A stretch of DNA of 64,000 bases from Candidatus Bathyarchaeota archaeon (GTDB taxonomy: Archaea; Thermoproteota; Bathyarchaeia; 40CM-2-53-6), in assembly GCA_963726255.1 (NCBI GenBank), contig CAVSBL010000002.1, forward strand, positions 704,001 to 768,000. Reading direction: 5' to 3'. The notes beneath the pieces are model-generated. The model was not told the origin of the DNA. It searched no databases and saw nothing but the letters and a program-made list of their open reading frames with translations. Positions 1-64,000 of this stretch are shown here, one piece after another. Position 1 is the stretch's first letter, and each line of letters opens with the position of its first letter. The translations under genes and the position numbers were made by a program.

Positions 1-248
1 ATTCCCAAAATTGCACCCACCCCTGCAGAGATCACACTAAACAATACAAAACCGAACAAGAGGATGAGCACAACCATTTCTACCGTCAGCCCTAGAAGCT
101 TTACCACCGGTAGCTGCAAATCGAGTGTGGCCATGTACGTCAAGGTCAATTTACCATCCGACGCTAGAAACGAAACACCGTACTGCACCGTAGGGTACAG
201 AACACCTGCTACCACTCCAGACTTGATGCCCGAGGGACTATCCTTCAT
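1..248 (-). CDS. Membrane protein immediately downstream of the full-length Rhs gene (candidate immunity/partner), truncated by the window edge
   Basis: Not in the ORF track. Manual translation from ATG at 248: MKDSPSGIKSGVVAGVLYPTVQYGV...VVLILLFGFVLFSVISAGVGAILG. Paralogous to 7266..7787 (SAGIKAGLIAGLLYP...CAFLGAIAG). Starts 10 nt after the Rhs stop. Confidence 0.8.
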   Translation of the reverse strand, partial: MKDSPSGIKSGVVAGVLYPTVQYGVSFLASDGKLTLTYMATLDLQLPVVKLLGLTVEMVVLILLFGFVLFSVISAGVGAILG

Positions 249-258
249 GGATTCGCCT

Positions 259-3200
259 TCATTTGGGAGGGCAGCTTCCTCGTCCGAGCATTTCGAGCAG
301 GGTTCCTGTTACTACCAGGGAGAGGCCAACTCCGATCGTGATATATTCAACAACTTCGTACTCGGGCGCAAATTCCACGGGGAATCCGAATGGGCCCGGG
401 ATACTGGCTGGTAGGGGAGGACTAGGATTGATCGCGGCGTTGAAGATATTCCATCCAGTCGATACCATATTTTGCCCTGTTGTATAGGTCTCGCATGAGA
501 ATCGTGGTGTAACGATCCCGATAAAGCCCAATCCAGGGGTCGCTACGGTCCCGTAATTCAATGCTAGTAGTGCGCCGCGGGGGATGTGAACGTTCGTTGA
601 TGCTGCGGGGTCGGATGATGCTGTGTTGGCTGCTGCGCCAAACGTCATCCTAAGCCAAGCGCGGAATCGCATCGGGTGCGAATGGTGGCTCGAATACTCC
701 TCATAAGCGTCTTCAAGGTCTCGAAGCTCCTTGTCCAACTCTTCCCACGACCTTTCCGCCGAAGCGCCCGGAACGCGTTCTATGTCGTACGCGGCTTCTG
801 GAAGCTTCGCCCCGTCCGGGTCCACGTAGCGTTCAGGGTTGTTTAGGGCGTAGGTATAGCGGTTAAGCGATTGTGGGTTCAAGTAGTTCGCCTGCGCCAA
901 GTCCAAAGTCATGAACCTGCCGGATTGGCTGTCGTAGTACCTGTATCCGTAGTACGATAAGCCTGTGGCCACATCCAACTGTTTCCCAGTGAACTGGAAC
1001 ACCTCCGCTCCGGACGTGGCGTACGTGTTCCCGTAAGGCAGATACTTCGCGGAGAACACCGGCTGGCTCGCAGCCTGTGTTTCTAGTCGTACGCTTCCTA
1101 ACCGGTCTAGGTGGTAGAAACTGCTAACCCCCGCCTGAACTTTCCCAATTAGTAAGCCACCTGCGAAGACAATGTCACTCGTCAAACCCGTCGTCAAATC
1201 CTTCACGTAGCATGGATCCCACGAGCCGGCCTGGTAATCGTAAATCGTTGTGTCCGTAGCAGTGGTCTGCACCCTCCGCCCATCCCCATCATACAACGCC
1301 TGAAGGGCTGTTTGCCCGTTGAGCTGGACCTGTTTGAGGCGGTTCTCGTAATCGTACGTATAACTCCAAGAACTTGAGCCAGAGGTCTTGCTGACCGTGT
1401 TCCCATTATTGTCGTACGAGTAGCTTGTGGATCCTGCGGACATTAGCTTATTGTATGAACCGTACGAGTAGGTCGTGCCAGTACCGTTCACAACAGCGCT
1501 TAATCGATTTCCAACTTCGTCGTACGTGTAATCTAATGACCCGAACGGCCCGCTCGCACTTGTAAGCCTGTTCAGGTCGTCGTAACCATACGTTTCCTGA
1601 CCGTTGTTAACGCTTGTGGGGTTGCCGTTCGGGTCGTACGCGTAATTCAGATCGAGAAGCGTTGCGGTAGCGTTCCATGTGTGTATGCCTGTGATGCGCG
1701 CGAGTTGGTCGTATGAGTAAGCGGTTTGAACTCCATTCCCATAACTGATGGTGGCGGGTTGGTTGTTCTTGCGGTATGTGAGGGTGGCGGCATTGCCGAC
1801 GGTGGTAATGCGGTTAAGCGCGTCGTACTTGTAGCTCAGCACGTAGCCGTCAGGGTAGGTGAGTTGAATTAGGTTGCTTGCCGCATCATACTGGTAGCTT
1901 AACGTGTAAGCCTGGCCGTTTATGGTTCGTGACTCGGATAGGAGGCGGCTGCGGGGGTCGTAAGTGTAAGTTGTTGTGGCCGAGCTGTCGGTCATTTGAA
2001 CTCGGTTGCTGTCCTCGTCATAGGAATATTGAACTGTAGACGTGTCAGGGTAGGTTATCTTGGTCAACCGGTTGATCTCGTCATAAGTGTATGTTATCAG
2101 CGTGTTGTTCTGTGTTCTTCGGGAAACTAGGTTGCCAACATTGTCGTATGTTCGGTTTTCGAAGGTTGTGTCGGGGAATTTGGTCTGCACTAATCTGTTC
2201 AAATTATCATAGAAGTATGAGGTGATCTGATTCTTTGCGTCTGCAATTTGGAGTAGGTTGCCTACTGAATCGAAGGTATAGCTAGCATCGTAGCTTTGGC
2301 CGCCCACGTGTTCTGTGACGGTTACAAGGCGGTTCTGCCAGTCGTAATAGTAATCGGTCGGATGCCCCTTTTCGTCGAACGCGGTTACCTGGTTGGAGGC
2401 GTCGCTGTAAACCCACTGCTTGAAGGTTCCATCCGGATGATTCAGCGTAAGCATACGCCCGAAGAAATCGTATGTGTACGTCGTAACGTTACCGGTTGGG
2501 TCAGTGTAAGTTTTCACTTTATCATTCCAGTAGTAGGTGGAAAGTGCTGTTGAGTAGGGGGCACCGTTGGCATAGGTCTGCGTTTGAGTTAGTCGTCCAA
2601 GCCCGTCGAAATAGGATCGGGTATAGTTATTGTTCTCATCGTATGCCGTCATGATGTTGTTGACATCGTCGTACGATGTTCGGCGCTGAGCACGCACGCC
2701 CCCAATTGCAGGATAAGTAATCGTGGTTAGTCTGTCGATGGCGTCGTACCCATAATTCGTAACGTTCCCCGATGGTGATGTGACCTGTGTTCGATCACCC
2801 GTCGTAGAGTTGTACGCATAGCTTGTTGATAGAGTTGTTCCGGCCACATGTTCGTCTGCTTGCGTCAAATAGGCGTACTGGTAGGTTGAGGAGAACGTGT
2901 AATTCACGTAATGGCCATTCGCGTCTACTCTCGATACTCGGTTGCCATAGCCAGTGGTATCGTACGTGTACTTAGTGGTTACCCAGACGGTTCCATTCAG
3001 GCTGTTCTCCTGTAGTAGGTTTCCTGAGCTATCAAATTTGGAGTAGAGTGCTTCGCAGAAACCGTAGCCGACTCCGTTCGGAAACTCAACCACCGCGGCG
3101 ACACGGTCGTGTATGTTGTCGCCAACGTTGTTAGGGAAGAAATAGGTAGAGCAACCGTGCTGGGTCATATTGAAGTTGGTGCCGTAGAAATCAACGAAAT

Positions 3201-3534
3201 GGCCTTGGTAGGACGTGTTGGCGTAGGAGTAGAAGGTCTCCCGATAACTGGTTGGATTTACTGCGAGGCGTCGGTAAACTAGGTTTGCCCAGTCGTCGAA
3301 GCTGAAGTAGTTGGTGTAGCTTACGCCAGAGCCGGCGGGGAAAACTGTCACCTGATTAACCTGTCCGTTGACGTTGTACTGTTTGACTACTTTTCTTATC
3401 GGCTGAGCTTGAGAGTTCTCTGTTGTCTCCGTCACATTTGTTTCGGTGAACAGATAATTCACGTACCCTTGGACTGATGAAGTCTCATCAGAAAACGTGA
3501 TACTGCTAGAAGTGAGAGCATTGGCTGGATCTAC
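259..3534 (-). CDS. Rhs/YD-repeat protein, C-terminal part (YD repeats, Rhs core, PxxxxDPDG cleavage motif, variable tip)
   Basis: Many YD repeats (TYTYDFFGRM, YTFDSVGNL, YGYDDLNRL). Core FTGKQLDVATGLSYYGYRYYDSQSGRF...YALNNPERYVDPDG. This frame stays open upstream of the tracked GTG (3462) to ~3534 (VDPANALTSSSITFSDETSSVQGYVNY), so it continues the upstream ORF after a -1 frameshift. Confidence 0.93.
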   Translation of the reverse strand, partial: VDPANALTSSSITFSDETSSVQGYVNYLFTETNVTETTENSQAQPIRKVVKQYNVNGQVNQVTVFPAGSGVSYTNYFSFDDWANLVYRRLAVNPTSYRETFYSYANTSYQGHFVDFYGTNFNMTQHGCSTYFFPNNVGDNIHDRVAAVVEFPNGVGYGFCEALYSKFDSSGNLLQENSLNGTVWVTTKYTYDTTGYGNRVSRVDANGHYVNYTFSSTYQYAYLTQADEHVAGTTLSTSYAYNSTTGDRTQVTSPSGNVTNYGYDAIDRLTTITYPAIGGVRAQRRTSYDDVNNIMTAYDENNNYTRSYFDGLGRLTQTQTYANGAPYSTALSTYYWNDKVKTYTDPTGNVTTYTYDFFGRMLTLNHPDGTFKQWVYSDASNQVTAFDEKGHPTDYYYDWQNRLVTVTEHVGGQSYDASYTFDSVGNLLQIADAKNQITSYFYDNLNRLVQTKFPDTTFENRTYDNVGNLVSRRTQNNTLITYTYDEINRLTKITYPDTSTVQYSYDEDSNRVQMTDSSATTTYTYDPRSRLLSESRTINGQAYTLSYQYDAASNLIQLTYPDGYVLSYKYDALNRITTVGNAATLTYRKNNQPATISYGNGVQTAYSYDQLARITGIHTWNATATLLDLNYAYDPNGNPTSVNNGQETYGYDDLNRLTSASGPFGSLDYTYDEVGNRLSAVVNGTGTTYSYGSYNKLMSAGSTSYSYDNNGNTVSKTSGSSSWSYTYDYENRLKQVQLNGQTALQALYDGDGRRVQTTATDTTIYDYQAGSWDPCYVKDLTTGLTSDIVFAGGLLIGKVQAGVSSFYHLDRLGSVRLETQAASQPVFSAKYLPYGNTYATSGAEVFQFTGKQLDVATGLSYYGYRYYDSQSGRFMTLDLAQANYLNPQSLNRYTYALNNPERYVDPDGAKLPEAAYDIERVPGASAERSWEELDKELRDLEDAYEEYSSHHSHPMRFRAWLRMTFGAAANTASSDPAASTNVHIPRGALLALNYGTVATPGLGFIGIVTPRFSCETYTTGQNMVSTGWNIFNAAINPSPPLPASIPGPFGFPVEFAPEYEVVEYITIGVGLSLVVTGTLLEMLGRGSCPPK
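643..681. repeat. 39-bp perfect inverted repeat copy (partner 11258..11296) inside the Rhs tip
   Basis: The reverse complement of 643-681 is tcgcacccgatgcgattccgcgcttggcttaggatgacg, identical to 11258-11296. Confidence 0.9.
947..1000. repeat. 54-bp inverted repeat copy (partner 6837..6890, 1 mismatch) in the Rhs core; related copies in the other cassettes
   Basis: gttccagttcactgggaaacagttgga(t/c)gtggccacaggcttatcgtactacgg occurs on - at 947-1000 and on + at 6837-6890. Similar sequence lies near 7920, 9375 and 14145. Confidence 0.9.
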
Positions 3535-6425
3535 CCGTAATTGAAGGTCTCCTGCCGAACTCTGCCACTTGGAAGGTAGACTGTCTGCTGGCTCACATGC
3601 AATTGTTGTACCTCGGTTCCAATCCGAAGAGCGTATGCATAAGCGTAAGAAGTGTACCCGCCAGTTGGGTAGGTTATCTTAGTAAGATAGCTGGGACCGA
3701 AGGACGATGCGTATTCATAGCCTGTCACTCGACCAACCGGGTCCTGCACGCTGACAAGGTTCCCATTCGCGTTATAATTGTACGTCCATATCCGACCACC
3801 CGCATTAACCGACGTGACACGACCGTTCGCATCATGATTGAGGGTGATTGTCCGGCCAATGGTGTCCGTGACGACGTGCAGTCGGTTGGAACTGTACGTG
3901 AGTGTGATTGAATTGTGCTGGGTTCGGTCTTGGATTTGAGTGAGCCATTTGTTTGAATTGAAACTGTAGACCGTTCCAGATTTGTCTATGAGGGTGAAGG
4001 TTCCGTCTCCGTTCGCCGTAAGTATGAATTGTTCACCTTGATGGTTCACGAATCGACCGTTAACGTATGTAACCTTGTAACCTTGCCCGCCTGTAAGATG
4101 GATGTAGTTCGTCCCCATCCATGGCCAATCAAGGCTCCAGCCGACGCCTAGGTCGGCGTAGGGATAGTTCTCGTATGCGTAGGGCTGGCCGTAGGGCATC
4201 CGAAACACACGGGTAAACGCCAAAGGCCCATTATCGCTCAAGCCTCGCTGTGGAATGGAGAAGTCGGTCTGCGTTATCGTCAGTAGACCGTTGTAGGGTG
4301 AGACGTACTCCTGCAAATTCTGATAATACTCTCCGTACGGGATCAGCCCTTCCTGATCCCAAGGGTCGGAGTACGGTGACCAGACCTGTTGAACAGCAGG
4401 AAACGAACTGAACTTTACCGTATACGGGCCTGACCCCTCAGTCCACACGCCGGTTACGAGGCCGTTTGCGGAGTCTACGGCGGAACTGAGGAGTCCGGGC
4501 GAGTTGAACGTCGTGGCGTTGAGTGGTGTTAGCGTGGGACCCCAACCATGGAGGATCGTGTGTTGCCGGTAGTAGATTGTGTTTGAACTCACATACAAAA
4601 CATTGAGGCTGTTGCGAGTGCCCAGAGAGATTGCTGGGCTACTACTGGTAGCGGGAGCAAGCGTGGCGTAGCCGCTCCAGGTGCCGTTATTCCAAGACCG
4701 ATATCGGAGTGAAAGGTCCGAGTATACGTAGACTAGGTTCACTTGGGTTGTGTTTGAAACTGCAGATCCAAAGTTATGCCACATATCTGGCGCGGAGTCT
4801 ACAATCGAGACTGTGCTCCATGCTGTTGACCGTGCATAATAGATAATTCCATTGGCAGCATCATGAAAGATGCCAAGCATTACGCCGTTGGCCAACGGTG
4901 ACAATATCGGGAAATAGTTGCAGCAATTAACCGTATGCACTAGGTTATCTGATTTCACCGAAGCGGACGAGCCCCAACTTGCACCGTTCACATCGGTACT
5001 CTTCTTGGCGAGCAAGGTTCGGCTTCCCTCATATATGTACGGAATACAGCGCGTAAGCGGTTGCGATTGCGCCACACTGCCACAACCTTCGTTAATCCTG
5101 CTCTTGACGTACCACGTGTACATTGTTGTGATCTGTCCGTCAGTGCCAACTGCAATATTCGGGTCTTGGAGATTTGACCAAACGGCAACAGCTCCGTTAT
5201 CTGTGTACGTACGCGTATCCACCGTTACAATCGAACCCCAACCGATCGAGGTTCCGCTCACGTTTCCTTTCCGGAAGTATAGGTAGGCTGTTGCAGCTGT
5301 GGTTCCTGTTGCACTCGTGCCGGCAACGGCATAGACGCTACCTGAGTCATACCAGATCGCCGTGGCCGAATACGACCATAATGTCCCCACGTAATTCCAT
5401 GTCTGCCCGTCACTCGAATATTTGTAGACCGTAGAGGAGCCATTGTAGAAGAAGACCCAGTAATTCGAGCCGTCGAAGAATATATGGCGTTGATAACTCT
5501 CCGCTGTAGCAGAACCTACACTAGATTGGCCTACAATTGTTGGGTCAATTGCGGACACGTTTGCGGGGAAGGTTATGACTGCGGCTGATCCAGATATGTA
5601 TCCGAAGAGAGGGATGCGCCCGAAACCTATCTTCGCCTTCAAAGCGGAGTCACTCCAATCGACCAAAGCCCACGTTCGCCACGTCTCTGGGTTGGGCGTT
5701 AACCCCAGTTCAAGCTGGGTTTCATTCATGCTCACGGGTGTGACGCTTGTGTAATTCTCGAAGCTCAGCCCTTCCGACATTGCCTTGAACCTTGCGAAGG
5801 CTTTGGGTCCGTGAACAATCCACAGGATGTTGAAACCATGATCAGTAAGCGAACTGGCGGCGTTGAGGTGAATTGACATCTTCGGACGGTTCACTTTGTC
5901 AAAAACAAAACCGACTTGAAGTGTACCAACAACGGCTCCTTCCGATCGTAAATTGACTGAATAACGAAAATGATTGCCGTTCAAACTCGCCATGTCAATC
6001 GTATAGTTCGAGAAGACTATGGGCGATCGGAAAGTAGAGTTCACATAGAAAATACTGTGAGTCACGAGCGAAGTGCCGTCCCTATAGGCGAAACTCATGA
6101 AAGGCTGAGTCTTATCGAAGACGTACTGGCCGAAGGATGTTTTGAAGGCCATTCGACCGGGTAGGTTCTGGTAACTTGGGTCGATTAACGGAAATTCCTG
6201 AAATAGCGTCGAGACCGTTGGCTGCGGCGGAACAATCGGAGAATAAGAGTTCGGGACTGAAATACCCGGATTGCTTGCTTGCACTGGCAGCGTTCTAATT
6301 GCTGGAAAGGCTCGAACGATCCCTTCCCAGTAGATTGCCATGGAAATTGTGAGGCATAATAGGACGGCTGCTCGCAGAACGGTTAGTACCGTAGTCCGAC
6401 GACATGGCCTAGTCATCTCTAACAA
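3531..6425 (-). CDS. Rhs/YD-repeat protein, N-terminal part (signal peptide, large extracellular domains, DUF6531-like region, first YD repeats)
   Basis: Basic N-terminus plus hydrophobic helix. VSPYNGLLTITQTDFSIP...FTRVFR...LGVGWSLDW is typical of the pre-YD DUF6531 region, followed by YD repeats. Ends at TAC GGG TAG where one extra G would fuse it to the downstream ORF. Confidence 0.9.
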   Translation of the reverse strand: MLEMTRPCRRTTVLTVLRAAVLLCLTISMAIYWEGIVRAFPAIRTLPVQASNPGISVPNSYSPIVPPQPTVSTLFQEFPLIDPSYQNLPGRMAFKTSFGQYVFDKTQPFMSFAYRDGTSLVTHSIFYVNSTFRSPIVFSNYTIDMASLNGNHFRYSVNLRSEGAVVGTLQVGFVFDKVNRPKMSIHLNAASSLTDHGFNILWIVHGPKAFARFKAMSEGLSFENYTSVTPVSMNETQLELGLTPNPETWRTWALVDWSDSALKAKIGFGRIPLFGYISGSAAVITFPANVSAIDPTIVGQSSVGSATAESYQRHIFFDGSNYWVFFYNGSSTVYKYSSDGQTWNYVGTLWSYSATAIWYDSGSVYAVAGTSATGTTAATAYLYFRKGNVSGTSIGWGSIVTVDTRTYTDNGAVAVWSNLQDPNIAVGTDGQITTMYTWYVKSRINEGCGSVAQSQPLTRCIPYIYEGSRTLLAKKSTDVNGASWGSSASVKSDNLVHTVNCCNYFPILSPLANGVMLGIFHDAANGIIYYARSTAWSTVSIVDSAPDMWHNFGSAVSNTTQVNLVYVYSDLSLRYRSWNNGTWSGYATLAPATSSSPAISLGTRNSLNVLYVSSNTIYYRQHTILHGWGPTLTPLNATTFNSPGLLSSAVDSANGLVTGVWTEGSGPYTVKFSSFPAVQQVWSPYSDPWDQEGLIPYGEYYQNLQEYVSPYNGLLTITQTDFSIPQRGLSDNGPLAFTRVFRMPYGQPYAYENYPYADLGVGWSLDWPWMGTNYIHLTGGQGYKVTYVNGRFVNHQGEQFILTANGDGTFTLIDKSGTVYSFNSNKWLTQIQDRTQHNSITLTYSSNRLHVVTDTIGRTITLNHDANGRVTSVNAGGRIWTYNYNANGNLVSVQDPVGRVTGYEYASSFGPSYLTKITYPTGGYTSYAYAYALRIGTEVQQLHVSQQTVYLPSGRVRQETFNYG

Positions 6426-6513
6426 CCACGCCGCAAGAACTCTGAATGGAGTCGCGTACGTCTGTTCTTAAGGCACTTGGCTACTTACAGTAAATACGCT
6501 GCGGCAGGTTGCG

Positions 6514-7269
6514 TTGAACATGCAGCTTGTGTTTGAGGCGTTGTATGATGGTGACGGACGTCGAATCGAGACAGTCGCTGGGGACACGTCCATCTACCAT
6601 TACCAGGCCGGCTCCTGGGACCCAGCCTACGTGAAAGATTTGACGACAGGCCTATCGACCAACATCATCTTCGCCGCGGGCTTACGAATTGGAAAGGTGC
6701 AGGGTGGGGTTAGCAGCTTCTATCACTTGGACAGGTTGGGAAGCGTCCGCCTCGAAACCCAGGCTGCGAGCCAGCAGGCTTTCTCAGCGAAATATCTGCC
6801 CTACGGGAACACGTACGCCACATCAGGAGCGGAGGCGTTCCAGTTCACTGGGAAACAGTTGGACGTGGCCACAGGCTTATCGTACTACGGGTACAGATAC
6901 TATGACGACCAGATTGGCAGGTTCCTTACTCAAGATAAAGGTAAGTCTAATCTCTTCACCCCTCAGACGCTAGACAGATACTCGTACGTAATCAACAATC
7001 CTAACGTCTATACCGATCCAGATGGGCTGGCTATTGGTGATGAATTTGGTTTCGGATGCGGTCCTTCGGGGCTATCGTATGATTTATTTGAATTAGGGAA
7101 TGAAATCCTCCGAGCTCTTGGTCTTCCAGCGTTTCATGATCCGTTTAGGAGTTGGTGCGAAGGCCCGTTCAAGGACAATGAAAGGAATTACAACGAGAAA
7201 CACAGTCAAACAGATAGATCACAACTTGAGCATATTAAAATCTCGGCTGGGGTGAGTGGCTGGTATTGA
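6514..7269 (+). CDS. Orphan Rhs cassette 1 (about 170 aa of Rhs core + unique tip)
   Basis: Begins abruptly in core sequence (ALYDGDGRR...YHLDRLGSVRLETQ...) nearly identical to the full-length gene, then NNPNVYTDPDG and an unrelated ~80-aa tip. No signal peptide; probably silent. Confidence 0.9.
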   Translation: MNMQLVFEALYDGDGRRIETVAGDTSIYHYQAGSWDPAYVKDLTTGLSTNIIFAAGLRIGKVQGGVSSFYHLDRLGSVRLETQAASQQAFSAKYLPYGNTYATSGAEAFQFTGKQLDVATGLSYYGYRYYDDQIGRFLTQDKGKSNLFTPQTLDRYSYVINNPNVYTDPDGLAIGDEFGFGCGPSGLSYDLFELGNEILRALGLPAFHDPFRSWCEGPFKDNERNYNEKHSQTDRSQLEHIKISAGVSGWY

Positions 7270-7787
7270 CATCGCTAGACACAATTGATTCGCCGCGCAA
7301 GAAGCACACACGCATCGGTGGATCGCATTCCGTTCGAAGGGAAACTTCCGCGGGAATTAAAGCCGGCCTTATAGCGGGCTTGCTTTATCCTGGCTTGTCC
7401 ATAATCCTGATGTTAGATAGTTGGCTTGCGTACATATCATATACTATAAAGACCAACGTCCCACCGATGCCCATCCGAGAAGCGATCTTTGTCCTAGCTC
7501 TATTGTTCCTGATAGTAATCGTTGTCTGCGCATTTCTTGGAGCGATTGCGGGTTTCGCATTCTCTAGGTCGGTGAACAGGCTTCCATTTCATTCAATTTA
7601 CGCTAAGGCCGTTGTTTCTGTGACTTGCCTGTGGCTTTTGCTTTTCCTGGTCAAATGGTCGATCTCACGTGACGAATATTTGCCTCAAGACTTTGTAAGT
7701 ATGGCTTTGAGTGCCCTGGTCTTTGCCTACCTTTTTGGTCGGTGGAGCAAGTCAAAGACCCTATTGAAATCCGATATGCCTTTGTGA
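7266..7787 (+). CDS. Four-TM membrane protein, candidate immunity/partner of cassette 1
   Basis: Overlaps the cassette stop, has four hydrophobic segments, and is paralogous to 1..248. Confidence 0.75.
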   Translation: MTSLDTIDSPRKKHTRIGGSHSVRRETSAGIKAGLIAGLLYPGLSIILMLDSWLAYISYTIKTNVPPMPIREAIFVLALLFLIVIVVCAFLGAIAGFAFSRSVNRLPFHSIYAKAVVSVTCLWLLLFLVKWSISRDEYLPQDFVSMALSALVFAYLFGRWSKSKTLLKSDMPL

Positions 7788-8467
7788 AGAACAGCGCCCA
7801 CTCTTTCTTGAGGCGGTTGGGGAGCGTTCGGCTTATGACCCAAGGGGCGAATCAACAAGGGTTCTCGGCGGAATACGTGCCCTACGGGAACACGTACTCC
7901 ACATCAGGCGCCGAAACGTTCCAGTACACAGGAAAACAATTGGACGTCCCAACTGGGTTATACTATTATGGGTACAGGTACTATGACAGCCAATCCGGAC
8001 GATTCATCACTCAAGATACCACGCAGCCAATTCTCGTGGCACCCCAGACTCTAAACCGATTCTCATACGCTCTGAACAACCCAAGCACAAACAGGGATCT
8101 GGACGGGCGTCAGTCTGATCCGATCGAGTGGCTGGGACCGGTAATCGCGGCCGGTATACTTGGTCCCGAAGCTCTCGTTGCGGCAGCTGCTATATTGGGG
8201 ATCATTACATTAGCCGAATGGGCTTACAATGCGTATAATGGATCCCGGCCGCCGGGTCTATACTATGAACCACCAAACCCGGTTCAATCGCCGGACCAGC
8301 TCGGAGCAGCTGCCGAACAATACATGGAACACCTGCGTGTTCAACGGCTTGAGGCATCGCATATTGCTAAAGAAGTCTTAGATGCAGTCGAGCATATGCT
8401 CGAGGGAAAGATGAAGGACTTCGGCCTTAAGGGTCCCCCGGACAAGGTCCACGGTGGGTGGATATAG
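7742..8467 (+). CDS. Orphan Rhs cassette 2 (core from RLGSVRL, ~7810; DLDG; tip with hydrophobic helix)
   Basis: RLGSVRL...YTGKQLDVPTGLYYYGYRYYDSQSGRF...NNPSTNRDLDG, then tip WLGPVIAAGILGPEALVAAAAILGIITLAEW. The ORF start itself is probably not real. Confidence 0.88.
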   Translation: MEQVKDPIEIRYAFVKNSAHSFLRRLGSVRLMTQGANQQGFSAEYVPYGNTYSTSGAETFQYTGKQLDVPTGLYYYGYRYYDSQSGRFITQDTTQPILVAPQTLNRFSYALNNPSTNRDLDGRQSDPIEWLGPVIAAGILGPEALVAAAAILGIITLAEWAYNAYNGSRPPGLYYEPPNPVQSPDQLGAAAEQYMEHLRVQRLEASHIAKEVLDAVEHMLEGKMKDFGLKGPPDKVHGGWI

Positions 8468-9273
8468 AGCGGAGCTTCCTCATCGATTGTATGGTTTGGA
8501 TTCACAGGAGTGGGCGAGAAATCATCGACGTTACTTCGTACGCGTTTGCCATACCCATTGAGATATCGTCATTGATTCTTGTGTGGGGCCTATTTCGGTT
8601 TAGACAATCAACTAAACCGGCTGAGCCGCCTAAATATGAAACCTACGAAGTATTTCTCCCAACCGCCTCCATTTTTCTTGCAACGCTTGTTGTCTGGATT
8701 TTGGATTCAATTTCAGTGAACCCTTTCGGGGTTTTCCCCAAGCCATCTCAGAGTTCCATTGTCATGATCAGCACTCTCTTCTTACTCGCTCCGACGATTA
8801 TTATACTACGTGCGACGAGGAGAGGTTTCCGTTCGGTGCGTCTGACGTTCGCCGGCACTGGAATCTCCTCATTACTGGGTATTCTAGCATCTCTAATGCT
8901 GCTGATTCCAACCGCGCTTCTCTCCCGCTTCTTCTTGGTTGCGTTAAGTAGGGTAGATTCGATTTATCTCATTTCTCTCGTTTACAACGCGTTCTGTGAA
9001 GAACTGTTCTTCAGAGGCCTCATGCAGACCAGATTGGAAAGCTTCTTCGGATCCAAGACTGGGCTCTTTATAACCGCAGTAATCTTCAGTTTATCTCATG
9101 CCCCTTCATGGATGTTAGTTAGACAACTTTCAGCAGAGGCGTTCATTGCGAATGTGATCCTTAGTCTTCCGTTTGCAATATTGCTAGGTTACATAGCACG
9201 GAAATCAGGTAACCTGGTTGGCTCAACGATAGTGCATGTAGCAAATGACCTTCCTCTGCTATTGCTGACTTAA
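8458..9273 (+). CDS. CPBP (CAAX/Abi) family intramembrane glutamic endopeptidase, candidate immunity for cassette 2
   Basis: Multi-TM protein with the motifs EELFFRG, FSLSH and HVAND. Confidence 0.88.
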   Translation: MDIERSFLIDCMVWIHRSGREIIDVTSYAFAIPIEISSLILVWGLFRFRQSTKPAEPPKYETYEVFLPTASIFLATLVVWILDSISVNPFGVFPKPSQSSIVMISTLFLLAPTIIILRATRRGFRSVRLTFAGTGISSLLGILASLMLLIPTALLSRFFLVALSRVDSIYLISLVYNAFCEELFFRGLMQTRLESFFGSKTGLFITAVIFSLSHAPSWMLVRQLSAEAFIANVILSLPFAILLGYIARKSGNLVGSTIVHVANDLPLLLLT

Positions 9274-9371
9274 GCAAGCAGGGACAAATGGGTCTGTTTT
9301 CTCTCTTATTCTACCTGAAAAATCACATCATATGGGTACAGATGCTCACAGGATGATACACTGGGAATTCA

Positions 9372-10061
9372 TTGGATGTTGCGACAGGCTTATCGTACTA
9401 CGGGTACAGATACTACGACAGCGAATCAGGGAGGTGCCTAACGTTGGACCTGGTGCAGACGGATTACTTGAACCCGCAATCGCTTAACCGCTACACATAT
9501 GCCTTGGATAATCCTATTCGATTTGCGGACTCGGACGGGCTAATGTTCTATGATGTCAACGAGAACGGGGAGAGAGTGGCGGGCGGAATAGAGGCGGTTG
9601 AACGAACACTCTCAGACGTGCCCGGCAGAGGAGAATCCAGAGACCAATTCAGCATAGAGATTACCCATCAAATCGCCACGCAATTCGGCAGCGTAACAAC
9701 GACGACCTCGAGTATGAGCACCGTACCAACTTCATGGGTGAATACAAGCGCACAAACAACCGTAACCACACTAGGATCGCAGGCAACCACAATAAACACA
9801 TCGACTCCAACAACCTCTACAATAGGCCCACCACCAATGCTACAACCTGCGCACACTATTGTGGTGACCGTATCCACGCAAGGGACTACGTACACTGGAA
9901 TAGTCATTTGCCGTAAGTCTACCACATATGTCTTGGAAGGACTGGCCATGGTTGGTCTCAGTATGGGGGCTGAACCGTTCTTCAGTCATGGACTATGGGA
10001 GATTGGTGTAGGAATAGTCGAACGCTTATTCGACCCCAACGATCCCGAGCGGTGTTCATGA
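9372..10061 (+). CDS. Orphan Rhs cassette 3 (short core, DSDG, Thr-rich linker, variable tip)
   Basis: LDVATGLSYYGYRYYD...DNPIRFADSDG. The proximal tip is shared with 13987..14880. Confidence 0.87.
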   Translation: MDVATGLSYYGYRYYDSESGRCLTLDLVQTDYLNPQSLNRYTYALDNPIRFADSDGLMFYDVNENGERVAGGIEAVERTLSDVPGRGESRDQFSIEITHQIATQFGSVTTTTSSMSTVPTSWVNTSAQTTVTTLGSQATTINTSTPTTSTIGPPPMLQPAHTIVVTVSTQGTTYTGIVICRKSTTYVLEGLAMVGLSMGAEPFFSHGLWEIGVGIVERLFDPNDPERCS

Positions 10062-10100
10062 GCATTATGCAAATTAAAATGTGCTTCGTCGACAAATGCC

Positions 10101-19325: not shown

Positions 19326-19835
19326 TTAGGTCATTTCGGTAACGGTTACGTTCAGATTGCCCTCGAACAACTTGGAGACCCCAACCGTTTGTTGCTGTCC
19401 CCCCAGAAGAATTGTGATAGACACCCCCTTACCAGTCGCAAGTGTAAATTCTACGCTAGAGTCCAGGTTTGGTGAAGCAGGTGTCAACTCAGTTGTCGTT
19501 TTGTTGAACACCCAAGTGACGTTCGACACTACGAGGCGGACAGAATCATAGCTAGATATTGGCATCTGACTCGTTGCGAGCGGCTTGGTTGAATTAGTTA
19601 GGGAGACCAAGTCGATAACCTGTGACTGGTTGAATACTGACTTCCATCCAGCCGTGCTTGATTGTCCCTTCTCATGAAGCCATACGGCGTGAACTGTAAC
19701 ATATACATGATCGGCGTTGTCGACCTTCAAGGAGCCCAAAGCCACCGAAATGGTCCCCGTGGAGAGTGCGGGATAGACCAGAATAATCAATAGGATAACT
19801 ACTGACACTGCTGCAACAATTTGCTTTGAATTCAT
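19326..19835 (-). CDS. Membrane-anchored DUF4382-like protein
   Basis: N-terminal TM, then ADHVYVTVHAVWLH..GWKSV..IDLVSL..YDSVRLVVS. Confidence 0.65.
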   Translation of the reverse strand: MNSKQIVAAVSVVILLIILVYPALSTGTISVALGSLKVDNADHVYVTVHAVWLHEKGQSSTAGWKSVFNQSQVIDLVSLTNSTKPLATSQMPISSYDSVRLVVSNVTWVFNKTTTELTPASPNLDSSVEFTLATGKGVSITILLGGQQQTVGVSKLFEGNLNVTVTEMT

Positions 19836-19911
19836 CGCACATCGGCCCCCGCCCTATACCGAACATTTCCTTAAAAGCCTCATTACATGGGAAGGAAATC
19901 AGCCAATTGCA

Positions 19912-20679
19912 GTGGCTTCCTTGAATCTTGACGCGATAACCTCCGGAACCAAAAAGACCGAACTTGTCTATCTTCGAGATATGCGAAAGTGCCAGGACGA
20001 GGCTAACATCGTAAAGGTCGTCCCGGAAAAGCGGACTCATGCATACCTCATGCTAGATCGAACGATCTTTCATCCGAAGGGTGGTGGACAGCCCTCCGAC
20101 AAGGGAATCATATGCACATCAGAATTTGAATTAAGTGTGAAGAAAGCTCTGTACTACCGGGGCATCGTCGTTCATTGGGGGAAAATTCTCAGCGGCACGC
20201 CCAACGTCGGAGTTGCTACCTGCGAGATAGACTGGCCGTTCAGGCATTTGGTCATGCGTAAGCACACGGCCGCCCACTTGCTTGACCACTGCCTAGCCAT
20301 CGCGACTTCGAGCAATGTTGAGACTACAGACTCGTGGCTTGATGAACCCTGCTACGTTGGATACGTAGGCAATGCTCCCGACGAACAGACATTGCAACAA
20401 GTGGAGGCACAGGCGAACAAAATGATTACTTCTGGAGGCAGGGTTGCAATCGACTTTCTCACCCCTTCACAAGGTCGAGAGCTTCTTCAGAGCGCACCCA
20501 ATTTCGAGAGACTTCCTGACCTTGACGAGATTAGAACCGTGACGATAGCAGGCTGTGAACCGATTCCATGTGGCGGCACGCACGTAGCCGATATCGCGGA
20601 AATCGGGAAGATTTCGATCACGCGGGCGGAGCCAATGCCCAACCTTGCTTTCCGGCTCCATTTCTCGCTACAGGATTAG
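19912..20679 (+). CDS. alaX: Alanyl-tRNA editing protein AlaX (AlaX-M type)
   Basis: LDRTIFHPKGGGQPSDKG, RKHTAAHLL (HxxxH), PCGGTHV (CxxxH). Confidence 0.92.
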   Translation: MASLNLDAITSGTKKTELVYLRDMRKCQDEANIVKVVPEKRTHAYLMLDRTIFHPKGGGQPSDKGIICTSEFELSVKKALYYRGIVVHWGKILSGTPNVGVATCEIDWPFRHLVMRKHTAAHLLDHCLAIATSSNVETTDSWLDEPCYVGYVGNAPDEQTLQQVEAQANKMITSGGRVAIDFLTPSQGRELLQSAPNFERLPDLDEIRTVTIAGCEPIPCGGTHVADIAEIGKISITRAEPMPNLAFRLHFSLQD

Positions 20680-20927
20680 CGCTTCCGTGCTCTGGCACGC
20701 CGAGGTTTCGGGAACCGTCCGAATCGTTTGAGCACCTTATTGGGCGCGCGTTCGACTACGAGCCTCTTACCTGCAACTCTCACGTACAACTTCAAGGAAC
20801 CAGTCGTGAACGGGAAATTCGAATCCGTTGTCAGCTTTGTCGGTAGGTATATGCGCGGCGACTCGTACGTCCGTCCGTTCTGCATCCTCTTCTTGGTAAC
20901 CACGAAACTTGCTACAGCTTCTTTCAT
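20676..20927 (-). CDS. AbrB/SpoVT-like small DNA-binding protein
   Basis: RIYLPTKLTTDSNFPF..VRVAGKRLVVE; paralogous to 27510..27686. Confidence 0.7.
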   Translation of the reverse strand: MKEAVASFVVTKKRMQNGRTYESPRIYLPTKLTTDSNFPFTTGSLKLYVRVAGKRLVVERAPNKVLKRFGRFPKPRRARARKR

Positions 20928-21100
20928 TTGTAATCACTTCGGGTTCAAATTCGGATGCTTTTTCTGACGGAAAGAGCCTATAGTAGTTACAGGCACGAAT
21001 CAGTCAATTTCGCGGGTTCGGGCGACTAGTTCACCAGTGCCCTCGTGACAACGTTTAAAGAGGGATTAACAGTCCAAGTGAAATTTGCCGTGCCAGAGCT

Positions 21101-21529
21101 TTGATACATGTCACCATTTTTGTGACGAGCATGTCGGCTGAGCGTTTTTGGGAGATTGACCGGCCTATGCCTTCCCAAGTGCAAATAGGTGTGAACATAA
21201 ACATGCTCGACATTGAACAACGCCCCGACGGGGCCCTCGACGCTCCATTCCTTTTCACAGTTAATTTCACGCCTTCAATCGCGCAGATTAGCATCAAGGG
21301 AAAGGCGCGAATTTCGGGTGAAAGCGAGGAGACTAAGAAAATCGTTGAAGAACACAAGGCGCAAAAGCCCCCGCCCGTTCAACTCGTCCAAGCGGTCTCG
21401 AACGCGGCTATGGCGGACGCGATCTTGATTTCCAGAAGCCTCAACATCCCGCCACCTTTACCGCCGATTCCTCAACCACAAGCCCCACCTACGCAACCGA
21501 CCAAGAGCGACACGCGTTACACTGCTTAA
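21101..21529 (+). CDS. Conserved archaeal hypothetical protein (possibly SecB-like fold), Pro-rich tail
   Basis: PFLFTVNFTPSIAQISIKGKA..AILISRSLNIPPPLPP. The fold call is from memory of similar archaeal proteins. Confidence 0.65.
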   Translation: MIHVTIFVTSMSAERFWEIDRPMPSQVQIGVNINMLDIEQRPDGALDAPFLFTVNFTPSIAQISIKGKARISGESEETKKIVEEHKAQKPPPVQLVQAVSNAAMADAILISRSLNIPPPLPPIPQPQAPPTQPTKSDTRYTA

Positions 21530-21532
21530 TCC

Positions 21533-21547
21533 AAAAATTTTTTTTTT
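21533..21547. terminator. A5/T10 tract between convergent genes (archaeal oligo-T terminator)
   Basis: aaaaatttttttttt immediately after the 21529 stop and before the convergent 21575 stop. Confidence 0.55.
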
Positions 21548-21574
21548 ACGATACCCTCCAAAAAATTGGAGAGC

Positions 21575-22033
21575 CTAGTTCGCCTGCTTCGCCACCAGGT
21601 AATTGTCCCAGTAGGAGGCTATGTCTCTCAATCGATTTGCGAACTGGATGCTGAGTTTTGTCGGTTCGTTCCTATACTTCTTTTCCAGAAGCCCACTCCT
21701 GAGCATTGCCTTGTAGGTATCGCTGAGGGTTTGGGCGCTGATCTTCATCCGTTCTAGCACTTTGTGGTGTAGATCCCTCAGGTACATTGGCCGTTTCTCT
21801 TCAACCAGAATTTGAATTATCGCCTTAGCAACCCCTTGCTTCTTGACGCTGTGAGGGAAGAGTATTGTACAGAAGCTATCCAGGTCCACAATCTGGTTCA
21901 AGGTCGAATGCTTATCGATCTTGGGGAAGACCCATACCCATCGCTTCTGCCGTTCAGCGTAGTAATCTTCCCTAGCAATTCTTCCAATTCTTGGGCGTTC
22001 AAGGATATCAAACGACTTGGGACGATTAGCCAT
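21575..22033 (-). CDS. Putative winged-helix DNA-binding protein
   Basis: AKAIIQILVEEKRPMYLRDLHHKVLERMKISAQTLSDTYKAMLRSGLLEK has wHTH-like spacing. Confidence 0.65.
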   Translation of the reverse strand: MANRPKSFDILERPRIGRIAREDYYAERQKRWVWVFPKIDKHSTLNQIVDLDSFCTILFPHSVKKQGVAKAIIQILVEEKRPMYLRDLHHKVLERMKISAQTLSDTYKAMLRSGLLEKKYRNEPTKLSIQFANRLRDIASYWDNYLVAKQAN

Positions 22034-22679
22034 GAGGAATCAAATGGACACGGGACTCCGGAGAAGAAAGCAGTTCAGAACATAAAGCGCGACAGAAGCG
22101 ACGGGCTCGATCTGTAGAATTTGCTCAAACAACTCAATTCTGATACATATTGGGGGAAGCGGAATTTCCGTACCCTTAACCAATCTCTGATGGCTCTCAG
22201 AATTGGTGACCCCCTGCGGTAAAGAATCAAGACCACCACAACGAGTCGCTCGTCAACCGACGAATTCTTATCCCATGCAGAATAGGCCTGAAACGCACGA
22301 ATTTTCTGCAGCCGATAGTTGGAACTTTGCCAGCGACCGCACCGAGAAGATTCCCGACTTTTGGTAAGGTTCATAGCGGTAACGATATCAGGTCAATCAT
22401 CAGTGTGAGGCCCTCCACCACTTCGTCGACACCCTCTTTTCGTCGCCAAAACGAAGACGGCTTGAACCGACAAGCAACTCGCCGTAGTCGCAATGCTCGG
22501 ATCTCTCCCGTCTTCGCAAAGACGCTCAATGGGTTGGGTCTGCTACTTGAAATGTCGCGGAATATTTCGAGCGCGAGCGCTATGCCGAGACCCCTTCGAA
22601 GCTTGACCTTTGCCTTCGGGTGTTTCTGCCCTCCGATTAGTGGGCCACTGACGGGATTGGCCTTGACGTGATCCATCGT

Positions 22680-23430
22680 CGAAATTGGAATGATCGCTGG
22701 CGTCCCCCAGTCGTTCTGCAGGCCGGATTACAATTTCGTGTGATTCTCTGCGCGACAATTATCGGCCACTTCAATCAACCAGACTACAACGCGAGGTCTT
22801 TCCGTCTACTCGGCCCCATACTACTCAAGTCCCCCGGAAACCGCAAAATCAACCCCTCTTGACTCAGAAAACCGAGTCACCCCCCTGGGGGGTACCTCCA
22901 AGCGTGCGCGCACCGCCACCAGTGATAGACCCCTCAATCAAGCATTTGGGAGCTCACTGTAATCTTGCTCCAGAAAATCGAATCATGGACAATTGCTCCA
23001 CGAAACTGGAGATTGCTTTGCCCGGCCGGTGAAGACAAAACTGTTGTGACGGAAATTCGGGGTCAGATTCCTACGGACTTTGAGACGGAATCGACCACGC
23101 TAGCAAAAAGTTGTGGAAAAATCCGGGAAATAGGAAAAATCGAAAGAAAGCAGGAAAAGGAACGGAAGGAGAGAAAGGCAAGGAAAGCGGAGCCAGGTTC
23201 AGGGAGAGGAATGCCGAGGAAGAATAGAGTGGAGATGGCTGGAAAGGCAGTTGGCGGTTCCCATGGGTTAGTATGGGTGAGTATTGGACTTTCAGTCTAC
23301 ACTCTGCCCTGAAGGTTCCGCCAATGAATTTAGGGTGAGCATTTGATGAACCATGAAGGGATATTACCTGCTTCCTTATCTTGAGGCAGAAGAAAAGACC
23401 CTAACAAACGATGGCAAAGCTCGAGAATAG
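22680..23430. other. Long non-coding region with central C6-T-G6 palindrome and C-rich to G/A-rich strand switch (origin or regulatory hub candidate)
   Basis: ACCCCCC-T-GGGGGGT at 22879-22893, GACTC..GAGTC hairpin at 22861-22878, TTGCTCCA repeats at 22965 and 22993, purine tract at ~23110-23250. No convincing ORF. Confidence 0.35.
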
Positions 23431-23436
23431 AAGTCG

Positions 23437-23820
23437 GTGATGCAGTTCGTGGAGAAAACCAGTCGATGTATAATCTGTGGCCAAGAGTTATCGTACATCT
23501 TCGGTAGGCCTAGAAAGCTCTGCGGCAACAAATCTTGCTACCTAGAGTGGAAGAGACGCCGATATTCGAACCTTCAACTGATCGCCCGTAGCCGGCGTCT
23601 GTCGAGTGCCGACTTCGAGTACGCCGAACCAATATGCATCTGTGGAAGTGACCGCTTCGCATGGACAATGGAAGGCGTGTTCTGCCTCAAGTGCGGCCTC
23701 CAAGAGCCGCTTTTCTCGTTAGAACCGTGGGTTCCCGCTGAATTCGCTCCAAAACCAGTATGTACGTGCACCCAGATTTGCAAACAATCGTCGGCATACA
23801 AGCTATGGGTGCACGTTTAG
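23437..23820 (+). CDS. Cys-rich multi zinc-finger protein
   Basis: CIICG..GRPRKLCGNKSC, CICG..CLKCG, CTCTQIC. Confidence 0.65.
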   Translation: MMQFVEKTSRCIICGQELSYIFGRPRKLCGNKSCYLEWKRRRYSNLQLIARSRRLSSADFEYAEPICICGSDRFAWTMEGVFCLKCGLQEPLFSLEPWVPAEFAPKPVCTCTQICKQSSAYKLWVHV

Positions 23821-23934
23821 GCGGGACTTTTTGCCCACCCAAGTGAGTATTATATGAAGTTCTAGGCGCTGTTTCTGCGGCAGTGAGTGTTCTCAGCGAT
23901 TTCACGTGTTCAAATCGATTTGAATGCTGTTTAC

Positions 23935-24456
23935 CTATTCGTGGACTAGGCGGCCTTCACGGTCTATGCGACCTCGACGGATTCTGGTTGATGATATCGG
24001 GCGTTTGTCCTCTGCCATGATCAAATCGATGGGGTCGATGACTAGCGGTTTGAGGCCGTTGGCTCTACGCTTAGAGTTTATTTCGTAAGCTGTCTTGAGC
24101 GTGCGTCGGCTAACGACCAGCGCCTGAATCCGTGACTCGCGAACCGTTGGCTCGTAGCGGTCTTTAATGGGAACGATTCTTGCTCTGGACAAAACACCCC
24201 AACGAGAAAGCAATCGCTCAACGTCCCTTTTCCTCTTGGCATATGCGTCAAACTTGTGAGGCTTGTGCAGGGTCCTCGCAAAGTCATCACTGGTAATACC
24301 GATCATCACTCTGCGTCCGATGGTGAAGGCTTGTTTCAGGAGCTTTCTGTGCCCCCTGTGGAGAACATCGAATGTCCCGCCCACAGCAACGACACTGTAT
24401 CTCGGGTGGGGTCTTGCTCCGACTCCTCTCTGCTGTCGCTTTGTCCGCCGCACCAT
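23935..24456 (-). CDS. coaD: Phosphopantetheine adenylyltransferase (archaeal type)
   Basis: VAVGGTFDVLHRGHRKLL, IGITSD, INSKR..GLKPL, ISSTRIRRG.IDREG. Confidence 0.92.
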   Translation of the reverse strand: MVRRTKRQQRGVGARPHPRYSVVAVGGTFDVLHRGHRKLLKQAFTIGRRVMIGITSDDFARTLHKPHKFDAYAKRKRDVERLLSRWGVLSRARIVPIKDRYEPTVRESRIQALVVSRRTLKTAYEINSKRRANGLKPLVIDPIDLIMAEDKRPISSTRIRRGRIDREGRLVHE

Positions 24457-24494
24457 CGCAATGCAACGCCTCCGTTGCTGTTCTTGGAATGCAT

Positions 24495-25442
24495 TTAGTG
24501 CTTTGGATTGCTGGGCTCCACGAGGTGGACGCCTCGCGTATCCAGACTTCTCACGAAAATTGTAGCGGAGGGGAATGTTTTTCGGAGTTTCACAAGTGCG
24601 CGGTCGGCCTTATTTCTTGGCACAACTCCGTGGACAGCTTCGCCCAACATGTTCTGGGCTACTCCAACGGCGCCTGCCGAAATTACTGTTTCAATCAAAC
24701 GCGAAACAATGGGCGATTGGAAGCCAACGGTTTCACTGAAGTGCCGTGCTTCATCGAGAAAGGTCTGCAATTCCGGTCTTCTGCGGATATTATCCATCGC
24801 TTTCCGCGCAGCAGGATTCACCTTGCTTGCCAGGTCAGAGCGAGCGAGAGCTTCCCGTGTTGAGATCGGCCCGAGATAGGCGCAGATTAAGAGGTGATCC
24901 TGTGGGAACAGCAACCGATCGACTGATCCGATGCCTGGCGCCCCCGGCTCCGTGACTAGAACAAAACCGCCAGTCAGCAATGCCGACGCAGTTCCCAGCC
25001 CTGTCTTGTTTACAACTTCGGAAATGTGTGTAATGCGTCCTAAATCGTTTAGAGTCATCGGAATACTCGCAGCGTCGACCAACGCTAGACAGGATGCCAA
25101 GGTGCCTGCTGCACTTGTCCCGAAGCCAGCCCCAATGGGAACTCTGATTCTCAAATCCACACGAACGTCCAGAATGGCATTCTGTGTTTTCAGGATTTCA
25201 TCGATGGCCCATCGAGTGGTTCGTGCCTCCGGCGCGGGTTTTGAGTTGATACGGATATTGACCCGAGGCCGCGAGGTCATCCTGGTGACTATCTTTGCCG
25301 TCACGGCGGGGGAAATTGCGAATCCGCCACCCCTCGCACCTATTCGAGCGGGATCGTTGATCGGGTTCCCCGTGGCATCCGTATCACATACTTCAAAAAA
25401 GCTCGAGATGCCAGCCGGGCATGCTGCTTCCGTAACTGGCAA
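24495..25442 (-). CDS. Pantoate kinase (GHMP family)
   Basis: CPAGISSFF, IGARGGG, VPIGAGFGTSAAG, SEVVNKTGLG, QNMLGEAV; adjacent to coaD. Confidence 0.87.
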   Translation of the reverse strand: MPVTEAACPAGISSFFEVCDTDATGNPINDPARIGARGGGFAISPAVTAKIVTRMTSRPRVNIRINSKPAPEARTTRWAIDEILKTQNAILDVRVDLRIRVPIGAGFGTSAAGTLASCLALVDAASIPMTLNDLGRITHISEVVNKTGLGTASALLTGGFVLVTEPGAPGIGSVDRLLFPQDHLLICAYLGPISTREALARSDLASKVNPAARKAMDNIRRRPELQTFLDEARHFSETVGFQSPIVSRLIETVISAGAVGVAQNMLGEAVHGVVPRNKADRALVKLRKTFPSATIFVRSLDTRGVHLVEPSNPKH

Positions 25443-25460
25443 GAGCTTCGCCGGATGTAA

Positions 25461-26243
25461 CTAATGGCGCTGTGAACGACGTTGCATTCCCAGAAGGCTT
25501 GGAAACGCCGCTCGGCAGGCCGAGGCTACGGGCGGGGTCAATACGACCATGAATGGAATCTCGGTGAAGTAGTTCGAGGCTGCCGCTAGGTAAATGAAAG
25601 CGCCTGCCAAAGGTTTGGTTCCAAGACCGAGTATTATCGGAAGCCCGAAGATCGCGCTATAAGCCACCAGCCCTAGGCCAATTATTCCTGTGCCCAGCGC
25701 GAGCCCGATTGAGGCTGCAACCTCAAAATCGGCCCACCTGTTTCGAAGCACGAATAGTGCGATAACGGCGAAAACAACAACTAGGCCTGCGAACCCGAGG
25801 TATGAGGTCGAAGAACCCAATGCTGCTGCTCCGAAGAGTACGTACACACTGTAGACCAGCGCCAGAGCATAAGCTGGTTGAATGATCAGGCTCAATGATA
25901 GGAGGAGGCGCCTGACCAACGGTCGGAAATCGTGGTTCGGCAACCAGCCTATGATGAAGAAGCCAACAAAATTGGATGGAACGCCGACGAGCAGACTCAA
26001 CAGTGCATCGTGGTGTCCATAGATAACGTCTGCAAGAAAGATACCGATTGCAGCTCCCACGCCACCTACCCACGGACCAAAGAGCACGCTGAAAGTAGCC
26101 GGTACAAAGACCTGCGGCCAGAACCTTACTCCGAAAATTAGCAGTGGAAAGGCTGTCCAGAGAGCACCGATCCCTGCGTAGACAGCTGCGTTCATGGCAG
26201 TCATGACCAGCCGAAGTGACATCGGGTAGCTTCTGCTGCGCAT
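25461..26243 (-). CDS. ECF transporter S-component (QueT-like), probably for a CoA precursor
   Basis: AMNAAVYA..GVRFWPQVFVPATFSVLFGPWVGGVGAAIGIFLAD; multi-TM; co-oriented with pantoate kinase and coaD. Confidence 0.75.
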   Translation of the reverse strand: MRSRSYPMSLRLVMTAMNAAVYAGIGALWTAFPLLIFGVRFWPQVFVPATFSVLFGPWVGGVGAAIGIFLADVIYGHHDALLSLLVGVPSNFVGFFIIGWLPNHDFRPLVRRLLLSLSLIIQPAYALALVYSVYVLFGAAALGSSTSYLGFAGLVVVFAVIALFVLRNRWADFEVAASIGLALGTGIIGLGLVAYSAIFGLPIILGLGTKPLAGAFIYLAAASNYFTEIPFMVVLTPPVASACRAAFPSLLGMQRRSQRH

Positions 26244-26335
26244 TGTGAACCTATTTCCAACTCAGCACTGTCTGCTTATTCTAGCTTATCTTCGGAGTGC
26301 ATTGGATAGTATGACTGTTCGCCTAGCCCAACGAA

Positions 26336-26346
26336 ATCTTAAGATA
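26336..26346 (+). promoter_or_regulatory. TATA box of the tRNA-Gln gene
   Basis: atcttaagata about 30 nt upstream of the tRNA 5' end. Confidence 0.55.
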
Positions 26347-26373
26347 AGCCTGCTCGGCTCGCTTGTGCCCGGT

Positions 26374-26528
26374 AGCCCGGTGGTGTAGTGGTCAATCCAC
26401 AGGCGTGGGACTACGCATAGCATTGGCGCCAGATAACAGCCAATAGACGGCTCTGGATCCCTCCACCAAAAGGAGAAACCTGCCGACGGGAGATAAGCAA
26501 CACCCGAATTCGAATCTCCCCCGGGCTA
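26374..26528 (+). tRNA. tRNA-Gln(CUG) with four introns (21/22, 29/30, 37/38, 53/54); CCA encoded at 26529-26531
   Basis: Exons 26374-26395, 26415-26422, 26449-26456, 26478-26492 and 26509-26528 join to a 73-nt cloverleaf: AGCCCGG TG GTGT AGTGGTCAA GCAT A GCAGG CTCTGGA CCTGC CGAC GGGAG TTCGAAT CTCCC CCGGGCT A. Intron junctions form BHB/BHL-like motifs. Confidence 0.88.
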
Positions 26529-26656
26529 CCATTATGCACCGTGCTGTTGTCTAAACATTGGAGCATGCTGCTGTCGACTAACTACAATGTTGGGGGACGT
26601 TCTAATGTCGCGTCAGGTTTGTCGGGGAAGGGTAACGACCCTCCGGTAACCCGCAC

Positions 26657-27025
26657 TTATGGGGCCGAGGCTTCCGATTCCAAGTGGAAGTGATGCATGA
26701 ACCTGTGGATAATCGGCGCGAGTAGTACCCCCGCCACCACCAAGAATATGATGCCGGAGTACATTGCGTAGAAGGAGGCAAACAATTTCCCAGCCCTCGT
26801 GTGCAATTCATTCACAGGTCCCATGCCGCCAAGTATCATCGCTGCATTAAGGAGAGAGTCGAGCCATGAGAAACCTTCGAAAGTGTGGTATCCCACCACG
26901 CCAATTACCAGGGAGCTTCCGTCGATTAGGATAGCGATTGATGCGTATAGAGCCACGCGTTTCAAGAAAGCCGAGCGTGAAATCATGGCGTCTTTGTAGC
27001 GTTCGAACAAGGCCGTTCCACCCAC
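26657..27025 (-). CDS. Two-TM ion-channel pore-like protein with non-canonical filter (GGMG)
   Basis: TM-GYHTFEGFSWLDSLLNAAMILGGMGP-AGKLFASFYAMYSG-TM resembles KcsA topology but lacks TVGYG. Confidence 0.7.
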   Translation of the reverse strand: MGGTALFERYKDAMISRSAFLKRVALYASIAILIDGSSLVIGVVGYHTFEGFSWLDSLLNAAMILGGMGPVNELHTRAGKLFASFYAMYSGIIFLVVAGVLLAPIIHRFMHHFHLESEASAP

Positions 27026-27095
27026 CTCATGTGTCCCTATTTCTTAAGCAGGAGCCTTTATCATTCTGCGACGGCTCCAGTTTGACAGAACGTTA

Positions 27096-27353
27096 TTGCT
27101 GTTAATAGTAGGCCTCTTCTCCAAAGGCGACTTTTTCCCAGTCCAAGCCCTCGACCAAGTCGACTCTGTTTTAGCGACGGCCGGTTTCAAGAAGGAAGTC
27201 CGTTCCGTAGTGAAACCGGGAAAGGAGTTCTCGGTTACGTATGAAGGCCCGACTTTGGACAGAAGTCGGATCGAAGAAATGTTGAAGCCAGTGGCGGAGC
27301 AAAACCAGATTGGATTCTCTGTTGCGGTTGAGGAGTCAGTAAGATTCCCATAA
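27096..27353 (+). CDS. Hypothetical protein (small alpha/beta)
   Basis: Clean 85-aa ORF with normal composition. Confidence 0.6.
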   Translation: MLLIVGLFSKGDFFPVQALDQVDSVLATAGFKKEVRSVVKPGKEFSVTYEGPTLDRSRIEEMLKPVAEQNQIGFSVAVEESVRFP

Positions 27354-27509
27354 GCGAGCTAATCAGCTAGGACCCTCGTATCGTCGAGCATAGAGATGGC
27401 GGCGTGCTTTAGTTTTACTTAGCTCACCACCCCTGATTCTCCTCGGCCTCGTTAAATCCTCGAACAAAGGCAGTTGGAATGCATTGTTGATTGCATGGTG
27501 AATTATCAG

Positions 27510-27686
27510 ATGCTGGAAGGCTATGCGAAAATCATCCTACCAACGCGCAGCGACCGGAGCAAAACGGGAATTCTGTACATTCCTGCGGATATCGTCAAAG
27601 ACTCGTCGTTCCCATTCAACCCCGATCAAGAGGTCGTTGTGCGGATCGACGGCAGGCGCCTAGTTGTGGAGGTAGCGAAAGCATGA
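27510..27686 (+). CDS. AbrB/SpoVT/MraZ-fold small DNA-binding protein heading the crenactin operon
   Basis: MLEGYAKI..GILYIPADIVKDSSFPFNPDQEVVVRIDGRRLVVE. Its stop overlaps the crenactin ATG (ATGA, 27683-27686). Confidence 0.8.
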   Translation: MLEGYAKIILPTRSDRSKTGILYIPADIVKDSSFPFNPDQEVVVRIDGRRLVVEVAKA

Positions 27687-28960
27687 CTGCGCCCAACGAT
27701 TACCGAAGCCATTACACGTTCGCGATGGACTTTGGGACAAGCGATTTCAAGTTCGGCCCCATAACTTGCGGAGAGAACCCGAGAATCGTCAACAACCGCG
27801 GATATTTCCCAGACAAGAACTCGGTCATGTACAAGGCTTTTGAATCGACAGCCGACATCATAGTAGGCGAAGACGTTCCACTTTACCTCCAGTCCACCGA
27901 AGACTTGTCCAGTCGCTTAGTCTATCCGATGCGTAACGGGACGATCGAAAAGGGCGACGACACTGCCTGGCGAGTCGTAAGCGCTCTAACGAATTTCAGC
28001 CTGAACGCTTTCATACCGAAACCAAACAACGGGTTCAACGGATACTATATCGTAGCCTCACTCTCATCGGTATCGCCTCGCTACATGTATGAAAGGCTCC
28101 TCGAGCTTTTCGCACAAAACAACGTTAGCGGATTAATCAAGGCAGTAACAGTCATACCCCAACCATTCGCGGTCGCAATTGGGCACGGAGTGACAACTTG
28201 CGTCGTGATTGAGTCCGGGCACGGAAATAGCCAAGTCTGTCCCATCTCGAAATATCCGATCCGTGCAGCTCAAGTCGCGCTTAACCGAGGCGGTGGAGAC
28301 GCAAACGCGATCACCTCCGAGATATTGAAAGACGCTGGGTACGGAGACCTCGCCAACGAAGAAGCGCTTGTCAGGAAAGTCAAGGAAAACATAGGGCTTC
28401 TCCCCGCGGACCTTGACAGCTCCATCAACGAAGCGAAGAAGTCGCCCCGAAGGTTCAGGGCTAGATACAAAGTGCCCGGAACAAGGGTTGAAATCGATTT
28501 AGAGAAAGATTCGTGGACTAGGTTCTTGATAGGTGAGTACGTGTTTAACCCGAACCATGAGATTTTCAAGAGCTACTTCGGCCGCGGGATGCCGAGGCCA
28601 AAGGACGTTAAGATGGGCGAAACCACATTCAGCGGAATGCTCGACTTCGGCGACGCAATTGTTGCGTCAGTGGAACGTTGCCCGGTTGAACTGCAACCCA
28701 TGCTTTACCGCGAAGTGTTGTTGTCCGGCGGGAATTTCAGCTGGACCGTCCCCGAACGCCTCGAAGATACAGCGGTTGATGCTCCTACGAAAATCAAGTT
28801 GCTGCTTAGACAGAAGGGAATCAAAAACGTGTCCGTTAAGATGACGAAATCTCCTCAATTCTCGGTTTGGCATGGCTGCATAATCTATGGATTCGCAGTT
28901 CCGGAGAACTACGAGTGGGATTGGCAGCGCTTGGAGGGGTGGATGAAGTTCAGTGGCTAG
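27683..28960 (+). CDS. Crenactin (archaeal actin)
   Basis: YTFAMDFGTSDFKFGPIT, YPMRNG, IPQPFAVAI, VIESGHGNSQVCPIS, ALNRGGGDANAITSEILKDAGY, WTRFLIGEYVFNPNHE, LSGGNFSW, PQFSVWHGCIIYG. These match Pyrobaculum crenactin as I recall it. True start is ATG 27683, not 27491. Confidence 0.93.
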   Translation: MTAPNDYRSHYTFAMDFGTSDFKFGPITCGENPRIVNNRGYFPDKNSVMYKAFESTADIIVGEDVPLYLQSTEDLSSRLVYPMRNGTIEKGDDTAWRVVSALTNFSLNAFIPKPNNGFNGYYIVASLSSVSPRYMYERLLELFAQNNVSGLIKAVTVIPQPFAVAIGHGVTTCVVIESGHGNSQVCPISKYPIRAAQVALNRGGGDANAITSEILKDAGYGDLANEEALVRKVKENIGLLPADLDSSINEAKKSPRRFRARYKVPGTRVEIDLEKDSWTRFLIGEYVFNPNHEIFKSYFGRGMPRPKDVKMGETTFSGMLDFGDAIVASVERCPVELQPMLYREVLLSGGNFSWTVPERLEDTAVDAPTKIKLLLRQKGIKNVSVKMTKSPQFSVWHGCIIYGFAVPENYEWDWQRLEGWMKFSG

Positions 28961-29621
28961 TCTACCCATCGAGGACAGGTTGCTCCATTACTTTCTGGCA
29001 ATGGGCGCACAGCCGGCAGGAAGGGCGGAAATACCGCAGAATAATCTCGGATTCATCTCGGGTTCTGAGAAAACCCATGTTGTCATCTTGAGGAACGAGG
29101 ATCTTCTCCAGAGGAACAAGGTTATTGAAGCCATACTGAGCCTCACGTCTCTTCGGAATTCATCGCAATTACTCTACCTAGCAGCCCCAAGGCTGCTCGG
29201 AGGCTCTATTGACGCCGCAATTTTCAAGCCCTATGGAATAGGCTTACTGCTCTTTGACGAACGCAGAATCGATGAAGCAGTTCCCTCGCAACCGTCACAA
29301 CGCTCAGAGACGAATCAACAAGTGTCTCAAAGCCCCGACCCAAGCGTGGTCACTGAACTAGCTACCTTAAGGTCTATGTACGCGGAAATGGAGAGAACCA
29401 TTGCCACCCTCCGCGAGGATCTAAAGGCGTTCAAACAAGACTCAGGAACTCACCTGGATCCAACGGAACCTTCTCCGCCAACGCCCATTACCAGACCTGA
29501 ACCGATGTTCGCCAATCCCAACCTTCCCGCGGGAGAGCTTCCATCCTTCTTTGCGAACAACCCGTGGCTGGACGTTCTATCTAAGCGCGGCAGATCGGGG
29601 GACGAGCTGATTGCCGGTTGA
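28953..29621 (+). CDS. Arcadin-2-like crenactin regulator
   Basis: Overlaps the crenactin stop. Globular N-domain, coiled coil, Pro-rich linker and C-terminal NNPWLDVLSKRGR, resembling the arcadin-2 actin-binding helix (ENEWVKILRSKR, from memory). Confidence 0.75.
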   Translation: MASLPIEDRLLHYFLAMGAQPAGRAEIPQNNLGFISGSEKTHVVILRNEDLLQRNKVIEAILSLTSLRNSSQLLYLAAPRLLGGSIDAAIFKPYGIGLLLFDERRIDEAVPSQPSQRSETNQQVSQSPDPSVVTELATLRSMYAEMERTIATLREDLKAFKQDSGTHLDPTEPSPPTPITRPEPMFANPNLPAGELPSFFANNPWLDVLSKRGRSGDELIAG

Positions 29622-29880
29622 AGTGGTCGTGAAAGTGCCGATACGGAGAATCCCCGTCGTCATTGACCTGAAGGATCCACTCGCACCTGAATTAGGCTTG
29701 GAGGATTTCAGAAAACTGTTCGGCAAAGACCCTGAACAAGATCGTTTCAGGATCCTGAATATTGAAGTCCTCACATCCCCCGACGACCTTCAGCCTATGC
29801 TCGTTTCGGAATGTGGAAGATACGCACGCTTTCTCCGTCGAGAATCTGATTATGCCTATTTCCGCAAGACAGTGGACTAA
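29611..29880 (+). CDS. Small protein in the arcade operon (arcadin-3 by synteny?)
   Basis: Overlaps the previous gene; 89 aa. Identity inferred from position only. Confidence 0.55.
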   Translation: MPVEVVVKVPIRRIPVVIDLKDPLAPELGLEDFRKLFGKDPEQDRFRILNIEVLTSPDDLQPMLVSECGRYARFLRRESDYAYFRKTVD

Positions 29881-30165
29881 AACAACGCGGCGAACGGGTC
29901 GGAATGGAGCCGTATATCAAATTCCAGCGTCCAATGATGGCATATCCAATATATCTTCGGTAATCAGCCCCCAATGGCCGAAAACGTCTCATAATGTTTG
30001 AATCAAATTAGAAACGCTAAAATTCGACATAACACTTAAATAGGGTGCAACCGTGGTTATTATAGCTTTCGGGCCGGATGACGAAGTTCTGAAGCAGAAC
30101 GACGCCGCGTTGTTCTACTAAGGAGAGATGGTCCGAGCGTTAAGCATCGAGTAGGTAAGAAGAAA

Positions 30166-31098
30166 ATGAGTACGAGCACAACGACAAAGAAAGTTGGAAA
30201 ACTTACCAACTGCCCCGAATGTGGTAGCACGAACCTGGTAGAGGACTACGACCAAGGGGAGATAATCTGCCAGAATTGTGGTTTGGTTATCAGCGAACAT
30301 GCCCTGAACCAAGGGCCTGAATGGCGTGCCTTCACGAAGGAAGAGAAGGATGAGCGTGGACGCGTAGGGATCCCAACGTCATTCTCGATTCATGATAAGG
30401 GCCTTTCGACCGTGATCGACCGCGTTAACCGAGACGCGTATGGTCGTCAACTTCCACTGGCAACTAGGCTGGAAATGCTTAGGCTTAGAAAATGGCAGAT
30501 TAGAACCCGTGTACACTCCTCAGCGGACAGAAATCTTGCGCAAGCGATGGCCGAACTTGACCGCTTGACAGATATGCTGCATATACCGGCGCCGATTAAG
30601 GAACGCGCAGCCATAGTTTACAGAAAAGCCCTGGACAACGGCTTAGTCAGAGGCCGTTCCATAGCCGCAATTGCTGCTGCATCGCTCTATGCAGCGTGCA
30701 GAATTTCGGAAACACCCAGAACACTCAAAGATGTCTCGGCGGCCAGTAGGATTCGAAAGAAGGATGTTGCGAGGTGTTACCGTCTCCTCGTCCGCGAATT
30801 GGACCTACGAATGCCAGTTGAGGATCCGGTTAAGTGCATCTCGAAAATAGCCACTAAGGTCGAAATCTCAATGCCCACGCAGCAGCGTGCGATTAAGATC
30901 ATCAACGAAGCGAAGAGGAAGGGCATTGTTGCCGGAAAAGACCCTATGGGCCTTGCTGCAGCGTCACTCTACGTCGCGTGCGTCCTAGAAGGGGAAAAGA
31001 AAACCCAGAAAGAGATAGCTGAAGTAGCTAACGTTACCGAAGTCACCGTCCGAAACAGGTACAAAGGACTTAAAGAAGCACTGAAACTCGACATCTAA
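30166..31098 (+). CDS. tfb: Transcription initiation factor IIB
   Basis: CPECGS..CQNCG zinc ribbon, GPEWRAF, HDKGLST, two cyclin repeats, VTEVTVRNRYK. Confidence 0.98.
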   Translation: MSTSTTTKKVGKLTNCPECGSTNLVEDYDQGEIICQNCGLVISEHALNQGPEWRAFTKEEKDERGRVGIPTSFSIHDKGLSTVIDRVNRDAYGRQLPLATRLEMLRLRKWQIRTRVHSSADRNLAQAMAELDRLTDMLHIPAPIKERAAIVYRKALDNGLVRGRSIAAIAAASLYAACRISETPRTLKDVSAASRIRKKDVARCYRLLVRELDLRMPVEDPVKCISKIATKVEISMPTQQRAIKIINEAKRKGIVAGKDPMGLAAASLYVACVLEGEKKTQKEIAEVANVTEVTVRNRYKGLKEALKLDI

Positions 31099-33851
31099 AC
31101 CCGTTGAGTTAGCTTCGCAGCTGTCTCAAACCTTTCTTTTATTTTTCCAACCAGTTCCTGTTCACTAACACTGAACACTATTTTCAGGCATTCCGCCGCA
31201 TCCCTGATGGGACGGATGCGCACCCCTTCGTCTTCCAGCATTCGCATTTCATCATGTGCGGCCTCGACATTCGCGACAGGCAACACCAAATCCGTGATTC
31301 GTATTCGCCGGGACTTGAGAATGCCCACGATCTTTCCGGTTTGAGTTCCGTAGCCTCCAAGGCCGCCTACTGGGCCAACATCAAGCTTGACTCCAATAGT
31401 TCCCGTCGCAACAATTGCAGGTGAAATCGGAAGGCCTGCAAGTTCTGAGAACAGTGCGAGGACCATTGCCAGGCCAGCGCTGGGCCCTGACACGCCTTGG
31501 CCGGGCGCACCTTCCAAGAGGCTTCGAACTTGAAAATGTATATGCAGACGGCTGAGGTCTATGTTGCAGGCGGTCCAGAGCCATGACCTAACCGCTTCCG
31601 CGGCATTCTGTGCGCTCTGGAGAACTGACTCGTCCGGGACGACCGCCTGTCCAACAACAAGTGATGTGGAATTACCTGTTACGGATACGAGCTTTTCACC
31701 CGGGATAATCGGCCTACTCGAACACTCCACGGTGATGATTCCACCCGTTCCATCATCAGCCGCATAAAGACCGAATGATGCTCCTGCCGTGGGCGTGGTC
31801 AAAATGAGGGCCTCTTCCAGTTCCCTTCGCTGTCTCTCTTGGCTAGACTCGAGAGCTTGAATTGCTTTTTCGAAGTGGTAGAGACGGATTGGGTAACAAG
31901 TCTCGTCGACCTTCTGCAAAGTCAGATTATCGTCCGTTCCGACCACCGATTGCAACCTGTCTAAGTCCGCTTCGTATCGCTTCTTGACGAAGGTCTTCTC
32001 GTCGTCGGTGTGAGCCTTTCGTAACTCGTCAACGGCGCTCAATTCCGAAGCCCATAATCGATGCGATTCTGAGATCGTTTCAGCCGCGGCCCTTGGGCTC
32101 AGAATTCGCTGCATCCTGAACAATCGTGTGATTTTCGCTGCGTCAACCTCTTCGTGCAGAAATCTTCTGAATTTCCTTAGGTGAATCTCCACAACTTCGT
32201 TCCATTCACGGTCGTTCAACGGTGGGTGCACGTAGAATACGTTTGGCTCGAACCGATCTCTTGTGGCTTGGTCGATTAGGTTCTCTTTGTTGGATGCAGC
32301 TATTACTACAATTCCTTCGTCAGGTTTGATCTCGCTCAATTCTGCCTTCACTTGCGCAAGAATCTTATTGCCTGCTGGGTCAGCACCCCAAAAAATCGCG
32401 TCAGCTTCGTCGAGAAAGAGAATGCACGGCGTTCGTTGCCTTGCCAGTGCGAATAGGTCTTTGATCCGTTTCTCGGGCTCGCCGATGTAACTGGCGCCGC
32501 TCATCAGTTCCCCTCCCCTGACTTTGATGAAGGCGACACGGTTCTCAGCAGCAGCCACTAGCGCCAGGAGCGTCTTACCTGTCCCGGGAGGGCCGAAGAG
32601 CAAGAATCTACAATTGGAAGCGTAACCGAGCTGCGACATTTTCGGGTTGAACGCGAGGGAAATGTGGTTCAGCACTTTGTTCTTGACGTCGTGAAGGCCG
32701 CCGATGTCTTCTCTGGAAACCTTTGGGGTCACAATGTATACTGCGTCCATTATTTCCTGGGACTTTTCCCTTTCAGCATAGAACTTCATTGTGTGCGCTG
32801 CCTGGGCGAAATCCTCCAAGCTTACCTTGTACCTTGGTTTAGTCCACTTGGACAAGGGGCCAGGCACGGACCTTCGGATCGCTTCGAGTAGTGGTACTTC
32901 CTTGGCGCGCTTCACTTCCCTGAACACGCTAAGGATGTCATTAGGAGTGATCGAACCGTGCCTGCGCAGTACAGCTTCTCTTTCCAAGATTTCCTGTATC
33001 TCTGTCGCCGATACCCCGCGCCAACTCTCGTCCGACAACCTGTGCGTGATAATAGCTAACAACATATCGTGGGTAACGCCCGAGTCAAGGTCGACGCGCG
33101 AGAGGCGACGGCGAATGTCTTCACGGGTTTGTTCGTAGGAATTTGTGGCGACTATTACCAAGGTGCGTGCGTCGCTGCTTAAGATCTTGTCCAGCCACCT
33201 GTTTATTTCGTCCTGCACACGCGTGTCTTCGAGCTCAGTGCCCGTATCTCCCCTTACCTTCCGGCCGAAGCTCTGGAATTCGTCGATGTAAATGACAGAG
33301 GGTGTGGAGGCAGCACGCTCCAAGAGGCGACCTAACTGTTTGGTGCTTCTCCCGTAATACTCTGAAAAAACGTCGGATCCTTTGATGATTATCGGTGAGA
33401 GCAGTACACCATTCGTGTGAGCTTCCAGCAACATTTGCTTTAGAGAAACCATAGTAAGGAAAGTCTTCCCAGTCCCGCTTTCGCCCGTCAGGCAGATGGC
33501 CTTCGGGAGCTCGTCCTTATCGAACCATTTCCGCAGCATTGGATGCTTCAGGACATGAAGCCTGAATGAATCCAAGAGGAGATTATACTCCTTTTCGCGC
33601 CCAATCAACTTGACTGGTGAGAATTTGTTTGGCGGATAGAGCTTATCCAAGTGCTGTTGTATCTTTCTGAACTTTCTCGGCGATATTCGCGATTTTCGCC
33701 ATTTCATGAAATCTCTATCGACGGCTCGTAGTGGGACGTAGTTCAGCCAGCGAAGTACGCTGAATTTGCGCCACCATTCCACGTCTGCCTGCGGCTCTAA
33801 GTCCGGTTGTTCGTATCGCTCCATATCCTCGAGTTGATTTGGCATAGTCAT
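31095..33851 (-). CDS. Tandem-AAA+ (Cdc48-like) ATPase fused to a Lon (S16) protease domain
   Basis: D1: GESGTGKT, IYIDE, ATN, IRRR. D2: DIGGL, GPPGTGKT, LFLDE, ASN, RDRF. C-terminal VSGPSAG..ATGTI..VGPVGG..GKI. Start ATG 33851 overlaps the upstream stop. Confidence 0.88.
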   Translation of the reverse strand: MTMPNQLEDMERYEQPDLEPQADVEWWRKFSVLRWLNYVPLRAVDRDFMKWRKSRISPRKFRKIQQHLDKLYPPNKFSPVKLIGREKEYNLLLDSFRLHVLKHPMLRKWFDKDELPKAICLTGESGTGKTFLTMVSLKQMLLEAHTNGVLLSPIIIKGSDVFSEYYGRSTKQLGRLLERAASTPSVIYIDEFQSFGRKVRGDTGTELEDTRVQDEINRWLDKILSSDARTLVIVATNSYEQTREDIRRRLSRVDLDSGVTHDMLLAIITHRLSDESWRGVSATEIQEILEREAVLRRHGSITPNDILSVFREVKRAKEVPLLEAIRRSVPGPLSKWTKPRYKVSLEDFAQAAHTMKFYAEREKSQEIMDAVYIVTPKVSREDIGGLHDVKNKVLNHISLAFNPKMSQLGYASNCRFLLFGPPGTGKTLLALVAAAENRVAFIKVRGGELMSGASYIGEPEKRIKDLFALARQRTPCILFLDEADAIFWGADPAGNKILAQVKAELSEIKPDEGIVVIAASNKENLIDQATRDRFEPNVFYVHPPLNDREWNEVVEIHLRKFRRFLHEEVDAAKITRLFRMQRILSPRAAAETISESHRLWASELSAVDELRKAHTDDEKTFVKKRYEADLDRLQSVVGTDDNLTLQKVDETCYPIRLYHFEKAIQALESSQERQRRELEEALILTTPTAGASFGLYAADDGTGGIITVECSSRPIIPGEKLVSVTGNSTSLVVGQAVVPDESVLQSAQNAAEAVRSWLWTACNIDLSRLHIHFQVRSLLEGAPGQGVSGPSAGLAMVLALFSELAGLPISPAIVATGTIGVKLDVGPVGGLGGYGTQTGKIVGILKSRRIRITDLVLPVANVEAAHDEMRMLEDEGVRIRPIRDAAECLKIVFSVSEQELVGKIKERFETAAKLTQRV

Positions 33852-34732
33852 TCGTCCTGCACTGGTTTGAGGTCGAAAGCCTTTTCGAGAGTGAATCGGA
33901 GGAGGTACACGATCATAATCGCTCCAACTGCGAAACCGATGACGAAAAGATCCCAAAGAGAGAGTAGCTCTACTGATGCAAGGAACATGAAACGGAGTAC
34001 GAACAGTAAGAGGAGTTCTCCACCCATGATGGCAACAATTGCAGCGAATGAAACGACCAGAAACTTGTATACTACATCGAGCCAGAGGTATGCCTTATCC
34101 CCGACGTCAAACCGCTGTCCAGAGGCCTCTTTCTTCTTAGACTCGCGTGCGATCCATATTCCGCCAACAGCAAAGAACTGCACACCTAGCGCAAAGTAAA
34201 GTGCCTTCACCCATAGCGGAAACGCTTGCCCAAATTTCCCAATCCATCCCACAAAGCTGTCCCACGGCGAGACGGATGGGATAACAGTTGCATGCGTGTC
34301 CGGACGAGGGTTGAAGATGGCGTTTACGTCAAGTTCAAACGCGCCGCCCGACATGTAGTATGTTGTGTTATTATTCCCGGGCGCGCTCAAATCTGAAGGC
34401 TTGGTGAGCAAATTGACTTGGTACTCAGTAGGGTAGTCGAAAATGAACTTGAGCTCGAAGTTGCTTGCGTTGAGTGCTTGAATTTCAAAGTCTGCGGTCG
34501 GATAATCGGCAGGTCTGGTCAGGTTGGTAGCCGAAAGGTTGCCTTGAATGAACACCTGTTGAATGCTTGCCCTGTCACTTTGGACGACGAGGAAATCGCC
34601 CGTGTACAGTTGCACATCTTGTGTGCGGGTCACGGTTTGACCTGCGACCGTGGTTTGCAAGCCAGCGAATACAACTGCAATAAAGAGGACCGCGACACAT
34701 GGCAAAATGCGTGGTCCGATCCTTGAGCTCAA
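33848..34732 (-). CDS. Membrane protein (signal peptide, extracellular domain, three C-terminal TMs), translationally coupled to the AAA-Lon gene
   Basis: Hydrophobicity pattern; ATGA overlap at 33848-33851. Confidence 0.8.
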   Translation of the reverse strand: MSSRIGPRILPCVAVLFIAVVFAGLQTTVAGQTVTRTQDVQLYTGDFLVVQSDRASIQQVFIQGNLSATNLTRPADYPTADFEIQALNASNFELKFIFDYPTEYQVNLLTKPSDLSAPGNNNTTYYMSGGAFELDVNAIFNPRPDTHATVIPSVSPWDSFVGWIGKFGQAFPLWVKALYFALGVQFFAVGGIWIARESKKKEASGQRFDVGDKAYLWLDVVYKFLVVSFAAIVAIMGGELLLLFVLRFMFLASVELLSLWDLFVIGFAVGAIMIVYLLRFTLEKAFDLKPVQDE

Positions 34733-34816
34733 GGCTAACCGCTCTGAGTGAACTGTTACTTCCGTCCTCAGGAGGCGGTCAGTATATTAATGTTCTGTTA
34801 ATGGAACACTAATGTT

Positions 34817-35038
34817 TCAACGTTTCTCTGTCCCAGCACCCTCATCATCGAGCTCAAGAACCACCGGGCCCACGTAGCCGCACTCCTCGCACGCGTAGAC
34901 TGCCGGCAACAACCAGCCACTCAACGACCCCTGCTGCTTCACCTTCATACTTCCACACACCGGACATATCTGTGGTGCAGGACCCGAATGTTTGAGATTC
35001 TTCATCGTATCGAAGAAACTGCTCAACGCAAACGCCAT
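34817..35038 (-). CDS. Small zinc-ribbon protein
   Basis: CPVCGS..GWLLPAVYACEECGYVGP. Confidence 0.8.
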   Translation of the reverse strand: MAFALSSFFDTMKNLKHSGPAPQICPVCGSMKVKQQGSLSGWLLPAVYACEECGYVGPVVLELDDEGAGTEKR

Positions 35039-35050
35039 CGAATCTGGCTC

Positions 35051-35359
35051 TCAATGAATCTCGATTGAACTTTCAGGAAAGCCGGTCTGTACCAGCAGTT
35101 TCTTGACTTTATTCCGATGGTCTCCCTGAAGCATTATCAGGCCGTCTTTGGCGGTTCCGCCGCATGCACAATAGGTCTTCAGCTTTGCGCCAAGGTCATC
35201 GAGGTTAACGCTCTTCGAGTTTATGCCCTCGATAATTGTCGTCGCCTTGCCCCATTTCCTAGTCTCGAGGCGGACCTTTACAAGTTGCTGCTCCATGCTG
35301 ATGGTTCCGCAGACGCAGAGATCTTTAGGAAGCCCACAGGTAGGGCATACTTCCGCCAT
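35051..35359 (-). CDS. sui1: Translation initiation factor aIF1 (SUI1/YciH)
   Basis: VCPTCGLPKDLCVC..LKTYCACGGTAKDGLIMLQGDHR. Confidence 0.95.
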   Translation of the reverse strand: MAEVCPTCGLPKDLCVCGTISMEQQLVKVRLETRKWGKATTIIEGINSKSVNLDDLGAKLKTYCACGGTAKDGLIMLQGDHRNKVKKLLVQTGFPESSIEIH

Positions 35360-35505
35360 TATTTCGTTCAATTACTCCTTTCTTAGTGAATTGGAGTACG
35401 GTCCAAATTATATTTAAGAGTATGTCTGAACCCATGAATTTGCATTCATCGAAAGTCATTCTGGAAGCGATCCGTCGATTGAACAACCACCAGACAATGA
35501 TCGCC

Positions 35506-36030
35506 ATGGCTCACGAAGACGGACGTGAAGTAACCATCGAGACATTATCCACGCCACCAACTCACATTTCTCCGGCTCCATTGCTGAGACGAGTGACGGC
35601 AGGAATTGTCGACTCGTTCATCGTAACCATACTAGGGCTCGTCCTCACTGGAAGATTGAACGAATTCTCAAGCATGTTGACAATCGCAGGTGCAGCGTCT
35701 ACGCTGCCGACGACGTTCGTCTACCTGGGCATCGTTACGCTGGTTTACTACTTTCTGTTGGAATGGCTCTTCGCTTCGACAATCGGCAAGTCCGTGCTAA
35801 GACTTCGGGTTGTGGGAAGGGATGGAGATCCATGCACGCTAGGTGCTTCCCTCAAGAGAAACATCCTGCGCCCCATAGATTGGTTGCCATTTTTCTACGT
35901 CATCGGTGCCATTGCCATCTTGTCATCTCACGATCGACAGAGAGTTGGAGATAGAATCGCAGCGACCATAGTCACGAAAGCTCCAGAAAAGGACATAAAT
36001 CCGCCTCCGGCACCTTTCCTTTTTCATTGA
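35506..36030 (+). CDS. RDD family membrane protein
   Basis: LLRRVTAGIVD, TIGKSVLRLRVV, RNILRPID, RQRVGDRIAATIV. Start uncertain. Confidence 0.88.
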   Translation: MAHEDGREVTIETLSTPPTHISPAPLLRRVTAGIVDSFIVTILGLVLTGRLNEFSSMLTIAGAASTLPTTFVYLGIVTLVYYFLLEWLFASTIGKSVLRLRVVGRDGDPCTLGASLKRNILRPIDWLPFFYVIGAIAILSSHDRQRVGDRIAATIVTKAPEKDINPPPAPFLFH

Positions 36031-36052
36031 GCCCATGCAGATTTGAGCGGCG

Positions 36053-37228
36053 TTGCCCGCAAACCTCACAGCTGAAGCTCAGGCTAAATGGCAGGAAGCG
36101 CAGCTAGCCACCAATCCCAGAGAGAAGCTTCGAGCATACCAGGAGTTTCTCTCAGCCATACCTAAGCATAAGGGAAACGAACGACTGCAAGCCCAAATCA
36201 AGACAAAGATCGCAGATCTCAAGGAAGAGCTTGCGCTTCAGCGCGGTAAACGTGCTGCGGGTCGGCCAGGCTGGACCATCGAGCGCGAAGGAGCTGCGCA
36301 AGTCATGGTCTTTGGGCCGACCAAAGCAGGACGCAGTAGCCTTCTCCGGTCGCTCACAAACGCGCAAGTCACCGTCGCCTCTTATGAATACACGACTCAA
36401 AGGCCTGTCCCGGGAATGCTCCGGTACGAAGACATTCAGCTTCAGTTAGTTGAATTGCCTGCACCACAACTCGGCCGCGACGCCCGCTATCAGATTGAGC
36501 CCGAGGCTTTGGATCTGATTAGATCTTCCGACGGCCTCATCATAGTCGTGGATATGTCGGCCAATCCAACCGGCCAATTCCGCTCCGTGCTTGAATCTCT
36601 CGAAAGGGCTCGCATCTCTACGCAGAGACCGCTGTCGAGGGTAGAAATAGTGCGAGAGAAAGGTTCCGGGGAGATCCGCATCGCAACATCAGGCCATCAA
36701 AAGTCCTGTACGCCCGCCCAAATAAGAGAACTCTTGCACAGCTACGGCATAAGGAACGCGCTCGTGAGAATCTACGGAGACGCTTCTGCAGATGATGTGG
36801 AAGACGCGATCTTCGAAAACGTTATGATTTACAAGCCAACGGTGGTCATCGCCAACAAAATCGACCTAGTCGATGTCACCCAGACTCGGATCGAGCTCGC
36901 AACGGAGCATGCCCCGGCGTTAAGATGTGTTTTCACTTCGTGTTTGACTGCAAAGGGGCTCAGCGAGGTTGGTGAAGCCCTCTTTCACGGTCTGGGAATC
37001 ATAAGAGTCTACACGAAGGAACCTAACGAACCACGGCCTTCGAAATCCCCCTTCGTTGTTCGAGCGGGGACAACCGTCGGCGAATTGGCTCGGCGCATTC
37101 ATACTGATCTGGCTGACAGATATCGATACTCACGGATCTGGGGGCCGACCAGCAAATTCGCGGGTGAAAGGGTCGGCCCAGAACACGAGCTTGCTGACCA
37201 GGATATTGTGGAAATCCACACGGCCTAG
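36053..37228 (+). CDS. DRG/OBG-family GTPase with TGS domain
   Basis: MPANLT, PKHKGNE, GPTKAGRSSLL, YEYTT, NKID, IRVYTKEP, DIVEIH. G1 and G3 are slightly degenerate (GRS, ELP). Confidence 0.9.
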   Translation: MPANLTAEAQAKWQEAQLATNPREKLRAYQEFLSAIPKHKGNERLQAQIKTKIADLKEELALQRGKRAAGRPGWTIEREGAAQVMVFGPTKAGRSSLLRSLTNAQVTVASYEYTTQRPVPGMLRYEDIQLQLVELPAPQLGRDARYQIEPEALDLIRSSDGLIIVVDMSANPTGQFRSVLESLERARISTQRPLSRVEIVREKGSGEIRIATSGHQKSCTPAQIRELLHSYGIRNALVRIYGDASADDVEDAIFENVMIYKPTVVIANKIDLVDVTQTRIELATEHAPALRCVFTSCLTAKGLSEVGEALFHGLGIIRVYTKEPNEPRPSKSPFVVRAGTTVGELARRIHTDLADRYRYSRIWGPTSKFAGERVGPEHELADQDIVEIHTA

Positions 37229-37658
37229 GCAGGAAATGCTGACCGGTGGAGAATCTAGATTCTAGCGCGTCGACGTCTTCTGAAGTTCTTGATACGCCAG
37301 AAACCACTTGAATCGCGGTAATATTCCATGACTTCCATTTTGCATCGCCCTGACATTATGGACTATTTGTGACTTAGCGATTTCACCATTGAACGTCTGG
37401 GATTTCTTGACCGTGAAACAGAAAACGATGCCGCGGGTTGCAGATTCCAAGCAATACGTGGCCTTAGCCAAACTTTCGATTGATGCAAGGCACTAAAGAT
37501 TATGAGGCACCGGGGGGCAGCCGGGTATCCGCATTGTGTTGTTTGAGTGAATTTGCTTTGGTTGTTTAGCCACTGTAAAGCAGGCACGTTACCGAAAGTC
37601 AGGCGATACGAAGATGTCTAGAAACTTCGTGAAAAGCATCAAGATAATTCGTTATGAA

Positions 37659-40043
37659 TTATCGTCTTAATGCGCCGAGAATTCCGCCCACGACGCCAAG
37701 TACGAAACCGGCGACAAAGCCTCCGCCGATTATGATGCTGAACACGGCGAACGGAAAGATGATCACATCAGCGATCGCTCCATGCCCCATCACCATAATG
37801 ATGGAAGCCATGATTATCGTTAGGCCAATGATGACGCCAATTGCGAAGGCGTATGATTGCCCTATTGCTGGCAGCCAGAAGAATATAGCGGACCAATTCA
37901 CGGGAGGCCCGTAGAATGACGGCGCGAGCAACGCTGCACTATTGAGCAGAACCAAGATTCCGGAAACAAGGCAAAGCGAAAATCCAACAACACTTCCTCT
38001 TCTGCGCGCGCTCACCGCAGCGACTCTAGGCGGGCCTCGCGCGAGTATAACTTGCGGCCTTCCGCAGAACGGGCAAAATACTGCTTGCAGGGGCATCATT
38101 CTCCCGCAATTCCGGCAGCGCACAGTGGGGAGCGGCATGACGTATTGCGCCCGCGGCCGCATCCTTCTAGGGCCTTTCCTCGAGAACCAGAATGCGAGCA
38201 GACCTAACCCTATTGACAGAAAGAGGAGCATCAGCACGATCAGGTAGATTAGATAGTTGAAAGCGGGCGTTGGGACATCGAGCACGACGTCAGCAGTATG
38301 AACCTGTGCGCCGCTTGTTCCAACCACCGTGATCGTGTAATTACCTGCAGCTAACGATGTGTCCGGGCAGAGCAGAAGTGAGGAGGATGCTGAGCCACCC
38401 TCTGGTGGTGTAACAGAAGAACTAGGATTGAAGCTTCCCGAGACATGCGAAGGCAGGTTATTCAGAGTGAGGTCGACAGGCGAGCTGAAATTGCCGAGAG
38501 AGGTAACTGTAACGGTGACGTTCCCGCACTGTCCCTGATTGACTACAACAGGGTTCGGGTTAACAGCGACTGCAAAGTCTGAGACGGGAGTAACAGTCAG
38601 CGTCACGGTGACACTATGCGTGATCAGAGGCAAGGTCGAAGTTCCGGTGAGCGTGATGGTATACGTTCCTGGGGGCGTACTGAATGACGTTGGAATTGTC
38701 AACGTTGCGGATACGGCTCCCCCGGAACTGGTTGTCACTGATGAAGGATCGATGCTGGCTTGCGTTCCTGGTGGCAGTCCTCCGGTGACCTGCAGGTTCA
38801 CAAGAGAGCTGAGGGTACCAATCTGGGTCACACTCACAGTGTATGTTGCTGTGTTGCCTTGTGGAACACTTTGTGTCACTGGCGTTGCTGAAAGGATAAA
38901 GTCAAAAGGTTGCGGGCCGTGAACGAACTTATCCCCGTAAATTTCGTAGGTCGCATAGTAACCGTTTAGGTCTGCATAGGTTGGGTACAGCTGCTGGTAG
39001 GGTTGGAATGCCAAGCCTTCGACTACGCCGTTGCCGTATGGAAAGTAGAAGGCGAGAATCGCGTACGGGACCTGAGGGTGTGGGTAACCATAATTCTTGG
39101 TGTCCATGAGAATTCTGACATCGCCAGCGTGTGCCGGCTGTACTGCCGTCGGCACCCATTGGCCCGCTCCGGCTTCAGTCAAGATCTTTGCGGTGTTCGG
39201 GGTTGGGCCAGGATTGTAGTATTGACTGGGGAACTCAGGATTGAACCCCCCTCTTGGCGGATTATAGACTGTAATAGTTGGGGTGGATGCTATTCCACTT
39301 GCTCCCAGTTGCATGTAGCCCGGAAAAGTTGAGTTGAGGTCGAGCAGTGCTGCATCAGTAAACATTACTTCGTTTCCTGCTTGTACGTGAGTGGAAATCG
39401 TGTTGTAGACGGCTTGGATCTGGGCGCGGCGGTCAGGCGCGTATGGTATTGGATTGCCGTACCATCCTGGGCTGTCAAGAACGATAAGCGTGAATTGATT
39501 TATCAGCGAAGGATCAGCTAGTATCTGATCTGTGGTCACCTGAGTGTAGCTTATTCCCATCCTCGTGAGCGTAAGGAAGGTCTTCCCCCAATAACCATCT
39601 CCGATCACGAGAATTTTCGTTGGCTCCCTCACGAAGAAAATCTTGTTCGAGGTGAGAGGAGATACCAGATGCGTGACAGTTACCTTTGAAAAGGTGGAAT
39701 TGTTCGACATCGTATTAATCGCGGAATCATAAGATGAATCAATAAGGAATGGCCCACCTTGGTACACATCGCCGCCAGGAGTCAGCTGCGTTTGCAATGT
39801 GACATCAGGCGGCTCAATAACGCGCGCAACAAGAGAGCCGGGGTTATTCCTCAAAAACTCATGAATTAGCCCGTAAACATGAATCCTGTCGTTCTGCTTG
39901 CCATCCATTGGGACGACGATTGTCCCCGCTGGAAAAGTAGCCGACGCTAACGGAGCAATGACCGCCGATACCGGGGTTAGCGCTGGTGTTAGGAGCGCCA
40001 ACGCCAAGATGAGGCACGCGACTAGGTTTCGGGTGGCTTTCAT
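37659..40043 (-). CDS. Large exported/membrane protein: N-terminal enzyme-like domain, two Ig-like repeats, TM, zinc ribbon, three TMs
   Basis: Signal peptide; repeats DFILSATP..YTITLTGTS and DFAVAVNP..YTITVVGTS; CRNCG..CPFCG; hydrophobic C-terminus. Confidence 0.82.
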   Translation of the reverse strand: MKATRNLVACLILALALLTPALTPVSAVIAPLASATFPAGTIVVPMDGKQNDRIHVYGLIHEFLRNNPGSLVARVIEPPDVTLQTQLTPGGDVYQGGPFLIDSSYDSAINTMSNNSTFSKVTVTHLVSPLTSNKIFFVREPTKILVIGDGYWGKTFLTLTRMGISYTQVTTDQILADPSLINQFTLIVLDSPGWYGNPIPYAPDRRAQIQAVYNTISTHVQAGNEVMFTDAALLDLNSTFPGYMQLGASGIASTPTITVYNPPRGGFNPEFPSQYYNPGPTPNTAKILTEAGAGQWVPTAVQPAHAGDVRILMDTKNYGYPHPQVPYAILAFYFPYGNGVVEGLAFQPYQQLYPTYADLNGYYATYEIYGDKFVHGPQPFDFILSATPVTQSVPQGNTATYTVSVTQIGTLSSLVNLQVTGGLPPGTQASIDPSSVTTSSGGAVSATLTIPTSFSTPPGTYTITLTGTSTLPLITHSVTVTLTVTPVSDFAVAVNPNPVVVNQGQCGNVTVTVTSLGNFSSPVDLTLNNLPSHVSGSFNPSSSVTPPEGGSASSSLLLCPDTSLAAGNYTITVVGTSGAQVHTADVVLDVPTPAFNYLIYLIVLMLLFLSIGLGLLAFWFSRKGPRRMRPRAQYVMPLPTVRCRNCGRMMPLQAVFCPFCGRPQVILARGPPRVAAVSARRRGSVVGFSLCLVSGILVLLNSAALLAPSFYGPPVNWSAIFFWLPAIGQSYAFAIGVIIGLTIIMASIIMVMGHGAIADVIIFPFAVFSIIIGGGFVAGFVLGVVGGILGALRR

Positions 40044-40311
40044 AACAGTGCCTCAATTTGATTCATAATCTGGCAATTTTTGGTTTTCGCGGATACTATG
40101 TAACGCATGCACACATTACTTAAGACTTCAGTGCCTCTCCCCATTTCAAACTAATTAATGACCTATATCCTGAGCGGAGAACGCCGAAACATGCCAGCTT
40201 AATCGTCTAAATTATCCCTGGGTTCATATGGGCTCTTTGTCACATAAATGCACGGAACTGTAGAGACTGCCAGAAATACGCGGCATCTTCTATCTCATGC
40301 AGCAGAATCGG

Positions 40312-41475
40312 CTATGGGCCACGTTTGGCCGGTCCATTCTCGGCGCCTAGTTTGGCTCCGCAGTGAATACAATGCACCCATCCTTCCTCTATATCCCCGC
40401 CACAATTCGAACACACAGACACCGGTGCAAATGATTCCGCACTGATCTGGGCGGTTTTCTTACGTCTAAACGCGAGCAGAACCACTTCGCCTAGTACGCC
40501 CGCGGCTATGATAATCGGGAGAATAATCAAATCGCCATATTCAACTGAAAAGTTAGCATAGATTGTCTTTGGCGAGTTCATCGTGAAGTTGATATCGCGA
40601 GATCGGGAAGTGACATCACCCGACCATCCTGAAAAATCATATTTCCCACCCAAGAGCCCTAAAGGCCAAAACATTGAAACGGAATCAAAACCGTGAAGCG
40701 ACACATTCGACTCGGCGTCATACCATTTCTCAGATGAATAGCCTGGCACTGTCGAAGTAACTCGCAACAAGTACTGCGTTCTATAGGAACCTACGACCAG
40801 TGTATCCCTATCCAACGTTAAAATTCTGTGCGTTTGATTATTCCCGTCCTGCCATCCATTGAACATTATGCGCGTCGAGTTCGGGTATTCTAGAAAAGCG
40901 GAAACGGACAAAGGATATTCCGTTCCCACCAGCAAAGAGGCAGTTGCACTCCCGAACTGCGTTGTTGTCTCGGATACGTTGCCTATTGCAACTTCAATCC
41001 CCGGCACCCCTAACTCAACTTGAAGCGTCGCATATCGTGCAACCTTAATCGCCACTTGCCTGAGTCCGGGACCTAAAATCGTGTCATTGTAAAATTTCCA
41101 TACGCCGTTATCAAAGTAATATGCATACGCTGATAGTTCGAGGGTACCTTCGGTTGGTGGGGCAGTAAAGTTGAGGTTCCAGACCTCGTCACCTCCCCCA
41201 CTAACGATTGCAACATCACTCTGCCAAAGAGGAGTGCTCGCGTTTCCCATGCCCTCGAATATGGCCGCCCGGATACTAGCATTCGTGACGATCTCGTACT
41301 CAACGTCTAACTTAACCGAGAACATTTCGCTCGGCGCGACTTGTTTTGGGCAAACAAAGCTTGATATCCGCACTCTGCCGAGGCTTGGCTCCTCAGCAAA
41401 GACTCCAATCGTGCAGAAGGAAAGTACCAAAAAGGCTACAAGGATCACGCATTTTCGAGTCGCCGACAAGGTCAT
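40312..41475 (-). CDS. Exported protein with TM anchor and cytoplasmic zinc ribbon
   Basis: Signal peptide, FNGWQDG and FSGWSGD repeat-like motifs, TM, CSNCG..CIHCG. Confidence 0.82.
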   Translation of the reverse strand: MTLSATRKCVILVAFLVLSFCTIGVFAEEPSLGRVRISSFVCPKQVAPSEMFSVKLDVEYEIVTNASIRAAIFEGMGNASTPLWQSDVAIVSGGGDEVWNLNFTAPPTEGTLELSAYAYYFDNGVWKFYNDTILGPGLRQVAIKVARYATLQVELGVPGIEVAIGNVSETTTQFGSATASLLVGTEYPLSVSAFLEYPNSTRIMFNGWQDGNNQTHRILTLDRDTLVVGSYRTQYLLRVTSTVPGYSSEKWYDAESNVSLHGFDSVSMFWPLGLLGGKYDFSGWSGDVTSRSRDINFTMNSPKTIYANFSVEYGDLIILPIIIAAGVLGEVVLLAFRRKKTAQISAESFAPVSVCSNCGGDIEEGWVHCIHCGAKLGAENGPAKRGP

Positions 41476-41701
41476 TCGCGCCTCCAGTGCAATGGATTCC
41501 CATCGAAAGGTATTACACCCCAGTTTTTTAACACCACTCTAAGTCGTTCATCCGGAGAACTGTGCATTTCGCTCGCGATAATGAACGAAAATTAATGAAA
41601 CCAAGCCAAGATTACTGCATAAGTGAATCTTTAGTTTACATCGGACGAACATGAATGCGGCGAAAACCATGCCGCCGTATGGACGGGGAGGCGCTGACGC
41701 T

Positions 41702-42595
41702 TCATCTTGACAGGTACCGAAGAATGCCCAAGACGTTGATTTTGATCGAGATTCGCAGGTATTCAGGCACCTCACTAGTTGGGCGACGCATAACCCCAGC
41801 AATCTCGTCCGTTAGGGCGTTCGACATTTGCTCATCAGACCATCCAGCCTCCCTCATCTGCCTAATGTTCTTCAGCCAATGCTGAAGCAAATTGACGTTT
41901 TCTGTTATCCACGGCATCGCATCTCTCACAACGCCGTAATGAGGCGTGTAGAACTCGGTCGGAGAACTTCCTCGTATCCGCTCGAGGGACTGGAGCGTTT
42001 CCTCCAGGTTGAAACTCGTCGGAGGTGTGGTGGGAATCAGTACAGGAAATTTCGGGAAACAGATTCCAACTGCGTCGCCTGTAAAGAAGGCATTGTGGCC
42101 TTCCCATTCGTAACTTAGGTGATGTGAAGCATGCCCCGGAGTCCAGACAGTGCGAAGAGTTGTTCCCCGCCCCAAGTCGACCACGTCGCCATCAACTGCA
42201 ACGCGGACGCGCCCTTGGGCAATGGGTTCAGGCCTACCGTACCTCTGCACGAGTTCAGATCCGAATAATTCACCTGCGCCTTTCCAAAGACGCGAAGGAT
42301 CAACTAAATGCGGCTCACCCTTCGGATGGACCCTGATTGAGGCGTTCGTGAACTTCCTGGCAAGAGTTCCACAGGAACCACAGTGGTCCAAATGAACGTG
42401 TGTCGGTAGAAGATAATCTGGATTGATTCCGTTGCTAGCAAGGTCGCGAAGAACAACGTCAGCAGAGGACTGATAACCCATATCGATAAGTGCTGTCTCC
42501 TTTCCAGCAACAACGTAAGCGGCCACGACGTTTAGCGCATCAAGCGCTTGAGTGTCGATGATCGCAACAGATTCGCTGAGTTTCCTGAGCAACAT
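41702..42595 (-). CDS. MBL-fold metallo-hydrolase
   Basis: THVHLDHCG, TPGHASHH, FTGDA, PHYG. Confidence 0.93.
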   Translation of the reverse strand: MLLRKLSESVAIIDTQALDALNVVAAYVVAGKETALIDMGYQSSADVVLRDLASNGINPDYLLPTHVHLDHCGSCGTLARKFTNASIRVHPKGEPHLVDPSRLWKGAGELFGSELVQRYGRPEPIAQGRVRVAVDGDVVDLGRGTTLRTVWTPGHASHHLSYEWEGHNAFFTGDAVGICFPKFPVLIPTTPPTSFNLEETLQSLERIRGSSPTEFYTPHYGVVRDAMPWITENVNLLQHWLKNIRQMREAGWSDEQMSNALTDEIAGVMRRPTSEVPEYLRISIKINVLGILRYLSR

Positions 42596-42674
42596 GTTCC
42601 CCTGGACAAGTGGGCAGCCGAAACAAGTATATGGGTAGGATTAAAGCCTCATGAGAACACCTGTAGGGTTCACA

Positions 42675-43001
42675 ATGTCCAGGCCAGAGCTCCCAGAAGA
42701 CCTCGAGGTTTTCATAGACCAATTAGACGAACAAGGACGCGTTACTTACATATCCGGGTACTTTGAATACAAGAAGACCCGATTGAAGTTCGGCGCGATC
42801 GGAATGGAAGGGTACGGTGGCCCCAACATCGGGGCGACGCTCTCGGATGAAACGCTCTCGGCACTCAGACAACTCGGCCTCGACAGTGTGGCCATCGATG
42901 AACTGATTACAGCTCTTCAGCGAAAGATTATGGAGGGCCAAGCGCACATCGAACTCCCCGAAAGTCAAGAACCGACTGGGCAAGATAAAGCGAAAACGTA
43001 A
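42675..43001 (+). CDS. Hypothetical protein
   Basis: Clean ORF (MSRPELPEDLEVFID...) with TATA-like ttaaa upstream. Confidence 0.7.
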   Translation: MSRPELPEDLEVFIDQLDEQGRVTYISGYFEYKKTRLKFGAIGMEGYGGPNIGATLSDETLSALRQLGLDSVAIDELITALQRKIMEGQAHIELPESQEPTGQDKAKT

Positions 43002-43013
43002 GCAACCGACGTT

Positions 43014-43301
43014 TTAGTCTTGGGCATCGTGCTGCGAAAGACTGCAGTTTGGGCATTCGCTCGCATCTCTAGGGATCTGTGACATGCAATACCAGCAGAA
43101 CTTCTTGCCCTCCGCAGGTTCAATCGCCAGTGGTTCGTTCCTGAGGAACCCCAGAATGAACATAATTAGTCCAACAATCGCAATTGGCAACCCGAACATC
43201 GACACGCCTAGAGGAACATAGAAATCTGTGAAAACAAGAAACCCTCCGAATATGGCTACGATAGCACCCGAGGCGACCAGCCCTGTGTACATTTGGACCA
43301 C
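43014..43301 (-). CDS. Two-TM protein with C-terminal zinc ribbon
   Basis: Two hydrophobic helices then CWYC..CPNC. Confidence 0.8.
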   Translation of the reverse strand: MVQMYTGLVASGAIVAIFGGFLVFTDFYVPLGVSMFGLPIAIVGLIMFILGFLRNEPLAIEPAEGKKFCWYCMSQIPRDASECPNCSLSQHDAQD

Positions 43302-43354
43302 GCAAGATTGAATATGCAGCTGGATATGGGCTTTTTTCCCGAGGATGACGATTC

Positions 43355-44230
43355 ATGATTACGAGAACCGCCAAAGCATCATCAGGTCTCTTGTCTCAAG
43401 CAGCGGACCTCATTGTTGAAAATGGGACCTATTTGAAGGAGATATTTCCTCAATGCTCGAATAAAACAGAAGTGCAATCCGAACTCAAGCGATCGCCTGA
43501 GGAATGGAATCTACTCTTCACAGATCAATTAGCCGCGCTATTCACTCTTCATATCTCCGATACGGAGGCTGCGATTGGCAAATTTCTCCCTTCCCCTTCA
43601 CTCCCCTTTGACTCATTGGTTCCTACCCTTCAACAAGATCTCAATAGAATGAAAATCGGCCTTCTTACTCTTCACGTTCCGGAGGAGATGTCTAAGGCGC
43701 TCGTGAAGAATGGCTTTGAGAAACGGCGTATCCTTGTGAAACTACAAGGGCCGACCGTTGATACGAAATTGATGCCCATCCTTCCGCTCAACAGTCCAAA
43801 GCCGCGGGACCTGCCTATTCTTGCCAAACTCATGTATGACTGCTACGAGAAAGGTTCGGAGCCGAAGTTGTCTAGCATTGCCTCCGCGGAGAGATTGCTA
43901 AGCGGCATAATGAACGGCATATATGGGCCTTACGTGGCTGGGGCGTCGCTAACTAGCGGCGCAACCCAGAACATTGTAAGCGCCTGCTTCATAACACTCT
44001 CTAGTCCCACGGAAGCACACGTCGCGCAGCTGTACACCCATCCGCTCTATCGAGCGCGAGGACTCGCCACCACGGAGGTTGCGACGGGCATGAACAAGTT
44101 GATCAAGCGGGGCGTTCAGACGCTGACGGTTTGGCTCGGTGAGGATAACGAGATAGCTGGGAGACTCTTTGCAAAGCTGGGTTTCAAACCGCAGCAGAAG
44201 TTGGTAGAGATGGTTAGCAGGATTCAGTGA
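43355..44230 (+). CDS. GNAT-family acetyltransferase (tandem domain)
   Basis: VAQLYTHPLYRARGLAT, NEIAGRLFAKLGF. Confidence 0.85.
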   Translation: MITRTAKASSGLLSQAADLIVENGTYLKEIFPQCSNKTEVQSELKRSPEEWNLLFTDQLAALFTLHISDTEAAIGKFLPSPSLPFDSLVPTLQQDLNRMKIGLLTLHVPEEMSKALVKNGFEKRRILVKLQGPTVDTKLMPILPLNSPKPRDLPILAKLMYDCYEKGSEPKLSSIASAERLLSGIMNGIYGPYVAGASLTSGATQNIVSACFITLSSPTEAHVAQLYTHPLYRARGLATTEVATGMNKLIKRGVQTLTVWLGEDNEIAGRLFAKLGFKPQQKLVEMVSRIQ

Positions 44231-44245
44231 TCTCTGCCAGAAGTA

Positions 44246-44812
44246 TCAGGCTTTGAACCAGCGAAACACAAGGTAATCCACTTTCTTACTCCGCCCTCTA
44301 GGTACTGCAATCGTGAATTGCTTTCGAACGGTGGTCGCCAAGCGGCCCGCTAACACAACCTCGAAGGGCCCCATGGTCTCCTCTTCCCTCTTCACTGTAA
44401 CAATGAACGGGGCGTGGTCGATTCCCGGGCCATGTTCGTAGATAGCAAAGTCCGACCCGAATCTTATCCCAGGGGTCACGATGAGCCCCTTCTCACGCAG
44501 GTTCTCGTAAGCGCTGTATCCCAGATCAAACTGCTTGTAAGTCTTGTTGGCCACTCTTAGGAGCATCGACCTGCTAACAGGTTCAGAGTTCTTGACGTTA
44601 ACCACTTTGATTATTTTTCGATCGAGAAGGTACAACGCCTCCATCAAATCGAGCATCAAGGGTGCCTTGAACTCTTGTTCCGGTTTGGGCTTTGGAATCC
44701 CTACAGGCTTACCGAAGAAACCCATCCGGTAAAGTGCCAATCCCTCTCTATGGTCCCACACAATGAGCCTGGTTCCTATCAATTCCGCGGCAATGGGCTT
44801 CATGTGCGGCAC
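44246..44812 (-). CDS. endA: tRNA-intron endonuclease, catalytic subunit, with crenarchaeal-specific-loop-like insert
   Basis: GIRFGSDFAIYEHGPGIDHA..GRLATTVRK (Y-H-K triad); GFFGKPVGIPKPK loop. Confidence 0.93.
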   Translation of the reverse strand: MPHMKPIAAELIGTRLIVWDHREGLALYRMGFFGKPVGIPKPKPEQEFKAPLMLDLMEALYLLDRKIIKVVNVKNSEPVSRSMLLRVANKTYKQFDLGYSAYENLREKGLIVTPGIRFGSDFAIYEHGPGIDHAPFIVTVKREEETMGPFEVVLAGRLATTVRKQFTIAVPRGRSKKVDYLVFRWFKA

Positions 44813-44813
44813 C

Positions 44814-45473
44814 CTATGCTGTGAGGGCGAGCACTCGTATATGGTCCACTACATCTACGCCTATGTCGGCTATCCTTTCGGCTCTCTCAACTAAGTCACG
44901 AAAGAAGAGCAAAGTCTGCAAGGGCATCTTGCTTGAGATCAAGTCCAAGTCAAGGTGTCGTGATTCAGCGTCAACTTGGCGCTCAAGGTCTTCCACAGCC
45001 TTGGCAGTTTCCACTGCCTTTTCCGCATCGAATGATAGCGAGTGAAGCGTTTCCCTTACTTTGGAGATTTCCTTCAGCACCGAACTCATCAGATGGGATA
45101 CTTCTTCCAATCGCTTGTTGTCTAATTTCCATTTGAGGTCCACGACGCCCATGAGTCTGTATCCCATGGCTTCGCAGTATTCTGCAACTTCACCAAGCCG
45201 AAACAGCAAGCGCAGGAAGTCCTCTCTGCTTATGAGTAAGCTTCCTACGGATGCAACTTCACTCAGAAAGGTTGCCTTGTTCTTTTCGTTCTCTTGAAGT
45301 GTCTTCAGGATATTTTCGTAGTTCTCTTTCGCGAGCTTAGGTTTCTTGTCAGCGAGATTATCAAGGAGTACCACAACTTGCCTCGTGATTTCTACAACAT
45401 TCCTCGCATGGGCTTGGCACAGCTCGAGCATTCTGCGCCTTATGTTTGCCTCGTTCTCTATGGGAAATGTCAA
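44814..45473 (-). CDS. DUF47/PhoU-like helical protein
   Basis: LISREDFLRL..EDLERQVD..ERIADIGVD. Start TTG 45473 is likely. Confidence 0.8.
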   Translation of the reverse strand: MTFPIENEANIRRRMLELCQAHARNVVEITRQVVVLLDNLADKKPKLAKENYENILKTLQENEKNKATFLSEVASVGSLLISREDFLRLLFRLGEVAEYCEAMGYRLMGVVDLKWKLDNKRLEEVSHLMSSVLKEISKVRETLHSLSFDAEKAVETAKAVEDLERQVDAESRHLDLDLISSKMPLQTLLFFRDLVERAERIADIGVDVVDHIRVLALTA

Positions 45474-45560
45474 GCTAGTTGCATCGCCGGGACGTGCTGT
45501 AGCTATTAGGGCGGTTGGGGAATTAAACCATAGCCCAACATGCCACAATTATGTCTGGGG

Positions 45561-47330
45561 CTACTCGTAAGCCACCTTGACAGGCGTCCCAAGGTCCGGA
45601 AAAGTCAATTTTCTTTGGAAGAACTGTCGGGCGAGTTCAGGGATCGCCTTCCACTCGTTGCGGACCTGTTGCCACGTATCCCTATCCCTAAGCGTAACAG
45701 TGCCGTTTTCCTTTGTTTGATAGTCTACGGTGATTGATAGCGGAACACCGACTTCGTCCGCGCGCGCATACCGCCTTCCAATCGTCCCGCCCTCATCGTA
45801 TTCAACCTCGAAGCCCTGCGCAAAAAGGAAGGCTTGGATCTCGGCGGAAAGTTCAGCGAGGCCGTCCTTCGCCATCAATGGAAATACCATCATCTGAGTG
45901 GGAGCCAGGTCAACTGGAAGCTTGAGAACCACCCGGTCTTTCACACGATTGTACGAATATTCCAAGGCTGAATACACAATTCTCTCCGCGCCATAACTTG
46001 GCTCCACAACGTGCGGCAAGAATCGCCTGCCTGTTTCGCGTATTGAACGCTCTTCGAAACGCACATGCGATGGCAGAATCTTGAAGCCCTGCAGCTCAAA
46101 GTAACCAGATTTCTCGAAGGCCGCTTTCACATTTTCAGGTCTGGTCGAAACCAAGGCGCTAAGCATCGCCTTTGCCCTTTCTCGCAACAATGGCCCAAGG
46201 ACCGAATCGAGAGGAACAATCACGGTGGACTTTCTCTCTATGGGAGTCGAATGAGGTTTGAAAATTGTAAGGTCGACGCCTGAAGATTTCATGTGTGCTG
46301 ATAAGTCGAAATCCGTCCTGTACGCGTGTCCTGCAATTTCTACCCATCCCCACCTGTCGAGCCAAATCTGATGGTCAAAGGTTTGACTTGAGTAGTGCGA
46401 ACGTTCTGCAGGTAGCTTTTCCTCGAACCTTTGTTTTTCTGATGGAATACCAAGTGAACTTGCAAATTGTATGGAGAGCGCCATGAAATAAGCAGACCAT
46501 TCTGTCTGAACAAATCCGCGTTCTACTGCCTCTTGGGCAGTGACCTGCGTTAGATCAGTACTGTGTTGCTCGCGAGTCTTCGCGAGATAGAGCGGTAGGA
46601 TAACATTCTTCACGCCATTGAGGTATTTGCATTTCCGTTCTTCAGGGTCAAAGAAGAATTCTATTTCCATGATGGTGAATTCTCGCAGCCTGATTGGGCC
46701 CTGTCGTGGCGAAATCTCATTGCGCATGACTGTGCCTATCTGTGCTATGCCGATCGGTAGCCTTTCTCGGCTAGTTTCATAGACACGCTTGAAATCGACA
46801 AATATCCCTTGCGCGGCCTCCGGCCTACCGTAACCTGGTGCGTCACCATATGGGCCGATGTTCGTCTTGAACATGGTCGAGAAAAATTCCGACTTGCTCA
46901 GCTTCCCTCCACACTCAGGGCAGCGAACATGGTTTTCCGCGATGAATGAGTCTATTTCCACTGGCGACATGGCTTCGACGGCAATGTCGGTTCTTCCCGG
47001 CATTGCCTCAGTGATAACGTAGTCAGCCTTGAAATGCCTCTTGCACTCTTCGCAACTAACCATCAGATCTTTGAAGTGTTCAATGTGACCTGAAGCTAGG
47101 AATATTTTTTCAGGGGTTATGACGGGAGTGGAGATCGCTACAAAGCCATGCTGGTATACGAAAAGATCCAGCCACTTGTCCTCTATGCGCCTCTTCAGTT
47201 TTGCGCCTAGAGGCCCCAGGTCAAGATACCCGCTTGTGCCCCCATAGATTTCGAACGACGGCCAGAAGAACCCTCGGCGTTTGGCCAGGTCTGATAAGAG
47301 TTCGTATTTGTCGATGCCTTCCAAGTTCAA
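45561..47330 (-). CDS. glyS: Glycine--tRNA ligase (alpha2 type)
   Basis: LAKRRGFFWPSFEIYGG, RPEAAQGIF, RNEISPRQGPIRLREF, PHVVEPSYG, IGRRYARADEVG. Confidence 0.97.
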   Translation of the reverse strand: MNLEGIDKYELLSDLAKRRGFFWPSFEIYGGTSGYLDLGPLGAKLKRRIEDKWLDLFVYQHGFVAISTPVITPEKIFLASGHIEHFKDLMVSCEECKRHFKADYVITEAMPGRTDIAVEAMSPVEIDSFIAENHVRCPECGGKLSKSEFFSTMFKTNIGPYGDAPGYGRPEAAQGIFVDFKRVYETSRERLPIGIAQIGTVMRNEISPRQGPIRLREFTIMEIEFFFDPEERKCKYLNGVKNVILPLYLAKTREQHSTDLTQVTAQEAVERGFVQTEWSAYFMALSIQFASSLGIPSEKQRFEEKLPAERSHYSSQTFDHQIWLDRWGWVEIAGHAYRTDFDLSAHMKSSGVDLTIFKPHSTPIERKSTVIVPLDSVLGPLLRERAKAMLSALVSTRPENVKAAFEKSGYFELQGFKILPSHVRFEERSIRETGRRFLPHVVEPSYGAERIVYSALEYSYNRVKDRVVLKLPVDLAPTQMMVFPLMAKDGLAELSAEIQAFLFAQGFEVEYDEGGTIGRRYARADEVGVPLSITVDYQTKENGTVTLRDRDTWQQVRNEWKAIPELARQFFQRKLTFPDLGTPVKVAYE

Positions 47331-47423
47331 ACCTCAAGTCCTTGTTCAGGAGCGCCTCACTTACTCTTGGTCCGGTCTTAACACATTTCCCGGCGCTTCC
47401 TTAAAGCATCCGACTGAGAATGA

Positions 47424-47552
47424 TCAATCGCTGGGAATGACATCCACGTAGGTGCGACATTTCTCGCAGAACGGCTATATGTCCCCGGCTGACGACATTG
47501 TGTTAACGAAGACTTCAATCTTGGTACCGCAGGTGGCGCACTTAACGTTCAT
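47424..47552 (-). pseudogene. Small zinc-ribbon microprotein with an in-frame TAG
   Basis: Manual translation: MNVKCATCGTKIEVFVNTMSSAGDI*PFCEKCRTYVDVIPSD*. TAG at 47475-47477 lies between the two CxxC pairs. Confidence 0.55.
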
Positions 47553-47612
47553 GCCGTACAGCCTGTTATCTTTCTTGAGGAAGGCTGAGTCAATTCCCAA
47601 TTCCGGTCACGA

Positions 47613-48401
47613 TTATTGTGCTGTGTGTTTTGGCATCAGTTTCGCGCCCGCTCTCTTCGCCGTGGAGCGGGTGACCACGAGCCTTCTCAGCCGCTGAATG
47701 GCCAATGCTGGGTCTACGCCCTTTGGGCAAACGAAACTGCACGCACCTGCAAAGTGGCATCGCCAAACTCCATGCTCCTCATCGACGGCATTCAACCGAA
47801 GATTCCCGCCTTCATCACGAGAATCTGCAGTGTACCTGTACGCCTGCCCTAGGGCCTGCGGGCCGGTGAAGAGCGGGTCAGTTGCCACAGTCGGACATGC
47901 GGAGTTGCATAGACCACACTTTATGCAATACGAGAACTGAAGAAAGTCATCCAATTGACGCTGATTTTGCGAGTATTCCGACTCAAATGTCTCTTGCTCC
48001 GCCACATTCACTCTAAGAAGGAAAGGCTTCACCGACTGATGGGCTGAGAAGAAGTTGTCAAAGTCCGTAACAAGGTCACGTACGAGCGGGTAGTGGTCGA
48101 GAGGCTCAACTGTTATGGGCGAGTCTCCGAATTCGGTTACCTGCGTATAACACGCCAATCTTGGCAGGCCATTAATCTTCATACCGCATGAGCCGCAGCA
48201 AGCCATTCTGCAAGAAAACCGAATCGCGATTGAGTGGTCTATTTGCTCCTTTGCAAACAGGAGCGCAGCGAGGACCGTCATCCCAGGTTCTGTGGGGATG
48301 CGGAAAGTCTCGTAGTGTCGCTGGGTTTGCTGGGATGGATTTGCACGCAGAACTCTTAAGGTGATTTTTCCTATGCTCTGAACCGTCGTTTCTGTCACCA
48401 T
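47613..48401 (-). CDS. sdhB: Succinate dehydrogenase/fumarate reductase iron-sulfur subunit
   Basis: SCRMACCGSCGMKING..LAC, CIKCGLCNSACP, CHFAGACSFVCPKGVDP. Confidence 0.95.
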   Translation of the reverse strand: MVTETTVQSIGKITLRVLRANPSQQTQRHYETFRIPTEPGMTVLAALLFAKEQIDHSIAIRFSCRMACCGSCGMKINGLPRLACYTQVTEFGDSPITVEPLDHYPLVRDLVTDFDNFFSAHQSVKPFLLRVNVAEQETFESEYSQNQRQLDDFLQFSYCIKCGLCNSACPTVATDPLFTGPQALGQAYRYTADSRDEGGNLRLNAVDEEHGVWRCHFAGACSFVCPKGVDPALAIQRLRRLVVTRSTAKRAGAKLMPKHTAQ

Positions 48402-48404
48402 TTT

Positions 48405-50120
48405 CTAGTAATGCCGTTCTGTTGGAGGGTATTTGGTAATCTTTACCGGAGCGTAATCGAGGCGTGGCCCGTTAGGGCTGTGGTAGGCGAGAGTGTGCTT
48501 GAGCCAATTATTGTCGTCCCGCTTTGGGTAATCCGTTCGTGAATGAGCGCCGCGCGATTCGGTTCGAGCTAGCCCACCAGCCAGGACGATTTCGGCGACC
48601 TCAAACATTGCCTCGAGTTCGAGGACGTTAATGAAATTGGTATTGTACTCCTTTGCTTGGTCATTCACATGGCGGTAAGATTTCTTGTGTAGTTCACGCA
48701 GTTGCCTCAAACCCTCTTCCAACCCTTCGCCCGTTCGGTAAACATACGCGTACTTGTCCATAATCGTCTGCACTTCGTTATGAACTTCATAGGGGTTCTC
48801 GCTTCCGACCCCATGGAAGATTTCATCAAAGAGCCGCTTCTCCTCTGCGGCGACCTGCTCTTTTTCCAAGTTGTGCGATGGCTGATTCATAGCGTATTGA
48901 ACTGCATTTGCCCCGGCTTGTGTGCCAAACACTAGACATTCGGCCGTGGAGTTAGCGCCCAAACGGTTTGCTCCGTTAATGCTTACGCAAGCTGCCTCTC
49001 CAGCCGCCCAAAGGGCGGCGATTGGAGTTTGAGCTTTCATGTCTGTTCTGATTCCGCCCATCGTGTAATGGCAAACTGGCCGGACTGGTAGGGGCTCATC
49101 AATAGGGTCGATTCCTTTGAATTTGATGGCAATCTCTCTAATTCCTGAGAGACGCTCCTTGATCTTCTCGCCCCCAAGGTGGCGTAGGTCTAGGAGTAAA
49201 TGATCCATTCCAGTTATCGGGTCCTTCAAACCCCGCCCTTCTTGAATCTCGGTTATCATTGCCCTAGAAACCACATCTCTTGATGCCAGATCGACTTTTT
49301 CAGGCGCGTATTTCTTCATGAACCGCTCCCCTTTGCTATTGATGAGAACGGCACCATCTCCGCGAGCCCCCTCCGTGATCAGGACGCCTGAAGGGATTAG
49401 GCCTGTTGGATGAAATTGGACGAACTCCATGTCCTCGATCGGTGCACCGGCACGGTATGCTAGTGATAGGCCATCTGGAGTGGATGAATAACCATAAGTC
49501 GCAAATTTGTAGAGCCTTCCAGCTCCACCTGTTGCAATAATGCCGGCCTTCGCGTTGACGGCATGGAAATCGCCGTTCTTCAAATCAATTGCTGTGACGC
49601 CTCGGAATACGCCGTTGTCTACGATCAGCGAGGTTACGTACCATTCTTGGAAGAAGTGGATGTTCTCGAACTTGCGGGTAGTATCGTAAAGTGTCTGCAT
49701 CTCAAAGAATCCGACTCGGTCGGCGGCGAATGTGGCCCGGGGGAAACTGTATCCGCCGAAGTTACGTTGGGCTATTCGGCCGTCTTCTGTTCTCGACCAA
49801 GGCATACCCCAATGTTCAAGCATGTAGATTTCAGCGGGCATAGCATTGACGAAGAACTCAACTGCGTCCTGGTCGGCGAGAAAGTCGCTGCCCTTTATTG
49901 TGTCGTAGCTGTGAGATTCTAGGGTGTCTCCTTTGTCGGGGTACAGGACAGCCGCGGTGCCACCTTCTGCAGACACAGAATGAGATCGCATTGCCTGAAC
50001 CTTAGTTAACACAGCAATGCTGCACTTGCCCTCCGAAACACGAGCAGCTTCGATGGCGGCGCGAAGCCCCGCTATCCCCGAGCCAACTATCACTACGTCA
50101 TAGCTCAGCGTTTCTGCCAC
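48405..50120 (-). CDS. sdhA: Succinate dehydrogenase/fumarate reductase flavoprotein subunit
   Basis: GSGIAGLRAA, RSHSVSAEGG, MEFVQFHPT, HYTMGG, GANRLGANS, RTESRGAHSR. Confidence 0.96.
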   Translation of the reverse strand: MAETLSYDVVIVGSGIAGLRAAIEAARVSEGKCSIAVLTKVQAMRSHSVSAEGGTAAVLYPDKGDTLESHSYDTIKGSDFLADQDAVEFFVNAMPAEIYMLEHWGMPWSRTEDGRIAQRNFGGYSFPRATFAADRVGFFEMQTLYDTTRKFENIHFFQEWYVTSLIVDNGVFRGVTAIDLKNGDFHAVNAKAGIIATGGAGRLYKFATYGYSSTPDGLSLAYRAGAPIEDMEFVQFHPTGLIPSGVLITEGARGDGAVLINSKGERFMKKYAPEKVDLASRDVVSRAMITEIQEGRGLKDPITGMDHLLLDLRHLGGEKIKERLSGIREIAIKFKGIDPIDEPLPVRPVCHYTMGGIRTDMKAQTPIAALWAAGEAACVSINGANRLGANSTAECLVFGTQAGANAVQYAMNQPSHNLEKEQVAAEEKRLFDEIFHGVGSENPYEVHNEVQTIMDKYAYVYRTGEGLEEGLRQLRELHKKSYRHVNDQAKEYNTNFINVLELEAMFEVAEIVLAGGLARTESRGAHSRTDYPKRDDNNWLKHTLAYHSPNGPRLDYAPVKITKYPPTERHY

Positions 50121-50268
50121 GCAATCTTACCTCGAAGCAGTGTGCGGGTCGCCATTCGCGGCATTGCATGAATATAAGTGTGAATTCGACGGTTACAACA
50201 TTCAACTTACTCTACTCAGTAGTTTGTCGGCAATATCGGAGGTGTAGCTTATCAACAAAGGGAGAATC

Positions 50269-51276
50269 ATGAGGCTTGTCAGCGCAGCTGTTGGGATAAC
50301 GGTTCTAATAGCTTTCATCTATCTCGTAGGGCTCGACGCCCTTACGCGCGTGCTTCTCCAGGTCAACCCTACGGTAATTCTCGCGATGGTGGCAATTCAG
50401 CTTCTTGGCTTCACGTTCTATGCGGCCGCGTGGTATGTACTAATTCGTTCTACGGGTCACACGCTTCCGTTTCGTACTTGTCAGGGCATTACGTTCGCGA
50501 GCATTTTCGTGAGCTATACCATGCCGAGTGGTGTCTTCCTTGAAGCGGTAAGATGCATACTGGGTTCGAAGGAATCGGGAATGAAATTAGGAGAATCGAC
50601 TGCCACAGTTATCATGCATCGAGTTCTCTATATAGTCGGTTTTCTGGCAAGTACAGCCTTGGCCTTCTTCGTCCTCGCCCTCGGAGGACGCGCAACCAGT
50701 TCAGTGATCCTTCAATTGGCTGCCGTGCCGGTACTCGCAGTGGCAGGGTTAATCGTCTCACTCTACCTCTCCCTGAACCCCAAGACAATACAGCCCCTCT
50801 TGGACCGCGGTCTTCGGCTGGTTCAACCCGTCATCAAAATCGTTCAAAAACAAGCGAAAACGGATGGAAAGGCGGGGCAATTCTTGGATGACTATCACGT
50901 TGCTTTTCGTAGGATACTGTCTTCAAGGGTTCATGTTGCAGCTTCTTTCGCAGCAAGTCTAGGCGATTGGGCCTGTTCCGTCCTGATTCTATGGGTGGTT
51001 CTCACAGCTGTTGGTTCCACAGTCTCACTCTGGATTGTGGTGGTAACCATGGCGATTGGGAAAATGATTCAAATGACGCCGATAGCGGTTCCTGGGATGC
51101 TTGGAATTTACGAGACTGCAATTACTGCCTCACTCTCTTTGTTCGGAGTTCCGGTTGCTGTTGGAGCATCAGCAGCGCTTCTGTCAAGAATTGTCACCTC
51201 GTGGTTGGACCTCCCGGTAACAGGCATAGCCGCATACCATTACGGCTACAAGGCTCTAGGCCAACTGAGCCAATGA
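50269..51276 (+). CDS. Flippase-like membrane protein (lysylphosphatidylglycerol synthase TM region/UPF0104)
   Basis: Multi-TM; TPIAVPGMLGIYE..AALLSRIVTSW. Confidence 0.85.
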   Translation: MRLVSAAVGITVLIAFIYLVGLDALTRVLLQVNPTVILAMVAIQLLGFTFYAAAWYVLIRSTGHTLPFRTCQGITFASIFVSYTMPSGVFLEAVRCILGSKESGMKLGESTATVIMHRVLYIVGFLASTALAFFVLALGGRATSSVILQLAAVPVLAVAGLIVSLYLSLNPKTIQPLLDRGLRLVQPVIKIVQKQAKTDGKAGQFLDDYHVAFRRILSSRVHVAASFAASLGDWACSVLILWVVLTAVGSTVSLWIVVVTMAIGKMIQMTPIAVPGMLGIYETAITASLSLFGVPVAVGASAALLSRIVTSWLDLPVTGIAAYHYGYKALGQLSQ

Positions 51277-51855
51277 CCTAGGGAAACCGATCATGGCCCA
51301 TTCATTGCTCGTCCCTTGCGCCGCGTAATATTCGCTAAAGCCAAGTGACGGCTATTTGCGAAAGGCCTATATGACTTCCAAATCGCTGCCACAGAGATCC
51401 AATATCGGCATGCCGAGATAACATCAACCAGGAGCCAGTCGCGTTAGCTTCTATGAGAACCAACAGAGACAGATCCCACGACAACATTCAATGTGGCTGA
51501 GATAACCATCGACCTAATCGATTCATGGATCAGAATGCTCATCGCACTGGACATAAGCATTCTCTTCAGCCTTGGAGTTGTCGTCAAAGAAGAGATTCAT
51601 CTCGGCGGGTGAGGTAGCTGAGGAGTTGACTCGAAGAGACATTCGTTGGCATCACGAGCCTGAATTGAATGAGGCATTAGTGAACGCGATGTTGATTCAT
51701 TGGGCGATTTACGCAGGTTTGCTCACATACGACGGCAAAACGGGAAGGTTCCAGAAGGCGTGAAGCAGTACCCGAAGTCGCCTACGACAATTCCCGCATG
51801 ATTCCTTCACCAGTCTTATATTGAGCACCCTCCCAATGCGAAAGTGTGAAGATAG

Positions 51856-52137
51856 TTGGCCTTAGTCGGTTATGAATGGCTCATAGTCGTAGCCATTCTC
51901 CTCGTCGTCTTCCTGTGGGGACCACAGAAGCTACCGGAGCTAGCTAGGTCAATTGGGCTCGCTAAGAAAGAGTTCGAGAAGGCAGCCAAAGAGGTATCGT
52001 CTTCGACGACCACTGCTACTACTGAGACAAGCCCCGACCCTCTCATAACCGCCGCTAAGAACCTAGGAATCGTCACCGAAGGAAAAACCAAGGAAGAGAT
52101 TGCCAGAGAGATTGCGGACCGAACGGCGAGAAAGTAG
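51856..52137 (+). CDS. tatA: Twin-arginine translocase TatA
   Basis: EWLIVVAILLVVFLWGPQKLPELARSIGLAKKEF. Confidence 0.93.
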   Translation: MALVGYEWLIVVAILLVVFLWGPQKLPELARSIGLAKKEFEKAAKEVSSSTTTATTETSPDPLITAAKNLGIVTEGKTKEEIAREIADRTARK

Positions 52138-52221
52138 CACTCACCGAATCATACCTACGCCGAGGACTCCGACGAAGCAATTACAAAGAAAATCTAGCTG
52201 TGCGCTTGGACCGTCTGCTCC

Positions 52222-53121
52222 ATGAGTGGAAAGGTGGTAGAGCCCGAAAGGGCTGGCACTATTTTTGAACACCTTTCTGAACTAGCCTCCAGACTGAAGA
52301 TAGTACTCTATTCGCTCTTCATAACAACAACAATCTTTATGGTTTTTCCCGCCAATCCATCCTTCATCAAAAACCCATTCGCCTTCTACGACCCTTTGAT
52401 CTCTCTCGTACTACGACGAGTCGTAAACGATGTTCTTCCGACCGGCGTTCAACTTATCGCGGGCGAATTCACTGCACCCCTAGAAATCTACCTTATCGCG
52501 TCCGTGCTTCTCGGAGTAGCTGTCAGTTCCCCCGTTATCGCCTACGAGGTCTACAGGTACATCGATCCCGCACTCTATCCCGAAGAACGAAAGGCCGTTT
52601 ACCCGTTCGTGGCATCTTTCACTCTCCTGTTTCTGATTGGAGCTGTATTTGGATACAAAGTCCTTGCACCCTTCATGCTCTGGGCCATGTTACCTTTCTT
52701 TAGGCTAACAGGTGCTGTGGCAATCATTTACGTCATGGATTTCTACAGCTTGGTATTCATCACGACGTTGACATCAGGTTTCTCGTTCACGATGCCAGTA
52801 TTTTTTGTTCTCCTCGTAAGATTTGGGATAATCAAAACGAGTTATGTGACTACGCGCCGCCGTTACATCTACGCTGCACTGTACATCATCACGGCTGTTA
52901 TAACACCTGATGGTGGCCCAATAGCTGATTTGGCACTGTTCGTTCCAATGGCGATTCTGCTCGAAGTTGCTGTGTTCTTTGGGAAGCGATATGAGAAAGG
53001 CTCGCGAGTATTGTATCGGCCAGTCGAAGAAAAGACAAGCTACATAAAATGCAGGTTCTGCGGAGCGCTCCTCAGCGACAGGTTGGGATTCTGCCCTGAA
53101 TGTGACAGAGCCCAGGTCTAA
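52222..53121 (+). CDS. tatC: Twin-arginine translocase TatC with C-terminal zinc ribbon
   Basis: IFEHLSELASRL, PALYPEER, AVITPD; tail CRFCG..CPECD. Confidence 0.93.
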   Translation: MSGKVVEPERAGTIFEHLSELASRLKIVLYSLFITTTIFMVFPANPSFIKNPFAFYDPLISLVLRRVVNDVLPTGVQLIAGEFTAPLEIYLIASVLLGVAVSSPVIAYEVYRYIDPALYPEERKAVYPFVASFTLLFLIGAVFGYKVLAPFMLWAMLPFFRLTGAVAIIYVMDFYSLVFITTLTSGFSFTMPVFFVLLVRFGIIKTSYVTTRRRYIYAALYIITAVITPDGGPIADLALFVPMAILLEVAVFFGKRYEKGSRVLYRPVEEKTSYIKCRFCGALLSDRLGFCPECDRAQV

Positions 53122-53246
53122 AGCCAAACACCAACGGTGAGTTGGGCAATGGAAACCGGACGAGGCGCCTTTATCACCGACCCCTATGAAACCGTTCAAA
53201 GTCTAATTAGGGTCGATTCGCGTTCCCTATGAATAGGGCGTAGCCT

Positions 53247-54065
53247 ATGCCAATCCCTTTACTGGAACGTTCCTCGAAAGAAATTTCCAACCGGATTAAG
53301 GGAACTATTGAAGAGGTACCAGAGGTCAGGGGCTGTCGTCAAGTCAGTGTTCGGATGACCGGGAAGAGGCTTGACATTAGCGCACACGTACTCCTCGACA
53401 GCAGCCTCACATTCGACGAAGTTCACAGAATCGTCTCAGTCATCGAAAGAAGGATAAGAAGTAAGGCTCAACGCATCGCCCGCATAACAATTCAAACCGA
53501 ACCATATGGGCACAGCAGAACGGGCATAGCGACTCTAGTGGCAGAAATTGCGGAAAAAGTCCCCGGCTCAAGAGGCGTTCACAACGTGCACATCCAGAAG
53601 ATTGCTGGGAAGCTCTCGGTCGATTTACGCCTCGAAGTGAGTGCGAATTTGACCGTCAAACAAGCACATGAAATTGCCAGTGAAGTTGAGCGAAGGGTGA
53701 AGGCTGCCGATCCAGAGATCGCCGACGTCATAGTACACATGGAATCGGCCTCAGATCTAATATCAAGGGAGCTGGAAGGGCGCGGGTCGGAGCTGAGATG
53801 GTTCATAGAAGATGCAGCGAAAAGATTCACTGAGATCAGAGCTGTCCACAGCGTAAAGATCCGCCGAAGCGGAAACAATCTCTATGCCTTGCTTCACTGT
53901 AGGTTCGATCCCAACATGTCGATAAAGAGAGCCCATGAGATCTCGCATAAACTCGAAAAAGCAGTGAAAACGGCCTATCCAATGGTGGACGAATTTGAGG
54001 TAAGGGAAGAGCCCGTGTCGAATTCAACTAATAGTTCAAGCGTGAAAAGGCTACACAACTCCTAA
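53247..54065 (+). CDS. Stand-alone triple cation-efflux (CDF) C-terminal dimerisation domain protein
   Basis: Three repeats of V.GVH.V..R..G..L.V.L......LT..QAHEI...VE..........V.VH.E; no TM segments. Confidence 0.8.
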   Translation: MPIPLLERSSKEISNRIKGTIEEVPEVRGCRQVSVRMTGKRLDISAHVLLDSSLTFDEVHRIVSVIERRIRSKAQRIARITIQTEPYGHSRTGIATLVAEIAEKVPGSRGVHNVHIQKIAGKLSVDLRLEVSANLTVKQAHEIASEVERRVKAADPEIADVIVHMESASDLISRELEGRGSELRWFIEDAAKRFTEIRAVHSVKIRRSGNNLYALLHCRFDPNMSIKRAHEISHKLEKAVKTAYPMVDEFEVREEPVSNSTNSSSVKRLHNS

Positions 54066-54170
54066 AAGCGCCCCGCGTTCGCTGGCTGCACAGCTGGTGC
54101 GGATGCAACGTCGGACACTAAGACGCCAACGAGCAACCGCAAAGACTACTGGTCCATCCCACTGGCCGAT

Positions 54171-56672
54171 GTGTTCAAGGGACTAAACGCAACTGAACAT
54201 GGGCTGTCCGAACTCGAGGCTGATGCCCGGCTCAAGGTTTACGGTCTCAACGAGCTGCCAACCCACGCGTTTAGCTCGGTAAGAATTCTGATTAGACAGT
54301 TCAAGAACCCATTGTTCCTCATACTCTTAGTCGCCGCAGTAGTGGCTGGATTCTTCGAACTCGACCAGTCCATCGCCATAGTTGCAATCATAGCCCTAAG
54401 TGCAGTCTTGGGTTTCTACAATGAATACAAAGCGGAAAAAATCATTGAAGACCTTCGCCAAAGCGTGTCGCTCAAAGCCGTCGTAATAAGAGATGGGAAA
54501 CCAGCACAGATCGACTCGAAGCTGCTGGCCCCTGGCGATGTGGTCTCCGTCTATGTTGGCGATATAGTTCCGTCTGATATGCGGATAGTCGACTGTAAAG
54601 ACTTGGAAGTTAACGAAGCAGTACTTACCGGAGAATCCTTCCCAGCCGAGAAAACTTCTGCCCCGCTTCAGATTCAGCATCCTACGCCACAGCAGCTTGT
54701 GAATTACATGTTCATGGGCACAGTGGTTGCTCACGGAACTGGCCGGGGCGTCGTCGTTGCAACCGGGAAAAATACCGAATTTGGGTCTATCTCACGAAGT
54801 CTAGCGCGAACACGACCTGAAACCGAATTCCAAAGAGGAGTTCGAAAGTACGGTAACATGCTCATTTCGCTCGCTTTGGTACTTGTCATCGGAATATTCG
54901 CATTGAATTGGTTGGTCGGCCATCCTATCATTGAATCGCTCTTGTTCTCGCTAGCAGTGGCCGTGGGTTTAGTACCGGAACTAATGCCTGCAATCGTAAC
55001 CATCAGCCTTTCACAGGCAGCTAGGAATATGGCCAAACGCAGAGTTGTAGTGAAACGCCAGGTTTCCATCGAGGATTTTGGCAACATGGACGTCTTGTGC
55101 ACAGACAAAACTGGAACGCTCACAAGCGGAAAAATCAGTTTGAAGGATTATTGGACACCGAGCGGGAGTGCTGAGCAACGCATTCTGCAGTATGGTCTAC
55201 TATGCAATAGCGCTGTTGTCGGAGCGGGCGAAATCACGGGTAACCCCATGGATGTCGCTATCTGGGAATTCGCCAACCAGAATGGCATTCAGAAAGATGC
55301 ACATTCTAACGTTGCTATCGACGAAATGGCGTTCGACTATCAGAGACGCATGATGTCGGTCGTTGTTCAGACCAAAGAAGGAAGACTGCTAATCACAAAG
55401 GGCGCGCCAGAATCAGTTCTTACCCGATGCGAGCAGGTTGTAAGCGAAACAGGAATCGCGCAATTAGATACTGTTAAACAAACGATAGACTCCAAACTAG
55501 TTGAACAAGCCCGTGCAGGGTACCGGACTATAGCATTGGCCTTCCGGGCCATAGAGGCTAAGACCTCTTATTCAGTTGACGATGAGAATAAACTCACGCT
55601 GCTTGGGTTCATCACCTTCACCGACCCGCCAAAACAAGATGCTCGTGAAGCACTTGACAAACTCAAAGCGATGGGCGTGGAGGTGAAGATTCTGACGGGC
55701 GACAATGAGCTAGTTGCGGTAAAAGTCTGTGAGGACTTGAGCCTGCCAGTATACCGAGTCATTCGCGGCTCCGAACTGACCCAAATGACCTCTGCCGAAA
55801 TTCGGACGGGGGTCGAAGAGGCAACGGTTTTCGCGCGCATTACACCAGAGCAAAAGCTCGACATAATCAAGGCACTCAAGGTAAACAAGCACGTCGTCGG
55901 TTTCATGGGTGACGGAGTCAACGACGCTCCAGCCCTTTTCGAGTCCGATGTGGGGCTTTCAGTTGACTCTGGGGTTGATGTTGCAAAAGATGCGGCGGAC
56001 ATCGTTTTGCTTGACAAGGATTTGCTTGTGTTGGCCAATGGAATCGAAGAAGGGCGGAAGGTCTTTGGCAACGTTACAAAGTATATCCTAATGGGCACGA
56101 GTTCAAACTTTGGCAACATGTTCAGCGCGGCCGGCGCTTCGCTATTTCTCCCGTTCCTTCCGATGCTTCCAATGCAAATCCTGTTCATGAACCTGCTCTA
56201 CGATGTCGCGAACATGACACTCCCCACGGATGTCATTGATGTTGAGTTCAAAGACCTGCCCAAACGCTGGGACATAGATTTCGTGAGAAAGTTTACACTA
56301 TTCTTTGGACCGTTTAGCTCCCTGTACGATTTCCTAACCTACGGAATTATGCTCTTCATATTCGGCGCCGCCCCCGCACTGTTCCAAAGTGGATGGTTTG
56401 TGGAATCGTTCTGGACCGAGGTGCTAGTTATTTTTGTCATACGGACAAGGAGAGTACCTTTCATAACGAGCAAGCCTGGAAAATGGCTTACGATTCTGAC
56501 CTTGTCAGCCGTTGCTTTTGGGACCATTGTTCCCTTCACGTTCCTCGGTCATTTTCTCGGTTTCGTTGCCCTCCCAGCTGAATTTTGGGTATTGCTCGTG
56601 CTTATGGTCGCCACCTACCTTCTGCTCGTTGACGCCGGAAAGGTGTTCTTCTACAAGGTCTGCAAGTTCTAG
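54171..56672 (+). CDS. mgtA: Mg2+-translocating P-type ATPase (P3B)
   Basis: LTGESFP, AVGLVPELMP, DKTGTLT, MGDGVNDAP, GTSSNFGNMFS, PFLPMLPMQIL, LFQSGWFVES. Confidence 0.93.
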   Translation: MFKGLNATEHGLSELEADARLKVYGLNELPTHAFSSVRILIRQFKNPLFLILLVAAVVAGFFELDQSIAIVAIIALSAVLGFYNEYKAEKIIEDLRQSVSLKAVVIRDGKPAQIDSKLLAPGDVVSVYVGDIVPSDMRIVDCKDLEVNEAVLTGESFPAEKTSAPLQIQHPTPQQLVNYMFMGTVVAHGTGRGVVVATGKNTEFGSISRSLARTRPETEFQRGVRKYGNMLISLALVLVIGIFALNWLVGHPIIESLLFSLAVAVGLVPELMPAIVTISLSQAARNMAKRRVVVKRQVSIEDFGNMDVLCTDKTGTLTSGKISLKDYWTPSGSAEQRILQYGLLCNSAVVGAGEITGNPMDVAIWEFANQNGIQKDAHSNVAIDEMAFDYQRRMMSVVVQTKEGRLLITKGAPESVLTRCEQVVSETGIAQLDTVKQTIDSKLVEQARAGYRTIALAFRAIEAKTSYSVDDENKLTLLGFITFTDPPKQDAREALDKLKAMGVEVKILTGDNELVAVKVCEDLSLPVYRVIRGSELTQMTSAEIRTGVEEATVFARITPEQKLDIIKALKVNKHVVGFMGDGVNDAPALFESDVGLSVDSGVDVAKDAADIVLLDKDLLVLANGIEEGRKVFGNVTKYILMGTSSNFGNMFSAAGASLFLPFLPMLPMQILFMNLLYDVANMTLPTDVIDVEFKDLPKRWDIDFVRKFTLFFGPFSSLYDFLTYGIMLFIFGAAPALFQSGWFVESFWTEVLVIFVIRTRRVPFITSKPGKWLTILTLSAVAFGTIVPFTFLGHFLGFVALPAEFWVLLVLMVATYLLLVDAGKVFFYKVCKF

Positions 56673-56683
56673 GGATACTCACA

Positions 56684-57007
56684 ATGCAACACTATCCAGA
56701 TTTGTTGTTTGTGTGGGCGATGAGCATCACATGGTGCACTATCTTCTTGATAGGAGTGAGTTTCTACCTCTATCTTAGAAGGAAGAGCCGACCCCCTGAG
56801 AGCAGACCGGGCCATGTTAGATTAACGGATTTCTTGTTCGTTCTAGTATTGGCGGGGTTGCTGGGGTTGTATATTGTCTCGATTAATCGAGCGTCAGCCG
56901 TAATTTTCGCGGTAGGCAATATTGTCGTGGAAATAGTACTGTTCGCCTACACGGTAAGAAACAAGACAGTTGGCGCTACCGAAACGCGAAAAACATCCAC
57001 TAGCTGA
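56684..57007 (+). CDS. Small three-TM membrane protein
   Basis: Three hydrophobic segments directly after mgtA. Confidence 0.65.
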   Translation: MQHYPDLLFVWAMSITWCTIFLIGVSFYLYLRRKSRPPESRPGHVRLTDFLFVLVLAGLLGLYIVSINRASAVIFAVGNIVVEIVLFAYTVRNKTVGATETRKTSTS

Positions 57008-57039
57008 GTGCGTTCTGGGGCGAAGCCCGTGGGAGCTTT

Positions 57040-57216
57040 TCAGCGTGCCTTTACACGCTTTACGATTGGCGGCCGAGCCTTACGCAACACGCGGTACCCG
57101 CAGTAAGGGCACTTAATCTCGGGCGTCATAGCCAACTGATCGGCCGTTAGGTGCTGGCCGCAGCTTATACACTCGTACATTATACCTGCAGGATGTTGCT
57201 CGGTTCCTTCAGCCAT
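57040..57216 (-). CDS. rpoP: DNA-directed RNA polymerase subunit P (Rpo12)
   Basis: YECISCG..IKCPYCGYRVLRKARPPIVKRVKAR. Confidence 0.95.
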   Translation of the reverse strand: MAEGTEQHPAGIMYECISCGQHLTADQLAMTPEIKCPYCGYRVLRKARPPIVKRVKAR

Positions 57217-57274
57217 GGTTTCAAGCCTACGTTCCATTTTGAGAACTGCAATTAAACCTTTACAGAATTGAACC

Positions 57275-58507
57275 CTAGGAATGTTTCCTCATGAAGTTCT
57301 CAATCGCGTCGAATGCCTCAGTCAGAATCGATTCGTCCGGCAGGAAAACTGCCCTGAAATGGTCTTTTCCGTAGATCGGGTCGAAACCCGACCCGTGAAC
57401 AAGCAGAACCCCTGTTTCCTCCAAGAGTTGGGTGACGAATTCATAATCATTCTTCCATCTCTCACCGATCGCTTCGATCTTAGGGAAAAGGTAGAAGGCC
57501 CCTGCGGGTTTAGTTGCAGAGAGACCGGGAATATCATTTGCACGTTTCCAGGATAGGTCGCGGCGCCGTCTAAGTTTTGATACCATTTCTGCTATGTGGC
57601 CTTGAGGCCCGCGCAGTGCTTCTACACCCGCGTACTGCGTAGGTGTGCTGGCGCACAATCTTATACGGGATATTCTTTGCACTGCATCCCAGACATCTTT
57701 CATCTCGGTTCCTGGGTCCTGGAGATACAGGTATCCTAGCCTCCAACCCGTCATCAAATACTTCTTCGAGAAGCCGTTCAGGCCGAATACCGGAGTCTCT
57801 TTGGCAAGTGAGGCGACGCTGGTGAACGTGCCGTCGTAAACGATTCTGTCGTATATTTCATCTGCCGCCACCGGGATATTGCGCGAGGCGGCAATCTCCA
57901 GGATTCGGGATAGATCATTCCTCGAGTACAGCGAGCCCGTGGGATTGCTAGGGTTGATGACGACTATGAGCCGAGTTCGTTCAGTCAACTTATTCTCGAG
58001 ATCAGTAAGGTCAGGTGCCCAGCCCCTATCTTCTATGGTCCTGTAGGTTACTGGTTTTCCATCGAAGAACTTAGCGAAGGTCATGTAGGGAGAGTAAGAG
58101 GGCCCCGGCAGGAGCACTTCGTCGCCGGGGTTTAAGATCGCACCCATAAGGAATGAGATCGCTTCCGATATCCCTTGAGTGATGACAACATTGCGAGGCT
58201 CAATATGTGCCCCGTTCACAGAGTTTTCTTTCTCGGCCACGGCCTCGCGCAATTCTTTGACTCCTTCCGACGCGGAGTAGTAATTCAAGTCGGTATCAAC
58301 GGCTTTCTTCAGCGCATCTTTGATGTGAGGAGGCGTGTCGAAGCCGTATTTGACGGGGTCGCCAATGTTCAGGTAAAGAATCTTCTTTCCGGTTCGCCTG
58401 ACTTCGTCCGCCTTGACCATGACATCACGGATAGCGTATTCGACCGCTTGCCCCCTTCTCGAGGCACGCACGACTTCCTGCAACACCAAGGCCCGAAGCC
58501 GGTACAA
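57275..58507 (-). CDS. Class I/II PLP aminotransferase (alanine aminotransferase-like)
   Basis: VEYAIRD, LNIGDP, INPSNPTG, ADEIYD, NGFSKKYLMTGWRLGY. Confidence 0.92.
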   Translation of the reverse strand: MYRLRALVLQEVVRASRRGQAVEYAIRDVMVKADEVRRTGKKILYLNIGDPVKYGFDTPPHIKDALKKAVDTDLNYYSASEGVKELREAVAEKENSVNGAHIEPRNVVITQGISEAISFLMGAILNPGDEVLLPGPSYSPYMTFAKFFDGKPVTYRTIEDRGWAPDLTDLENKLTERTRLIVVINPSNPTGSLYSRNDLSRILEIAASRNIPVAADEIYDRIVYDGTFTSVASLAKETPVFGLNGFSKKYLMTGWRLGYLYLQDPGTEMKDVWDAVQRISRIRLCASTPTQYAGVEALRGPQGHIAEMVSKLRRRRDLSWKRANDIPGLSATKPAGAFYLFPKIEAIGERWKNDYEFVTQLLEETGVLLVHGSGFDPIYGKDHFRAVFLPDESILTEAFDAIENFMRKHS

Positions 58508-58638
58508 GTAAACCCGTTTAATAGGGTTCCTTCCTGTTGGCAGGACTAGCGAACTAGTGACCAGTGCACGAAGACACGGTCATGACCTAAGACGTACCGG
58601 GGCCGAGATTGAGGGGTAGACGAGTACGTTCGCCATGC

Positions 58639-60714
58639 TCAGTGCAAGAGTGCTAGTACAAATAGTGGCGCCAACGCGAGAGTGATTGTGTTCAGCAGCT
58701 TCACGACAACATGCAATGAAGGCCCCGCGGTATCCTTCAGCGGGTCGCCTAAGGTGTCGCCGATCACCGTCGCGGCGTGAACTTGTGAACCCTTCCCGCC
58801 CAAATGCCCAGCCTCTATGTACTTCTTGGCGTTGTCCAACGCGGCGCCGACGTTATTCATGAAAAGAGCCATAAGGACACCGACGACGGTGCCAACCATT
58901 AGCAAGCCGCCCGCGGCCTCTGCGCCGAGAACGACGCCGACAACTATTGGCCCGATGACGATAAGCAGGCTTGGATATACCATGTTCCTCAACGCCGCTT
59001 TTGTGCTTATGTCGATGCATAGCGAATAGTCCGGCTTGACCTTGCCTTTCATGATTCCTGGCATTTCCTTGAACTGCCGCCTGATTTCGCGTATCATAAC
59101 TGCTGAGGTTCTTCCAACGGCCTTGATTGCGAGCGAGCTGAAGAAGAAAATCAGCATCGCGCCAATGAACGCCCCCGTAAATACACCAGGCCTTGAGAGG
59201 TCGACGCCCTTCAAGCCAGCCACTTCCAGGAAGGCGCTGAACAGCAAGAACGCTGAAAGCGCAGCTGATGCGACACCGTAGCCTTTCGTTAGTGCCTTGG
59301 TCGTGTTGCCTACAGAATCAAGACGGTCAGAGATTACTCTGGCTTTGGCAGTGACTCCCGACATTTCTAGGATTCCGCCCGCATTGTCTGTTATCGGGCC
59401 AAAGCCGTCCATTGCAAGAACCATTGGCGTAACGGACAACATGCCCATAGTCGCTATTGCAGTCCCATACAGCCCCTTCTGGAAGGCAGGATCGGTCAGA
59501 TTTAGTTGCGCACCTTCAGAGACGAACCCGTTTCCTAAGCCGAACGCCAGCAGAATCGCGACACCAATCACTATTATGAAGAGGGCTGACGATTCCATTC
59601 CAACAGCAAAGCCCGTGGCAATTCCAGGTGCGGGACCGCTCTCCGAAGCATTGGCGATTTCGAGTGTTGGTTTTCTCCTATAAGATGTGTAGTAGTCCGT
59701 TATCCACGCAACAAGAACAGCAGACACGATTCCGACAAGCGCGGCGAAGAAGTAGTTGAGTTCCCCATTAAGTAGCACGACGGTCAGGAAATAGAAACCG
59801 GCAGCCGAGATAATTCCAGTTACAATCAGGCCTCGCGTAAGAGAATTGAACGGGTCCTCATTCTTACGGGAATAAACAAACACTGATCCAACTAGGGCGC
59901 CTACCAAACCAAACGCCCTAGCTAAGAGAGGAAAGATTAGGCCGTTGACTCCGAACAGGACGTAGACGGCTGGGGCTAAGCCAAGGATCATTGCGCCAAT
60001 GTTTTCAGCCGTAATGGATTCGAAGAGGTCGGCTCCACGCCCAGCAATGTCGCCAACGTTGTCCCCGACCAAGTCTGCTATGACGGCAGGGTTGCGAGGG
60101 TCATCTTCTGGTATTCCGGCCTCTACTTTCCCGACAAGGTCTGCGCTCATGTCAGCAGCCTTTGTGTATATGCCTCCGCCCAGCTGGGCAAATAGGGCCG
60201 CGAAACTGGCACCGAACCCGAAGCCAACCATCAGGCGTGGGTCACCATTGAAGACTAGGAATAGCGTTGAGATTCCGAGAAGGCTCATTGAGACGACCGC
60301 TAGACCGAACACGACTCCACCGCGGAAAGCGACCTTCAGAGCACGGTCTAGGCTGCTCATTGCACCACGCGCAGCCCGAACGTTCGAGCGAACCGAGATG
60401 TACATCGCGATGTAGCCAGCGAGGTTCGAGCAGAGGGCACCGAGCAAGAAGCCGCCGGCAGTGTCGACGCCGAGCCATGCGTTAGTAGGATTCCTTATAC
60501 CGACCGCCATCAAAGCTGTCGCGATTATGGCGATGATGCTGATGGTTCTGTATTGCCGTGCGAGGTAGGCTTCGGCGCCGTCCTTGATTGCGCTGGAAAT
60601 TTCCCTCATCCGAGCGGTTCCAGTGTCCTGTTTCATAATCCAAGTGGCAATATATCCTGCCACGGCGAGCGATAGGCCGCTGACTATGAAGACATAAACA
60701 AGGTCCGATAGCAA
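58639..60714 (-). CDS. hppA: Membrane-bound H+-translocating pyrophosphatase (K+-independent type), copy 2
   Basis: GGIYTKAADMSADLVGKVEAGIPEDDPRNPAVIADLVGDNVGD, GRGADLFES, GNTTKA, GDPLKDTAGPS. Confidence 0.95.
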   Translation of the reverse strand: MLSDLVYVFIVSGLSLAVAGYIATWIMKQDTGTARMREISSAIKDGAEAYLARQYRTISIIAIIATALMAVGIRNPTNAWLGVDTAGGFLLGALCSNLAGYIAMYISVRSNVRAARGAMSSLDRALKVAFRGGVVFGLAVVSMSLLGISTLFLVFNGDPRLMVGFGFGASFAALFAQLGGGIYTKAADMSADLVGKVEAGIPEDDPRNPAVIADLVGDNVGDIAGRGADLFESITAENIGAMILGLAPAVYVLFGVNGLIFPLLARAFGLVGALVGSVFVYSRKNEDPFNSLTRGLIVTGIISAAGFYFLTVVLLNGELNYFFAALVGIVSAVLVAWITDYYTSYRRKPTLEIANASESGPAPGIATGFAVGMESSALFIIVIGVAILLAFGLGNGFVSEGAQLNLTDPAFQKGLYGTAIATMGMLSVTPMVLAMDGFGPITDNAGGILEMSGVTAKARVISDRLDSVGNTTKALTKGYGVASAALSAFLLFSAFLEVAGLKGVDLSRPGVFTGAFIGAMLIFFFSSLAIKAVGRTSAVMIREIRRQFKEMPGIMKGKVKPDYSLCIDISTKAALRNMVYPSLLIVIGPIVVGVVLGAEAAGGLLMVGTVVGVLMALFMNNVGAALDNAKKYIEAGHLGGKGSQVHAATVIGDTLGDPLKDTAGPSLHVVVKLLNTITLALAPLFVLALLH

Positions 60715-60817
60715 ACATTACTCCTCTTTCGCAGGAGGCAAACCTCGCATAGGAAGATGTTTCGTTATTTAAGTGAACCGGGGTTTTGTTAGGATTCGCG
60801 AGAGTCCGCGATTGGCG

Positions 60818-63121
60818 TCACTTGATTCGCTCGAGCATGTCTGGCCGTTCGGACCTAGCTTTGTCTTCCAATGCGACTTCGTGTTTGCTCCGCCGGAGGG
60901 CCCAGGCGGCCGCCGCAATTAGGAGCAAAGCGACAACGAAAGACGCCCAACCCGTTTTGGCAGCGACGAGGATCGGTGCTATGATTAGGGAGACGAGGTT
61001 GACGACTTTGATCATCGGATTCAATGCTGGGCCGGCAGTATCTTTCAACGGGTCGCCCACCGTGTCGCCGACGACACTGGCCTTGTGGCGTTCGCTACCC
61101 TTCCCCGTGTTCGCGGCTAAGTCGCGAGGCTCATCTTCAATCGTCTTCTTAGCATTGTCCCATGCTCCGCCTGCATTAGCCATGAAGACAGCCAGCAGTT
61201 GACCTGACACAATTATTCCAGCCAAGAAGCCACCCAGGGCTTCTACCCCCAACAGTAGGCCGACTGCTATCGGCACGCTCAGCGCGATTACAGCCAAGGG
61301 AATCAATTCCTTTTGAGCGGCAGCCGTTGAAATTCCTACAACGTTCCGGTAGTCTGGCTGCACCTCGCCCTCCATCACACCCGGTATACGAAATTGCCTC
61401 CGCACCTCTTCGACTATCAATTTAGCAGCCCTCGAAACGGCGCGGATGTTAAGGGAGCTGAACAACCAAGGCAGCGCCCCACCCAACAGCAGGCCCATGA
61501 ATACCTTCACGTCCGAAACGCTAATCGCGAGTAAACCAGTTGCCGTGATGTACGACGCGAACAGAGAGACAGCGGCAATTACAGCCGATGCGATCGCTAT
61601 CCCTTTCGTGATAGCTTTCGTAGTGTTCCCTACCGCGTCAAGGTCCGCCATGATTTGGCGGCCGCGCTTCGTTTCCTCATCGTCCAACTTTTGCCAAGCC
61701 ATCTCGCCGATGCCGTTCGCATTATCGCTGATAGGCCCGTAAGAGTCCATTGCCACATTGTTGCCCGTATGGCTTAGCATGCCGATGCCGATCATTGCTA
61801 TGGCATAGAGTGTGTATACGCCGCCGTTCTCTGGAGGAAAGAGCAGGACCGCTAGAACGAAACTGATGACGATGTAGAGGAGTGCCCAGACCGATGACTC
61901 GAAACCGTTTGCTAGCCCGGAAAGAATCGTTGTTGCCGGCCCTGCGCGTGTAGCTTTGACGATGTCCTTAACTGGATTCTTGTCCGTGGCAGTGAAATAG
62001 GAAGTGAGTGGGTTGAAGCTTACCGCTAGACCAACGCCTATGGCCACGAGCGCCCCCAGCCGCCAATCATTTCCGTAAAGCCAGGCAACAATAAACGCCC
62101 AGAAAACCGTGTTAATGCTGGAGACTTCGTAGGAACGAAACATCGCATCTTCGGCATTCTGCGCCCTCAGAAATTTGATTGGAAACCTGGTCCAAACCGG
62201 CACTGTGAAGGTGCCGAGTATCGATGAAATCACTCCGATTCCGCGAACGATGAGAGGAATGAGTATCCACATGAGCCTATGCTGAGGATCTACCGCCAGC
62301 ACTGCCAAGCCGAGGATCAGGGCCGAAACGATAGTAACTTCGTATGATTCGAAAATATCAGCCGCCATCCCGGCGCAATCGCCCACGTTATCGCCAACCA
62401 GGTCAGCGACAACGGCGGCATTTCGGGGGTCATCTTCGGGAATATCCTTCTCCACTTTTCCGACGAGGTCTGCGCCGACGTCGGCAGCTTTGGTGTATAT
62501 TCCGCCGCCAACTCGCATGAAAAGTGCGAGAAGCGTGCCACCGAACCCAAAGCCGAGCAAGGCATCTGGGGCTGCTTTCCCGAATATGATGAAGATGGAG
62601 GTTCCACCCAAGAGGCCTAGGCCGTCTGTCAACATACCGGTAATTGTCCCGGCGTAGTAAGCTATGGAGAGGGCTTCGTTGAAGCTGCGACGCGATGCGG
62701 ATGCAACGCGTACATTTGCCTGGACTGCCATGCGCATCCCGTATTGGCCAACGATGAGGCTGAATGATGCGCCCAGTACGAAGGCGAGCATGCGCCCGAC
62801 GGCTACGATAAATTGGGCGTTAGTTCCGAACACCTCCGTTGCTTCAGTTGTGGGTTGCACCACGTAAACGCTGAAGAATAGCGCCCCTGCCAAGACGGCT
62901 ATGAGCGGAAGTATTGTTCGAAGCTGCCGATTCAGGTAGGCGTCGGCGCCAACTCGGATGGCATTCCATACCTCTTGCATCTTCTCTGTGCCTTTGTCTT
63001 TCTTTAGAACCCCTCCCCGAAGCCACCAGGCGTAGAGCAAACTTATGATTGCAATTCCGATGATTGCCCAAGGGACAAGCGCCTCAAAGCTGATTACGCC
63101 CATTTCAAACAATTCACGCAA
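60818..63121 (-). CDS. hppA: Membrane-bound H+-translocating pyrophosphatase (K+-independent type), copy 1
   Basis: GGIYTKAADVGADLVGKVEKDIPEDDPRN, GMAADIFES, GNTTKA, GDPLKDTAGPALNPMIK. Confidence 0.95.
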   Translation of the reverse strand: MRELFEMGVISFEALVPWAIIGIAIISLLYAWWLRGGVLKKDKGTEKMQEVWNAIRVGADAYLNRQLRTILPLIAVLAGALFFSVYVVQPTTEATEVFGTNAQFIVAVGRMLAFVLGASFSLIVGQYGMRMAVQANVRVASASRRSFNEALSIAYYAGTITGMLTDGLGLLGGTSIFIIFGKAAPDALLGFGFGGTLLALFMRVGGGIYTKAADVGADLVGKVEKDIPEDDPRNAAVVADLVGDNVGDCAGMAADIFESYEVTIVSALILGLAVLAVDPQHRLMWILIPLIVRGIGVISSILGTFTVPVWTRFPIKFLRAQNAEDAMFRSYEVSSINTVFWAFIVAWLYGNDWRLGALVAIGVGLAVSFNPLTSYFTATDKNPVKDIVKATRAGPATTILSGLANGFESSVWALLYIVISFVLAVLLFPPENGGVYTLYAIAMIGIGMLSHTGNNVAMDSYGPISDNANGIGEMAWQKLDDEETKRGRQIMADLDAVGNTTKAITKGIAIASAVIAAVSLFASYITATGLLAISVSDVKVFMGLLLGGALPWLFSSLNIRAVSRAAKLIVEEVRRQFRIPGVMEGEVQPDYRNVVGISTAAAQKELIPLAVIALSVPIAVGLLLGVEALGGFLAGIIVSGQLLAVFMANAGGAWDNAKKTIEDEPRDLAANTGKGSERHKASVVGDTVGDPLKDTAGPALNPMIKVVNLVSLIIAPILVAAKTGWASFVVALLLIAAAAWALRRSKHEVALEDKARSERPDMLERIK

Positions 63122-63235
63122 CTCCTTGAGCAGTTTTGACCAAACGCATCGACTACTGCACTTTCAACGTTTTTGCTGAGCGCATTTTGCGCGCAGGGTC
63201 ATACGTTATTTAAGCAACAAGTACAGCTGTCGCAG

Positions 63236-64000
63236 TTGGAACTCACCAAGATTCAAGAGGATGCTGTTTCAGAGTTGGGGAGATTGGTTTCAGTTATTGG
63301 TTTGGAGAAGATCGGGCTTGTGAAACATGGTGACGATGTTGGGCAAGTGATATTCGACGCTGTGAAATTGGAGGGCCTGGATTTTGTGGATGGCGACGTT
63401 GTTGTAATCTCTCAGAAGATAGTGTCCAAAGCAGAGGGACTCGAGGTTGACATCTCGACAATTAAGCCGAGCCCGAAAGCTAGGGCTATCGCGCGCAAGA
63501 CAGGTAAGGATGCAAGGCTTGTCCAGTTGATACTCCGAGACTCTCGGAGCGTCCTGCGTGCGGACCGCCAAGGTCTGATTGTTCAGAGGAAGGACGGGCT
63601 GATATGCTTGAACGCTGGAGTTGATAAGTCGAACATAGAAGGCCGCCTCAATTACGCGCCCCTCCCCGCAAACTCGGACTTGGCCGCCAGCAAGGTCAGG
63701 GTTAGACTGGAGCAATTGTCCGGCAGGAGGCTCGCGGTGATAGTCGCGGACACTTACAGCCGACCGCTACGGGCTGGGCAGGTGGAGTTCGCCATCGGAG
63801 TCTCAGGGCTAGAACCAATCATCGACTACCGCGGCTTGAAGGACATGTTCGGCTACCAGCTGAGGTACAAGTTCGTAGGCTTAGCGGATGAGATTGCGGC
63901 TGCTGCGGAGTTGGTTATGGGACAGGGGACTGAGCGGACCCCTGTAGCCGTAGTGAGAGGGCTCACCCGCGTTGAATTAACGGAGGAGGCTAGGTTGTCG
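63236..64000 (+). CDS. cofE: Coenzyme F420-0:L-glutamate ligase (runs off the window)
   Basis: Not in the ORF track. Manual translation: VIGLEKIGLVKHGDDVG..GDVVVISQKIVSKAEG..KTGKDARLVQLIL..NAGVDKSN..VADTYSRPLRAG..DMFGYQL..LADEIAAAAELVMGQG. Start uncertain; TATA ttatttaa at ~63206. Confidence 0.9.
   Translation, partial: MELTKIQEDAVSELGRLVSVIGLEKIGLVKHGDDVGQVIFDAVKLEGLDFVDGDVVVISQKIVSKAEGLEVDISTIKPSPKARAIARKTGKDARLVQLILRDSRSVLRADRQGLIVQRKDGLICLNAGVDKSNIEGRLNYAPLPANSDLAASKVRVRLEQLSGRRLAVIVADTYSRPLRAGQVEFAIGVSGLEPIIDYRGLKDMFGYQLRYKFVGLADEIAAAAELVMGQGTERTPVAVVRGLTRVELTEEARLS

Follow-up and report, generated by a model that had tools for sequence, protein, structure and literature searches.

A tRNA-Gln(CUG) gene composed of five exons and four introns is located on the plus strand within 158 nt (26374–26531) of the window, the 64-kb stretch of Bathyarchaeia DNA that was analyzed. 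Its parts are listed in Table 1 together with a putative promoter and the genes of the predicted processing enzymes. The locus lies between open frames and overlaps just frames of 51 amino acids or fewer. The exons were joined by coordinate in a script, and the product was given to ARAGORN, which called it tRNA-Gln(ctg). The spliced product is 76 nt long (73 nt plus the encoded CCA), and its acceptor, D, anticodon, and T stems contain 7, 4 (two of them G–U), 5, and 5 bp, respectively. An earlier note on this DNA had proposed the gene, and its exon and intron coordinates and lengths were all exact; the 73-nt cloverleaf that it described, with two exons of only 8 nt, was reproduced by the ARAGORN call on the joined exons.

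Table 1 Features of the tRNA-Gln(CUG) locus and genes for its predicted processing enzymes. Positions without a prefix refer to the window, and the others are given by contig.
Feature	Position	Strand	Length	Description
BRE/TATA-like block (putative promoter)	26330–26346	+		AACGAAA, two variable bases, TTAAGATA
Exon 1	26374–26395	+	22 nt	Acceptor 5' strand, positions 8–9, D stem 5' strand, D loop to position 21
Intron 1	26396–26414	+	19 nt	Position 21/22; HBh' type; bulges AAT and ACG
Exon 2	26415–26422	+	8 nt	D stem 3' strand, position 26, first 3 bases of anticodon stem
Intron 2	26423–26448	+	26 nt	Position 29/30; relaxed motif
Exon 3	26449–26456	+	8 nt	Last 2 bases of anticodon stem 5' strand, loop positions 32–37
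Anticodon CTG	26452–26454	+		Within exon 3
Intron 3	26457–26477	+	21 nt	Canonical position 37/38; hBH type
Exon 4	26478–26492	+	15 nt	Position 38, anticodon stem 3' strand, 4-nt variable loop, T stem 5' strand
Intron 4	26493–26508	+	16 nt	Position 53/54; hBH type
Exon 5	26509–26531	+	23 nt	T loop, T stem 3' strand, acceptor 3' strand, discriminator A73, encoded CCA
Encoded CCA	26529–26531	+		End of exon 5
EndA catalytic (α) subunit	44246–44812	-	188 aa	PF01974 2.1e-22, PF02778 4.1e-15
Second EndA-domain protein	G000:C2:1451462–1452025		187 aa	No residue aligned at the catalytic His (best alignment)
RtcB	C2:1172995–1174305			PF01139 full-length match, 8.5e-172

The suspicion that standard tRNA finders would probably miss this gene was borne out, as ARAGORN and Rfam were blind to the unspliced locus. 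ARAGORN reported no tRNA gene in the 64-kb window and none in the unspliced locus, intron mode included. At the gathering score, no Rfam family matched anywhere in the window, and the 32 matches of RF00005 on the whole genome (E up to 10) included none at the tRNA-Gln(CUG) locus. A self-splicing group I or group II intron is ruled out by this lack of Rfam matches in the window and by the intron lengths of 16–26 nt. In intron mode, ARAGORN made 35 calls on the genome, including some whose introns, at up to 2,802 nt, are implausibly long. Two loci that ARAGORN designated tRNA-Gln(ctg) were rejected by spliced alignment, which identified Met(CAT) with two introns at C2:1093569–1093675 and Gly(GCC) with two introns at C2:2185881–2186009.

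The exact exon 1 sequence (22 nt) occurs in at least 119 stretches of a species-representative genome collection. The matches listed are mostly from Candidatus Bathyarchaeota or Bathyarchaeia metagenome-assembled genomes (MAGs), and most of the loci listed are uninterrupted 73-nt tRNA-Gln genes with the anticodon UUG or CUG. Among the matches listed, the spliced product is collinear with 96 compact 73-nt archaeal tRNA-Gln genes; the closest of those among the matches listed, a CUG gene of another Bathyarchaeia genome (L083), is identical at 69 of the 73 positions. The spliced alignment with the compact tRNA-Gln genes consists of five collinear blocks. Since this comparison is independent of the splicing motif, it fixes the exon–intron boundaries up to shifts that leave the product unchanged.

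A search with the 301-nt locus gave a match in 36 of 41 genomes, the source genome counted. In the same genus, 17 of the 22 other genomes matched: the whole gene with four insertions is present in 16 (L002–L017), and G012 has a partial match only, on a short contig. The five congeneric genomes without a match have completeness values of 76–93%. The source gene and the 16 congeneric genes were used as a set of 17 orthologues. Their exons are nearly invariant (exons 1, 2, and 3 fully so in all 17), and the insertions, which lie at the same places, differ by substitutions and length; the intron loops in particular vary in length and carry both substitutions and indels. In L015–L017, the fourth intron is located at 59/60, not at 53/54, and has a complete central helix (TTCG/CGAA, 4 of 4 pairs), an outer helix that is the 5-bp T stem, and an inner helix of 2–4 bp. 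The aberrant L011 gene, whose T loop is longer by three bases, may be defective.

The splicing motifs were examined in a register in which cleavage occurs after the second base of each 3-nt bulge. In intron 1, the central helix (GGTC/GACT) has 4 of 4 pairs and is accompanied by an inner helix (h') of 4 bp (CCAC/GTGG), without an outer helix (h). Introns 3 and 4 also have complete central helices (CTCT/GGAG and CGGG/CCCG, respectively, 4 of 4 pairs each). The outer helix of intron 4 has 3 bp, and that of intron 3 is the anticodon stem, of which 2 bp are present in the primary transcript. Intron 2 has a central helix (ATAG/ATAG) with only 2 of 4 pairs, an inner helix of 4 bp, and an outer helix of 2 bp. 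All helices named in the earlier note were found, including the three complete central helices, and at least one flanking helix stands beside the central helix in each of the four introns, as in the relaxed hBH or HBh' classes. Such helices go beyond chance expectation. Among 200,000 sites drawn at random from the genome with matching lengths, a central helix with 4 of 4 pairs occurred at 1.95%, such a helix with a flanking helix of at least 3 bp at 0.2%, and the intron 2 pattern at 0.1%. In the gene region, the true splice sites are among the best 1–3 of 232–242 positions of the same length.

The motifs are maintained across the orthologues. In introns 1 and 3, every one of the 17 genes has a central helix with 4 of 4 pairs, and intron 4 has one in each of the 13 genes that carry it at 53/54. 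The strand that the intron contributes to pairing with the exon reads GACT in 16 genes and GGCT in one for intron 1, GGAG in all 17 for intron 3, and CCCG in all 13 for intron 4. The second pair of the intron 1 inner helix is C–G in 16 genes and T–A in one. Covariation, counted by a script from positions set by the splice sites, is scarce, as the exon strands show no variation. The two bases before the 3' junction vary in all four introns (AC, AT, AA, and AG in intron 1; AC, AA, and AT in intron 2; AA, AG, and AT in intron 3; AA, TA, and CA in intron 4).

The minimum free energy (MFE) of the 158-nt precursor was −56.2 kcal/mol (z = −2.38), and four of 200 shuffled sequences folded as well. In the MFE structure of this primary transcript, the acceptor stem is formed, as are both helices of the intron 1 motif (central and inner). 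The 3' cleavage site of that intron lies in paired rather than bulged sequence, and the central helices of introns 2–4 have 0 of 4 pairs each. Thermodynamic folding alone would not have identified the introns. Forcing each of motifs 2–4 in the primary transcript costs 3.6–9.2 kcal/mol. For intron 2, the cost of forcing the bulge–helix–bulge (BHB) structure falls from 8.3 to 2.4 kcal/mol after removal of intron 1, and its outer helix extends from 2 to 3 bp, in agreement with the description of this intron in the earlier note as relaxed and complete in its outer helix only without intron 1. For intron 3, the outer helix extends from 2 to 5 bp once intron 2 is removed, and the cost falls from 9.2 to 4.9 kcal/mol after removal of introns 1 and 2. 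The cost for intron 4 decreases from 3.6 to 1.5–1.7 kcal/mol as the upstream introns are removed. The ordered splicing suggested in the earlier note is therefore backed by both helix counts and energy calculations, and the effect is larger for intron 3 than for intron 2. Because introns 2 and 3 complete their outer helices only after upstream removal, the modeled structures indicate that the preferred order of removal is likely to be 1, then 2, then 3.

The genome encodes two proteins that contain both EndA domains, of 188 and 187 amino acids. The gene for the former is in the same window, approximately 18 kb from the tRNA gene. Its best relative of solved structure is 3p1z_B (E value 7.7e-41), which is the catalytic chain of the Aeropyrum pernix heterotetramer. 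Tyr125, His133, and Lys164 align with the catalytic residues, and Lys41 and Lys43 align with Lys44 and Arg46 of the Crenarchaea-specific loop in the A. pernix enzyme. The structure 3P1Z, His133, and the loop are identified in PMC3241643, according to which Lys44 is required to cut introns at the anticodon and D loops. By sequence comparison, the 188-aa protein is the enzyme expected to cut the tRNA-Gln introns, and the 187-aa protein fits a structural β subunit. The predicted subunits and the gene comparison fit an EndA of the (αβ)2 type with the specific loop, which is able to cut non-canonical and relaxed motifs. Two EndA-domain genes are also present in all four other Bathyarchaeia genomes examined, one of which has compact tRNA genes; thus, the enzyme permits the accumulation of introns but does not explain it. 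A ligase of the RtcB family is also encoded (Table 1).

The BRE/TATA-like block ends 27 nt before the 5' end of the tRNA, with its TATA-like part approximately 30 nt upstream. It is near-invariant in all 17 orthologous loci, whereas the surrounding upstream sequence is unalignable. Presumably, the block corresponds to the consensus of an archaeal BRE and TATA box, and it is a candidate promoter of the tRNA gene.

Taken together, the locus is very probably a functional, and apparently the only, tRNA-Gln(CUG) gene of this Bathyarchaeia genome, interrupted by four EndA-type introns at positions 21/22, 29/30, 37/38, and 53/54. We propose the following pathway for its maturation. The gene would be transcribed from its own BRE/TATA-like promoter to give a precursor of approximately 160 nt, whose 5' leader would be trimmed. 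A heterotetrameric (α2β2-type) EndA would then cut within the two 3-nt bulges of the BHB or relaxed motif of each intron, and RtcB would join the exons to the 73-nt tRNA with A1–U72, A73, and the genomically encoded CCA. The motifs of introns 1 and 4 would be complete in the primary transcript. Intron 2 would gain a pair of its outer helix only after the removal of intron 1, and intron 3 would regain its outer helix, the anticodon stem, only after the removal of intron 2. This reading as a tRNA-Gln(CUG) with four introns, which was that of the earlier note, is backed by the collinear intron-less homologues, by the conservation of exons and not introns in the 17 congeneric genes, by the presence of RtcB and of an EndA of predicted broad specificity, by the conserved promoter-like block, and by the lack of a second tRNA-Gln(CUG) (see below).

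The main alternative concerns intron 2. The gene might be real and expressed, with EndA not removing four separate introns at precisely these boundaries; intron 2, for instance, might be cut in another register, with the help of an extra factor, or within a composite structure formed with its neighbors. The central helix of intron 2, which has two of its four pairs in the source gene and three in 11 of the 17 orthologues, is never complete in the genus, and its motif was formed in none of the MFE folds. Moreover, with the two 8-nt exons set between closely spaced introns, the motifs overlap and are interdependent. However, a junction at 29/30 is the only one that agrees with the compact homologues and gives back an anticodon stem of 5 bp. 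The outer and inner helices of intron 2 are separated by 7 nt on each strand, as in a BHB motif, and the inner helix is kept at 4–5 bp across the orthologues. Immediately before the 3' junction, the orthologues have C, A, or T, which is the variation expected of a bulge, and an intron at the same position has an hBHBh'-like motif with 4 of 4 central pairs in four other genera (L193, L194, L197, and L200). We regard this alternative as improbable, and four separately excised introns remain the preferred reading.

The genome was also searched for another gene that could supply the same tRNA. The exact exon 1 occurs once, and acceptor ends of the Gln type pair at two places only, namely the four-intron gene and C2:30717–30831. 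The latter is a tRNA-Gln(UUG) gene with two introns, at approximately 20/21 and at 59/60. No second tRNA-Gln(CUG) was found by the exon 1, acceptor-end, and homology-guided searches, the last of which recovered 38 genes of approximately 46 expected; the check proposed in the earlier note thus left tRNA-Gln(UUG) as the only other glutamine tRNA gene. CAG accounts for 47% of the Gln codons in 968 long open frames.

A decaying tRNA pseudogene with accumulated insertions, with CAG read by tRNA-Gln(UUG) or by an undetected gene, would be compatible with the presence of tRNA-Gln(UUG), with the aberrant T loop of the L011 orthologue, and with the roughly eight expected tRNAs that the census did not recover. 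Against this stands the contrast between exons that are near-invariant over 17 species and introns and flanks that have diverged to 78–96% identity. Every insertion is at a BHB-like site, the promoter-like block is conserved, and most other tRNA genes of the genome, which cannot all be pseudogenes, are interrupted alike. The conservation pattern is the expected one for spliced introns whose bulge–helix–bulge shape is under selection, not that of a decaying gene, and we consider a pseudogene very unlikely.

The source MAG has an estimated contamination of 9.3%, and the insertions might in principle be assembly or binning artefacts of this one genome, but the same structure occurs in the 16 other genomes of the genus and in long contigs from two other studies, so that the probability of this explanation is close to negligible. 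These contigs, from the runs X5 and X6, are 1,462 and 15,009 nt long and span 26200–26531, from which they differ at 13–14 letters and by two small gaps. All four insertions are thus present in them and are not an artefact of one assembly. One contig joint each in X5 and X6 skips 26396–26502. It was considered as an intron-less form of the DNA and rejected, as it matches no combination of intron boundaries; its short side is 22 letters, below 30 (likeness threshold 85), and exon 1 and the T arm are common to other tRNA-Gln genes.

The tRNA genes of the whole genome were surveyed by spliced dynamic-programming alignment. The queries were 39 compact tRNAs of the Bathyarchaeia genome G041, which has 41 tRNA matches over the Rfam cut-off, and the spliced Gln(CUG) sequence; the products were checked with ARAGORN, and loci with a dynamic-programming score below 73 were dropped as noise. 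The 38 genes recovered contain 84 intervening sequences of at least 10 nt, approximately 2.21 per gene. At least one intron is present in approximately 95% of the genes and at least two in approximately 76%; only Arg(CCG) and Asp(GUC) are uninterrupted. Four introns are also found in the initiator tRNA (C2:42667–42814; central helices with 4, 3, 4, and 4 of 4 pairs) and in Glu(CUC) (C2:1095561–1095710; all central helices with 4 of 4 pairs). Lys(UUU) is probably another four-intron gene, with poorly resolved boundaries. Boundaries or anticodons are doubtful for Leu(GAG), with an 'intron' of 182 nt, for the Arg gene at C2:979121–979430, and for Lys(UUU). Refinement of the boundaries guided by the BHB motif gave 36 genes with 79 introns; it improved the motif scores and sometimes altered the anticodons, a sign of overfitting, and was used for intron counts only.

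The interruption is not confined to the genus. tRNA-Gln(CUG) genes in nine other genera of the order (9 of 10 families searched) contain 2–4 introns, at positions 9/10, 21/22, 29/30, 37/38, 53/54, and 59/60. Two of them, L194 and L196, have four introns in a different combination of positions. With stricter filters, the Rfam tRNA model detects just 5–27 tRNAs in each of the order's 41 genomes, near-complete ones included. The four-intron gene represents a hitherto undescribed, order-wide case of heavy tRNA interruption in Bathyarchaeia.

The earlier note had placed four introns at or beyond the known upper end. This holds against papers up to 2021, in which the maximum is three introns per tRNA gene (PMC8450103), also for the Thermoproteales (PMC4033280). 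It does not hold against a bioRxiv preprint of October 2026 on Asgard archaea (10.64898/2026.10.13.758758), which reports up to five intervening sequences in one gene. With four introns, the gene is above the textbook maximum of three and within the newest Asgard figures; it is a new lineage for a known phenomenon. Literature searches for tRNAs with four introns gave none, and the papers retrieved by a separate search on Bathyarchaeia include no report of tRNA introns in that group. The main text of the Asgard preprint does not contain the word fragment 'Bathyarchae'.

Among the known systems, the Thermoproteales (e.g., Pyrobaculum calidifontis; Sugahara et al. 2008, cited in PMC4033280 and PMC8450103) are similar, with several short introns per tRNA gene, located at canonical as well as non-canonical positions, BHB motifs of strict and relaxed form (hBH and HBh'), and an (αβ)2 EndA with the specific loop. 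The highest load given in PMC8450103 is that of P. calidifontis, whose 46 genes contain 71 introns (1.54 per gene), compared with approximately 2.2 per gene here, and the maximum per gene is three there and four here. The Thermoproteales are hyperthermophilic crenarchaea, whereas the present host belongs to a lineage of Bathyarchaeia from sediment, soil, and peat metagenomes. In three Asgard families, the preprint, which follows 10.1101/2023.11.21.568159, gives 2.20 intervening sequences per gene, with at least one in 97% of the genes and at least two in 71%, and the rough census here gave 2.21, 95%, and 76%. As in the present case, nearly all tRNA genes of those families are interrupted, D-arm introns are missed by standard tools, and the introns were found via compact relatives; the Asgard archaea belong to a different phylum. 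According to PMC3728597, tRNA genes of the red alga Cyanidioschyzon merolae contain up to three introns bounded by BHB motifs, against four here; these lie in the D arm, the T loop, and at 37/38. There, RT-PCR showed an ordered removal that follows motif stability; the algal introns are in a eukaryotic nuclear genome. The split and tri-split tRNAs of Nanoarchaeum equitans and Caldivirga maquilingensis, which are named in PMC4033280, likewise depend on BHB-like motifs and on the same endonuclease and ligase for the joining of their pieces, but each piece comes from a locus of its own and the joining takes place in trans. The five exons here are in order on one strand within 158 nt, which rules out a split or permuted tRNA.

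A broader hypothesis can be drawn from these comparisons, to which we give about equal weight for and against. This order of Bathyarchaeia from sediments, soils, and peat may be a third independently evolved lineage with hyper-interrupted tRNAs, after the Thermoproteales and certain Asgard families, with approximately 2.2 introns per gene and more than 90% of the genes interrupted. The same tRNA gene would draw its 2–4 introns from a pool of six positions, one intron would have moved between 53/54 and 59/60 within the genus, and the packed introns would impose an obligatory cascade of removal in the order 1, 2, 3.

The findings have a practical side for genome annotation. The usual quality rule for MAGs (MIMAG) requires at least 18 tRNAs. 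Since the Rfam model finds 5–27 tRNAs per genome in this order, automated annotation would list tRNAs such as tRNA-Gln(CUG) as missing, and complete genomes of the order would be downgraded under that rule. For the biology of the group, heavy tRNA interruption extends to Bathyarchaeia, which are among the most abundant archaea of sediments and soils. The 17 congeneric copies and the variants with 2–4 introns in nine other genera provide comparative material with which the gain, loss, and shift of tRNA introns, the limit of BHB degeneracy, and a fixed order of removal of packed introns would be testable.

The tRNA-Gln(CUG) genes of other genera in the order (loci L188–L201, L084, and L100) carry two to four introns, which are drawn from six positions: 9/10, 21/22, 29/30, 37/38, 53/54, and 59/60. 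In L194 and L196, four introns are again present, with the positions combined differently. Within one genus, 13 genes among loci L001–L014 have their T-arm intron at 53/54, and three others (L015, L016, and L017) have theirs at 59/60. Because both types end in ...CGAA, which adjoins or pairs with the T-loop palindrome TTCGAA, the sequences suggest that the intron slid between the two positions, rather than having been gained twice separately. In the orthologous locus L011 (genome G013), the T loop keeps three extra bases once the fourth intron is removed, which may mean that the gene is defective, that the assembly contains an error here, or that this is a variant not yet recognised. Archaeal tRNA-Gln genes were also found on contigs labelled as bacterial MAGs of Limnocylindrales and Acidiferrales (L033 and L067). 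Since L067 is of the four-intron form, these contigs are suggested to be mis-binned Bathyarchaeia.

The tRNA-Gln(UUG) of the genome containing the window (G000) shares its acceptor and T arm with tRNA-Gln(CUG), and its anticodon loop is free of introns. In a rough homology-guided census of the whole genome, counting intervening sequences of at least 10 nt, 84 were found in 38 tRNA genes, an average of 2.21 per gene. Arg(CCG) and Asp(GUC) alone were uninterrupted, and about eight expected tRNAs, such as Asn, Tyr, and Trp, were not found by this approach. Further four-intron genes, together with the genes of the splicing endonuclease (EndA), are listed in the table. The BRE/TATA-like block is kept in all 17 orthologous tRNA-Gln(CUG) loci of the genus, the sequence around it being otherwise diverged.

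tRNA genes, EndA genes, and promoter-like block in G000 (coordinates of C2 or of the window, as marked)
Feature	Location	Strand	Remarks
Initiator tRNA-Met	C2:42667-42814	-	outside window; four short introns; central helices 3-4/4
tRNA-Glu(CUC)	C2:1095561-1095710	-	outside window; four short introns; central helices 3-4/4
tRNA-Lys(UUU)	C2:1440516-1440704		probably likewise four introns; boundaries poorly resolved
tRNA-Gln(UUG)	C2:30717-30831	+	two introns (D loop, 59/60)
Catalytic EndA subunit	window 44246-44812	-	~18 kb from tRNA-Gln(CUG) gene
Beta-like EndA subunit	C2:1451462-1452025		distant from catalytic subunit gene
BRE/TATA-like block	window 26330-26346		upstream of tRNA-Gln(CUG) gene

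Across the 41 genomes of the order, the Rfam tRNA model detected just 5–27 tRNAs per genome, and this applies even to genomes rated 98–100% complete. Such MAGs would miss the usual quality criterion based on tRNA counts, and the cause is the structure of the genes, not incompleteness.
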